In this document: positions 1-64,000 of the stretch, piece after piece
Layout: each line of letters begins with the position of its first letter
How positions within the stretch are numbered: the stretch's first letter is position 1
Origin: Syncephalis fuscata S228
Taxonomy: Eukaryota > Fungi > Zoopagomycota
Length of the DNA stretch: 64,000 nt
Assembly (NCBI GenBank): GCA_025786725.1
Contig: JAHLTZ010000013.1
Location: forward strand, 248,001-312,000
Direction of reading: 5' to 3'
Notes under the pieces: generated by a model
What the model saw: the letters and a program-made list of their open reading frames with translations, nothing else
Databases searched by the model: none
What the model was told of the DNA's origin: nothing
Program-made: the position numbers and the translations under genes

Positions 1-47
1 TTTATATTAATAATAACAAATACCAACCAACTGTTACTATTCAATAG

Positions 48-502
48 TTGCAGAGCTTAAGGAAGAGCTTAAATCGGCCAAGGAACGAGAACAAGACTAT
101 ATTGATCAATTGGAACAGTTACAATCAAGTGAACTTTTGGAACTATATTCAAAGTTAACTGGTGCAGTTATTACACGCCAAACAACAGAAGATCCACGGG
201 ATATAGTATTTGACTTTGTGCACGAAGGTCGTAATGGAGGTAAGTTGGCATTAGTAGATAAATAACAAATAATTAATAAACTGTAATTAGTTATTCAATA
301 TCGACTAATATTCTCGCTTGAAGATGAAGATATTGAATTTATGCCGACCATGGATGCAGAAAGTGATCCAGAAATGTGGAGTCGTTTGCCAGAATTTATG
401 CGTGAACCTCTTTTATTTAACCAAGAAGAGCTATCGATGTTCTTTTGGCGAGTCAGTAACCATTTGAATCATCAGCATAAATCAAAGCGTCCCGTAGTCT
501 AA
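48..502 (+). CDS. CSM1: 3' exons of monopolin subunit Csm1/Pcs1-like protein (5' part outside window)
   Basis: Spliced exons 48-239 and 291-502 give a coiled-coil followed by LYSKLTG..FDFVHEGRNG|VIQYRL..F.P..LPEFMREPL.F, matching the Csm1/Pcs1 C-terminal pattern; stop TAA at 500-502. Confidence 0.8.
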
Positions 503-702
503 TACAAACATATCACTACTGTGTTTGTTTATCTAGTTTTTTGTGGTTATTATTGTTGTTAATATTAATGATAATGACATGGCCATTAGTTTATTAGTAA
601 TATTACATTTTTACTGAAACGACTAATGCTACATTAATTAATGATTACATGTCAATTGTATATTTATGGCTAAATAGTTGTCACTTTTTACTAATAATGT
701 GC

Positions 703-1464
703 TTAATTTTTAACAGCATTATTAATAAGCAATATTTTCGTGCCCGTGGTTGATACGCAGGCCATAAAGTGGCCATACTTAAAGTGTGCTTCAATTTTCC
801 ATGCGGGTACAACTTGACCGGTTTCTATGTGTACATAGGCTGGTGTAATGATAACCGACTTTGTAGTAAGAGGGGCATTGAGTAGATGATAGTGCTGTTG
901 TTGCTTCTTCTTTTTGTCTTGTACCATAATCTCTGTTAGATCACTGTTAGACGCAGGAACATTGATGTGCTTGGCCATTATTTGATATGCTTCTTTTGGC
1001 CTAATGTAATTGGCTACGGCGTGAGGACTCCAAGCCGAAACACCATCGATATTATGGCTAAAACTGTCGCTATAATTGATAACCTTGTTTTCAGCATCAA
1101 GATTTACGTTAATATCACCGTTGAATACTTCAACGCCGTGAATTTGTTGCTTAAGATAAAAATGGGCCATAAACGGCATTTTGGACTCATATTCATTAAC
1201 AATGATATAATCTCCCTTTGCCACATTAAGCTTTTGTTCAACAAACTTACTCATGGAATCCTTAGGAGTATCTTGTTTTAATGACGGTTGCATATTGTAT
1301 TCCTCAAGCATTTTAGACATAAAACTAAACTCGGCAACTTGCGGTACATTCACATAGATCGGCTTAGTAGACAAATAATCTTCATTTTCAGGCTGAACAC
1401 TACTACCTATTGCCAGGGCAGCAAGGGTAATTGTACCAATGATAGTAGAAAATCTAAAAAACAT
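703..1464 (-). CDS. Secreted protein consisting of a fungalysin (M36)-type propeptide (FTP/PepSY-like) with no catalytic domain
   Basis: Signal peptide; HFYLKQQIHGVEVFNGDINVNLD..VINYSDSF is FTP-like; PAWKIE..ACVS is PepSY-like; ends at aa 253 with no HEXXH. Confidence 0.75.
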   Translation of the reverse strand: MFFRFSTIIGTITLAALAIGSSVQPENEDYLSTKPIYVNVPQVAEFSFMSKMLEEYNMQPSLKQDTPKDSMSKFVEQKLNVAKGDYIIVNEYESKMPFMAHFYLKQQIHGVEVFNGDINVNLDAENKVINYSDSFSHNIDGVSAWSPHAVANYIRPKEAYQIMAKHINVPASNSDLTEIMVQDKKKKQQQHYHLLNAPLTTKSVIITPAYVHIETGQVVPAWKIEAHFKYGHFMACVSTTGTKILLINNAVKN

Positions 1465-1939
1465 CTTAATCCGTAATCAATTGATACGAATGGCGATTAA
1501 ATGATAGTTGCAAAACTGAAGATAACAAAAGCAAGAACAACAACAACAATAAAGCTATTTAGAATCAATTGAAGTAAAAATTGAATAAATTCGTTACAGT
1601 GTATTGAATAGAGGAGAGATACAGAGGTACAATTGAACGAAAAACAATTCGTTTTAAATACATCAATCAATCTCCGAAGACATAAGTATCACCATCTGAA
1701 ACAAGTTAATATTTTTGGCAAATGACATGTTATCAACGTGTATATTGGATTTCAAATGGGCAATTGGGACACATGGCGATCACGTTGTATCTGAATAGTG
1801 CACGGCGATTGAATAAGTGATTTACCGAGATATTTCGTATTTTAGTAATAACGTCTATTGTATAGGTAAATACCTGATTATAATACATATAAATTCGATA
1901 AGATTATTAATATAACCATTTAACAATTAATAGAAACAG

Positions 1940-1962
1940 TAATAATAATAATAATAATAATA
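1940..1962. repeat. (AAT)n microsatellite
   Basis: taataataataataataataata run. Confidence 0.9.
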
Positions 1963-2138
1963 AATGTAATGTCTATAGATATAATTACGAATAGAATACG
2001 AATTAACAGAAATTAACACAACTTTTAATTAAGTTTTGGCCAACTCGACCAGCCCCTTGCTTTATTAAACAGTTAGGAATTCTCTTTCTTTTAAATACTA
2101 AATAAATAAGTAGCCACTTGGTAAGTTATTTGTTAGTT

Positions 2139-4613
2139 ATGACACCGTTAGCACGTGCAGTTTCTATATTTGCCGCTGGTTTGCTGGCGTCGGCCGCGAT
2201 CATTCTACTACTTCACGACCCGCCCTACCCAACACCGCGTCATCTAGGTACTACAGACCCTATGACACTATTACCAACTGCCGAGGAAAACTACACGCAA
2301 CACCACTTAGTAGCGTCACCAGTACCACACTCTAAAGTCAAAGTTGTTGGTAATCTCGTCTATTTAGCAGCTACACAACCTCAATTAGTAATCAATGACG
2401 ATGGCGACTATACGCAATATGGTGGGTTAAACGGGTGTGCGCGCGTATGCCTATATTGCTTGGTACATAAATGTCGACTGACATTTTAGTATATTGGCGT
2501 CTAGGCCAGGTTAATATTCTTTATAGATCACTTTATAATAATGGTGATGAAATGTATGGATCATCAAACGATAAAGGTACGTGTTTATTATGACGTCAAC
2601 TTATAAATTCGTATAAATGGCAAATACTAACTGTATTCGTGTGTATGTAATAATAGAACAGGCATGGACGATGGCGGTGACTGAGCAATTAGAAGGCTGT
2701 ATTAGTACATTGCCTAATGATACTGATAATTGGATTCATGTGTTATATTATACAATGAAGCCACATCTCCAGTTTCGATTACGATCTTATCAAATAGTCC
2801 ATCGACATGATTCAATTTCTCGTAAGTCAATCCATTGATTGATTAATAGTGTAATAGTTAAACAAAGGTGTAGTTGCCCAGTGTGCACAATCAACAGTGT
2901 ATCCCATAGATGAAATACATCAGATTACTATGTGTGATATTGAATTACCAGGAAATACTTGGATTGAAGATGCTATTGTTGATAATGGCCTATTTATATA
3001 TACTAGGTAATTATATACTATTACTACTACTACTATTATTATTATTATTAGACTATTTGGGTTGATTGTATATTAATAAACTATAAATAGACGACCAGAT
3101 ATTGCACGATTCCGTGTATATCAGTTACCGCATATTAATACAAATAGTAATACATTAGCTACATCTGTTATTAGTGGTCCAATTTTAAGTAAGTGTTATA
3201 AAATCATATGTATACATATATAGTTTAAATAGTAATTCTATATTAATATTTATCTTAGATGAGAAATTACCTGAAAAGACTGGCTTTCGTCGATTACCCA
3301 CATCTACGTATGTTTATTAAAAATAGCTATAATAGAAACCGCTCTAAATTGTTGTTTAGAAATGTTACACGTATTTTACTGGCCGAAGTTCGTCAACAAG
3401 ATTTGGCAGGCAATTTTGATTTTAAAGTACGGCTTATTAGTAATGCTGGACAATCGGCGGAAATATCACGGGATATCACACGGCGCTGGACTCATACGCA
3501 AGTCATTGATGTTAGTAATTTATTTTACATCTATAAAATACTGATATTAACTATTTAATGCTATTTAGTCGTTATACCACTCAATGGATGTTAATCGTAT
3601 AAGCACTGATATTGATGGTGATCCTATTGATGATGACGTAGATAAACCAAAATTTCCTTTATTATCCAGACCTATGCCTATCATTAGTAAGTTGTGATTA
3701 TTACAGTTGATAGTGATAGCTACTACAGTCCAATTAACTATATTAAATGAATAACTAGCCTCTGGTCTACATACAACCATTGTAGCATTTCCTCATTCTC
3801 AAGTGCTATTCTCGTTGGATGAGATAGATGATCAGAAGGGTCATTATAAACTAAGACCGCTTGAGGTGCCTTACGTGGAGAATGCGTCAAATGCCGTTGC
3901 AGGACTTTACGTCAATAGTAAAGGATCGTATTTGGCCATAGTAACGACAGTAAGTAGTAGTAGTGACCCTATTAATGCTACAGCGTCATTTATCTGTTAA
4001 TGCATCTATTTTATATAGGATAATACTATAATGTTATTTTCACGGGGTAATGGCGATTCATTTCTAGAATTACTGCTTCGAGATGATGCAAGGGATATCG
4101 ATGATATCAGAAATGATGAGAATACTCGTGGAGAAGCACCCCATTTAAATCTGTTACGTAATGCGCGCGACGATCTTGCTCGACGCTGGAGACTAAAAGC
4201 CATTATTCCTGCCAGTGATAATATAACCGTAAGTGTTATTTGAAATACATGATAGCTGTCAATTTATATATTTAATTCAATCAAAACTAGTCGGTAGTGG
4301 ATGCAGTTTTTATTAATGTATCCAACCAAGAGAATGCCACCGTATTAGGTAAGTGTTATTATCTATCAAAGCTATTTTAATTAATAAACGTGTAGTATTA
4401 TTGCACGCTGATAATCGACTAAGCCAATGGCATCTTACAAGTACTTATTCCACGTGGTCATGGCCATTAGCACTGTATACCGAGCACTGGGTTTTATGCT
4501 TAAGTAAGTTGAAACAATTTGGTGTTTTCTAAACTGTTGATTAACTTTAAATACCAATAGTAATGACAGCTATTGTAATGATGTTTAGCGTTCATGAATT
4601 GAGGTTGCGTTAA
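2139..4613 (+). CDS. Multi-exon uncharacterized protein with N- and C-terminal hydrophobic segments
   Basis: ATG 2139 (MTPLARAVSIFAAGLLASAAIILLL); chain of ORF pieces bounded by gtaagt/tag introns; ends ..VMMFSVHELRLR* at 4613. Exon limits not all verified. Confidence 0.6.
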
Positions 4614-5402
4614 TCGAGTAGAATTTAATATAGATCTGGTAAGGATAAAGATGATAGGATGATGGGACTAGTAGCTAATTTATGTAAAGTTTATATGCTT
4701 TGTTACAAAAGTCTTATTGTACAAATAGCTTTGGGTAATTATACTAATAAAACTACGGCTACCATCACATAGTTGCTATTATTAAGCATCACTTTTACAA
4801 TGGCTTTCTGATTATTTAAAACCTAATGATTTTAAAACAAGCAACTAGCCAACCAAATATTGCATCATCTTCACATGGTGCGTTCAAAGCAGTCAATGAT
4901 TGAATTAAAAACATTATAATCTTTGTTTTTATTTTTGTACTATTTAAACGTGTAAAGGACAAACTTAGTAAACACAATAGTTTTTTTTTGAGTTACTGTG
5001 CTTGAGCAAAGATAAACATTGTTAATTGCAGTATTATCTTTAGGTTATTACGTTTTGGAGTAATTTGAAAATTGATGGGTGTGCATTTGATTGGTATTAG
5101 TTTGTAAAAATGATGGGTTGCTCCAGCTCCACGTTTAACATATCAATTGTGCTTTTTTTTAACTATTATGGATAAGCAAGTGATTACCGATAAAGTAGCT
5201 ATAATATAAATAGTAACTGAAATCAGCACAGCATTTTCTAGCATTATCGCATCTAAAATTTTCTTTATTCTTACTTTAAAAGTAGCTTGTTGTCTGTCAT
5301 ATTTATTGCCATCAATATAAAGACACTTAGTAGCCTATTCATTGTTAAGCAAACACACTTGATTTGCAATTTAAACGGGAGAACACGTTATAGATAATTA
5401 TA

Positions 5403-5876
5403 ATGTTTTACAAAAATATTACTCAATTGATTGTTATTACTACAATCGGGCAACTATACTGGATTACCAATGTTTTTGCCCTTCCCGCCTTTAACCAAAG
5501 CCTTGGACGATTTAATAGTGTAGTGCCTACCGTAGCTATTAGCAAAGATACAGTAATTACGCATAGCGTATCTGAGCCCAACACTAGTTTATGCCAGGTT
5601 ATAGACGGCATAGCCCGGTGTATTCAACAAAAGGTTGCCAACAGTGCGCCAAGATTTGCTAGTGGCGCTGTCTTTCCTCTTGCTACTGTCGCTGCTACAG
5701 CAATGTTTGCCGATCCAACGGGTCTAAGTGCAGTAGCAATTGGTTCTGGTATTGCTGCCTTGACAAGCAGTAAAATAGAAAAAGAAATTAAACAGCAGAT
5801 TGATAATCACCAAAAGAAACATCCTATACTGCCAGCACTGCCTCCACGCACTCTAATCCCCATACTGTCCAATTAA
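5403..5876 (+). CDS. Small secreted protein, 157 aa, intronless
   Basis: Signal peptide ending VFA-LP; central hydrophobic hairpin; TATATAA upstream at about 5316. Confidence 0.7.
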   Translation: MFYKNITQLIVITTIGQLYWITNVFALPAFNQSLGRFNSVVPTVAISKDTVITHSVSEPNTSLCQVIDGIARCIQQKVANSAPRFASGAVFPLATVAATAMFADPTGLSAVAIGSGIAALTSSKIEKEIKQQIDNHQKKHPILPALPPRTLIPILSN

Positions 5877-5985
5877 TTAAATAAAGAATGCTTAAATGTT
5901 TATATAATAGTTGTGACATTTTAATGAAACTGTAGCTATAATGCTGATTTACTAATTACTAATATTTATAAAATATTTCCACCGT

Positions 5986-7557
5986 CTATCGCTGAGCACA
6001 TCCAGAACAATTGTGTAGTGCTTCGTGAATAAACAGATCGCATTCTAGACAAAACAGCTGATGGCACTCTGGACATTTAAACCGATCGCTAGCCCGTTGT
6101 GATTGCGTGTTTGGTGGTGCCGTTTCAAATAGTGAACGACATCCAAAACACCGTTCGTCATATTGACCTGATAGCACTCTATTATCACAATTATCATAGC
6201 TGTTAAATAACATTTAATAACAACAACTTACTCTTCCCATTTGACCTCCAAGAAATTCTTGACCGGAAATAAGTGATGATAGGAACGGGCAAGATGTGGA
6301 CTAGCTACCAGGGAGAGTCCACAAACATCACAGTCTGATGGCAGTTCACATACTTTGGAACTGCATTGTGGACATACATATCCACCTAGTACGGGCTTTC
6401 TATGACTAAACACACATCGGTCTATATTAATGATCTATCTACAATACCATTGATATCAATAGAAACTTACCACATACATAGAGATGGTGTTCGTTCCATA
6501 ATACGACGTGGAAATCCCATAGCTACTAGACTAGCAGTTCTGGTTGTCGATATAACTGCGGGCGGTGTTACTAACTCAAATAATAAATCTTTATAATGTG
6601 GCTCATTTAACACAACATTAAATGTGCCTATCATTTATAGCCAATTAGTTGGCTAGCCTCTAGATATTTAACAGGCAAATTCATATATTATTGCTTACCG
6701 TTTGTTTCACTGGCCATTGTGCGGCATAGTTGTATTTCTGCTGCTAATCCGATTACTGAACATCGGACCTTTTCCCGTTTATAACGCTCAATAGTATCAA
6801 ATATATTACCCGGGTCACAAGTTGTCAACGATCCAAATAGCACAAGCACTTCACGGGAACCATGAGGAGGTACGTGACTAGCAGTAGTATATTTGTATTC
6901 ACATTGATATGTTTGCTCATTATCGCTCGCTTACCTGAGCGAACTTCTAGCGGTTTCTAATGCATTTTGCAATGATGGCTCGCCTGTCGCTTCTTTCATT
7001 CGTTTTTCCTTGAGTACTCGGATATGTTCCATTGGATTACCTACAATTCCACGAGTTACTCTGCCTATAATTACGTATAATCCAATATTGCTTACCGCTT
7101 AGTTCGGTCAGTTTCTCGGCAATACCGTCTCTTGTAATAATAATCCCCAATTGACTAATTGGATTCTGATCAAAATATTCTCCAATAAACGTTTCGGCCA
7201 GACTAAGCGTCAGCTCTAATCGAGATGGTCGTAGATCTTTTTCCATCATCGATGCCGACAAGTCAATCACAATAAATAAATGTCTAATAATACCGCGTTG
7301 AATGGTATCTGTATCGCGCAACAATCTTTCACATATTTAAATGTTAAATAAAAGCTTGAAATGCGCTTAATTTCTTACCTTCGACGAATCTGTTGCTGCT
7401 TGATGGTCGCCACCACGCTTTGTAAACTACCCTCCTCATCCTCCTGTAAGACATCCCAACTACGCTTGAATTCCTCCCAAGCTAGACTCTGCTCCTTTCC
7501 CTTTTCTTCGTCTTCTCCTTCAACGTCCACGTTGACTTCATCTTCAGGCGGCGCCAT
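5986..7557 (-). CDS. SSL1: TFIIH subunit Ssl1/p44 (GTF2H2), multi-exon
   Basis: [36 protein letters not shown] vWA domain; [22 protein letters not shown]; C-terminal CFGC..CPEC..CLECD..HNC.GC. Confidence 0.95.
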
Positions 7558-7894
7558 AGTGTAATAGAAAGAATGGCAAAGTTGATTGAGGAATTCCTAA
7601 ACCAATTAAGTATTGTTACGTTTGGAATTTGATGGTTGCCATTAAAATTCAATCCAATCAATTGATGTTAGATCGTTACATTCCCCTATTTAAACAAACT
7701 TCTTGGGCGTTTAATATCTTTTTTCCTACATAGTTCACTCACTCTTAAATAGCGCTTTTAATTTATACTGAAAATAGTCAATTTAAGCTATATTTTATTT
7801 TATATATCTTATTTTTAAAACAAACTAAATTTAATTGATTTTTTCGTTCAACTTTAGCTACTATTGGCCGTGTTTTAATATAAGCTTTTTATTT

Positions 7895-8309
7895 TTGTAT
7901 AATTATCTCTGTATATTCAATTCAATAAATTGGGTAATATATATATATACTATTATTCATTTACCATTAATATTAATAATGTAAATACGAGTTAGATGCA
8001 TATAATACTATTCCATTTAATACAAAGCATAAATTGATATTCTTATTTAAATCTTTATGTTAGAGCAACTGCAAGAACAGCGACTGAATGAAGAAAATAG
8101 TTTAAAGCAAAAATGATGGATTATCATGCGATAGTTCCAGTCAGCATAGCAACAACAACAACATAGCATTGGCTGTCTGTGTTATCGTCAGGCAGTTGAT
8201 TATAAGAATGCATATGCCTATTTGCATAACATCTTTTGTGTTTTGCAGAAAACATACCAACTCAATTGAATATCGTGCTACTTATCTATATTCTTGTAAA
8301 ACAACACAT
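7895..8309 (+). repeat. ~415-bp dispersed repeat, direct copy of 19496-19907
   Basis: Near-identical from ttgtataattatctctgtatattc to cttgtaaaacaacacat, with only a few differences by eye. Confidence 0.95.
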
Positions 8310-9582
8310 ATTTATTAATACGGTAATTTGAATGATAAGTAATAAAACTGGTCTATTTAGAGCATCAGTATGTTATAGAATATGCCATTATTAAATAATA
8401 AATGTAATAAAAGATAAATAAATATTATTAATGTATAGCTTAGTAAAATAGTAAATATATTAACAAAAAACATTTAGCCTTTTTTTTGTACGTTAACATG
8501 CGGTAATATTCAAAGGAAAGTGATATAAATATAGCATAATGATCGAACAATGCTACATCAAACAATGCTTAAACTTAGTTGTCTACTTCTATTGTCTATC
8601 TATTTATATACAATTATCAACAGTTTGGCATTTATTTGAAGTGTTTTATGCAAAAAACATGCTAAATGACACAGCAGTAACATCCAAGTATAATTATTGC
8701 TTTGATTTTTATTTATCTTAGCTGGATAGCTGCAACTATATATGCCTTGCATCATCATTTCTTCTAAAATACTTGTTTATTCAGTCTACTTACAACATAC
8801 TGACTAATAATGTAGCCAGCTTCTATGTGTTGCAATTTACCCAAATAGAAACAAAAAACAACAAAAGTACAGTCTAAGTTTAAAAATGACTGCTAAATTT
8901 ATTCCATTGTGTTAACGAGTTTTTGGTCTGGCCCGCCTTATTGAAATACCTATTCATATGAAACAAATAGTGATTATGAGTATGCCTTTTCTTTTCCAAA
9001 TGCGCGTTGCTGCAGGTGTTTATCCAATCGATGCTAATAATAACTTCTAGATTGGCTTGTACATTCGCTATTAGACTTGTCACTTGTTTAACTAGTAAAA
9101 ACACTAATTAACATCATCTAGACTTTTTAGATAGGATTACAATAAAACTTCGGCGCTAATACTTGTATATGCGGTTTATTGGTCCACAATAGTTGTTGTA
9201 CACTAATAATCCTGTTTAACGAGTATTTGTAAAATGATGTTGTTGATTGGTGCTAAGTCTAAGTAAAATCTGCCATCTCAATCATCTACCATATGTTTTT
9301 ATTATCAAGGCCTTTGTTTGATGTTTGCATAAAGTCACAGTATTTGTGCAACTTAAATCCAGTTATTTGCAGCGACCAAATCGCTCAGGCTCATTATTAG
9401 AACTATGGTCATATACCAAGCCAAGTTTGCTCTCCTTAATATTTAAAAGCAATTGCTTTATAATGTTTGCCTAGTCGATTTATTTCGCTATAGTCTTATC
9501 AACTACCCGCTGTCTTTACTACTTTACTACTTTACTTTTTACCTTTTTCGTTAACTAAACGTGCTTTTATTGACTATTAAAT

Positions 9583-10575
9583 ATGGGGTTTTTTACCAAA
9601 CACTTTACTAATGATATGATCCCCGATCAAAGCGGCAAAATAGCCGTAGTCACAGGAAGCAATACTGGTCTCGGCTATCATGTTGCCTTGCAGCTAGCAC
9701 GTACTGGATGCCGCGTCTATCTTGCTTGCCGCAGCGAGGAACGGGCGACCGATGCCATGGCACGGATTCGACAAGATTTGGCTCAGCTTACGGACAACGA
9801 TGACTACAAGCCTGACATTCATTTTCTGCATCTTGATTTGAATAGCCTAAAGAACGTTGACGAAGCGGCCGACAAACTACTGACACTAGAATCAAAAATC
9901 GATATTCTTATTAATAATGCGGCAATTATGACCACACCCTACGGATTATCCGTCGACGGCATTGAGGGACAATTTGCTGTAAACCATGTCGGCCCGTATC
10001 ATTTTACACAACGACTAATTCCGGCAGTTTGTGCAGCAGGCTCACCTGAGCGTCCTGCAAGAATTATCTTTACCTCAAGTATCGGACATAATCTCGTGCC
10101 AAAATGCGGCGTTGAATTAACACTCGATGGCATCAACAATCCAGCCACCTATAAACCAATTAGCGCTTATGGTCGGACAAAACTAGCCAACATTCTTACG
10201 GCAAAATACTATGCAGATCAGTTTAAAAAGGAAAGCGATGCCAAAAACGAGCCATTGTCGATTCTTGTCAATGCTGTGCATCCAGGTTCCGTTCGGAGTG
10301 AACTTACCCGCCATACACGCACAACATTCGGCCCCTTCATTGATGTGTTATTTAAAATCTATTACTTCTTTGCTGGTATATCACCTGCAGACGGTGCACT
10401 CTCAACATTGTATGCCGCAACGTCAGAAGAAATTCAATCGAAACAATACAACGGCGAATACTTTGTCCCGTATGGCAAACTCAAAATACCAAGTGAACTT
10501 GCCCGTAGTGAAAAGCTACGAGATGATGTATGGAACTTTACTCAAGAACTAATTGCTGAGAAGCTACCTAAGTAA
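9583..10575 (+). CDS. Short-chain dehydrogenase/reductase, retinol dehydrogenase/WWOX-like
   Basis: TGSNTGLG, NNAA, YGRTK motifs; intronless 330 aa. Confidence 0.92.
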   Translation: MGFFTKHFTNDMIPDQSGKIAVVTGSNTGLGYHVALQLARTGCRVYLACRSEERATDAMARIRQDLAQLTDNDDYKPDIHFLHLDLNSLKNVDEAADKLLTLESKIDILINNAAIMTTPYGLSVDGIEGQFAVNHVGPYHFTQRLIPAVCAAGSPERPARIIFTSSIGHNLVPKCGVELTLDGINNPATYKPISAYGRTKLANILTAKYYADQFKKESDAKNEPLSILVNAVHPGSVRSELTRHTRTTFGPFIDVLFKIYYFFAGISPADGALSTLYAATSEEIQSKQYNGEYFVPYGKLKIPSELARSEKLRDDVWNFTQELIAEKLPK

Positions 10576-10762
10576 TTGTGCAACATAACACTTTTGTCAA
10601 CTTACCAAATACGCTTTCCATTTCTAATAATCAACTGAATAAATCAATTCATTATTATTTAATTATTTTATAACATATTACTAAAAATGGATACATGATG
10701 TTTACAAATTATACCGTTATCTTTATAGCTGCAACTCATAGCAAATATACTAGTGTTTATTC

Positions 10763-12029
10763 TTAAGAATGTTTGGCGTAAATCTTTTCTAAATCAGTAA
10801 CATCGTCTACACTTCCTAAAAAGATGCCACTGCGGTCGTGAATATGCTCTGGCACCACGTCTAACATACGCTTACGACCAGTGCTTGCCTTGCCACCTGC
10901 CTGCTCGACTAGCATAGCCATGGGGAAGCATTCGTAGAGAATACGTAGCTTGCCCTTTTTCGACTTGCTATCGGCGGGATAGGCGAAGATACCGCCGTAC
11001 AAAATGGTTCGATGTACATCGCCTACCATAGAACCGATATAACGAGACGAGTAAGGAGAACCGGTGGCTGGATTCTTTAAACTTTCAAAGTATTCCTTGC
11101 ATGCATCGTCCCAATATCTTGAGTTACCCTCGTTGACCGAGTAGATCTTACCACGAGGTGGTATACGAATCTATCAATGACAGCATGTTAGATGCTGTGT
11201 GTAGTTATACCTTTTTAATTACATTAGGATGTGTCAGAATAAATTCGCCAATACTCTAATGATTGTTACCACAATGGTTAGTAGTTAGTAGCCACTATGA
11301 TGCACATATCTTACCGAGTCTAGGGTATAACCATCTACACCGTGGCCAGTTGTCAATAGCAAATTGCACATACTGCCGTAGTTACAGTAGCCGGCAGCAA
11401 CCATTTCGTTTCCAGGGCGTAGTACGTCATCAATTGTACCTGGAGATCCGTCTTTCTATATATACATATACATGTTGATTTACGTAAGTATAGTAATAAT
11501 GTAGATATCATATACTATAGCTTCTTACAATACGGTAAATTCCAAAAATGGTACCAATATTAACTCCGGCATCAATATTGCTACTGCCATCAAGTGGATC
11601 AAATACTACGCAGTATTTGCCACGTAGACCTTCTTCAACAATGAATGCCTCTTCATTCTCCTCTGATACCATTACGGATACCTTGCCGCAAGTTTTGAGG
11701 GCATTGATGAAAATATCGTTCGAAAGAACGTCAAGCTTCTTTACGTCTTCTCCTTGCACGTTGACGGCGCCAGCCAATCCCATACTATCGTATAGACAAG
11801 CCATAAAGTCATAGGCCAGTTAATAGACCCCAATATGGTTGCTTAGTATTTTGAATACTTACAGTTGGATAAGACCGGCCTTGCGTACACAGCTGGCTAC
11901 GTATTTGCAGCCAAGTTGAATACTGGTCAATAGCAGAGTCAAGTCACCAGTGGCATCTGAGTGCTGGTGCTGGTCATTCAATACATGACGCGTCAATGTA
12001 ATCAAATTGGTACGTGTATGGTCAGCCAT
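10763..12029 (-). CDS. FBP1: Fructose-1,6-bisphosphatase (class I), multi-exon
   Basis: [46 protein letters not shown] motifs. Confidence 0.97.
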
Positions 12030-12595
12030 GATAGGTACAGAGAAATGTTTTAGTGGCAACTACACTGATGGCGGGTTATATTTAATAGCTAGAATGCGGC
12101 ACTTGTTCAAGGAGTAGAGCGAATGTGTGGGAAAGATATGGGAAACGAGTAATATGCGTGGCGGTTTTTATGACCATGCAGCCACGTCAGCCATTCGGAA
12201 TAAATCGGAGGCATCCACGGCAACCAATTTCAGGTTATAAAATAATGATAATTGTAATAACAAACAATAGCAGTATAACATTAAACTTACTGTGCAGTAT
12301 ATTTAAGACTGTCTATTTCAAAGGATTAAGACAAACAATACAAATCAATAGTGTGTTTATGTTGGTGGATTTGATTAATAAATAGTTGTTATATATTGCA
12401 CATTGTCATCAGTCATATTAAACAAGTAAATACATTGAATATGTAAATATAATCAACTAATTGCTTAGTATGCAATAATAATAGTTATATTAATTAAAAT
12501 GCTTTAATTATGTACATATTTTATACTAAATAGCACTTTATTATTACTGTAAATACCAATTATGCCTGCATAATGGAAAACAGTTACAAATAATC

Positions 12596-14553
12596 TTATT
12601 TAAATTCCACAAATTCCAACGTTTTACAATCATCAACAGCTAATCGCTCGATACTGTTTTCGCTAATCAGTATAATATCATTGCCTGCTTTTATAACCTG
12701 AGAATAATGATTACAGGGTAAACGTGCAATTACTTCGTGAGTATCAAGATCCATAATAATTAGTATGCCACAAGTGTTGCGTACAAATAACAATGATCCC
12801 AACACGTGAGGTGTTTCCAATCGATCATTGATGTCAAACATCACACTGTCTATCATGTCCAAGCGTGCATACTGTTGATCTTGTGTCTTAACAGTGTCAA
12901 TAAAAAGCTGTATTTGATGATCCCAGCGCTTATATTGATTGCGCATACCGGTATATGTGCTGGTTATGGGACATAATTCACTTAATTGAATATTATGCGT
13001 ATTAACTACTGAAATAGACTGTTTATCCGCTGGTTGCGTTATATCCGATTCATCAAATCCAAACCTTTCGTTTTTTTTCTTGGTTGATCGCCAAAAAGTC
13101 TTGCTGCTTTTAATAAGACTATTAAGGTTTCTGCGCTTGTCATTCGATGTCTTTTGCTGCTTCTCGTCCACCAGTGAGACTATAGTGCTAACACCACTGC
13201 TTGGGGAATTTGCGCTAAAACTAAATATACATCCTTCAGGTTTACTACCATCTCGAGAACCAGCAATGACCAAAAGTCGCGATAGTGATCCATCATGAGA
13301 CTGATCGTGCAACACTGGCATAAATGCAATACTGCTGATGGCAAGTCCTGGTGCTACAGCCATTTGGGCAATAAGTTTGCCATTAAATGGCGACCAGATG
13401 CAGAATAGTCCATCCTCATGTTCGGTGGCAATATAGTTAAAATGACGGAAATCCATATAAATACCCATTGTTTTCTTCTTTGCTAATATCAATGTTTTAA
13501 CACGATGTTCCTCAGATTGCTTATTGTCATAGACGATAAACCACGGATACATGGTATCTTTATCTATTCCAACCATTGTTACTTGGCGTTGTTTTGACTG
13601 ATCATCAGCAGATGGAGAATGACTGGCAGACTCTTGTGGGGATGGCAGTGTATATGTTAGCCAGTCCTTGAATTTATTCATTGGAATGTTGACTATATCT
13701 ATTAAACGTAGTGTTGATTCGCTGGCATCGTATATACGAATACCATGGCAGTAGGGGGTTTCTTCCGTAGTATCGATTAACTTGGTGGTCAATAAACGCT
13801 GATTCCAGTTTATGTCGGCCAGTATTTCACGAGAAGAGCCAACGGTCTGTGGTATGTCGAAACGACCAACAGTCTTCCAATCTGGAAAAGACCATATAAG
13901 AACTTGGTAATCACTTGTAGAATTTGTATGTCCACAGACTGCAATAATTCCTGTGGTCGGTGAAGTATAGTCAACTGCAAAACTGCGTTCTAGCTTTAAA
14001 CCTGTCAATCGTTTAGATCTAAAGAGCTGCTGTGTTGCTTGATCGTCTGTTGCTTTACCAATAATTGGTATTACAGAAATTGGCTTGTTATTCAAGTTAT
14101 TTGCCAAACGATCAAGCTGTTCTATTTCTCATTCTCTTCCAATAATAAACCGGCATTTTGCCTATCAGCCGTTTGATCTAAACCGTAACACTGTCCATAA
14201 CGACTCCAGCGTGTTCGAACAGATATACATTCTTTTAGTGTTTTGCGCCATTCTTGAGTGGGTATTGACTGGAAAGAAAGTCCATTGCTCCAAGTGTTGA
14301 AATGAAATCGGTAAGCACAGAACCAAATGATTTCATTTTGGCAAATACTATTAAAGTAAATAGCGTATCAATATACCGAGAATAAATCTAAACTAGCTTA
14401 CCTGTGAAGACGACGACATGTACTACTTAATGCAGCTATGCTACTGATATCTTGACTAGCAAAATAAAATATATTCAATAGCACGCTATCTTCTGCGGTT
14501 GCAAAAAAGCAACGAGGTGTGGCAATTGCCAATTCCGAAGTAGAAGATGCCAT
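12596..14553 (-). CDS. F-box-like protein with probable beta-propeller C-terminus; apparent 1-nt frameshift near 14125
   Basis: Exon 1 (14553-14402) ..DSVLLNIFYF..LSSTCRRLH|SICQNEIIW is F-box-like; that frame stops at ~14122 and the 503-aa ORF continues in another frame. Confidence 0.65.
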
Positions 14554-15615
14554 TGAAATGTTGAATAGAAAGAATAAGGTGGCCGTTTGAGCGTTGCCGT
14601 AGACAAATCGTTACTGGCCTTACTATCGTGTGACATTGTATTCAACATCAAACAACCGTCGCAAAAACTTGTTTGGATCTCAAACTTTTATTCAAAAAGC
14701 AGTGTTACTCTCTAAATACTTGGAAACATAGTTATATAACGCTTTATTGATTTACATTAGCTTATTTTATCAACTAGTAGCAATTGTATAGAACTTGGCT
14801 GTGTAAAGGCAGTGCCATATAATTGTTTAATACTTGGAACAACCGCTAGAGTAGTGTTAATATTGAAATCGAGCAGTAATCACTTGTAAAGTAATACATT
14901 GTTTTGTTGGTTTATATTAAATAAAATACCTTGACTATTAAAAGCAACGATTTAACATACAATTATAGCATTTAAAACTGCAACAATATGCTGCAGCTGT
15001 ATATTTGATCCATTTATTTACAATTAATACTAGCAATATACCTATACGCTAAATGTATGTAATACTATTACAATTAATTTAAATGTGAATAATTGATTTA
15101 CTTTCATATTCAAACGATAACACATCATTTAACTTGAACAAACTTCAACGCCCGCCTCACCATACGTATGGTATAAAAACGGCAATAAACAGGTAACGGA
15201 ACTTCGGCTTTTTATTCCGATACATGAGTCATTTTATAGAAATGATTAAACAAATATACATTCTACAGTATACAACGTTTAACAATGAGTGTGCCCTATC
15301 AGTTATACCTTTAACAAAAGCCAATCAGTGATCAATAAACAAAACTGTGCCCATGCTACTAACATCCATTGTTACATGATCAATAATGTTTTAGTTGTCC
15401 TAATAGGGGTAACAATAATTTGAACTATAAATAAAACAAAACAATCATTTGTTATCAACCTATTCCTTTTTCTACTTCTATATTCAATCTTATACTGCTA
15501 CTGCTAGTACCATTACTGGTTAGATTGTTGCCTAGCGAGCAATTGCTAGCAAGTAGCACATAAGCTAACTGGACCTCTACTACTATCGGAAAAGTGCCAG
15601 CTATTCTATTTCTGC

Positions 15616-17595
<1,980 letters not shown>

Positions 17596-18119
17596 GTAAA
17601 TACAGCTGATCTATTAATTAATCCAAAGCTGACAAACGCTAAAACACTAGACAACAGAGATGAAAACTAATGATTATAAATTACAACTACATCTACCGAG
17701 TAATTGACACAATACACATATATACGTGTATCCATTTACTTGATCGTCACACTGAATGTGTTTCAATGTTTGCATGTGTTGTTTTGCGTTTATTATAATG
17801 ACAATACAAATATACATGTATAATATTATATTTGAGATAGTTTATTAGTGATGTGGCTAGCTAGTTTAATTCTCGTGTAATCATAACAGGAAACGATTAA
17901 GAGTCATAGTAATGTGTTTGTGTATTTAGAGGAAATACTTAATTACTGTTAGTCGAGAGTAACAATAAACACTAATACTAGTCAACACATAATTAGTACT
18001 ATTATTTAATAATTATAAACGATTACATTATGATTTAACACTTGTTAGGTTAGAATCTGGATTTTATTTAATTAACAAATAATGACATCCATACTGTGCC
18101 ATAAAAGCTGAAATGATCA

Positions 18120-19244
18120 TTAATCAAACTTTTCATCGTTTTCGGCCATTTCACTCAAGTTAAGTAAATCTACTCGGCCACGGCCGCGCGTCTCGGTCTG
18201 GATTAAGTCGGTGATGGCACGATATTGTCCTGGATCAATAAGACAAACCTATAAGTAGATAGATGATGCGTTTCGTTAATCGCTAATAACAGTGCTATAA
18301 AATTAAATGGCTTACCAATTCATAATCATCCGACCAATCCTCTTCATCTACCGATCCGACAAGCGGCATAAGCTTCTCCTTGGCCTTTTTGGCCTCTTTA
18401 GCAGGCATGCTTACTCGAATACGCATTTGTGCCCGAGCAATAGGAATGATTTGGCGCTCTTGCAGCTGTCGAATAACTTCCAATGCCTTATGTAGCAATA
18501 AAGTTATCGTAATAAATCGTTGCACTAGTTAGCAAATCGAGCTACAGTATACAAATTATACCTACTTGTTGCTTAGCACTGCGATTAGAATTGACCGAAA
18601 GATGCAGTTGCTCAACGGCGCTTTCAATCATTGTTACTGTGTATGGCCGTTTTGTTTCCGGATTGACACATTTCTCTGCTACTGTTGTAATAATATCACG
18701 ATGCAAATTCTCTAATTGATGGGTGCGTTCTCGATCGCTCACTTGCATTTCTCCTTTGGCTAAAATCTATACTGCTCATTGTTAGCTATACCAAACTTTA
18801 AACAAGTCTGTTGGATGGCTGCTTGCCTCGCGAATAATCTCATCATCGTTGTCTTTCTTAAAGCATTTGACTAAATCTGCCTTGCTCGCAACTTGACCCT
18901 TGGAAACGTTAACAAAGATTGAATGGATTTGCAGTACTTCGTCTAAATCGGTTTCTCTATCATAAAATAGTTTATATCCAATATTAATATTTGCTACTTC
19001 GTACGCCAGTGCTTTATTAAAATAGCGTAGCTTTAATTGTCAATTAACTTACACATTGCTACGCCATTCCATTACTTTGTTTTTATAACAAGCAACTTCA
19101 AATCGTTTGCCACCCTTTTTCAGACGCACTATCGACACGTTGGTAAGCCTGTGTATGCAGTTATTATAGTTAGAATCATTGCTATTTAGTCTGATAGCGC
19201 GGGCTTACATACTTGATTTGGTTACTTGGCTGAAAGATTGACAT
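18120..19244 (-). CDS. SDO1: Ribosome maturation factor Sdo1/SBDS, multi-exon
   Basis: [74 protein letters not shown]. Confidence 0.96.
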
Positions 19245-19495
19245 TGTAACTGAATGCAAGTGTGTAAAAAAAGAAAAAAGCGGTACAGCGCATCGTTACG
19301 GTTTCATGATCAATTTAATATTTATTTGGTCAATGTCGTGAGTCACGATTGAGCATATTGATAATGGCAATATACAGTCATCATTTTATTTCTTTGTCGA
19401 TATATATATAATATGGAATAAATGGCAATTTTTCTAAAAAAATATTTGTATATTGTATTTTAAAAGCAATAGGTATTAATATAATTTTCTTATTC

Positions 19496-19907
19496 TTGTA
19501 TAATTATCTCTGTATATTCAATTCAATAAATTGGGTAATATATATATACTATTATTCATTTACCATTAATATTAATAATGTAAATACGAGTTAGATGCAT
19601 ATAATACTATTCCACTTAATACAAAGCATAAATTGATATTTTATTTAAATCTTTATGTTAGAGCAACTGCAAGAACAGCGACTGAATGAAGAAAATAGTT
19701 TAAAGCAAAAATGATGGATTATCATGCGATAGTTCCAGTCAGCATAGCAACAACAACAACATAGCATTGGCTGTCTGTGTTATCGTCAGGCAGTTGGTTA
19801 TAAGAATGCATATGCCTATTTGCATAACATCTTTTGTGTTTTGCAGAAAACATACCAACTCAATTGAATATCGTGCTACTTATCTATATTCTTGTAAAAC
19901 AACACAT
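19496..19907 (+). repeat. Repeat segment shared with 7895-8309; overlaps the outer end of the left inverted arm
   Basis: Direct sequence match. Confidence 0.95.
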
Positions 19908-22900
19908 TTTAAAATGTAGGTCGTTATAATATGTAGACATAAAAGGTTTGGTCAGCAACCAACCACAGGCTCTAATGTCGTCTGTAGTACCGGTTCAGAA
20001 CAAGTAGCGCAACATAATAAGATCGATGAAATGCGATACAGTTGCCACTGACTATAAGAAAGATGTTGTCGTGAGAGAATACAAAATAAAGTGGTTTAAA
20101 AAGCATTTGCACTTAAGCTAGTAAGCATTCAGCCATTAGCACTAACTGGATGGCATATATGGTATGTGTAATTATAGGCAGTGGGTATATACTATCAGTG
20201 TGAAGAAAGAGAAAGGAAACTGTAATGGCATAGGCTGTGAACTGTGGATCCTGGCAGCCAATATTTATAAAGACGCGTTTAAATTATTAACAAGCGGAAT
20301 GTGAATAATAAAAGTCAATCTACATAACAAATTGGTAGATCGTAGAGCACGTTCTAAGTAAATAAATAGTGCATTAGAAATAAAAGTCATTTAGCACCAA
20401 AAACTACTCATTATCATAAAGTGTGTTGTTAGTAAAATAAAGCAATGATAACAATATGTTTGCAAACACTTCAGCGTTGTGTTTATTGCTACTACAGCTC
20501 TGATCATAGATTGACATCAACTATTGTGTCTATAGATGTTTAGATAATCATTCAGCCATGCATGCATGTGCTACGTTGTACTGGCCCTTGCAGTGTATAA
20601 AGCTACGTGTTTATTCCTGTTTTCATTTAACCAGTTTCACTACACTCTATAGTTCAATATAAATAAGATGTATTTTATTTCTGTTTAGCAGCATTAAAAC
20701 TCAATCGGTAGATTATGTGACACGTCGTTTTTAAAGGAAATCAAGCCATTTCATTTAACTAATAAAGTAATAGAATCAGTTATATCGATCCACCTAATTG
20801 TGTGCAGAATGGCAAGCATTTTGAAAAAGCAGGCGCATTTGATAGTGTCGGAAAATCGCTAGTATGACGGCACAATCAATTAAAAATGGTTGCATTTGGC
20901 AAATCTTTGGGTGCATTGGCCAATTGAATTGATCTTGCGCGGAAATGGCCAGCGAATAAAAAACGAAAGCGAGTAGGTTTGGAAAGAGGGAAGGGATTAT
21001 GATCCGATATACAGATCCGATAGCATCCGTGCACCACAATGTTCCAACTAGGTGCAATACGCCAATAAACAGCCACCACGTACTCTTTGCCAATACTGTC
21101 GATCCTAATTGATAGACATGTCTTAGATTAGGCTCATAAGGGTGTGTGGGCCCATTTTTGCTCGCTATCCCGCCTTCTTCTGTTTCTAGTTGTTAATGCG
21201 CTGTAACCACACTAGTTTACAGTATAAGCATCAGGTATGGTAGTTACATCCAGTGGCGTGGGATCCCTTTGCAGGTTGATCATGATATACTGTGTTCTTG
21301 CTTGTGGGCTGTGTTGAATGTATGGCACAATATTTGCAGACTATTGCGCTATACTGGCTCAGCAATTATATGGCTGCCTGTAATGGGTGGCTGTATACTA
21401 GCGTAGTGCGGAGACATGTGGAAGTTCTGGGTGCGCAGTATCGATATTTAGCAAGTTGGATATTGCTGATGTACACCCACCTCATGTTGATGCGGCAACC
21501 TGTGATGGGTAGCCATATGTTAGTGTCCATTTGTATTGAATGCGCGCTGGAGGTGTGGAGTAGTATTTAACTTGCGGAATGCTACCGCCACACACTAGAA
21601 CTGATGTGGTAAGTAAACACTTATGCTAAGTGAATATTTACTACCATGCTGTTTACTTGTGGGTATTAGTAGAAGATTGTAGTTAACATTAGTCTTAAAT
21701 ATCATCCAAAACTCCTGGTTTACTAGTGAATACAACATAGTGATGGAGCTTACTAGGGAAAGTTTTGTGGGACAGCTAGATGATGTTTATACGATCGCTT
21801 GCGACGTAGTAAAGGCTAACTGTTATATTGCACCTTTTAATAATGCATCAGTGTATGGCAATGCGTTGTTTAATTGCAATGTATTATGATATTCGTGTGC
21901 TCATATTTGCACACTAACTACAACTGGGTAAACCAGTAGCCTAGTAGTGCTTATGGATGCGCTTGAATTGTTATGGTATGTCGTATTGCTTATTAAACCG
22001 CATTGCCATCTTGACAATGCTAGTGTAGTTCTATAAGCTTCTGACATATGATAGTTGCGCCTAGTGGCGGTATCGTCAGTTCATCCGGTGGACGCATAGT
22101 TCTATAATCATTGCCATGATTAACAACTTTTAATATCGCTTTTAGTCTATAATATTTAATAACATATTACAGCAAAAAATGGTTACATCACAGGCCCATC
22201 TTAAGCAACATATAAACAACGACCGGTCAAGTGTTTGTTTATTGTCACTACTAAATAATACTGACACATTTTTGTTATAGCTATTCGACCATTGGTACCA
22301 GGACGACAAGTGCAATCTGGATACATTTGCCATCGTGTTCCACCATTTTGCGTGCAATTTACAATACCAATATTGTCTTTATTGACAGAAGTCACAGTTG
22401 CAGTACTATGTACTGCTGCTGGTAATACCTCTTGGTATGGGTTTCCAAATGGAAGTATATACCCATTTGGTTTTCATCCGCCAAGTGGTGATTGGTGTTG
22501 TAATTACACATCTGCTAAATGTGCTGGTTTGATTGAAGTGGTGGTAATAAAGTGGGAGGTGGTGGGACTTATATACATATATTTAAATAGAAGACTTTAA
22601 TAAGTAGCATGTATAGGTGTTTATTCCAGTAATATAGTATTATAATAATGACTTCATTATTGTTGTTTATATATTTGCTTATTATATTTACTTGGGTTAA
22701 AAAGTTATTGATACTTGAATAATTAGAATACAACCAAGTGCATCCGATACAACTATCGCATATTATATAGTTTGTTTATAATTAATTTATTACCTATTTG
22801 GTATGACTTGATGATCAAATGACTACATTTAATAGTATTTGCCTAATTGAACTAGATATTCAACCTATTGAACATGGAACCGGGCGGTGAGTTTTATTAA

Positions 22901-23005
22901 TAATAAAAATATTTGCTACTATAGATTTATTATTTAGTATGTATATATTCTTAGTCTATGCATATCATTACCACTGTAGATTCACACTGCCATATATCAT
23001 TATAT
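19693..23005 (+). repeat. Left arm (~3.3 kb) of a long inverted repeat
   Basis: Reverse complement of 26862-30167 from aaatagtttaaagc to catatatcattatat; mirrored ORFs in the track (21292-21570+ = 28295-28573-; 22142-22357- = 27510-27725+). Confidence 0.97.
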
Positions 23006-24422
23006 GGTATATTAGACACATTTTATTTTTTATTTACTTTAACAAATCTACTCATTCCATTCACTACGTTATACACGCTATAATTTTAGTACCGCTATTT
23101 ATACAATGAAAATTGTATATTCATATCATTTTATATTATTTCATACTACTTTGACATTAATATATTCAAAATGCCATTTTTATTGCAAACTATTTTTATA
23201 AGATTCAGGTTAATTCGTTTATTTCATTTATTGACCACTTACATTCTAGCTTCAACATTGCCATTCATATTTCTTACATTGTATATTTATCATATTATAC
23301 ACCATTATACTGCCTAATAATATTTAATTATCAATTGAAATTGTTTATTTATTGGTGCAGCATAATATTGCAATAACGATTTCATTATTATCACTTTTGT
23401 TAGTTTGCCGTGATTATCGACTACAGCAATAAAATACAATCAATTTCTATATTTCTTTGTCTCTATTTGCCTTTCACAAAGTATGCCATTGAGCACATTG
23501 TAAATTGCGCTTTTTGGCAAAGCTTATAGATTCTAACACATGATTTGTCCATTAAGTTTTAACATTGTCAAGTAGAGATATAAATAGAACACGTACACTG
23601 CATAACAAAGGCGTGTTGAAGTCAACTGGATGAAAACAATGTTAAACATGTGATTTTATTAGTTTTATTGTCAATATGTAACATAATAATATTGTACATA
23701 CATGCAGGCAAAATGGCTATTCAAAATACTGATGGCCGAGATAGTTTATTTTACAATTTGTAAAAACAACTGTAATATCAGTAACAAAATATAGTACAAA
23801 ATACTACATTAGAATAGTTGTATAATAAAATAGTATTGTGGATTTATTACTTTGAACTCCAAATAGCACTGTAACATTGTCCATTCGTTTACATTCATGC
23901 AGCACGTTAGTGCAGTTATTCGACGGAAGTACATATGCCAATCTTTGTACCTGTTTATTCAGTATGTGTGTATAACACTAGAAAGCTTCAATACTAGTGT
24001 TCAAAGTGTTGCAATGCAGCTAGAAAATAAAAATACATTGTTCTTTACACCTCGTATTTATTCTGATTGTTTCAGTTAACAAACAAGCATAATCCTGCAT
24101 AAATCATACCTATTTTGTGCTAAATATTTTCAACATTTATTTATAGCATCAAAGCTTTTAAGCATTGATGCTCAAAACATCATAATGCATTTAGAACAAT
24201 ATAATTATATTGTTTCTTTATACACATTGCTTTGTTCTAGTTGTTTTTAACCAATAAACGCAATTGCTCTAAATAAGTCATAAGTTTATTTTAGTTTAAA
24301 TACTGCTAGTATTTCACCATCAACTCATGTTTCTTTACTTCAAACAGCTACTCAATCTCAACCTTTGCTTCTTTATCTCAAACAACAATTTTTTGTCACA
24401 AATTTTACTTTATTTTAACATC

Positions 24423-26464
24423 ATGGATCCTTTAAACACGCAACAATTCACCCCTGCGCTACCATCAAGTCAGCTAAGTCGCAATGATGCTTTTTACGAA
24501 AAAGTTCCACATTGCTGGGACAATTTGTCGCAAAATGAGCGCGATAATGCTGTTGGCTGGGTCGAGGTGTTTGACGAGGCCATTCAGGGTATGTCAAAAT
24601 AATACTAAATAAGCACGTATCTAAATACTAGATGTTTAGAATTTATTTTATTTGCCAATCAAGATTTTACTGTTGGTACTGGTCAACAATGGTAAGTAAC
24701 AGTAGACTTTATATATAACAACAAATTAAAAATGTATATATGTCAAATAGCACTTATCAGTTAGATTGGTTTGGTATGCCACAAGTTTTCTTTACATTTA
24801 GCAGTAAGTACTTATACTCTAATAAACAACTAATTAGAAATAATGTAGACAAAAAACATTACGTGTACAGTAAGTAAATAGTTATTAAAATATTTATACT
24901 AATTAGTAAATTAGAAACGATTACAAAGCTAATGGTTAGTTAATAAGTAATAAAATAAAGTATTAACATTTAATTTAGTTAATATCGTCAAACAATTCAG
25001 ATCAATTAATTCGACATGAAAAGATGTTTATTAAAATGCCTGACTTTAGAAGTAGTACCAATTATTCATTATTATTAGTATTATTATTAACCATAAGTTG
25101 TAGCAACATTTACTGTTCATAAACTTGAAATCGCCATTGTCATACCAGAAGAAACAACCGACGAATACAATCAAGTAAGTTTATAATTATAATTAAACAC
25201 CAAAATAACATATTTGCTACCATTGTAGAAGGTCGGTAGGCGATTTGCGCTTACTACAAAAGACCTTGGTCGGTAAGTATTTAGACTAATTAAAATAAAT
25301 GGATAGCTAATTGCTTATAACAGAGGTCGTACTGGCACAGTACGCCTAGCATTTGATTTCCGAACGCACCAACGCGTTGCTGTTAAGGTTTTACGGCACG
25401 GCCGTAATAATGAATACATTAGAAATGAGGCTAGGACCTTAAGTACAGTGAGAGGCTATCCTTATTTTATAAATGCAGTAAAAGTGATAGCCACCGCCAG
25501 AAAAACGTACTTTGTTCTTAATTATATGCGTGGTGGTAATTTGACTAGCTATATTAATCGTCGTGGCCCACTTCCAGAAATGGAAGTAAAAGATATTTTT
25601 AGGCAACTATTTGAAGGTGTTTTTGTAAGTATTACAATAACTAGTTATTAAAACGCTAACTTTGTATTAGTGTTTGTATACTTCAAGTATTGCGCATGGC
25701 GGTAAGTTTATTTATTTATATATGTTACCATTATTAATTAGTACTATTATTGTCATCATTTAATTAGACATCAAAGTAACTAATTAATTAATTTAATATT
25801 AAGCATAATTACTAACAGCCAAATAGCCCGATAATATATTGTTAGATATGGACTGTCAATTTCCCGAAATTGCGTACACAGACTTTGGAACGACTCATCG
25901 GGTAGGACCTATCTCACAATGCGTTCTTTGTGGCACCAGGCCATATGTGCGCCCGAGGTGATATTATCATCACATTTACGGGAAAATATACTGGCAGCTG
26001 CCAGAGCTGAGGAAGATCAAACAATTTACAACAAGCTAACTTCACCTCCACTAAGTATCCATGGGTATGACACACCCATCGACATGTGGAGTTTGGGAGT
26101 GATACTCTATGAGATGCTATTAGGTAAGCGTGAACAAAAAGCAAAATATTGTACCAACTAGTTATTTTACATTGTAATTAGGACATTGTCCTTATGATGG
26201 CGGACAAAGTGCATATAAATATATAAAAAATATATTACAAACACCACTTGATTTTGGACAAGAAAATCAACTAAGCAGTGAAGGTAAGTTAGGTATTTAT
26301 TCAATAACAATGGCTAACATTGCGCAGCTATTGAGCTGATAAAACAGCTACTTGACATTAACAAGCGCACACGGCTTACAGCGGAAGATGCATTGAACTC
26401 TCCCTGGTTTGATGACATGCGAGAAGCGAATGCAACTGAAATAAATGAACAAATAAATATTTAG
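24423..26464 (+). CDS. Ser/Thr kinase of CAMK/Chk2-Mek1-like architecture (degenerate FHA-like N-terminus, non-RD HGD), 14 exons, one apparent frameshift near 25947
   Basis: Exons 24423-24588, 24640-24691, 24751-24803, 24849-24869, 24915-24934, 24979-25051, 25104-25174, 25229-25272, 25324-25624, 25671-25701, 25768-25775, 25827-26123, 26182-26283, 26328-26464. Motifs GRGRTG, VAVK, HGDIKPDN, DFG, CGT..APE, DMWSLGV, RLTAEDAL.SPWF. Confidence 0.88.
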
Positions 26465-26861
26465 AATAAGAATAGTGCTTTATTTTAATAATATGGACAA
26501 TCCTATATAGAAAAAGGAGCTAGCCTAGAAGCATGTATATAGCAATGTCATAATAACACATAAAAGTGTTTTTTGGGTGTAAATGGCTTTTATTTTTTAA
26601 TTGATTTTTAATTGATCTTTTAATTTACTAAATATATGTTCTATAATAATGAGTAGTTCTAAGGGTAAAATGACATTTATTCTTGATGCATTATTGCTTT
26701 ATACTTATAATAGCAATGGTATAGAAGATAATGCTGTACCAGTACTGAGCAATTTTGCAATATTAATATAAAAGCGCGATTTGCTATTATGCTGTTACTG
26801 TATGTGTACATATGTCATCATACTGACCGTGTTGGCTATATTTACTGTTGTTTTTCTATTT

Positions 26862-29800
26862 ATATAATGATATATGGTAGTGTGAATCTACAGTGGTAAT
26901 GATATGTGTAGACTAAGAATATATACATACTAAATAATAAATCTATAGTAGCAAATATTTTTATTATTAATAAAACTCATCGCCCGGTTCCATGTTCAAT
27001 AGGTTGAATATCTAGTTCAATTAGGCAAATACTATTAAATGTAGTCATTTGATCATCAAGTCATACCAAATAGGTAATAAATTAATTATAAACAAACTAT
27101 ATAATATGCGATAGTTGTATCGGATGCACTTGGTTGTATTCTAATTATTCAAGTATCAATAACTTTTTAACCCAAGTAAATATAATAAGCAAATATATAA
27201 ACAACAATAATGAAGTCATTATTATAATACTATATTACTGGAATAAACACACTATACATGCTACTTATTAAAGTCTTCTATTTAAATATATGTATATAAG
27301 TCCCACCACCTCCCACTTTATTACCACCACTTCAATCAAACCAGCACATTTAGCAGATGTGTAATTACAACACCAATCACCACTTGGCGGATGAAAACCA
27401 AATGGGTATATACTTCCATTTGGAAACCCATACCAAGAGGTATTACCAGCAGCAGTACATATACTGCAACTGTGACTTCTGTCAATAAAGCAATAGTTGG
27501 TATTGTAAATTGCACGCAAAATGGTGGAACACGATGGCAAATGTATCCAGATTGCACTTGTCGTCCTGGTACCAATGGTCGAATAGCTATAACAAAAATG
27601 TGTCAGTATTATTTAGTAGTGACAATAAACAAACACTTGACCGGTCGTTGTTTATATGTTGCTTAAGATGGGCCTGTGATGTAACCATTTTTTGCTGTAA
27701 TATGTTATTAAATATTATAGACTAAAAGCGATATTAAAAGTTGTTAATCATGGCAATGATTATAGAACTATGCGTCCACCGGATGAACTGACGATACCGC
27801 CACTAGGCGCAACTATCATATGTCAGAAGCTTATAGAACTACACTAGCATTGTCAAGATGGCAATGCGGTTTAATAAGCAATACGACATACCATAACAAT
27901 TCAAGCGCATCCATAAGCACTACTAGGCTACTGGTTTACCCAGTTGTAGTTAGTGTGCAAATATGAGCACACGAATATCATAATACATTGCAATTAAACA
28001 ACGCATTGCCATACACTGATGCATTATTAAAAGGTGCAATATAACAGTTAGCCTTTACTACGTCGCAAGCGATCGTATAAACATCATCTAGCTGTCCCAC
28101 AAAACTTTCCCTAGTAAGCTCCATCAATGTTGTATTCACTAGTAAACCAGGAGTTTTGGATGATATTTAAGACTAATGTTAACTGCAATCTTCTACTAAT
28201 ACCCACAAGTAAACAGCATGGTAGTAAATATTCACTTAGCATAAGTGTTTACTTACCACATCAGTTCTAGTGTGTGGCGGTAGCATTCCGCAAGTTAAAT
28301 ACTACTCCACACCTCCAGCGCGCATTCAATACAAATGGACACTAACATATGGCTACCCATCACAGGTTGCCGCATCAACATGAGGTGGGTGTACATCAGC
28401 AATATCCAACTTGCTAAATATCGATACTGCGCACCCAGAACTTCCACATGTCTCCGCACTACGCTAGTATACAGCCACCCATTACAGGCAGCCATATAAT
28501 TGCTGAGCCAGTATAGCGCAATAGTCTGCAAATATTGTGCCATACATTCAACACAGCCCACAAGCAAGAACACAGTATATCATGATCAACCTGCAAAGGG
28601 ATCCCACGCCACTGGATGTAACTACCATACCTGATGCTTATACTGTAAACTAGTGTGGTTACAGCGCATTAACAACTAGAAACAGAAGAAGGCGGGATAG
28701 CGAGCAAAAATGGGCCCACACACCCTTATGAGCCTAATCTAAGACATGTCTATCAATTAGGATCGACAGTATTGGCAAAGAGTACGTGGTGGCTGTTTAT
28801 TGGCGTATTGCACCTAGTTGGAACATTGTGGTGCACGGATGCTATCGGATCTGTATATCGGATCATAATCCCTTCCCTCTTTCCAAACCTACTCGCTTTC
28901 GTTTTTTATTCGCTGGCCATTTCCGCGCAAGATCAATCAATTGGCCAATGCACCCAAGATTTGCCAAATGCAACCATTTTAATTGATTGTGCCGTCATAC
29001 TAGCGATTTTCCGACACTATCAAATGCGCCTGCTTTTTCAAAATGCTTGCCATTCTGCACACAATTAGGTGGATCGATATAACTGATTCTATTACTTTAT
29101 TAGTTAAATGAAATGGCTTGATTTCCTTTAAAAACGACGTGTCACATAATCTACCGATTGAGTTTTAATGCTGCTAAACAGAAATAAAATACATCTTATT
29201 TATATTGAACTATAGAGTGTAGTGAAACTGGTTAAATGAAAACAGGAATAAACACGTAGCTTTATACACTGCAAGGGCCAGTACAACGTAGCACATGCAT
29301 GCATGGCTGAATGATTATCTAAACATCTATAGACACAATAGTTGATGTCAAGCTATGATCAGAGCTGTAGTAGCAATAAACACAACGCTGAAGTGTTTGC
29401 AAACATATTGTTATCATTGCTTTATTTTACTAACAACACACTTTATGATAATGAGTAGTTTTTGGTGCTAAATGACTTTTATTTTTAATGCACTATTTAT
29501 TTACTTAGAACGTGCTCTACGATCTACCAATTTGTTAGGTAGATTGACTTTTATTATTCACATTCCGCTTGTTAATAATTTAAACGCGTCTTTATAAATA
29601 TTGGCTGATAGGATCCACAGTTCACAGCCTATGCCATTACAGTTTCCTTTCTCTTTCTTCACACTGATAGTATATACCCACTGCCTATAATTACACATAC
29701 CATATATGCCATCCAGTTAGTGCTAATGGTTGAATGCTTACTAGCTTAAGTGCAAATGCTTTTTAAACCACTTTATTTTGTATTCTCTCACGACAACATC

Positions 29801-30167
29801 TTTCTTATAGTCAGTGGCAACTGTATCGCATTTCATCGATCTTATTATGTTGCGCTACTTGTTCTGAACCGGTACTACAGACGACATTAGAGCCTGTGGT
29901 TGGTTGCTGACCAAACCTTTTATGTCTACATATTATAACGACTACATTTTAAACATGTGTTGTTTTACAAGAATATAGATAAGTAGCACGATTTCAATTG
30001 AGTTGGTATGTTTTCTGCAAACACAAAAGATGTTATGCAAATAGGCATATGCATTCTTATAATCAACTGCCTGACGATAACACAGACAGCCAATGCTATG
30101 TTGTTGTTGTTGCTATGCTGACTGGAACTATCGCATGATAATCTATCATTTTTGCTTTAAACTATTT
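26862..30167 (-). repeat. Right arm (~3.3 kb) of the long inverted repeat
   Basis: Reverse complement of 19693-23005 with scattered substitutions and 1-nt indels. Confidence 0.97.
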
Positions 30168-30505
30168 ACCCATCCATTAATTGTCGCAATTTTTAGTTAA
30201 TGTATATTTGTTTCATCAATATACTGTGTGATCAAGAAAGACATACTTTATTATCCATATCAGATGTCAAATAGTGCACACTTATACATGCTCATATTTT
30301 AATGCTAAATAGCTCACTAATATTAAATGTATATTTAATCTTTAAATCTTTACAATATTTAATAAAGCTTACTGGTTTGTACATTTTTAATTCTACCGTT
30401 AATGGCGGACTTTCAATACAAAATACTCAAAACAGCCAAATACGCTACGTCATTACACTAGTTTCTTTTCTTTTCATTCTTATTCATCGCCATCTCACCT
30501 TGCCT

Positions 30506-31612
30506 ATGTCATTATCTTTCATTTCTCGTTCTTTAAGAACAAGATTGTTGCTTGGTCCCAATTCTGGGCTATTGGTATGATAGTTGCTAGAAACTTGATA
30601 ATATTTGCTTAGCTGATAGAAATTTACAGACAGCAATTGGAACCAAACGGTTTAGCACTGCTACTCGACAAAGTCAGGCACTAATCCCATTTGTAATAGA
30701 GCAAACAGTAAGTTAATAGCATTCAAAAGCTGGCATATGTTTTTAATTAGATGGATTAACATTAGAGCCGCGGTGAACGCTCCTATGATATATTTTCTCG
30801 TTTATTGAAAGAACGAATTATTTGCCTCAATGGAGAGGTAAATTTGTTGATATTCTGTGTACACTAATGCCAATAGCGCGTATATAGGTGCACGATGGCC
30901 TGGCGTCCAGTCTAGTTGCACAGCTATTGTTTCTAGAGTCAGAAAATCCAGAGAAGCCAATCAGCATGTATATTAATAGTCCAGGAGGCAGTGTTACCGC
31001 TGGTATGGCCATTTACGATACTGTAAGTTCTTATTTTTTATATTACGACCATTAATTAACCCAATATCCCATTAGATGCAAGTAGGTTGCTTAGATTACA
31101 AATAAACAATGAAACTCAATATCATATTGCTTGTAGTATATTCAATCGCCGGTATCCACACTTTGTATAGGACAAGCATGTTCAATGGGCTCATTATTAC
31201 TAGCCGGTGGTAAGCTTAATTTATTTCATGATTAATACGCTTAAAACTAATACAATTAATTACCGAGTAGGTGCACCTGGTAAACGATTTGCTCTGCCCA
31301 ATTCCAGTATTATGCTACACCAGCCATCGGGAGGTGCATCCGGTCAAGCCAGTGATATTGCTATCCACGCACGTGAAATACTACGTGTACGTGATCGTCT
31401 AAATCAAATTTATCAATCGCACACAGGACAAGATGCCGCCACTATTGGTAAGTAGTAATTTGATATCTATTGGATAGCTAACGTATATATATATGGTGTG
31501 TACAGAAAAAACACTTGAAAGAGATTTTTTTATGACTGCAGAAGAAGCAATGAAGTTTGGTGTCATTGACAAGATATTGGAACGACGTGCTGCTACTCAA
31601 ATAATTGCTTAG
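30506..31612 (+). CDS. CLPP: Mitochondrial Clp protease proteolytic subunit, multi-exon
   Basis: [60 protein letters not shown]. Confidence 0.96.
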
Positions 31613-32102
31613 GTATTATAGATGAATAGTAAATTTGATTATCAATAAAAGCAAAATAATTTGCTACCAAGTTAGTTACTATTGATATAGATCTCAGTTT
31701 GATAAAGTGTGTGTGTGTATTGCTCCAATATGTAACATTTAACTAATAGACTGACTATCCATTTGTATTGTTATTAACGTTAATCTGGCGTTTTAAAACA
31801 ATATTTTGTATATTCATTAGAATCGAATAAAATTGTATTCATTACAAATAAATTTTTAGAAATGTTATTCTTTATTTCATATAAGAAGAACATACACCAA
31901 TATTAATAAAATAACAAAAATTAGAACCAAAAGATAGCCAGTCTAATCAATTAGTAGTTGCATTGTATTCTAATCAATACAAAAGCGCAATAATAATAAA
32001 GTAGTAATATAATAATAATAATAATAATAATATAAAATGAACAATGCAAGTAACTATGCTTAAACTAAAGCTAATACTGATTATAGACGAGCTCTTATGG
32101 CT

Positions 32103-35100
32103 CTAGTCGGAACTTGAGCTCTTCATAGGCCGTGACACTGGATCCCATTGATCAAATTGCCGCTGTAGTTGCTCAACATCACGTAATAGCACCGCATTCT
32201 TAAGTAGCCGTCGATCTTCAAGTAGTCCACGCATAATCCACGGCAAGTAGTATGGATTAAGACGCTCATCGGCCTGGAATGGTGTAAGTACCGGATCGGC
32301 TGGATGTTCCAACGACTGACCTCGTGGTGGTTCTGGATGGGCATCAAATAGCCAACGCACCGCCAATCTATAATCAATATCAACATCACGATTAGTACTA
32401 CGTATGGCTGGTAAATAGCCTAAACTTACGTGTATACTTGTAGCTCTTCATAAATGGTTGAATGGCCTTGTGTGCCACTGTACAGTGAACCGGCAATCGC
32501 TTCACTTAGATAGACAATAAGACCATGGTCGTGTATGCCATGATTACGCAAACGCAAAGCAAATGAAATAAGACTAGTAAGAAAGTCGCCCGTATAATCA
32601 ATACCATCGATGTAAATGGCCCGTAATAAAGAAGGATGCGAGAAGCCGTGCATAATACCCGAATATAACTATGATTGCCATAATTATTAATAAAATCAGT
32701 CGTATTGATCAAATAAATAAACTTACCGGCACTACTTGATCGGCCATAGATCCAACACATACCACTTTAACACCTTGTTTAAGCACCGTATGCATATCCT
32801 TACGATAGCAAACGCTAACTTCCCGTTCGGCATCCATGAAATGAAATAGTTCTCGTGCTGCATCTGCTTCAACATATCGCACAACAACATTATCTTTTAA
32901 AAAGGGGAATGGGCCATGAGAAATACCGGCCATAGCTAGTAAACAGACACGTTGCCGATCAGTGCGTACCAATCCTTCACGCAACAGTCGAGCAAGTAAC
33001 ATGGTAGAAACGGGCGTACCTTGTGAATGTGTTGTAACAAATACACAATCAGCCTCAGTAAGTGCTTGGCGCCAAGATGCACGTTCAGGGGCCATTAATG
33101 CTGCATACAACTTTTCTACTCGGTGTAATATCTTGCCTTCACCATTCAGTGGTATTAATGTAATAGCATCGGCGGCCAATTGGATTTGGTGTGTTTCATA
33201 CAAGAATTGACGCACGGCTTTTTCCATCTGTTCACAAAACTTTTCCGATGTACCTGTCGGTTCACCAAACACTATAATGATCAATATTAGTATTGGTATT
33301 GGTATTAATATTAATATGCTTTATATAATTACTTTTTTGAATAAGTTTTACTGGTACCCAGCCATGAACACCGATAATGGCCACCTTTTTAACACGAGGA
33401 CGAGTCACTTGTCGTGATGGGAATAAATAACTACTAACAGCCTCGACAGCCTGTGCTACAATACCACCACTCATTTGATTTGATCGTCGAGCCAGATCTG
33501 CTTCAAATGCCGGTAGAACATAGTTATTTGATATAGACTCAAATGTGTTAGTAACATTTTTGGATCTGTGACCTGTTGATGAAGTAGGACGTGATGGAGT
33601 TGATGACACACTACCACGACGACTTTGCTGTTGACTTGAACTGCCATTTGCCGTATTCTGATCTTTTGCATTAGATGGTTTCTTTTCCGATGATGCTGGC
33701 GATAAATCACTCTTTTCTTGTTCATTTAATGATGCTGTATCGTTATTTTTCTTTTTAGCGTCTTTTTTACTTGATGGAGCTGAAGTTGATGTTTCTACAT
33801 CAGCTTTATCCTTTTCATCATTTTTGATAAGTCGTTGTGCTTGGGCATTGGCTGTGGCAGAAGAACTGAAGAAATAAGACCAAGCCGATCGAGTAGATGG
33901 CATAGTTGATATTAGTGGATTAACAGGCACATCGTCATTACTAATGGCATGGCTAGTTGTAGATTCATTACTGTGCTTTTCTTCAGTGTGTTCAATATCA
34001 GTTGATTCAGTTGTAGAAACTGTTGGATCCAATTCTCCATACCACCATGACCACAAATAGCCCGATGATGGTTTAGCTACTTGGTTATCGTCAGCGCTTA
34101 ACACTTCTTCTTTTTGTTCTTCTACTAGCATTGCTGTTTCTTGAGCCATAGTCGCTGTTTCAGTCATGGCTGTTGCTTCTTCTACCGGTTCTGCTATAGT
34201 CTCTGGTGCTGTTCTCCAAGTAAAGAACCATGATGATCTCGATTGATTAGGATGATTGCCATCATCACTGTTATTGTTATTGCCATGCCCATTAGCATGC
34301 TTATAAGTTGTAGATGCTGAAAAAGACTCGGTATTAACTTCAGCCATCGTTTCTGTGTCTACTTCTTTCTTTAATGGTAAAATAGATTCATTTTCACTCT
34401 CTTTTTCTTTCTCTGGTTCTTCTTCAATTGTTGGAACAGACTCTGGTGCATTCCAGTAGTTAAATGGCCACCAACTACCTGAAGCAGCCGCCATTACCTC
34501 ATCGTTATTGTTGCTATTATTTTCATAAAGTGTTGTTGATGTATTTGCTAGTTCAGATACCGTTGCATCTACACTTGATGCAACAGATGGCATCACTACT
34601 GATTCAGCAGTAGTTGTTTGTTGTTCTTCATCAATAGTTGTTTGTTGTTCTTCAGCTGTATAATATCCAAACCACCAACTGGATCGTTGAGAGGAAGGTG
34701 CAGCAATTGCATCACTTTTAGATGTAGATATCTCTTCTTTGTTTGTTACATCTATTGAAGCATCATGTTGGCTGGTTGTTTGAATAGCGGTTGGCTCATT
34801 AGTAGTAGTAGTGTTAGTGACTTCTTCTTGTACAGTAGTCGATTCATAATCACCACCATAAAACCACCAGCTTTTTCGATGTTCATTCTTTGTTTCTGAA
34901 GTGTTAGATGATTTGTTTAATGCAGTCGAATAGTTATTTGAAGAAGTAATAGGCATAGTAGCACTTCTTTCACATTGTAATCCTTTTGGATGATATTTAT
35001 CATCGATATTCATATCACTACTGCCTTCAACTACATTTGAGAGTTCATTGATGCCACTCTTTTCTGTACTAGTCATTGGAAGACGTGACGTTGAAGCTGA

Positions 35101-36117
35101 TGCTTCTGATGAACAATAAAACCACCAGCCGCCACTTTCTTTGGGCTTTTCCTCTTCTGATCGCTGTTTCATATCATTTGTGGTAGTTTGTGTAGTTACA
35201 CTATGTCGCCGTTGTATTTGAGATGATTTATCTACATTATTACTAAAATTACGATTATTCTGATGATATGAAATAGCCGCCACAGTTTCAGATACTGCTT
35301 CAGCAACTGCCTTATTTGTATTATTAGTATCGTTCGCTGTCATTGTTGTTGGTGATGCAACCAGTGAAAGATGGTCTGTATCACTTTTCAACGCCAATTG
35401 AGCTGCTACCACCGATAGTTCTTTCTTGGCTATTGATGGACAGTCTTTTAGTCCACTATCCTTACTGAGTTGTTCTGATAATTGACTGGTTATTGGCGTG
35501 GCGTTAACTGTGGTGGTAGTTGCAGCGACAGTGACGTCTGCAGCCGTACCAGTTACTAAAGAGGCTGATGAACGTGATGCACGAGTGTTGTTTAAAAGAG
35601 ACCGTAAACTGCCACGCTGTGGCTGTGGTATAGTGGACTGCTCAGTATGAATTATATCTAGAGCGGCTGGATCTAGTTGGCCAGCAATGGCGGTAACAAC
35701 ACGCGCTGTACTAGCACTTGCTGTAGTCTGTTCTGTTGATGGTTCACGTACAAGACCTACTCCGCCAATACCACTACTTAGACCAATACCGTTACTGCCA
35801 AACACTACTAATGAGGCAGGTCTAGTCTTACGTGGGCTTTTTTGTCGTGCTGCAACTGATACCGGTGATCTTCTGTCTTGTTTCTCGCTATCACTGCTGT
35901 TTAATGGGTGAGCTTTACTAGACAAGGAAGTAAATGAACCGGCTCTATTATTAAGTGAGCGTCGATAGTCAATTTCACGTCCTAATGAAGAAGAGAATGA
36001 AGCAGTGACAGAGGATATGGCCGTTGAAGCCACACTAGGTCGAGTTGACTGTCTTCCAACGATTGGAATCGCCGTTGAAGGTTGTTGTGAATCCGTAACG
36101 GATTCCTCTTCTGACAT
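32103..36117 (-). CDS. YML020W-like alpha/beta-hydrolase-fold protein with ~900-aa low-complexity N-terminus
   Basis: KKVAIIGVHGW..GEPTGTSEKFC..HSQGTPV..MAGISHGPF..DQVVP..GHSTIYEE..NPYYLPWIMRGL; intron phase checked at 33332. Confidence 0.8.
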
Positions 36118-36293
36118 ATGCATTGAAATCGAAATAAGCAGACAACTATTATGATAAGTATGTTGCAGTAAACAACACTCCAGCAGACTATAAATAGCCA
36201 CCAAAATAGGTGCTATTGACTAATATATATATATATGTATATAACAAAATATAGAAAAGGAGAAAGAAAAGGGCACAATAATGTAGTGACGAG

Positions 36294-36348
36294 TTGTTAC
36301 TGTTACTGTTACTACTGTTACTACTGTTGCTGTTGTTGTTGTAGTAGT
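36294..36348. repeat. Compound microsatellite (tgttac/tgt/tag) upstream of the YML020W-like gene
   Basis: tgttactgttactgttactactgttactactgttgctgttgttgttgtagtagt. Confidence 0.8.
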
Positions 36349-36794
36349 GCTACGATGATTGCCGTAGCTACGGTTATGACTAATGACTATGTGTTTAAAG
36401 TAGTCAGACTATGCATGTCAACGTTAGATGTGGTACAGAAGCAAGTAGGTGTCTATTTGACTCATATATGCAGATGTATACTGACCTTTTATTGTGAATT
36501 GAGTCAACTAGATGACATCTGTAAGTAAAAAGAAATATCACATGGGAAAAGATGAGATGAGGAGTAGGTTGAGGTGTGTATGTGCGTGTGTATATATATA
36601 TGTGTGGATGAGTGAGTGGATTGAGTTCCTATTGCTGGTTGATAAGTGAACAGTAAAAAATAAAGGCTTATTGTTACATTTTGGTTCTTTAAATTAATTT
36701 ATTGGGGATAAAAATGTTGTATGGGGTTTTGTTTATCTTATAAAGGCATTCAGACTACTAAATATGATAATAATCTTAATAAATAAATATATAT

Positions 36795-38070
36795 TCAAAT
36801 GCAGTCCTCGGTCACATTTTCAGATAATTCGGTTGTAGTAGTCGTTGTTGGTGAGGTCAATTTACGCTGTGGAATTACTTTGAGGAAAGCCTGTTTCCAG
36901 TCACGGCAGCCACACCATTCAGTGAGAATTTCCACCACTAATTAATTTATCAATACAATAAGTTATAATTGCATTATTATACTAATTTAACAATATTTAC
37001 CATGATTCACTGTAAGTACACGTCGATGACTAGTAGCGATATAGTCGCCGATGGGTAATCGAGCTGTTCGTACGCCCAATCCTGTTGCTCGCTGATGCGT
37101 TAAATTCTATTACGTTATTATTATTATTATTATTATTTAATAAATTTGTATTTTATAATATTGACATTTACCTTGTGATGGTTTCTATCGACTAGTCCGC
37201 CAATAACATAGGCAGTGCCTGGTTCAAGTGTTTTAAGCACTGTGTCAGCATCAGCCGACAAATAGACAAGTTGATCGGCGGGAAATAGTGTAGTGTAGGA
37301 TGTAGCTTCTTGTCGATAACGCTGCCATCGATGTGCATTAGGACTTACCTGATTCATTTGTGCAGCAAGTCGCTCGCTATAGTCGGTGAGCACGAGTCCG
37401 CCGGCTGCTGCACACTTGGCAACTTTTTGTGCACTGTAGCATCGACTGATTTGCAGTGCCAACGAATGCAGCTCCTAATAGTGATGAAATTAAAAGAAAG
37501 CCATCAGAAGCAATTAATGGTGAATATCAAAATTTCGTAATGATGCTATAATATCTGTACATCTTACTCCTTTCCTACCTTATCTGTCATAAGATCGTCA
37601 TATGCACAATCAAGTACGAGAGTGATATCGATGGGTGGCATTGCATCATCAGGTGGGCGTGGATGTGAACGTCGACCAGTAGAGTGCCGTATTGTATCCC
37701 TGTGCTTATTATCGCTGTTGTCGTTGTCGTCACCGTCGTTATCGTTAAGTGTCCTTTGACGTTCACGACGAGCTAGCTTTATTTGTTTGCGTCGTTCTCG
37801 CCATAGTGGTGCAATTACCTGCTCACGTGCTTCTCTAATACGCTTCTTTAATGCATTGCGTGAGACTGGCTCTCCTGTCACGGGATCTATAGTAGCAATA
37901 CCAAGTGATTCCGCAATTTCTAACGTAGATCCCGCTCGACCCGGAAGTGGTGGGACAACAGTTGTAGTCGCAGAAGTAGGCTTTACCTCTAACTCAACTT
38001 CTTCAGCCGCGATAGTTGGTTGTTCGGTAGGCTCTACGTTTGAATCGGCAGCGCAGGTGGAATCGGTCAT
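36795..38070 (-). CDS. TRM10: tRNA (guanine-9-N1)-methyltransferase, multi-exon
   Basis: LDCAYDDLM..LVYLSADA..YVIGGLVDRNHHK..TARLPIGDYI..VLTVNHVVEIL..DWKQAFLKVIPQRK. Confidence 0.93.
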
Positions 38071-39283
38071 AATTATGGATATAAAAACAAAAAAAAACAA
38101 AAAGCGAAAGCAATTAAACTTTTACCTTTTTATTTACTCATTTCACTTCCTTTTTTAATACTTTTAGACACAATTAAACACCTATTCATTACTATAACAT
38201 ATATAATATTGCACCCAACATTAATTAATTCATGTTTAATTATCAATACAATAATGTAATTAATTAGTTATTTTATGTTTCTTTAATATATATATGTCAT
38301 TATGATATTAATTGTTCAAAATGCCATTTATTTAGTCAGATTGACTATAGAAGATGACTGTTTAATAAACAACATCTATACTAATTATATTAATATTGAT
38401 CTTACATCACAGATATGCTCAAAATGCAATAGTAGAAAATTAGAAAATAAAAGCGATCGTTTAGATGCAATAATTTACATCGTATGTAGATACAATAACA
38501 ACAAATGACATAAAATCGTAATCATATGGCTTTTATTAATATTCTATCAATCTTTCTACACATGGTCAATAACAATGATAATTAGTCTTAAATGTTCTAA
38601 AGAAACCAAATAGTATGGTATATCGTTTATTTAAATCAGTTTATTAAAAATATTTTAATAGGAAGTAATAAAGTTGCAACACTAAAGCATTTTTACTAAT
38701 TCTTTGCTCGTTTCTTTATAGTTTTTGCTAATACTTTTTTCGTTAACTAATGTAGAAACAGTCATTTTTTATATAGAATTTAATGTTGAATTTAGCATTG
38801 TAGATAAAGTTAAATTGTAATATTCACTTTGTAACTTTGTTTAGTAGTAATTTTTTGCTTATTTCATTTTTAACGCATATCTTATTAGTTTAACTGATGA
38901 GGACACTCATATAACAATAGGCAGCATAAGCAATGAATGATTATTTATCGTACTTCTCAAGCACATTGCTATAGATTTCCCTTGATTAATAACAAAGTGT
39001 TTGTTAGTTCGTAAAGTCGCTCTAAATATTTTAGCAGCATGTTTTGGCACGCGTCCATCGTTTGTAGCGTATCATTTAAACTAAACACTAATTAACATTG
39101 TTAATACACTGCATAACAAAACATATCATTGATTTTAGACATGTTAAGCTGGTTAGCTGGTTTTAAAGCAAATATTAGTAGGTATTGGATTTACAAAAGC
39201 CATTGTTGACAATCACTATAAAAATGTGATAAATTAATCTTATACTGATTTTAGCAATCAAATATAAAATAGCTATGCAAATT

Positions 39284-40615
39284 TTATTCGAGTACTCGTG
39301 CATAAGTTAGCAAATCTCGATCAGTAATGTAGCGCTTGTAAAAATCTTCTTCAATGTTTATACAAACCTCGATGCCACGTTTGCCTGTTTCAGGAAATGG
39401 CGGGGTGTCAAATAAAGTTATATTGCGCATGCCAGAGTACATGGATCGTCTAAGGCATATTGGTGGTCCATCGCCAAAATCCACGGCATAATAGCCGCAT
39501 TTTGACCAATTGGTACTATTAGTATCGTTATCACGCAGCCAGCCAGATGCAGCCTCGGCTAGTGATTTATTTCGATCCACGCTTGCACGCGCTAGCCATT
39601 CTTGTACGGTGGCTGCTTTAGACTTATTGACAGATTGGCGATTTGCCATAGCGACACTGCCCAATGAGCCATTCATAACATCTCCCGCAACCATCGAGAA
39701 TATTGAAGTATTAAATGCATTGCCAAAATAATTGTCGGGGACATCAGGTAGGCTGGGCCGCATGTTAATGGCGGTTAGAAGTTTAATCGGCTTATCTTGA
39801 GGCACTTGTCTGGCTCGAACGCTTGTACGCCACAATAAGGCCATTATCGCATCGAACGTCGAGATCCAACCAGTTTTCTGATCCGTATTGTCGAGTGTTG
39901 CAATTGCATCGGATTTTAGCTGTTCAAGTTTATCGGGACTAAACTGAAGAATAATACATTGTTTCAAGGACAAACTAGTAGCTGCTGCGGATGGCGTATC
40001 GTCAGTTGTACGTTTTTCATTTGAAAATAAGTCAAAAGTTAATGGAAAACGTAGTAATTGGCGGTTATGAACAGGCAGTGTAAAAGTGTCCCCTTTTACC
40101 AATGCCGTCCATGTTTTTAACATCATTGACCAGCCAGTCCCATCAGCAATACTATGGTTGCACGCCGTACACATCACCAAGCCAGAGTTGTTTGCAAATC
40201 GAGTAATTCGAACAGCAAATAATGGCAAATCCTCTGATGCTGGCTGCGTAATGGCCTGCCATTCAGGAGATAGAATTCTATATGGCCAATTAGGTTCAAA
40301 CTCTGATATGTCGCTATCAGAATACGTTTCAGTAAAAGGGACACCTTTATCCGAGGCTTTCACCTCATATTCACCGTCGTTGCGACGAATTAATCGGCCT
40401 GCTACAATTGGATACTGTTCAAGCGTTTGTCGTAAACCCGTTATCAAAATTTCCGATGTCATAAAATTGGCCTTTTTTTGGTGATTTTTATAAAAAAAAA
40501 ATCGCTGTGGATATACTGGAGCAGTTATATAATCTGCATGGCTTAGTTGGTATGTTGTTTGAACTTTATCACCATTTGGTGTTAGCCAAACTTTCGTAGT
40601 ATCGCCTATAGTCAT
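39284..40615 (-). CDS. HXXXD/BAHD-type CoA-dependent acyltransferase, intronless
   Basis: YPIVAGRL, NHSIADG (HXXXD), NYFGNA, VDFGDG (DFGWG-like). Confidence 0.92.
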   Translation of the reverse strand: MTIGDTTKVWLTPNGDKVQTTYQLSHADYITAPVYPQRFFFYKNHQKKANFMTSEILITGLRQTLEQYPIVAGRLIRRNDGEYEVKASDKGVPFTETYSDSDISEFEPNWPYRILSPEWQAITQPASEDLPLFAVRITRFANNSGLVMCTACNHSIADGTGWSMMLKTWTALVKGDTFTLPVHNRQLLRFPLTFDLFSNEKRTTDDTPSAAATSLSLKQCIILQFSPDKLEQLKSDAIATLDNTDQKTGWISTFDAIMALLWRTSVRARQVPQDKPIKLLTAINMRPSLPDVPDNYFGNAFNTSIFSMVAGDVMNGSLGSVAMANRQSVNKSKAATVQEWLARASVDRNKSLAEAASGWLRDNDTNSTNWSKCGYYAVDFGDGPPICLRRSMYSGMRNITLFDTPPFPETGKRGIEVCINIEEDFYKRYITDRDLLTYARVLE

Positions 40616-40831
40616 ATTGAAGTAATCAACAAAAGGGGAAACGATTTGGTATTTAATAGCTAAGTTACAGCTGTACTACTATTTATATACTACTGAAATC
40701 CGGCTTGGTATACGTAATTCCAATTTATTTATCTATTGACAGTATTAATATTTCTATTGGTTACACGCTTCTGTATAACAAGACATTTCAGCTATAAATG
40801 CTTTTCATTTTTTTAGTTTATCAATAAAACT

Positions 40832-42140
40832 TTATTTAAGTAATTTTGCATACGTGGTTATGTCTTTATCATTAATAAAACGTTCGTAGTGCTGAAATTC
40901 AATTGGGATACAGGCATCAAATCCGCTTTTTCCTGTTTTCGGACAAGGTGGTGATTCAAGAAAAGTGATCATAAATTCTTCATTAAACATACATCGGCGA
41001 CAACATACTGGATCGCCATTACCAAAGTCCATACCAGCGTAATAATTAAATTTGGTGCAATCTTTCAACAGTTGGCTTTGTTAATAGCGGATTTACTTTT
41101 ATCAGAATTTGCCATTGAAATCCACTGTTCTTTACTATCTTGTTTTTTATCAATAAGTGTTTGGCAATATTAATAGCAATGACACCAAGTGGCCTACTTA
41201 TCGTGTCATCTGGTTTAGTTACAAACTGATGTGTATCGACTACATTGCCAAAATAATTGCCAGGAAATTCTTTTAAATAGGGACGCATATTTACAATCGA
41301 TACTAAACAAAATGATTTACCTTCTAAGAGCTGATGTGCTTGAAATATTGCGCGTCATAGCACAGCTCAACAACATCAAGCATTGAAAACCATCTCATAT
41401 CACGCTCATTTTCGCTAAGCAATTTAATTGCATCTGCTTTTAATTTTGCAAAACTATCTGGGCTAAAGCAAAGTATTAGCAATCGACGACTAGCTGTAGT
41501 ATCACTTTTGGTTTGAGACTTCTTTGTAGCAGGTAGCGGTCTATTTACTAAATGTCGTTGGTTCGGTTCTAGTCGTAATAATTGTCGATTATGTAGTGGT
41601 GGCAATGGCGTTTTGCCTTGTGCAAATGCCGCCCACGCTTTTAATAGCATCGACCATCCAGTTCCATCAGCAATTCAGTGATGGCCTGATGAGCATATAA
41701 CAAGCCCAGAGTTATTGGCAAATCGTGTAACATGTATGGCTAGTGGCACATCGGTACCTTCATCCCATGATACAGCCTGCCATGCTAATGGTATATCGTT
41801 TTGTGGCCAATTCGAATTAAATGTTGAAATATCGTTGGCTGATTGCGATTCTCTATAGCGAAGACCTTTATCTGATGGATGTGCTTTGTATTTTTCGTTT
41901 TTAACAGCCACCAGTCGACCGGCAATAATTAGATACTGATCGATGGTATTACGTAGTGCTTCGACTAATTTATTAGTAGGCATAAATTAAACTTATTTTG
42001 ATGATTCTTGTAAATAAATAGTCGCTGTGTGTATTGCGGATCGGGAATATAATCAGTATCGTTTAAGAGATACTTGGTTGACGCATTCTGCACTGTTGGC
42101 AATAGTCATAGATCAGTCGTATTATTTGCGGCCACATCTG
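40832..42140 (-). pseudogene. Pseudogene paralog of the adjacent acyltransferase
   Basis: Collinear fragments (IIAGRL, VTRFANNSGLV, NYFGN, MDFGNG) broken by frameshifts; TGA inside the active-site motif (GHH*IADGTGWSML) and a TGA at the position of W in the intact copy's VWL. Confidence 0.9.
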
Positions 42141-42429
42141 AATGATAAATGAAAAAAAACAGCATGAGAAATAAACAACAACTTGTATATTTTGCGATTA
42201 AGCAATAAATATAATACATGCATCAATAAGGCCTATTGACGACTACAAATTCTAACATGCTATAGATAAACACGTTTTATGAGCATAAAATTCACAGCAG
42301 CCTTAACTATATCATATTATTTGGTCAAATATTAATATTTAATAGTTAAACAATTTGATTACTACTTATGAAGAACCAGGGAATGCGGAAAGAGTCATAT
42401 CAGTCGCATTATTAAAAAGAAATTGATAA

Positions 42430-42723
42430 TTGGCTGTCTACATCTAAATTTAATCGAACTTTCATCATTATTTTTTGATTTGTGTATAAACATAGTGTAT
42501 ATTTTTTACTATCATCACATCACGATTCCGTATCGTCTTGCAAGATTGGTATTGGAGTACGGCATGTATTTCACGCTTTGATCTAATAGTTGCCACGTTC
42601 TTCAATTCTTTTTTTACATCCGTTGCAAAATTGACTTGCTAAATATTCGTCAACGTAAATAAACTCAATAGAACCATTTAAATCATTGGCCAATCGCTTA
42701 ATAGCTTTGGTCCTGCCGTTATT
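42430..42723 (-). mobile_element. Degenerate C-terminal fragment of a Fanzor/TnpB-like RuvC nuclease
   Basis: Translation: ..IKRLANDLNGSIEFIYVDEYLASQFCNGCKK /frameshift in A7/ ELKNVATIRSKREIHAVLQYQSCKTIRNRDVMIVKNIHYVY. This is the VDEyxxS-CxxC...CxxC-(W)NRDxxxxxNI signature. Confidence 0.75.
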
Positions 42724-43199
42724 CTACGGCATTAATTTTTAATGTTTATTAACGCTTACCTTAACGCTCAAAATACAGCGTGTTGATTGATTGTATTGCT
42801 TTAATAACAAACTTACTCCTTATTGATCACTAATTACCACAGTTTAATTATAATAAACCAAGTAACTTGTATTAAACTAAGTTGAAGTAGAGTGAAACTA
42901 GAAACTAATTATGTTTTTATTGATTCTAAGTAAGTCTACTAATATAGCAAACGTAGTTAACAATAAAATCGGAATAATAACGATACATTTATTAATACAA
43001 TTTGACATAGCTAAGTTATGCACAAATTAAGGCGAATTCGCTGATAATATAGTGGCGCCAATGATTAAAGTTTGAATAAAGCGGAGCATTGGTCACAAGC
43101 TAATATACGAATGGCTTGTATTTTGTAAAATGTATACCTAAAGTATGCTGAACTAGTAATACCATTACAATAACAATGTTGACGTTTTGGGAATACCAA

Positions 43200-43337
43200 C
43201 TACTCTTTATCTTCTTTAAATGTATTAATCAATACTACGATATCATGGTCTGTTGGTACTAGTATAGCATTTATCATGGCTGTGTTAGCCGCATAGGTCG
43301 CGACGGAAGTCCAGAAGGCAGAGATAGAAAGCTTCAT
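43200..43337 (-). pseudogene. Possible relic of a small secreted-protein gene
   Basis: MKLSISAFWTSVATYAANTAMINA.. signal-peptide-like start; stop after 45 aa; frame stays open ~44 codons beyond the stop. Confidence 0.25.
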
Positions 43338-44187
43338 GGTATTATTGGTGTGTTGGAAAAACAAATAGAGCGCAAAATGCAGAAGCCTAATAGAAAGTGA
43401 AGTATGATGCTGATGTTGTTAATTAGTTGTGCGTATTGCTTGGGCTATTTAAACATATGATCATGCTAAAATTCTAGCATTCCGTACTGGATGGAATATG
43501 CCATTGAAGTGCTTATCGTAACCAGTAATAACACATACATAATGCATTATAAAACGCATGTATAATAGTATATTGTAATGTGATAGTGTGCAATCCAGTT
43601 TTTTGTTTCAGTTTGTCAAGCATTTAGGGGAACAATTGACAATGCTGATGGTTCAAGTCTGTAGCAGAAATTAATTACCGGTTTTTGTTTAATATTACAC
43701 AAGGCGACCATCTGTACCAAATGAATGTGTTAGGCCTACAAAAATAGGCTAGCTTCTATCTCTTTTAAACAAAGTTACAAAACGAGGTTCTCCTGTTCTA
43801 TTCACCAACTATTATGGGCAAATAGACCATTACTACACTCTTGCAGTGCCTGCTTATCAAACATCGTTTTTCTACATAAAACAGGTTTGGACGACACCTT
43901 TGGCTTGTTATGCTACTCACTGTTTTTATGTTTTGAATTCGCTTTTATTTTGCACAGATTGAGATATAATGCTCATTGTGCATAATAACCTACATTTATA
44001 ACAATATTATTGCAAAAACAATGCCGTATATTTAAAATGTTTTTAATGCTAGTGTATTGGCTATATATAGCTCCATTGCAGTTTATTAATTAGAATTACT
44101 TGATAAAGATTTGTTAGCCTAAAAATAACTTTTTATGGATGTATATTGTGGACTATACGCTATCCAACTAGTAATATTATTGTGTCA

Positions 44188-45260
44188 TTACGGTGTATAA
44201 GGTGGTGGTGGAAGCTCTTGACCATTAATGCTATTTGATAAGCTTGTTTGCCCGTTAATTTCTGGTATCGCCAAATCATTGCTTATGGATGTAGCGTATC
44301 TTGATGCCTCGTCCATCGATACACTGTTACTGTCGCCCATATAAATGATCATTAAAGCTCTATAAAAATTATCATTTTGCTCCTTGATCAATCTATTTTC
44401 AATTTTTCCAGAAAAAATATTATAGCCGACAAGTTCTATAGGAGACACCTTATCAACAGAACAAAATACTAAATAACCATTTTCAATGTACGCATCTGAT
44501 AATTATATAAGCATATTTACGAACACAGTATAGTAAATGTTTAACTCACCACGTACGAAAGCATTATGAAGTGACCATTTACGCAATTTCATTTGCTTTA
44601 CAGCTATTAGATCAATTGTTAGTATGCAATTACAGTAATTGAAATTCACTTGCCAGTTGTAACTTGTAATAGTACATTATTCACTGTTTCTCGCGTAACG
44701 CCGAATGTTCCAGTATACGCGTAAATAGTCTCCTTACACTTTGGACGAACAATCAAATAGCAATTGTAATCAGGTATATCAGAAAGCTTTTTAATAACAG
44801 AATAAAAGTACATTGGTGGATCATTTGTTTCGAATCTGTTGTAATCTCCTGAATACATACTCTAACAGTAGATTTCAGCATGTTATCAGTTTAGAATGAT
44901 AATCGACATGCTTACCTTGTATATATTGAAGGGCAAATAGTTAGTTTGACCATTTGCACATATAACTGTAGCACTGTGCTTTTCACCCTTTACAGAATAT
45001 GTTGCTTCCATAGCATGTACACCATTTACTGGATATTTAACTGCGTCAATAGTAAGAGCTTTGATATTAAATGCGCCAGATTTGCCCAATTTATAATTAG
45101 AAACAGAGTTTACTATTGCAATATGATTAGTATTGCATCGCGGATAAGTTCTGCATGTTTTACCTTCTTTAGCAAATAAACCAGGCAATGCCAGTACATT
45201 TTGACCAGCTGATAGTAACACCAGTAGGGGTAAAAGGCACTTGGTTCCAAATAGTATCAT
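44188..45260 (-). CDS. Secreted protein, probable pseudokinase fold, 4 exons
   Basis: Signal peptide ending VLA-LP; exons splice in frame (one GC-AG intron); NNVLLQVTTAVKQMKLRKWSLHNAFVRDAYIENGYLVFCSVDK resembles kinase subdomains VIa-VII without HRD/DFG. Confidence 0.7.
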
Positions 45261-47364
45261 TGGTTCTTAAGATGTCTTTATATTCGTGGTTTCGTAAAAG
45301 TGTGCGTGTGCGTATGTGTATGTGTGCGTGTGATAAAGATATAAAAACTTGCCAATCATTCAATTATTTATAGTGAATTGTAGTAAACAGAAATTAATGC
45401 AGTCTTTATTGTTCAAGCAAGAAGGCACGTGGTTGGATAATGACTGGCGTGAAAGTGAAGCAAACTGGATGGACGATAACTAAAAATGGAATCTCATATC
45501 ATGCATGATAATCAGAAGCGCTGATTAAAGCGGAATTCTATTTTTGTTTCAAATTAGCGCTCAGAGTTGCCACGTTTATATTTGAGTATAAATATAGTAA
45601 CGGGAATCTTAATGTATCCGAAAGGAGAAAACCGGGGAACAGCAAAAAACTCAGCCATTTATTCCAATTTAGTTTACAGATGTCTGATTATGAACTATTG
45701 ATGCTAATCGTTTGCAATGCTATCGCGACTATTTTCTAGATGCAATGTTTTTATAATCAAATCTATATAGTATAAATGTCTATTATTTTTTATAGGTTTT
45801 ACTTGTAAAGATTACTAATATAGCAAACAATGCCATTGGCAGTGGTTTGTTTTGGCATTATACATATAATCACAGGATAAATTCAATAAACTATTTATAA
45901 AGCGCTGCCAAGAATTTTACAAATTTGTAAAATCTGCGGAGCATTTTAACGTAGCTGGAACATTCATAATGATCTTGCTAGCTAGTCTTACTAATTGACA
46001 AGTTGAAGACAGTTTGATAAATTCGGCAAATCGGCAAATCAAATGACAAAAAATTGCGTAAATTTACAAATCAAACCTGAATCGTTGAACATACCATATG
46101 CACTAAACATGCTATTTATATTCTGAGTTTGCGTGAACACTCATATGCTGGCATTGTTAAAAATCAACTAGATTTATAGCAAAGTTAGCACATTGACATT
46201 TTGCGCTACAATCATACCAAGTAAGGTTGCACTTGTAACTACACTGATGTCCATAGAAACCATCGTATGTCTAGTTGTTTTTCGTTGCTTCTATCAATAA
46301 ATTCTATAGCAAATTATTTGCGCATCCACCATTATTGGCTTTATATGTTTAATACATTAATTGTTAAATTAGTTTCGTACAACTTCAACTGATAAGATAA
46401 TTGTGTTAGCCGTAGACGATGTAGTCAACAGTAAAATAATACTGCAATCCTTAGTATCATACAACTACTAAATCAGTATTTATAAATAAACAATAATCAG
46501 AATTATTAGCGCAAGCACCGTATAGCCATTGGCATTACAAATGGTAAACTTTTAAAATTAACCAGGAATTGATTGTGTATTAGAATATTGGCTCTAATGA
46601 CATATACATATATGCAATGTGCTTATTTTTCGTAAAAGCTGAAGCAAAATTATTATGTGCCAGTGCTATTAAAAGGCTTAAAAACAAAAGAAATACAGGA
46701 ATTAGCATAGACTGAAGTTTTATATAAGTAGCATAAGTAACTAGTTTCGAATTGGCAAAATAGTTAACTAGCGTCAACAGCTGAAACAACAATTGACAAA
46801 AACGGCGCTTTGCTAAAAATTAAGTTGTGTTATTTAAGATTTATTTTATTTCATCCTGTACTGTTTACCAACGTACTAACTGGTAGCAAACTCTGTACTC
46901 ATCTCCAATAGAGGGCTTTCCAGCATTTCAACTTTTCTTGCGCATATGTTAACATTAAATAGCGAAAAAGTACATGTTTTATACCGCAACGCTATAGTCT
47001 CAAACTAAAATAACAGATCATAATAAAACTATAGTCATTACCAACTGATTGAATACGTGATGTGAATATTGTCAGTCCAATATTCAGACTCCAACAATAC
47101 GTATGTTGTAATATTCACGTGTGTTCACATGTTGCATTTTTTATTTTACTTTTATGTGAGAGTGTTACATGTACACTTCTATCGTGCCCGTGCTTCTTAT
47201 ATAGCTGCTCCATGTGTGAATCAAAAAATCATTTTTATTCATTAATATTAGGCTATATTGCGTGAAAGTCTATATCACATATCACAATCAATTGGCTCTG
47301 CATTTACTTTTACTACATAATCCTACAAATTGCTTATAGGTGTTCATTAAACAATATAGTATTC

Positions 47365-48148
47365 ATGTCTCAACAAAGAATTAAATTTGTTGCAGAAGGA
47401 GCTGCAGTACGGGAATGCACACAAACACCTTCGTTTGGAGACGAGGCTATAGCCGTTGTCGACTTTTACCGCAATCTTGTTTTACCTACGGATAAGAAGG
47501 AACAAAATAAGCAAGTTACGCCGTCTGTTGCTGCTTCTACACTAACCATAGCTGATGCAGAGCCAGTATTGAGCGTAACTGTCGATTCGTCTATAATCGC
47601 TACGACACAGCCAGTTGATTTACCTGACTCTTTATTGTGGTGCAAAGTGTGCAACATTGCTCTGTCGACAGCTAGCATGGAACAGCATCAACACAGTATT
47701 GCTCATTTAGCATCACGTAGCGACTATCCTGACCTGCCAGATCCTATCACCTTAAATGAGGTATTTGCAATGCACCATAAGCATAGATAACATACGTTTA
47801 TTTTAATACTGATAACTAGACAAATCTCGGCTATCGTATGCTTCGACAAGCAGGATGGGAGGACGAACAAGGATTGGGAGTTGGATCTCAAGGACGGCGC
47901 CATCCTGTTTCGGCCCGAATGCGACCGAAACAACTTGGACTTGGTGCAAAGCGACGTCGTTCGCCATCACCAATATCATTGGTAGGTAGTTGGATAATTG
48001 TATTCAAATTGTAGCTTGTTATGTGCACTAATACTTGTAATACACATTATTGCAGCCGGACAATAGTCTTATGCAACGCGATGTTGCTCGGCAAACAGAT
48101 GCGGATCGTCTTGAGCGACTTGAATTATTAGCATATTTGAAGCGGTGA
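47365..48148 (+). CDS. G-patch domain protein with a C2H2/matrin-type zinc finger
   Basis: WCKVC..HQHSIAH; NLGYRMLRQAGWEDEQGLG..QGRRHPV..LGLG. Confidence 0.85.
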
Positions 48149-48560
48149 TCGAAAAAAAAACTATGTTTGTAAAATGCGTTAGTAACATATAATAATAATA
48201 ATAATAAGTATTCAAAAAGTAATAGTTTATTTACAGCTTTAGTCATTTGTATAAGCATAAGCTTGGTTTATAAAAAAATGTTTAGATTTCCGTCAATATA
48301 AATAACTGTTAAATTAAAAATATATATTAAATGGTATTGTTGGTTTTTTGTTGCTGAAAATAAAGGTATCAGTGAAGGAAATAATGTAACAGATCTAGAA
48401 AGCACTTATGTGCGAATACACACGGAATAGAATTGAGTCAGCAATATAGTATTGGTAGTTAAAAAAAGCCGAATCAATCGTGGATAAACGATAAGGGAAC
48501 AGCAGAGGTTCATTTAAGGAGGTTCATAAAAATAAATTATAATTTAGTGCCAACGACGCT

Positions 48561-49621
48561 TCAGCGCTTTTCTGGTCGTCGAGCAACATAAATTACCATT
48601 TCAAAACTGGTCTGTATTTCTTGAATCTCTGCTTGCCATTCAGTCATCAGCAATTCAAAGTCCCACGACCGCAATGGATTGCTAATCAATAGCTTTTCCT
48701 TTAGTGCACGTATAAGTAGACACCAGGAATAAAATGACATACAACCTGCTTCGCCGCCCCATTCACCGATGGGCACGGTGGCAACACGTTGTTTGACCAG
48801 CTCAAAGCCAGCTTCTTCTAGCCAGTCTCCAAGTTGTGCACCGGCCAGTGCTAGATCGATTCCGTTTAAGGACAGCATATTAATCATAAGTGCAAAAAGC
48901 TGGCTAGTAGCTGGTCCTATCTGTGACAGCTGTGCAGTTGCATCTGTAATTTCTAAATAACCACCGGGTCGTGTTACCCGGTAGAGTTCGCGCAGTACTG
49001 ATTTCCATTGTTTAGTTGGAATGGCTGAGGAGAGAAAGCGCTGGTGGACATAGTCAAATGTACTGTTTGAATAAGGCAATCCTAATGAATAACAATGAAA
49101 ATATTAATAAAATGATTTAGCATTGTGCTATAATGATGCTTACCTTTAAAAATATCAGCAAATGCAAATTTAAATTTAAATTTACCATTTTGCGGCTCTG
49201 GCTGTACTAAATCCATTCCGTAAAATCGCGATGTTGGCCATAATTTGGCCATATCCTTGATCCAAATGCCTGTGCCTGTGCCAACATCAAGTACTTTTCG
49301 AGGCTGGTGTACAGGTGCAAAAAAGTGTGCGCCCAATGATATACGTAGAAACTCGTGTTGTCGGTTTAGCCGATCGCGTTCGTGTTCGTTGACAGGCAGA
49401 AGATAACAGTTCCCGCTGCCACGGATATTGTTGGAATGCAAGCTTTTACCGCGCCTCTCCTGGATGCTTAACGTCTTTGGAAGATGGACAGCTAGTAGAT
49501 TGTCCTTATTCTTATTAGATGAAGTATAAGCTACATCTTGGCTCAAGTATTTTTGCACCGGATATGGCAGGTCAGAGCCACGACGACGCATACGTGGGTG
49601 CTTTGAGCTAGTATGGCCCAT
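48561..49621 (-). CDS. LaeA-like class I SAM-dependent methyltransferase (array copy 1), 2 exons
   Basis: YLLP..ERDRL..QH, VLDVGTGTGIW, LPY..FDYVHQR, RVTRPGGYLE, PIGEWGG. Confidence 0.9.
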
Positions 49622-52050
49622 GATGAATAGAACAGTGTTGCAAGGATTTGTGTTACAATGAATATATGTTTTTAGTCAGTATAGTATGATGTATAGTGTT
49701 ATGTAGATAACTAAATAATTGGTACTTCTATCACAGACGAGAAAAAGAGATGTTAAGCGGTTGTTGTGTAGTGAATAAAGATAGTGCTAGTAATATAATG
49801 GTGGATACGCTATTTGAATAAAGTAACACCAGACTTGAACAGCGTTGGTGTAGAATATCAAAATTGGAAACAATGAATATTTGCGGAATACTGGATGAAA
49901 TACTCGAGTAGTATCGAATTGTTGCTTTTATAGGCACTACGTGTTAATTTAAAGTGATTTTACTTGTAAGTTTACGCGGATGCGTGTGCGTGGCAGAGAC
50001 AAGGCGCAAGTGCAGCGATAAACGATTCAAGGTTCAGTAGATTGGATAAAATTGGGAGTGTGCATTGAATGCATGCCAGTGGAGCGTGTACACAAATGAT
50101 ATGTATGCACTAATGGGATGATTAATAAACTGAAAGAAGAGAGGGAATAGCGTAGTGATAGCAAAGTTATGCGTCTGCAAATAGTGCCCTATAACCTTGT
50201 GACTATGTAAAAAAATGAAAGCTGATTAACTATTGCATTTGTTACTACTGCAAATGGAAAATGAATACATAGAATAAACGATATTAAAATAGCAGATTTA
50301 TAATCTTCAAACAAATGAAACAAAATTTTTATGATTGGCATGACACTGTTTTATTCGTAAGACATGGGAACAGGCTGCTTATTGTCTGTTCGCCTCTGCT
50401 TCCATTAGAAAATGAAAATCTGCTGTATGACCGCATGTACATGCACATCTGCACTCGTGCACGCACATATGTTCGAATTGGCCATTCAAGACATGTGAAT
50501 CTATCCGTGCCACATCACGGCACAGTTTAATCTTGTATGAATAGTTTACGATCAGTAAGTCCCGATGCCGCAGTGTATGAACGCAACACAGAAAGAAATA
50601 AAGATTACGCACATACATACGCGTGTCACTCGCTGATCCTATAACAAGTTTTGAGAATGATGGGCTTGAATGAATCTGCCTGTATAGATATTTGAATGCT
50701 CTCTAACGACAGCATTAAACACTAGACATTGTTAGCCATGCGGGGATTACTCCCCTATTGCCATTCTATCGAATATTTATTTGTATTGTAGATTGAAATG
50801 TAATAACATTATCATTTTTATAAAATAGAATTAAATGTAATAGAACATTGTATTAGTAACTGCTGTTTTAAACCTTTGAATAAATAATGTAACATGCCAT
50901 TTAACTACTTTGAAATCCACGAGGCCGATCATTGTTGTTGTTGGCTATGCGTAGAAAGATTGATTGAATATTAATAAAAACCATATGGTCGTGATTCCAT
51001 ATCGTTCCGCAGTTGTTATTGTTGTTACTACGTACAGTGTGGTTTCTTTGCATCTAAATGGTCTATTCTATTCTCCAATCTTCTACTGTTGCATTTTGGA
51101 CATATCTGTGATGTAAGATACTCGTCTATGGTGACAAAAGGTAGGACGACTAGCGTTTCTAATGTTCACCATTCTCTTAAGCATTCTTGGCATCAACTTG
51201 GTAGGCGCAGTTTATTTGCCAATCATTGATAAAGCAAATGGCCTCCACTATATGCAATAATGATAGGTTGAGTGTCTTCACCAGAAAGATCTTGTGACGA
51301 CAGGTGTAACCAGAATATACGGCATGCCGTTGAGATTACTTGAACAGGTGTTAATGTAAAATAATAGAAATAAAGACTAGGGACTGAGTAGTGTTCTTTA
51401 TTGATGTTCAAATATGCATGTTATTTATATTGCTATATTTAGCATTATCATGTAATATATTACTAAATAGAGCAATAGGATAACAATAGGAAAATAAGAG
51501 TGAAATGAGTAAATAAAAATATAAGAGTCAAAATACAGTAGCTCCGTTTATGTAATTGCTTTGTTATACTTAAAAAGTACTAAAAATTATTTAATACTAT
51601 TATTGCTGTAAAAGAGTGAAAAATTGGGCAATACATATTACCGAATATGCTGATAATTTGCAATGATGATAACAAAGTTTTAAGTACTGTCAATAATGAT
51701 CAAGGTCAAGGCAATTTGGAGATAAATAAATTGCTTAGCTAGATTAACTAATTAATTATATGCATTAAAGACAGCTGATAGCCGACAGTAGTATACATGC
51801 AGCTGTCTGTGCTAAATTAATTATAGTGAATTATTATTGATAGAGACACTAGTTAATTTACTTTGAGTGTGGCACTACTGGTATAGATAGACACAAACAA
51901 CTTATGATGAATGAATCACGAACATAAAAAAGGCTATTTGTTTTAAAAACAATGTGTGTGTGTGTGTATGTAGAAGAATAAATATGAAATTGCAAATTAA
52001 ACAAAACTGCTATTCAAAATTAATCTGGTTTTTCAAGTTCAATTAATGAA

Positions 52051-54548
52051 TCAAGATTTTCGAGCAATAATAACTTGTAATAGCCAGATTGTACGGAAAC
52101 AATTGACTTCTTTTTGCCATGCGGCAATTATGGCGTCGAATTCGCCGTTATCGAGTGCAAATAGATTGCTGATATATTCACGATGCTCTTCAAGAACACT
52201 GCAAATTTCTGCAAATCCTGATACGCCCATTGTACCCGCCCATTGGCCGACAGCAATAGGAAACTCGTGCGTTTCCAGTATATGAAATCCAGAGTATTTG
52301 ATATCATGTTTTAATTCCTGAATAGTTGGCGGTACTGTGTTTTGTAGATTAAACGTACTTTCCAGCCAAATGTTGATTTGCTGGCCTATTTCTCCTACAT
52401 TGCGCATGATGAGATCCCGCTCGCGCACCTCAAATAGGCCACCATGCTTACAAACACGATAACATTCATGCCAATAGCTAGGTTGTATATCACGCGGCAC
52501 ATGTGGCGTAACAAACCGATGATGCAAATAGTCGAATTCTTCATTTTGATAAGGAAGTGCTATTATAACAATAACATGTAAGATAATGCAATGATTAGTC
52601 ATGGTATAAACGACAAAAAGTAAACGTGTTGAACATAGGAGCACGCATACTTACCGGTCATACTGATAGCAAGACGGAACTGGCAGTTGGTCGGAAGTAC
52701 TGAAGATGGCTGTGCCGGTAGCAAATCTACACCATACACTTGGCAGGTGGGATATTCTGAGGCCATCTCAAGCGCCCATACACCTGAGCCAGTCATGATG
52801 TCGAGCACTTTGCCTGTAATATTGACGACTGCCAAATGATTTGCATGTAGAAAAGTACGCAGTAAATAATGTAGCTGATCTTGTCTATAGTTCTAAATTA
52901 ATAAATGTTTTTTATATTTGTTTGTTACTCACCGATCCAGTTCATGTTGGTCTTTCTTCGTGATGGCCGGCAGTACAGACTTGGCGCGAAACCGACGCCG
53001 TGAATGACTGATACTTGATCGTGTGGTATCGATACTTTTCCGTCTCGAAGAGCAGATACTTGCTGCGCTACGAACACTTCCATTACGGCTAATGGTTGCT
53101 GTTGTGGTATCGTTCGATTTAAGCATAATAGAATCGATACTCATACTGCGGCCCGAAAGTGATGTGCCAGCCGAGCGGCACGTCACCTCGTGTACCGTAA
53201 CGGAAGAGCCACCACGATGATTGGCAAGCGAATTTGAATGAGATACTTGACGCTTATGTTGTTTCTGACCGCCAGCGGTGGCAGATAGAATAAACGCATT
53301 TAAATTGTTGTTCGAGTTTGACGGAGTCAGCGTCGAAGAAGAGTTATTCAATTTGAATTGATGGCCAAGTCCTGTTGGCTGAATCGATTTAAGTGTAGGT
53401 GGTAATGATTTTCGTAGCATTTTAAATGACGCTGAGCGTGATATCAACGGTGTTGCTGGTAAAGCCGAATGGGGCGAGGATGGTGGCGGTGATGATGGTA
53501 ATGGTGGTGGCGGCGATGATGGTAATGGTGATGGTGGTGGCATTCGTGCAATAGCGGATGCTGAAAAGAAGTTTATCGAGTCGGGCGATGGTGGCAATGG
53601 TGGCAAGCGCGATGGTTGTCTATCCCAAGCGCTAGGGCCAGCCAAGCCGTAATATTGTTGCTGCTCTTGTTGCTGCTTCTCACTGTATAATGGTTGAAGT
53701 GCAGAATGTGACGGTGGATCTAAAATAAGCGTTGTGTTGTGGTTAATGCTGTTAATGTAGTCGCGTTTTGAGGAGGCGATATGAGTGCCAGAATAGGTAC
53801 GCGCCATTCTAGCATATGGCAGTGCAGGCGTTTTCTCCGCCGATGGCGTTGAGAAATCATCGCAAGAGTTTGTAACGTTCTCACATACATAGAACGAAGC
53901 GGTAAATAACTCACTATCGAGTTCTCTATCAGTGTATAAGTCGTAGAATAGGGAAGAATCCGATCGATAATCTACCGATGGACAGGAAGACTGGCCAAGA
54001 AGGCAGGTTTCACAATTGGAACAGTCGCCGTAGCTGCTATGCTCGGAATCAATGACATTAGATATGGTTTCATAGGCGGCGACTTGCTCGAACTTTCGCC
54101 ATCTCATACCAATCGATCTAACACTGCGATCTTCGCCGTCTTTGGCGGAATACGAGCTTTTCGCATAGGTCGACATCGATAAGGAGTCGCCGCTGCTTTT
54201 TGGCTCCTCACTCGAGGTGTGTCGACGACGCCAGAAGCGAATATTTTTTCCAATGCGGCGCAGCTTCTCGGTTGCCACCGCAGATAAGGGGCGGGACCCT
54301 TTTATACCACCAGAATTATTTTGTAGATCATCTTGCGATGGCATATGACATAGTGTAGAATAGGGGATTCTACCGGGTCCAGCACTTTGTAGCAATGTCG
54401 CAAATGATCGCTGATGTCTCATAGTCTGTTGGGACTGGCGTGGAGGAGATTGTGATCGTCTATAGGATGCGTTTTCAAGATGTCTTGCTGTCGGCGATGA
54501 AACTGACGATAACGGCGATGATGGCCAGAGCAGTTCAGGTGTGGGCAT
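52051..54548 (-). CDS. LaeA-like methyltransferase (copy 2) with ~540-aa Ser/Pro-rich N-terminal extension
   Basis: VLP..HELDR|QDQLH, VLDIMTGSGVWA, LPY..FDYLHHR, RVCKHGG, AVGQWAG; start assumed at MPTPELL (54548). Confidence 0.85.
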
Positions 54549-54740
54549 TATCAAGCAGCGATAGGGACGTTTAATAGTAAGTATCCAATTTGATACTTTT
54601 CTAGAATGCCGTATTACTGCCAAGAACTTTACTCGTTTTGAATTGCAAGTGTTGTCGTTATTTCTTATTCAATAGTCAGCCGTGGCTTACTAGGTTAGCC
54701 TTGGCTATAATAACTATTGTTTTGAAGCAAGCAAAACAAG

Positions 54741-54766
54741 CAATCAATCAATCAATCAATCAATCA
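54741..54766. repeat. (CAAT)n microsatellite
   Basis: caatcaatcaatcaatcaatcaatca. Confidence 0.9.
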
Positions 54767-56721
54767 AAAAGCCAACGTGTAACTTGAGTGTTCAAAAATT
54801 GTTTGAAGCAGTGAGTTTACACTGAAGGTGGTGTGAGCTGCGTAGATAATGGTAAACTATGATATACAACATCAAATAAAACAATTAGCAACTTAGGAGA
54901 ATAAACTAAAATAATGTATAATTGATGGCAAAAACACACGTCATACTACATTGAAAAAGAATGATATGTTTACTGTGGTGGCACAGGTCATACTGCGTGT
55001 CATCTGCGGTACTGCATAACTGGAAAAGGGGGATGCAGGCGCGCGTATAGAACAAACAGCGGCCGTGTCTAAAGAGACCGGACCAGCAGGTGACATAGCA
55101 ATATTTGCACGTTTAACAGGTAGGCTACTTACTTGTACGTTAGTAAAGTCGTCAAAATTGCGGTCAGTAAGCGTAAACGTTATCGTTAAAGTTGTAGAGA
55201 ATGCTGGTTAGAATACCGGAGCATTAATTCGTAAATCGTAAAAAAATCAGTAAAACGGAATTGACGTCGTTAGTTTTAGCTGAGTAGGTGCGTAATGGTG
55301 GGGTTCACTGTCGAAACGGGTATTGGAAATGGGCCACTGGTTAAATAGAATGTCCCCGAGAATAGAGGAGCTGTTTGTGCTGAAACATAAATGAACTTGG
55401 CCCAGCACATAGTGGCAGAGACGTTTGAAGCGACAAGCATCGATAGTGTGCAACATAAGTGCACCAGTGTGATCCAATAGCTATAATTAAATTTAACGAA
55501 TAAGCGAAGAGCCGTGGAGCGAAGATTTATTCGCGTCACCACGTGAAATTTGCGTTGAGTCCATGTGTACTTGAGACAGGCTAAGTAAAAGCAAGCGGCA
55601 TCGAGTGAGCATTTCTGGGCAGCATTTCTTACAAAAGCTCATTGCCGAACACAATCAAATAGCAAGAAAGATGGGCGACTTCCCGTCATGACTGTCATGC
55701 GACAAAGGCACCCACAAGAAATAAGTGAAATTTACCGCCTAAAAGGCAATTCAGAGCAAACATGAAACAAACTCCTGAATAGCGAATTTATCCATGCTAG
55801 CTAAACGAACTTCTGTGTATGTGTCCGTGTGTGTTTCAGACTATGAACGAGAGCATAACCATGTTAAATGTTTAATTACGCCGTAAATTAAAGTTGGTAA
55901 TGTAATTTGCTCCAATTGGTTAGCTATTCGACCAATCGATTAACGGATCGTTTAAATTAAACTAAAAATAAACTGCATCTGTAGGTGCTTATTAGGCTGT
56001 TTTGTAAAATTAGCAATAAATGGCTTTTATTCTTATAGCACAAATAAAAACCAATCAGCTATTAGAAAATGAAGTTAGGAGATGGTAGTACTGTGGTAGC
56101 GACGACGACGGTGGCAATCCTATGGTCACTTATCTATCTGCCCTATTGTGTTCTCAATAACCAGATAAGGATGAACGCACCGGGTCGCACCAAGTGCATT
56201 GTAAAACTGGACAGAAAATAAAGCAAAAGGCTTAATTGCTTGCGTAGACAAGCGTCAATGACGCACACTATCCAGATGACGCCAGCACTAACAATGGTGC
56301 GAATGGGGCGCTGGTGGTACGCCATGAGCAACTGGAAATAAAGTATTGCCTTGTAGTAGTCATTTTTAGCATGACAATGCCAAACATTAATGTTTCATAG
56401 GCGCTAATGAGTATTGAATTGTCTACTATTATGCGTGTCATTGCAACTATTGTTGTTTGATATTGTATGGATTTATTAATCAATAATTATTATAAAGTGT
56501 ATATTTATAAATAATTTAAACCAAATCTCCAATTTTGTACTAAAAAAGTTTATTTATTCCTTTTTAATAGCTATATAAATATGTGTGCGTATATTTATAT
56601 GGTATGTGCGTGTGATAAATTGAATAAGGTAGTCTTAATCGCAAAAAGTACATGCAGCAGACCGAGATGGCCACTGTTAAACAAAAATGTTTCATTCGTG
56701 TTGGTCGAATTCGATACTGTA

Positions 56722-57883
56722 CTACCAGCTTTCTCCGTCTAAACAAGTATTTTGAGAAGATCCCATCGTGCCACCGGGACGACGCGCCGAGTATATGTGC
56801 ATGTTCGTAATACTTGGAAGCTTGTTCACTTCCGCCTGCCATTCGACCATGGTTTGCTCAAACTCCCATGCGACTATTCCGTCGTCTAAAAGTATATTTT
56901 TCATTACGCGGGCGTAGCTATTCCAGCCCAGCCAAGCCATCTGTCCATACTCTCCTGCATTGCATCCGATCGGGATGCTGATCATGCGATGTTCGATGTT
57001 AATAAAACCAGCGTTGCGAAGTAGATCGGGTAGTTTGTGAATATCACGTAGGTCAAGATGCCGCTGAGCTAGTGAATTCGATATCCAATCTTCCATGCGT
57101 TGGGCAGCTGGGCCTATCGATAGCTGGGTACCATCAAATTCTGCAAACTCGACCTGACCTCCAGGCACAAGTGCTCTGTAGTAGTCGGCGCATAGCTGCG
57201 GCCATTGTTCTTTGCGCGTTACAATATTAAACAGCTGCTGGTGAATATAATCAACCGATTTTTCGGCAAATGGCAATCCTAAACGATAATGTTAAAACGA
57301 GCGAGTTTATGCAATAATCAATAGCACTACCTTCAAACACGTCACGTTGAATAAATTTACAATTAGGCATGACATTATGTTTACTAACTTCGATATCTAT
57401 ATCAATACCGTAGCACTGAGTGTCTGGAAATTTATTAGCCATATCCTAGATAATTGCCACTGAGTATGCGTAATATTTTTTGGTGTACATGTGTTTACCT
57501 TTATCCAAACACCAGTACCACTACCAATATCGACAATACGTCTCGGGTTTGTGAGGGGTACATTGTGCAATGCGCCGCCCATATTAAGAACAATTTTATG
57601 AAGAAAATTCAGTCTAGATATCATGCAGCGCAGCCACTATTAATTTCAGACAAACATACTTCCGTTTCATCAAATGACATACCGATCAATTTCCTCTACA
57701 CTCATATCAAGCACATATTCCCTTCGCTCTGTATTATCAGAATCTAATTTGTGTTGTTGTAAGATATGGTCAGTCTAACTCTAATATATGACAACATTGT
57801 TGAAAAACGTATTGTTACTTGCTTTCGCTTCGAGTCTCCGAGCCTTTGTATGGGCGAAGCTTTGTACTTTGACTATTGCCCAT
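56722..57883 (-). CDS. LaeA-like methyltransferase (copy 3), multi-exon
   Basis: MGNSQST start; IVDIGSGTGVW, LPF..VDYIHQ, RALVPGGQVE, PIG. Confidence 0.88.
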
Positions 57884-60009
57884 ATTAACCGAATAAATAA
57901 TTGTATCGACTGAATGTGATAGTGCTAGATAATTTTGTTAAGTGATAATAACAGTATTCAAGTCACAAATATACACGTATAATACCGGAGATACAATTAA
58001 AAAACAATGCGCTATTAACGTCAAGCTTTGAACAAAAAGGTGGCACGAAGGAGAAAAGGCTGAATATGTAGTCAACCAGCAGTCTTTTAAATTCATGATG
58101 CTAGTATTGACTACACCAATGACAGTTGCAGCCACCACACGTTATTAAAACTGCTTTTTTGGGCATATAAGAAAAGCTAAGGCAGTGATATGACAAACAT
58201 ATTTTGAAAAAAAGAAAGCAGATTAAAGGATAATGCATGGTAGTATGGCCTTGGAATGTGCGAATTAAATATGCAATGCAAACCAAGCATTCCAAGCAAC
58301 TTGATTCACGGCTAAATTGCTAGCTATGCACAAGCAACTAATTCGTGTAATATTCATATTTATTGGAATGCTTACTATGTTAATGATCTAGAGTCATGCA
58401 TTGCAGATAATGGTCAAGGTGGGTCGTAGCCAACTATAGAATTCCCAACATGCTTGCCAACAAAGAGTAATATACCTTGTTATCAGCGTTAATGGATATG
58501 CATGCTGCTGTTGGCTATGCGTTTGATTACATATATGGCCAGTAGACTATCTAGCTGACTAGCACCTTGAGAGATGACATGTGTGCATAAAACTTGGATT
58601 GCTCAACATCGATTACATGCAATTACAATTTAGCCTGTTTTAGAAATCTCATTGAAAATTCTCGGCAGAGGGGAAAATTAATGGCTGCATATTACGATGC
58701 TTGTTGATTGGTATCACATGACCGGACTGGGATGATGCATTATTTGCATTGATAAATATGGAAATGTACAACCAATCAGTTAATAGAATATGCCATTGAA
58801 GCCTTTTATTTGTTTAATAAAGTATACGGGTTTACATAGTAAAAAATTATTGAATCCAGTATTGATAGCAATATCGATGCTATTTTTCACCATTGTTTAA
58901 ACGGTTGTTTTTGTGATATTGTTACAAAACCTGGTGTATGGTTAAGTAATGTTTGCTAAGCAACCTGGATAGAAGAGAAAGCAATAAAGGTAGCTTAGTC
59001 AATTGTTAATTACTTAAATTAATAAATATTATTAATTTAATAGCTTAACAACTTTTATTACCACTAAATAACTTATTCAGCAATTTAAAACATAAGTCTC
59101 AACTATATAAACCTAACATTAAGTTAAAAGTAATCTGAAGTAAAAAAGCTATTTATTTAATGTTTTGCCAGTAGTTAAATGGCGAGTAAATGCAATGAAC
59201 CCTGATGGGGAAAACCTTAGAGTACAATGAGGCTTAAACTAAATTTCGTTGAATCATGTAATTTAGGCAATAGTAACAATATTTTATATAATTTACCATA
59301 TGATATAGCTAGCAAAATCGTTTTTATTGTAAAATTTATTTTTTACGCAATAAAAGTATTTTATTTAACAAATATGTGCTACTATAAATTCATTGTAGAA
59401 TGTCGGTCGGTGTATAGATACATTTATCACTTGCTCATTTAAATTGCTTTTTAAAGCTAATTAAACTCTACTAAATTGTGTAATTTGGAAAGCACATCAA
59501 TGCCGGTGATAATAATTAAATCCCCACTAACTAAATGACTTATTCACTATAGCATTATAATTAACCATTTATAATTTCCAACTTTTACTTTAACGTTGTA
59601 AATAACATATTAGTTGTACACATATATTTTTATTAATGTTATTCTACAGTATATTGGGCTTTGCGTAATAAAAAAAATAAAACAACAAGTTACATAATTC
59701 AGTTTTGACTAAAATGGTTTTGACAATAATAACAGACATCCTAATAGTAGTATTAAATAATAGTGCCGTTCTATTATAGTTGATTAGCTACAGATTAGAA
59801 TAATGCATATTTTGTAATGACAGTATATAGCCATATTAGTTCAAACGATACAACCAACAAAGTGCTAATATTGCAAAAAACAAATTATTTATTTACTACA
59901 TAAAGCAAACAATAGAAACTATGTTAGAGCGAAGAATTAAGTTGAGAGCGGCCTGCGCTTACAAAAAAACAGTCATATTAGCTATGATCAGCCATTAATG
60001 ATGAGCAAA

Positions 60010-61355
60010 TCATTTTGGGCGCTGTGCTGTGTAGATACAAACGTTATAATACGTTTGTGTTATGTCAGTCTCCCTCTCGTAGCCTGCAAGCAGCCAGTCC
60101 ATTTCTTCTTCGGATGTGATACCTGCCTCCATCATGGCTTTCCGATGAGTACCTAGTTTGGCAATATTATCCTGCAAAAGTAGCGTGCCAATTTGGCCGC
60201 CCCATTTGCCAATAGGCAAAGAGACTACTGTTCTTTCTACATTGATAAAGCCAGCAGTGTGTAGTATATCGCTAAGTTGTCGGAGTAGCTCAAGATCGAC
60301 ACCGTTTGCAAGAGCAAAGCGATGAACCAGCATATTGATGGCACCAGCCACAGGACCGCACTCAAGATGACGGTCGTCTGACTCGGTTAATTGTATCCAT
60401 CCGCCGGGACGTGTGCTGTGAAATAGTTCAGAAAAGCAATAATGCCAAAATTCCGATGGTATTTCCGTGAGGCGATGACGCCAATAAATTAAATCAAATT
60501 GTTTTCTGTAAGCCGAAAGTCCTAAAAACAAATCAATATCAAATAAAATGATACCTTTAAATTTTACTTACCATCAATAATGTTTGCCTGAACAAACCGG
60601 CAGTTTGGCAAATTGTGATTGTACGGAAACAGATTTTGCGAATCCATACCAATGACTTGGCAATGCGGCAGTTCCTTGGCCATGCTTAGTGCCCAATCAC
60701 CCTCACCTGTTCCTAGATCCAAAACAGATTCCAGGTTCAAGACGGGGGCGATAAATAGTTCGCCAAGTACAAACTGGTAAAGTTGATGTTTCCAAAGCGA
60801 TTTTGTCAAATGTTGCCCCGTTTCAGTGGCAGGCCATTTGTCCAATAGCGCATCCATATCAATATCAACCTCATCTGTATCTCTTCTGTTTGCCATTGTT
60901 GTGACAGCAGTTGTTATGGCCGATGTATGTCCATACAAAGCAGTTTTTTTATTACCACGTCGTAAATTGCTCATAAAAGCATAAAATCGAGTGGAATTTG
61001 AATTGGCCGTCATGAAATTGGCCACTGATAGTGACAATGGCAGTTTAGAAGGGTGCTGTTTTACCATGATCCACCAGAAATGACGACCTATTGGATCAGC
61101 GGAATCAAGACTGTAGCTAGTTTCGCTGTTTACAGATCTTAATGAACGATTGCTCTTTTTTCGTGGCAAACGGCTTGACAAAACGCCTGTAATCGTTTGC
61201 ACGAAAGCAGTTGACTGGGTGTTCTGGCCAGCATTGATGGCCCGGTGCGAGAAAGACGAGGAGCGATGAATTTGAGGCAGAGATGAATTTTGCCCAACAT
61301 TAAAGACTATTTTAGGATTATTGGGCGACTGGCGTTTGGAAGAGTTATTGCCCAT
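60010..61355 (-). CDS. LaeA-like methyltransferase (copy 4), 2 exons
   Basis: MGNNSSK start; VLDLGTGEGDWA, FDLIYWR, TRPGGWIQ, PIGKWGG. Confidence 0.9.
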
Positions 61356-62004
61356 GATAAAAGGCGATTATTTTAGAATGCAATTATAAACTTTTGGATA
61401 ATAATTTCAAAGTAGTGCATGTGCCTATCCGTCGATTGATCGAAGAGAATGCTGATGTATTAAATTACAAGAGTAAAACGCTATAAACTAAACGAGATTG
61501 TAGAAATAACAAGAGAACAAAATTGATAAGCAAAAGCAAGGAAATAACCAGAAACTAATTTTACTAGAATAACGAGAAATATTGTTGATGACTGCTTAGC
61601 ACGCTATTGCCGCTGGCAACTAGGTGATGGAGTAAATAGAGCAGGAACAAAAGAAGCCACTAGGCCGGTCAATGGTTGTCAAGAGATAGGGGATGGTTTT
61701 TAATATTAGGCGAAGTAGGATATAGAAATAGTAGATGCCACGTCAAGAAAGACAGCAACTGACCGGTCAGTAGGCAAAACAAAGTAGAAGAAAGAATGGG
61801 GACTGACGCGGCTTTCGTCAAAATATAGACATTGCCGTGCACCAAAGGCAATGATTCTCAGCGCTGTGTACGTAGACAGGTTGGTCACTTTACCGCAGTC
61901 AGTTGCAACAATAATAAAACATAACAATCTTGCTTTCCAGGGACAGTCTCTCAATTAGTGCACATATGATGATAACAACAATAGACAGCACAACCACCAC
62001 AGTA

Positions 62005-62029
62005 GCAACAACAACAACAACAACAACAA
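62005..62029. repeat. (CAA)n microsatellite
   Basis: gcaacaacaacaacaacaacaacaa. Confidence 0.9.
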
Positions 62030-62781
62030 TGGACAAGGTTTGGCTGACACAATTAGGAGATCAAGGATAGTGTGTGAAACAATGCACGGATGAGAGGATA
62101 CATAAACGCACACACGCACATACGTTGTTCCGAATTAAAGGGAGCGAAGGATCTGCATCATGTATTGAATCTACATAAAAAACAACAATGCCACCAGTTT
62201 TACGCACAGCAAATAGAGCGTCAAATTACAAAGAGCCCATTGACACATCAGTACAATTTTCTCGGCTTCAAAGTCACACTCTTTGTCTGTCAAGGTATGC
62301 GAATGTCAAACACTATGGCTTTTTCTCTCCCCTCTTCCATTCTGAAATCCTTTATGTTATTTTTAACTGGCATGTTCAAGGTCATTTCGGGTTATTTTGG
62401 CGACATTATTTAATAAATAAAAGCGCAGAAACCGACGATATGTCATTACCTATTGTGTAAAAGAACAGCTATACTAGAAATCTAAAACATTGGTTGTAAC
62501 AATAATAGCTAAACGGCACAGTTATTCAAAGGCCATTGGTGGCACAACGACCCTGCAAGCTACAGCTTTGTAGTATATTAAATTCAGGTAACTTGCCACT
62601 TAGAAGCAACAAAAGGAGAAAAATCTGGCTACAACGCATAGTTTAATACAGTTTGATACAAGTATCAATTATCTTAATATTGATTGCCTGATAACATTGT
62701 TTATTATCTGTTTGTTTGTTACAAAAGACTAAATGCGAACTAGATTACCATCATATGTAGAATCACGGTGCATTGAGCCAA

Positions 62782-64000
62782 TTATCCAGGGCGCTGCCCC
62801 GTGTATACATAGTATCTTACATATGGCTTGGTTATCTCTATCTCTTTTTCCCATTCCTCAACCAATGACGGAACTTCGTTTGGTCCAAAAAGACCCGCTT
62901 GAATTGCACCAGGAGCAATGACACTGGCAATAGATTTGACATCCAATAGCATTTGCTGACCTATTTTCCCGCCCCAGAGGCCTAAAGGTACGTCATACGC
63001 CCGCGTAGTCACCTGCATAAACCCGGCGTCGGTCAATTTTCCGTCTAGCTGCTGAATTTTGGTTGGATCGCAGTTCCGCATAGCAAGCAGTTTTCGTGCT
63101 ACATCAGTCATTCGGTTACTGATTGGACCGCCTTGTCGATAGAAAGCATCCCATTCGACTATTTCAATCCAGCCTCCAGGACAAGTGACACGGTAAACTT
63201 CTAATAGCAAGGTTTGCCATTTGTTCGTTGGAATAAATGCCAACTGGAAGCGGATGTGCACATAATCAAAAAGCTCAGATGCACAGTTAAGTCCTGTAAA
63301 TAAACAGTGTTAAATATGCCAAAATAGTATAACTTTTTCTATACCTTCGAGTATGTTCATAGACTCAAATCGACAATTAGGGGGCATTGTACTTTGCGGA
63401 TAGCATGCTTCTGAATCTACTCCAAGAAATAATGTGTTTGGAAAATCGGTCGCCATTTCCTATTAATGACCATTAGTAAATCAAAACTTTAGCTACAATA
63501 GCCTACCAGTGCCCAAACACCAGTGCCAGTGTTAATATCCAATGCACGCTTTACATTGTCGAATGGTACAAAATAATTGCGTCCAAATATTGTGTTCATT
63601 AGATAATGTTTATTGCTTTCACTATAATGCATTAAATTTAGATATTGCTCCAGTGTTATTATTAAATAGAAAAGCGTAATTACCGTGCCATTTCATCCTG
63701 AGTTCTTGGTACAAGTACGCCGTTTTCTGCTATAGAGCGTAGGATACTTGTATCGTCTAATGGAGTTTGCCCATGGCCTTCATCTAGTTCCGTATCTATC
63801 TCGTAATTTGTTGATGCCGAACTCTTTCGTCGAGGTGTTGCTGGTACTGAATAGGCACTTGCCCTTGGCGAACCAATAAAATGCTCTAACGATCGTGTTT
63901 TTCGGTGTATAAAATTGTAGAATTTTGACTTGTTTGGCCTATATAAATCATCTTTATGATCTCTTCTTTCTTGTTCTTCTGGAATATCACCTCGATCGTC
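62782..64000 (-). CDS. LaeA-like methyltransferase (copy 5); 5' end beyond window
   Basis: ALDINTGTGVWA|EMATDFP, FDYVHIR, RVTCPGGWIE, PLGLWGG. Confidence 0.9.

Follow-up and report, generated by a model that had tools for sequence, protein, structure and literature searches.

A kinase gene enclosed by near-identical inverted arms in Syncephalis fuscata, and the dispersed family of apparently non-coding RNA genes to which the arms are related

Overview

The window analysed here, a 64,000-nucleotide stretch of the Syncephalis fuscata S228 genome (contig JAHLTZ010000013.1, positions 248,001 to 312,000), contains a kinase gene enclosed by two long inverted arms. It is reasonably likely that this cassette is an inverted segmental duplication, or a tract of arm-to-arm conversion, within a dispersed two-gene family of non-coding RNA and kinase genes. 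Each arm carries a copy of a conserved block, here called the core, which is a transcribed, spliced, apparently non-coding RNA gene of ~1.9 kb that is very highly expressed. The core family has ~45–60 copies, normally placed head-to-head with kinase genes, and the cassette is a rearranged member of it. Taken alone, the inverted repeat is an ordinary small palindrome that may flip; its contents are not ordinary.

Organization of the locus

The features of the cassette are listed in Table 1. By gapped BLASTN the arms are 99.2% reverse-complementary over an alignment of 3,316 columns, with 13 mismatches and 13 gap positions, and an inverted-repeat scan gave six collinear inverted blocks across them. 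The spacer of 3,856 bp holds one kinase gene, with its Pkinase exons on the plus strand. On the outside, the cassette is flanked by SBDS/SDO1 (exons at 18295–18748, minus strand) and by ClpP (exons at 30888–31455, plus strand). The layout proposed in the initial annotation is confirmed: 3.3-kb arms that are nearly identical and differ by real substitutions as well as indels, a spacer of ~3.86 kb with a single kinase gene, and a position between the divergently transcribed SDO1 and CLPP genes. A third, partial copy of the arm sequence (441 bp), 97.5% identical to 19473–19910, lies elsewhere in the window and crosses the outer junction of the left arm. When the first 400 positions of the arm were searched against the organism's own genome, they matched only their own locus and this local partial copy.

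Table 1. Positions of the main features of the cassette and its related sequences (coordinates of the window)
Feature	Position	Strand	Remarks
Left arm	19693..23005	+	Inner end (23005/23006) is a sharp junction
Right arm	26862..30167	-	Continues unbroken into the spacer, exactly as in the contig C257 paralog
Spacer, unique	23006..26861		Left and right parts resemble different paralogous loci
Kinase gene, multicopy family	24447..26415	+	Catalytic loop HGDIKPDNIL (non-RD)
Core non-coding RNA gene, left copy	20519..~22526	+	Family-conserved block; ~2-kb transcription unit
Core non-coding RNA gene, right copy	27341..29343	-	Coordinates transferred from the arm alignment
Core intron, 55 nt, GT..AG	22225..22279; right-arm equivalent ~27588-27642	+; -	Spliceosomal
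Structured central domain of core RNA	21150..21720; right-arm equivalent ~28145-28715	+; -	
Covariance model R1 matches	21394-21527; 28338-28471	+; -	
Repeat R	20095..20420; right-arm copy ~29442-29767	+; -	5'-truncated; diverged piece at 26565-26701
Third partial copy	7872..8312	+	441 bp; crosses the outer junction of the left arm

The two arms are separated by 12 substitution events and by many single-base indels. The substitutions are far from evenly distributed, with one event in the 2,104 bp of core and 11 in the 1,209 bp of arm outside the core (Fisher p = 1.2e-4). The changes show no consistent dinucleotide context, and RIP-like mutation was rejected. Many of the single-base indels are probably assembly errors, because bases absent from both assembled arms are present in the reads of all runs (for example, an additional C after 22477). 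Such indels are typical of long-read consensus errors, and the contradiction between reads and both arms at some of them would also fit an assembly in which one arm had been wrongly duplicated. That reading is, however, extremely improbable. The arms differ at real positions, namely the 12 substitution events, and an independent short-read DNA contig (run X1) bridges the junction between the right end of the spacer and the right arm, carrying bases specific to that arm, so that an artefact of collapsed assembly is unlikely. The outer flanks of the two arms also differ, and low-coverage DNA runs give unbroken coverage of the arm but only patches over the spacer, which fits a 2:1 copy ratio, although the evidence of such runs is weak.

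The enclosed kinase gave Pkinase matches on exons 25307–25648 and 25835–26158 (exons were searched separately), and part of its catalytic loop is encoded by a micro-exon of 8 nt at 25768–25775. The intron at 26119–26176 is spliced in an RNA run. As assembled, the gene has a deletion of 1 nt near 25949, which puts the sequence out of frame immediately ahead of the APE motif. An FHA domain found no Pfam support on single exons. The upstream region of the kinase, 1.4 kb in length, lies within the spacer.

A spliced and structured RNA gene in each arm

In run X2, which is taken to be RNA as a guess from its behaviour and whose values are contig depths that are not strictly quantitative, the major contigs over 21100–22526 have depths of 860–2,000, compared with 21 at 22579–22914, 0 over most of the spacer and 1–5 on the 3' exons of the kinase. 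Depth falls about 70-fold past ~22526–22580, and a sequencing adapter is fused to the sequence at 22526. Spliced joints of the GT..AG type were found in the same run at 22224>22280 (core) and 26118>26177 (kinase), and the donor, TACTAAC-type branch point and acceptor of the core intron are conserved in most of 26 aligned paralogs. A discrete core RNA is supported by this combination of sharply bounded high depth, adapter-fused end and spliced intron. A TATA-like box at the start of the core block and an AATAAA-like signal suggest that the core is transcribed by RNA polymerase II. The dominant RNA variant at 22370–22406 agrees with neither of the assembled arms, so the assembly may lack the expressed allele, or there may be errors in the arms as assembled.

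The core appears to be non-coding. The longest open frame has a median of only ~40–80 codons among 27 aligned copies, no stop-free stretch of more than ~150 codons occurs within the core match among the copies listed, and the majority-rule core sequence has 34–49 stops in every frame. A tblastn comparison of arm pieces with the paralogs gave equal matches in all six frames. Three of four nearby single-exon ORFs are annotated proteins, but no ORF of the arms is. Searches of the core returned nothing from Pfam at meaningful E-values, and nothing from Rfam at the gathering score or at E <= 1. Protein-coding arms were rejected on the results of six-frame ORFs, tblastn, the ORF scan of the majority sequence and Pfam. 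An alternative genetic code, or a mitovirus-like ORF, was rejected as well, as every frame stays closed whichever stop codons are reassigned. A test of conservation by codon position was uninformative here, the kinase control having given weak periodicity too. No small ORF conserved across the family was found in the core, which may contain a very short translated ORF.

Folding of an alignment of 18 paralogs with RNAalifold gave -94.1 kcal/mol for the central domain, against -49.6 +/- 5.6 for column shuffles (z = -7.9). The reverse complement of the same alignment gave -32.3 kcal/mol, so the structure signal is strand-specific. This fold contains 35 compensated pairs, compared with a shuffle mean of 13.5 and a shuffle maximum of 24. 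Pairing holds in 97.2% of cells within the R1 domain and drops to 25–50% when the partners are slid, and the observed value was reached by none of 500 shuffles. Alignment folds of the 3' blocks of the core gave z = -2.1 and -4.8, and that of the 5' block (the 5' third) was without a structure signal (z = -0.7). Folding of single sequences was only weakly significant (z = -1.4 for the sense strand and -0.08 for the antisense). The paralogs are closely related, with an effective sequence number of 1.22 for R1, and the covariation evidence is therefore moderate; at that strength, the secondary structure of the core is conserved, with compensatory changes, on one strand.

A dispersed family of paired core and kinase genes

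A search of the arm against the organism's own genome gave more than 40 loci at 67–72% identity over arm positions ~827–2930, together with a closer relative on contig C257 (84%). The R1 covariance model, run across 371 contigs, found 45 close and 14 distant loci, and 36 of the 59 have a divergently oriented exon of the kinase family at a distance of 2.2–3.7 kb. The kinase of the spacer likewise matches many loci, which themselves adjoin core copies. At the 36 other loci with a partner kinase exon, the kinase stands beside a single copy of the core and is not enclosed by inverted arms. Some copies of the family are 5'-truncated cores. Pairing of opposite-strand R1 matches across the 371 contigs, by inspection, gave only two inverted repeats that carry the core. 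The initial annotation had proposed a genome-wide BLASTN comparison for paralogs that share the arms; the internal core proved to be common, but the arm ends did not. A further component is R, a dispersed repeat of ~0.5 kb when complete, with 241 first-look candidates in the genome. In canonical units R lies on the 3' side of both genes, kinase and core.

A conserved 24-mer had no match among metagenome contigs, and a full-text search of the literature returned nothing comparable. We know of no described eukaryotic family of this sort, in which a structured, ORF-free and spliced RNA is coupled to kinases. As a working guess, the core would be a structured lncRNA, acting in cis or in trans, that shares its regulation with the partner kinase or acts together with it. 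It is possible, and suggested only tentatively, that the core represents a new class: a spliced, structured ncRNA of ~1.9 kb in ~60 copies that is obligately paired, head-to-head, with a non-RD kinase whose N-terminus may be FHA-like, the RNA regulating the kinase, scaffolding it or being sensed by it, and the inverted repeat being one of several recombination products of a fast-evolving system. If the coupling is functional, it would be an RNA-kinase partnership of a kind not seen before, and the ~60 natural variants would serve covariation and binding studies.

Origin of the inverted repeat

The left part of the spacer (23196–25723) is 82% identical to kinase loci on contig C30 and at C35:355k, while its right part (24291–26861) is 82–99% identical to C257, so the spacer is a mosaic. 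The kinase and right arm are colinear with the C257 paralog. Since the right arm runs into the spacer exactly as it does there, the adjacency of right arm and spacer is ancestral; the inner junction of the left arm is abrupt, and so either this arm is the derived one or a conversion tract ends here. C257 and the present locus are 82–90% identical (the arms, 99.2%), yet they reach ~99% just beside the junction of right arm and kinase, and the relative ages of the arms and of the C257 copy are confounded by conversion between loci. The partial copy that crosses the left outer junction conflicts with a simple insertion of the left arm, and requires a two-step or conversion scenario. In the history favoured here, the cassette would have arisen as a palindrome-like inverted segmental duplication, or as a 3.3-kb tract of arm-to-arm conversion. 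The kinase would have kept its convergent downstream core, as in C257, and would have gained a second, inverted core upstream. Near-identity of the arms may be due to recency, to gene conversion or to both, with extra constraint on the RNA gene.

Transposition offers other explanations for the same geometry. The whole R-kinase-core-R unit (~5–6 kb), bounded by R, might be a composite or non-autonomous mobile element, the inverted repeat then representing two insertions or an aberrant transposition. About 60 dispersed units do exist, several of them at the ends of contigs and others grouped locally as copies that are 95–99.8% identical and in both orientations (C224); R flanks units in direct orientation and is also frequent away from known units, like solo terminal repeats; and the truncation of some cores at the 5' end would fit as well. 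This account is nonetheless considered unlikely, given that the intron is kept in all copies, which argues against RNA-mediated copying, that boundaries vary between loci, and that identity between units is mosaic, as is typical of gene conversion among paralogs. The initial annotation had remarked on the lack of both a transposase and a target-site duplication, and inspection of ~100 kb of family loci turned up no ORF for a transposase, reverse transcriptase or integrase, while the flanks beside 19693 and 30167 share no direct repeat at the outer ends of the arms. Its further suggestion, that the kinase family is spread by an element of the Foldback or Pack type, is not supported. Long inverted arms around a single gene are what would be expected of terminal inverted repeats that had captured a kinase. 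A transposon of this type is still very improbable, as the target-site duplication is absent, the outer ~400 bp of the arms are missing elsewhere apart from the local partial copy (only the internal core being common), the arms hold an expressed gene rather than sub-repeats, and partner kinases elsewhere have a single core at their side.

The arms could in principle flip the spacer, and under the inverted-duplication or conversion reading homologous recombination between them could invert it incidentally, without serving as a switch. The other core-bearing inverted repeat, C224, has its spacer reversed in an alternative contig (C357), so that a related locus is known in both orientations, and such long arms (3.3 kb, 99% identity) make good substrates for recombination. 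It is even so improbable that the present locus is a functional invertible switch, in which regulated flipping would alter kinase expression as at the flip/flop mating-type loci of methylotrophic yeasts. Only one orientation of the spacer is present in the assembly, the kinase is barely expressed and is frame-shifted as assembled, both flanks are ordinary housekeeping genes and not heterochromatin, and the spacer of C224 encloses an unrelated SRP-receptor-like gene. Moreover, the arms are identical and the promoter would move with the kinase, its upstream region being inside the spacer, so by this layout a flip would leave the surroundings unchanged for 3.3 kb on each side, making a regulatory switch unlikely. 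The geometry (3-kb arms and an AT-rich centre of ~4 kb) resembles that of the inverted-repeat centromeres of Candida tropicalis or Komagataella, which the initial annotation also mentioned. The analogy fails, and a centromere here is extremely improbable: hardly any other sequence seen is transcribed as strongly as the arms, a spliced gene occupies the centre, active housekeeping genes lie on the flanks, and just two core-bearing inverted repeats were found across the contigs. Together with C224/C357, the present locus offers a tractable example of how inverted repeats drive inversion and gene conversion.

Comparison with known systems

The palindromes of the human Y chromosome are inverted segmental duplications of 0.01–3 Mb with gene conversion from arm to arm. 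Like them, the cassette has near-identical arms with expressed genes, a unique spacer, and constraint or conversion within the arms, and polymorphism for spacer inversion is seen here at the sister locus (C224 vs C357). Unlike them, it is of kilobase scale, its arm genes are for non-coding RNA, and conversion is something we infer. In the flip/flop systems of Ogataea and Komagataella, inversion shifts the MAT locus into or out of silencing chromatin. Kilobase-scale inverted repeats around a segment are common to both cases, and in the yeasts they recombine to invert it; here, in contrast, there are no MAT genes, housekeeping genes lie on both sides, and the promoter of the enclosed gene stays with it.

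Two further comparisons concern the family rather than the inverted repeat. LARD and TRIM elements are non-autonomous LTR retroelements whose internal domain is conserved and structured but non-coding. The core units resemble them in that they are multicopy, kilobase-sized and ORF-free, conserve an RNA structure and have direct repeats (R) towards their ends. They differ in having a spliceosomal intron in every copy and a host-type kinase gene on the opposite strand of the unit, and neither LTR-type termini nor a target-site duplication, primer-binding site or polypurine tract was identified in them. The RUF6 (GC-rich element) ncRNAs of Plasmodium falciparum, which are ~135 nt long and made by RNA polymerase III, are interspersed among the var genes, and as in the present family a multicopy ncRNA is physically coupled to a rapidly evolving family of protein genes. 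The core RNA differs from RUF6 in its length of ~1.9 kb, in being spliced and structured, and in its one-to-one, head-to-head arrangement with the kinase genes.

The inverted repeat and its neighbours

As established by repeat finding and gapped BLASTN, the two arms are reverse-complementary over 3,316 columns with 99.2% identity (13 mismatches, 13 gap positions), and are separated by a spacer of 3,856 bp. This agrees with the initial annotation, which had described 3.3-kb inverted arms around one kinase gene, about 98–99% identical by eye, and its placement of the cassette between SDO1 and CLPP is confirmed by the SBDS/SDO1 and ClpP exons on either side. It had also reported neither a target-site duplication nor a transposase, and indeed the outer flanks of the arms have no direct repeat in common, and no transposase or reverse transcriptase ORF was found in the inspected loci of the family described below. 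The concern that the arrangement is an assembly artefact is answered in part: one short contig from low-coverage DNA runs joins the spacer to the right arm, which counts against it. Residual indel errors do appear to remain around 22228–22729, where extra single bases relative to the assembly appear in short-read contigs of both DNA and RNA runs (at 22228, 22370, 22477, 22616 and 22729); at 22477, all three covering runs concur against both assembled arms.

Features of the SDO1–CLPP cassette and of a second family inverted repeat (window coordinates unless a contig is named)
Feature	Position	Strand	Remarks
Third partial copy	7872-8312		441 bp; 97.5% to 19473-19910; crosses outer junction of left arm
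SBDS/SDO1 exons	18295-18748	-	left-hand neighbour
Left arm	19693-23005
R copy, 5'-truncated	20095-20420		left arm, positions ~400-730
Core, left arm	20519-~22526	+
Kinase gene	within 23006-26861	+	spacer; Pkinase matches
Catalytic-loop exon	ending 25701	+
Micro-exon, 8 nt	25768-25775	+	catalytic loop
Catalytic-loop exon	starting 25827	+
R copy	26565-26701		spacer
Right arm	26862-30167
Core, right arm	27341-29343	-
R copy	29442-29767		right arm
ClpP exons	30888-31455	+	right-hand neighbour
Second inverted repeat	C224:37920-40773 and 44798-47652		2.85-kb arms including core copies, 99.6-99.8%

A dispersed family of paired RNA and kinase genes

More notable than the palindrome is the content of its arms, which appear to carry members of a large family of RNA genes whose products are abundant, spliced, structured and free of ORFs. 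A search of the genome with one arm found more than 40 loci sharing arm positions ~827–2930 (20519–22622, the core) at 67–72% identity, with one locus, on contig C257, at 84%. Apart from the SDO1–CLPP locus itself, only the partial third copy has the outer ~400 bp. Core and kinase are both multicopy and neighbouring, but the arm termini are not common to other loci. Paralogs of the spacer kinase adjoin those of the core, and the nearer family copies can be aligned without a break, at ~80%, from the kinase across the intergenic region to the core. A dispersed repeat, R (~0.5 kb when complete, its 3' end bearing short tandem sub-repeats; 241 first-look candidates at 74–79% identity), lies 3' of family kinases and 3' of cores, and also occurs alone. 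It may be a MITE, a SINE or a solo terminal repeat.

The core RNA genes are coupled one-to-one with kinase genes. R1, a covariance model of a 130-nt sub-domain of the core aligned to 31 copies, gave 45 strong matches (109–150 bits) and 14 distant ones (~76 bits) in the genome, and a search with one family kinase exon gave 57; when the two lists were paired, 36 of the 59 R1 loci had a divergent, head-to-head kinase exon on the opposite strand, 2.2–3.7 kb away. Three loci depart from this in being convergent, including the right arm of the window and C257, while the left arm is the single tandem case, judged by local gene order. From this organization, the family is a two-gene module, and the distant R1 matches look like an older subfamily of it. 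No counterpart of the core family was found in Rfam or in a literature search, and a conserved 24-mer had no match in metagenome contigs.

The distant matches include C1:996831, C35:568261, C89:14228, C320:15564 and 61653, C371:1224 and C306:704112. A second, weaker R1 match directly abuts 13 of the 14, perhaps as a tandem domain. In 11 of the 14, a kinase exon lies 2.4–2.6 kb away in divergent orientation.

Coding potential and structure of the core

In the copies listed, stop-free stretches inside the core match reach ~150 codons at most, and none is in-frame and common to them. The longest open frame per copy has a median of ~40–80 codons (27 aligned copies), the majority-rule sequence has 34–49 stops in each of six frames, and no reassignment of stop codons opens a frame. 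There is no small ORF that is both conserved and found in the arms. Searches of the core returned no meaningful Pfam match and nothing in Rfam, even at E ≤ 1. Annotated proteins in a public collection correspond to none of seven arm ORFs, but to three of a set of four single-exon ORFs from other parts of the window, and tblastn of arm pieces against paralogs matched all six frames equally. Codon-phase conservation is flat, but is weak in the kinase control also, so this test carries no weight. With stops in all frames, no Pfam match and frame-blind tblastn, protein-coding arms are ruled out, and the core is predicted to be non-coding.

The core RNA probably has a conserved, strand-specific secondary structure. 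For its central 570 nt (21150–21720), RNAalifold with 18 paralogs gives −94.1 kcal/mol and 128 pairs, compared to −49.6 ± 5.6 for 60 column shuffles that preserve conservation (z = −7.9) and just −32.3 for the reverse complement; 35 pairs show double compensatory changes (shuffle mean 13.5, maximum 24). In the R1 alignment, 97.2% of cells pair, versus 25–50% with partners slid by 1–3 columns, and none of 500 shuffles equalled its pairing or covariation score. GU/GC/AU interconversions make up many of these changes and preserve pairing on the core strand alone. The two 3' blocks of the core score z = −2.1 and −4.8, while the 5' block has no structure signal (z = −0.7); single-sequence folding is mildly better than shuffles.

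Transcription and splicing

Four sequencing runs were compared with 21100–27099, a range that begins ~600 nt into the core. Presuming that run X2 (marked only 'RNA?') is RNA, the core is transcribed and spliced. Contigs of X2 carry GT..AG joints at 22224>22280, within the core, and at 26118>26177, within the kinase. The depth of the major X2 contigs, which is no proper expression measure, is 860–2,000 on 21100–22526, 21 on 22579–22914, 0 across most of the spacer and 1–5 on the kinase 3' exons. Illumina adapter is fused immediately past 22526, where family conservation also stops, suggesting a frequent RNA end at this position. The signals of the 55-nt intron (GTAAGT-type donor, TACTAAC-type branch point, YAG acceptor) are conserved in most of 26 aligned paralogs, and the edges of the conserved block have a TATA-like box (5') and an AATAAA-like signal (3'). 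Loose ends of X2 contigs hold sequence typical of other paralogs, including C257, so further family members are expressed too. The main RNA variant at 22370–22406 differs from both assembled arms but is also present in a DNA run of the other sample, and could be allelic or stem from an assembly error.

The spacer kinase

The catalytic loop, HGDIKPDNIL, is that of a non-RD kinase. Its D-I-K is encoded by the micro-exon, which lies between AG and GT, and is kept in the C257 and C318 paralogs but missing in the alignment of the C30 copy. At ~25944–25951 the gene as assembled has one base fewer than three paralogs, shifting the frame just before the APE motif (near 25949); this may reflect a pseudogene or, given that reads contradict the assembly at several single-base indels, an assembly error. 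An FHA domain was unconfirmed by Pfam on exons searched singly. Identity to the C30 and C35:355k copies is 82% over the upstream region and 5' half of the gene, and identity to C257 is 90–99% over its 3' half, a mosaic that indicates frequent exchange between paralogs.

Origin and possible inversion of the cassette

C257 is colinear with the kinase and right arm, its homology passing the inner end of the arm into the spacer (~99% just beside it), while the left arm ends abruptly at 23005|23006. Consequently, the right-arm/kinase adjacency is probably ancestral, and the left arm would either be an inverted copy that arose later or mark where a conversion tract ends. Simple insertion is opposed by the third copy, which, lying over the left outer junction, requires at least two steps. 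Comparison of the arms shows 11 substitution events in the 1,209 bp outside the core but just one in the 2,104 bp of the core itself (Fisher p = 1.2e-4), which points to added constraint, or conversion, acting on the RNA gene of both arms.

The proposed resemblance to Foldback or Pack-type elements fails on their defining features, the target-site duplication and termini common to other loci, and that to inverted-repeat centromeres fails because the locus is transcribed and bears genes. The cassette instead works like a small palindrome or inverted segmental duplication. As an invertible switch, the locus is at most a candidate. The assembly contains a single copy of the spacer and thus a single orientation of it. 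The second inverted repeat encloses ~4 kb with an SRP-receptor-like GTPase gene, and a 31-kb contig, C357 (13884–23956), represents the same region with flanks at 99.4–99.7% and a spacer that aligns only in reverse. These are either inversion isomers or haplotypes, or the assembler's choice of orientation, so that inversion between arms, or such a choice, is documented once in this genome. Given that the arms are symmetric and that the spacer includes the upstream region of the kinase, a flip would leave the surroundings of the gene the same within 3.3 kb, and flipping is accordingly regarded as a probable by-product rather than a switch.

The last 218 bp of the third copy are also 98.2% identical to the outer end of the right arm. 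The inner ends of both arms sit in copies of a short dispersed or tandem 'tail' repeat (22760–23102 and 26796–27107), of which six copies occur within 3 kb on C318 (locus L018:63–3004).
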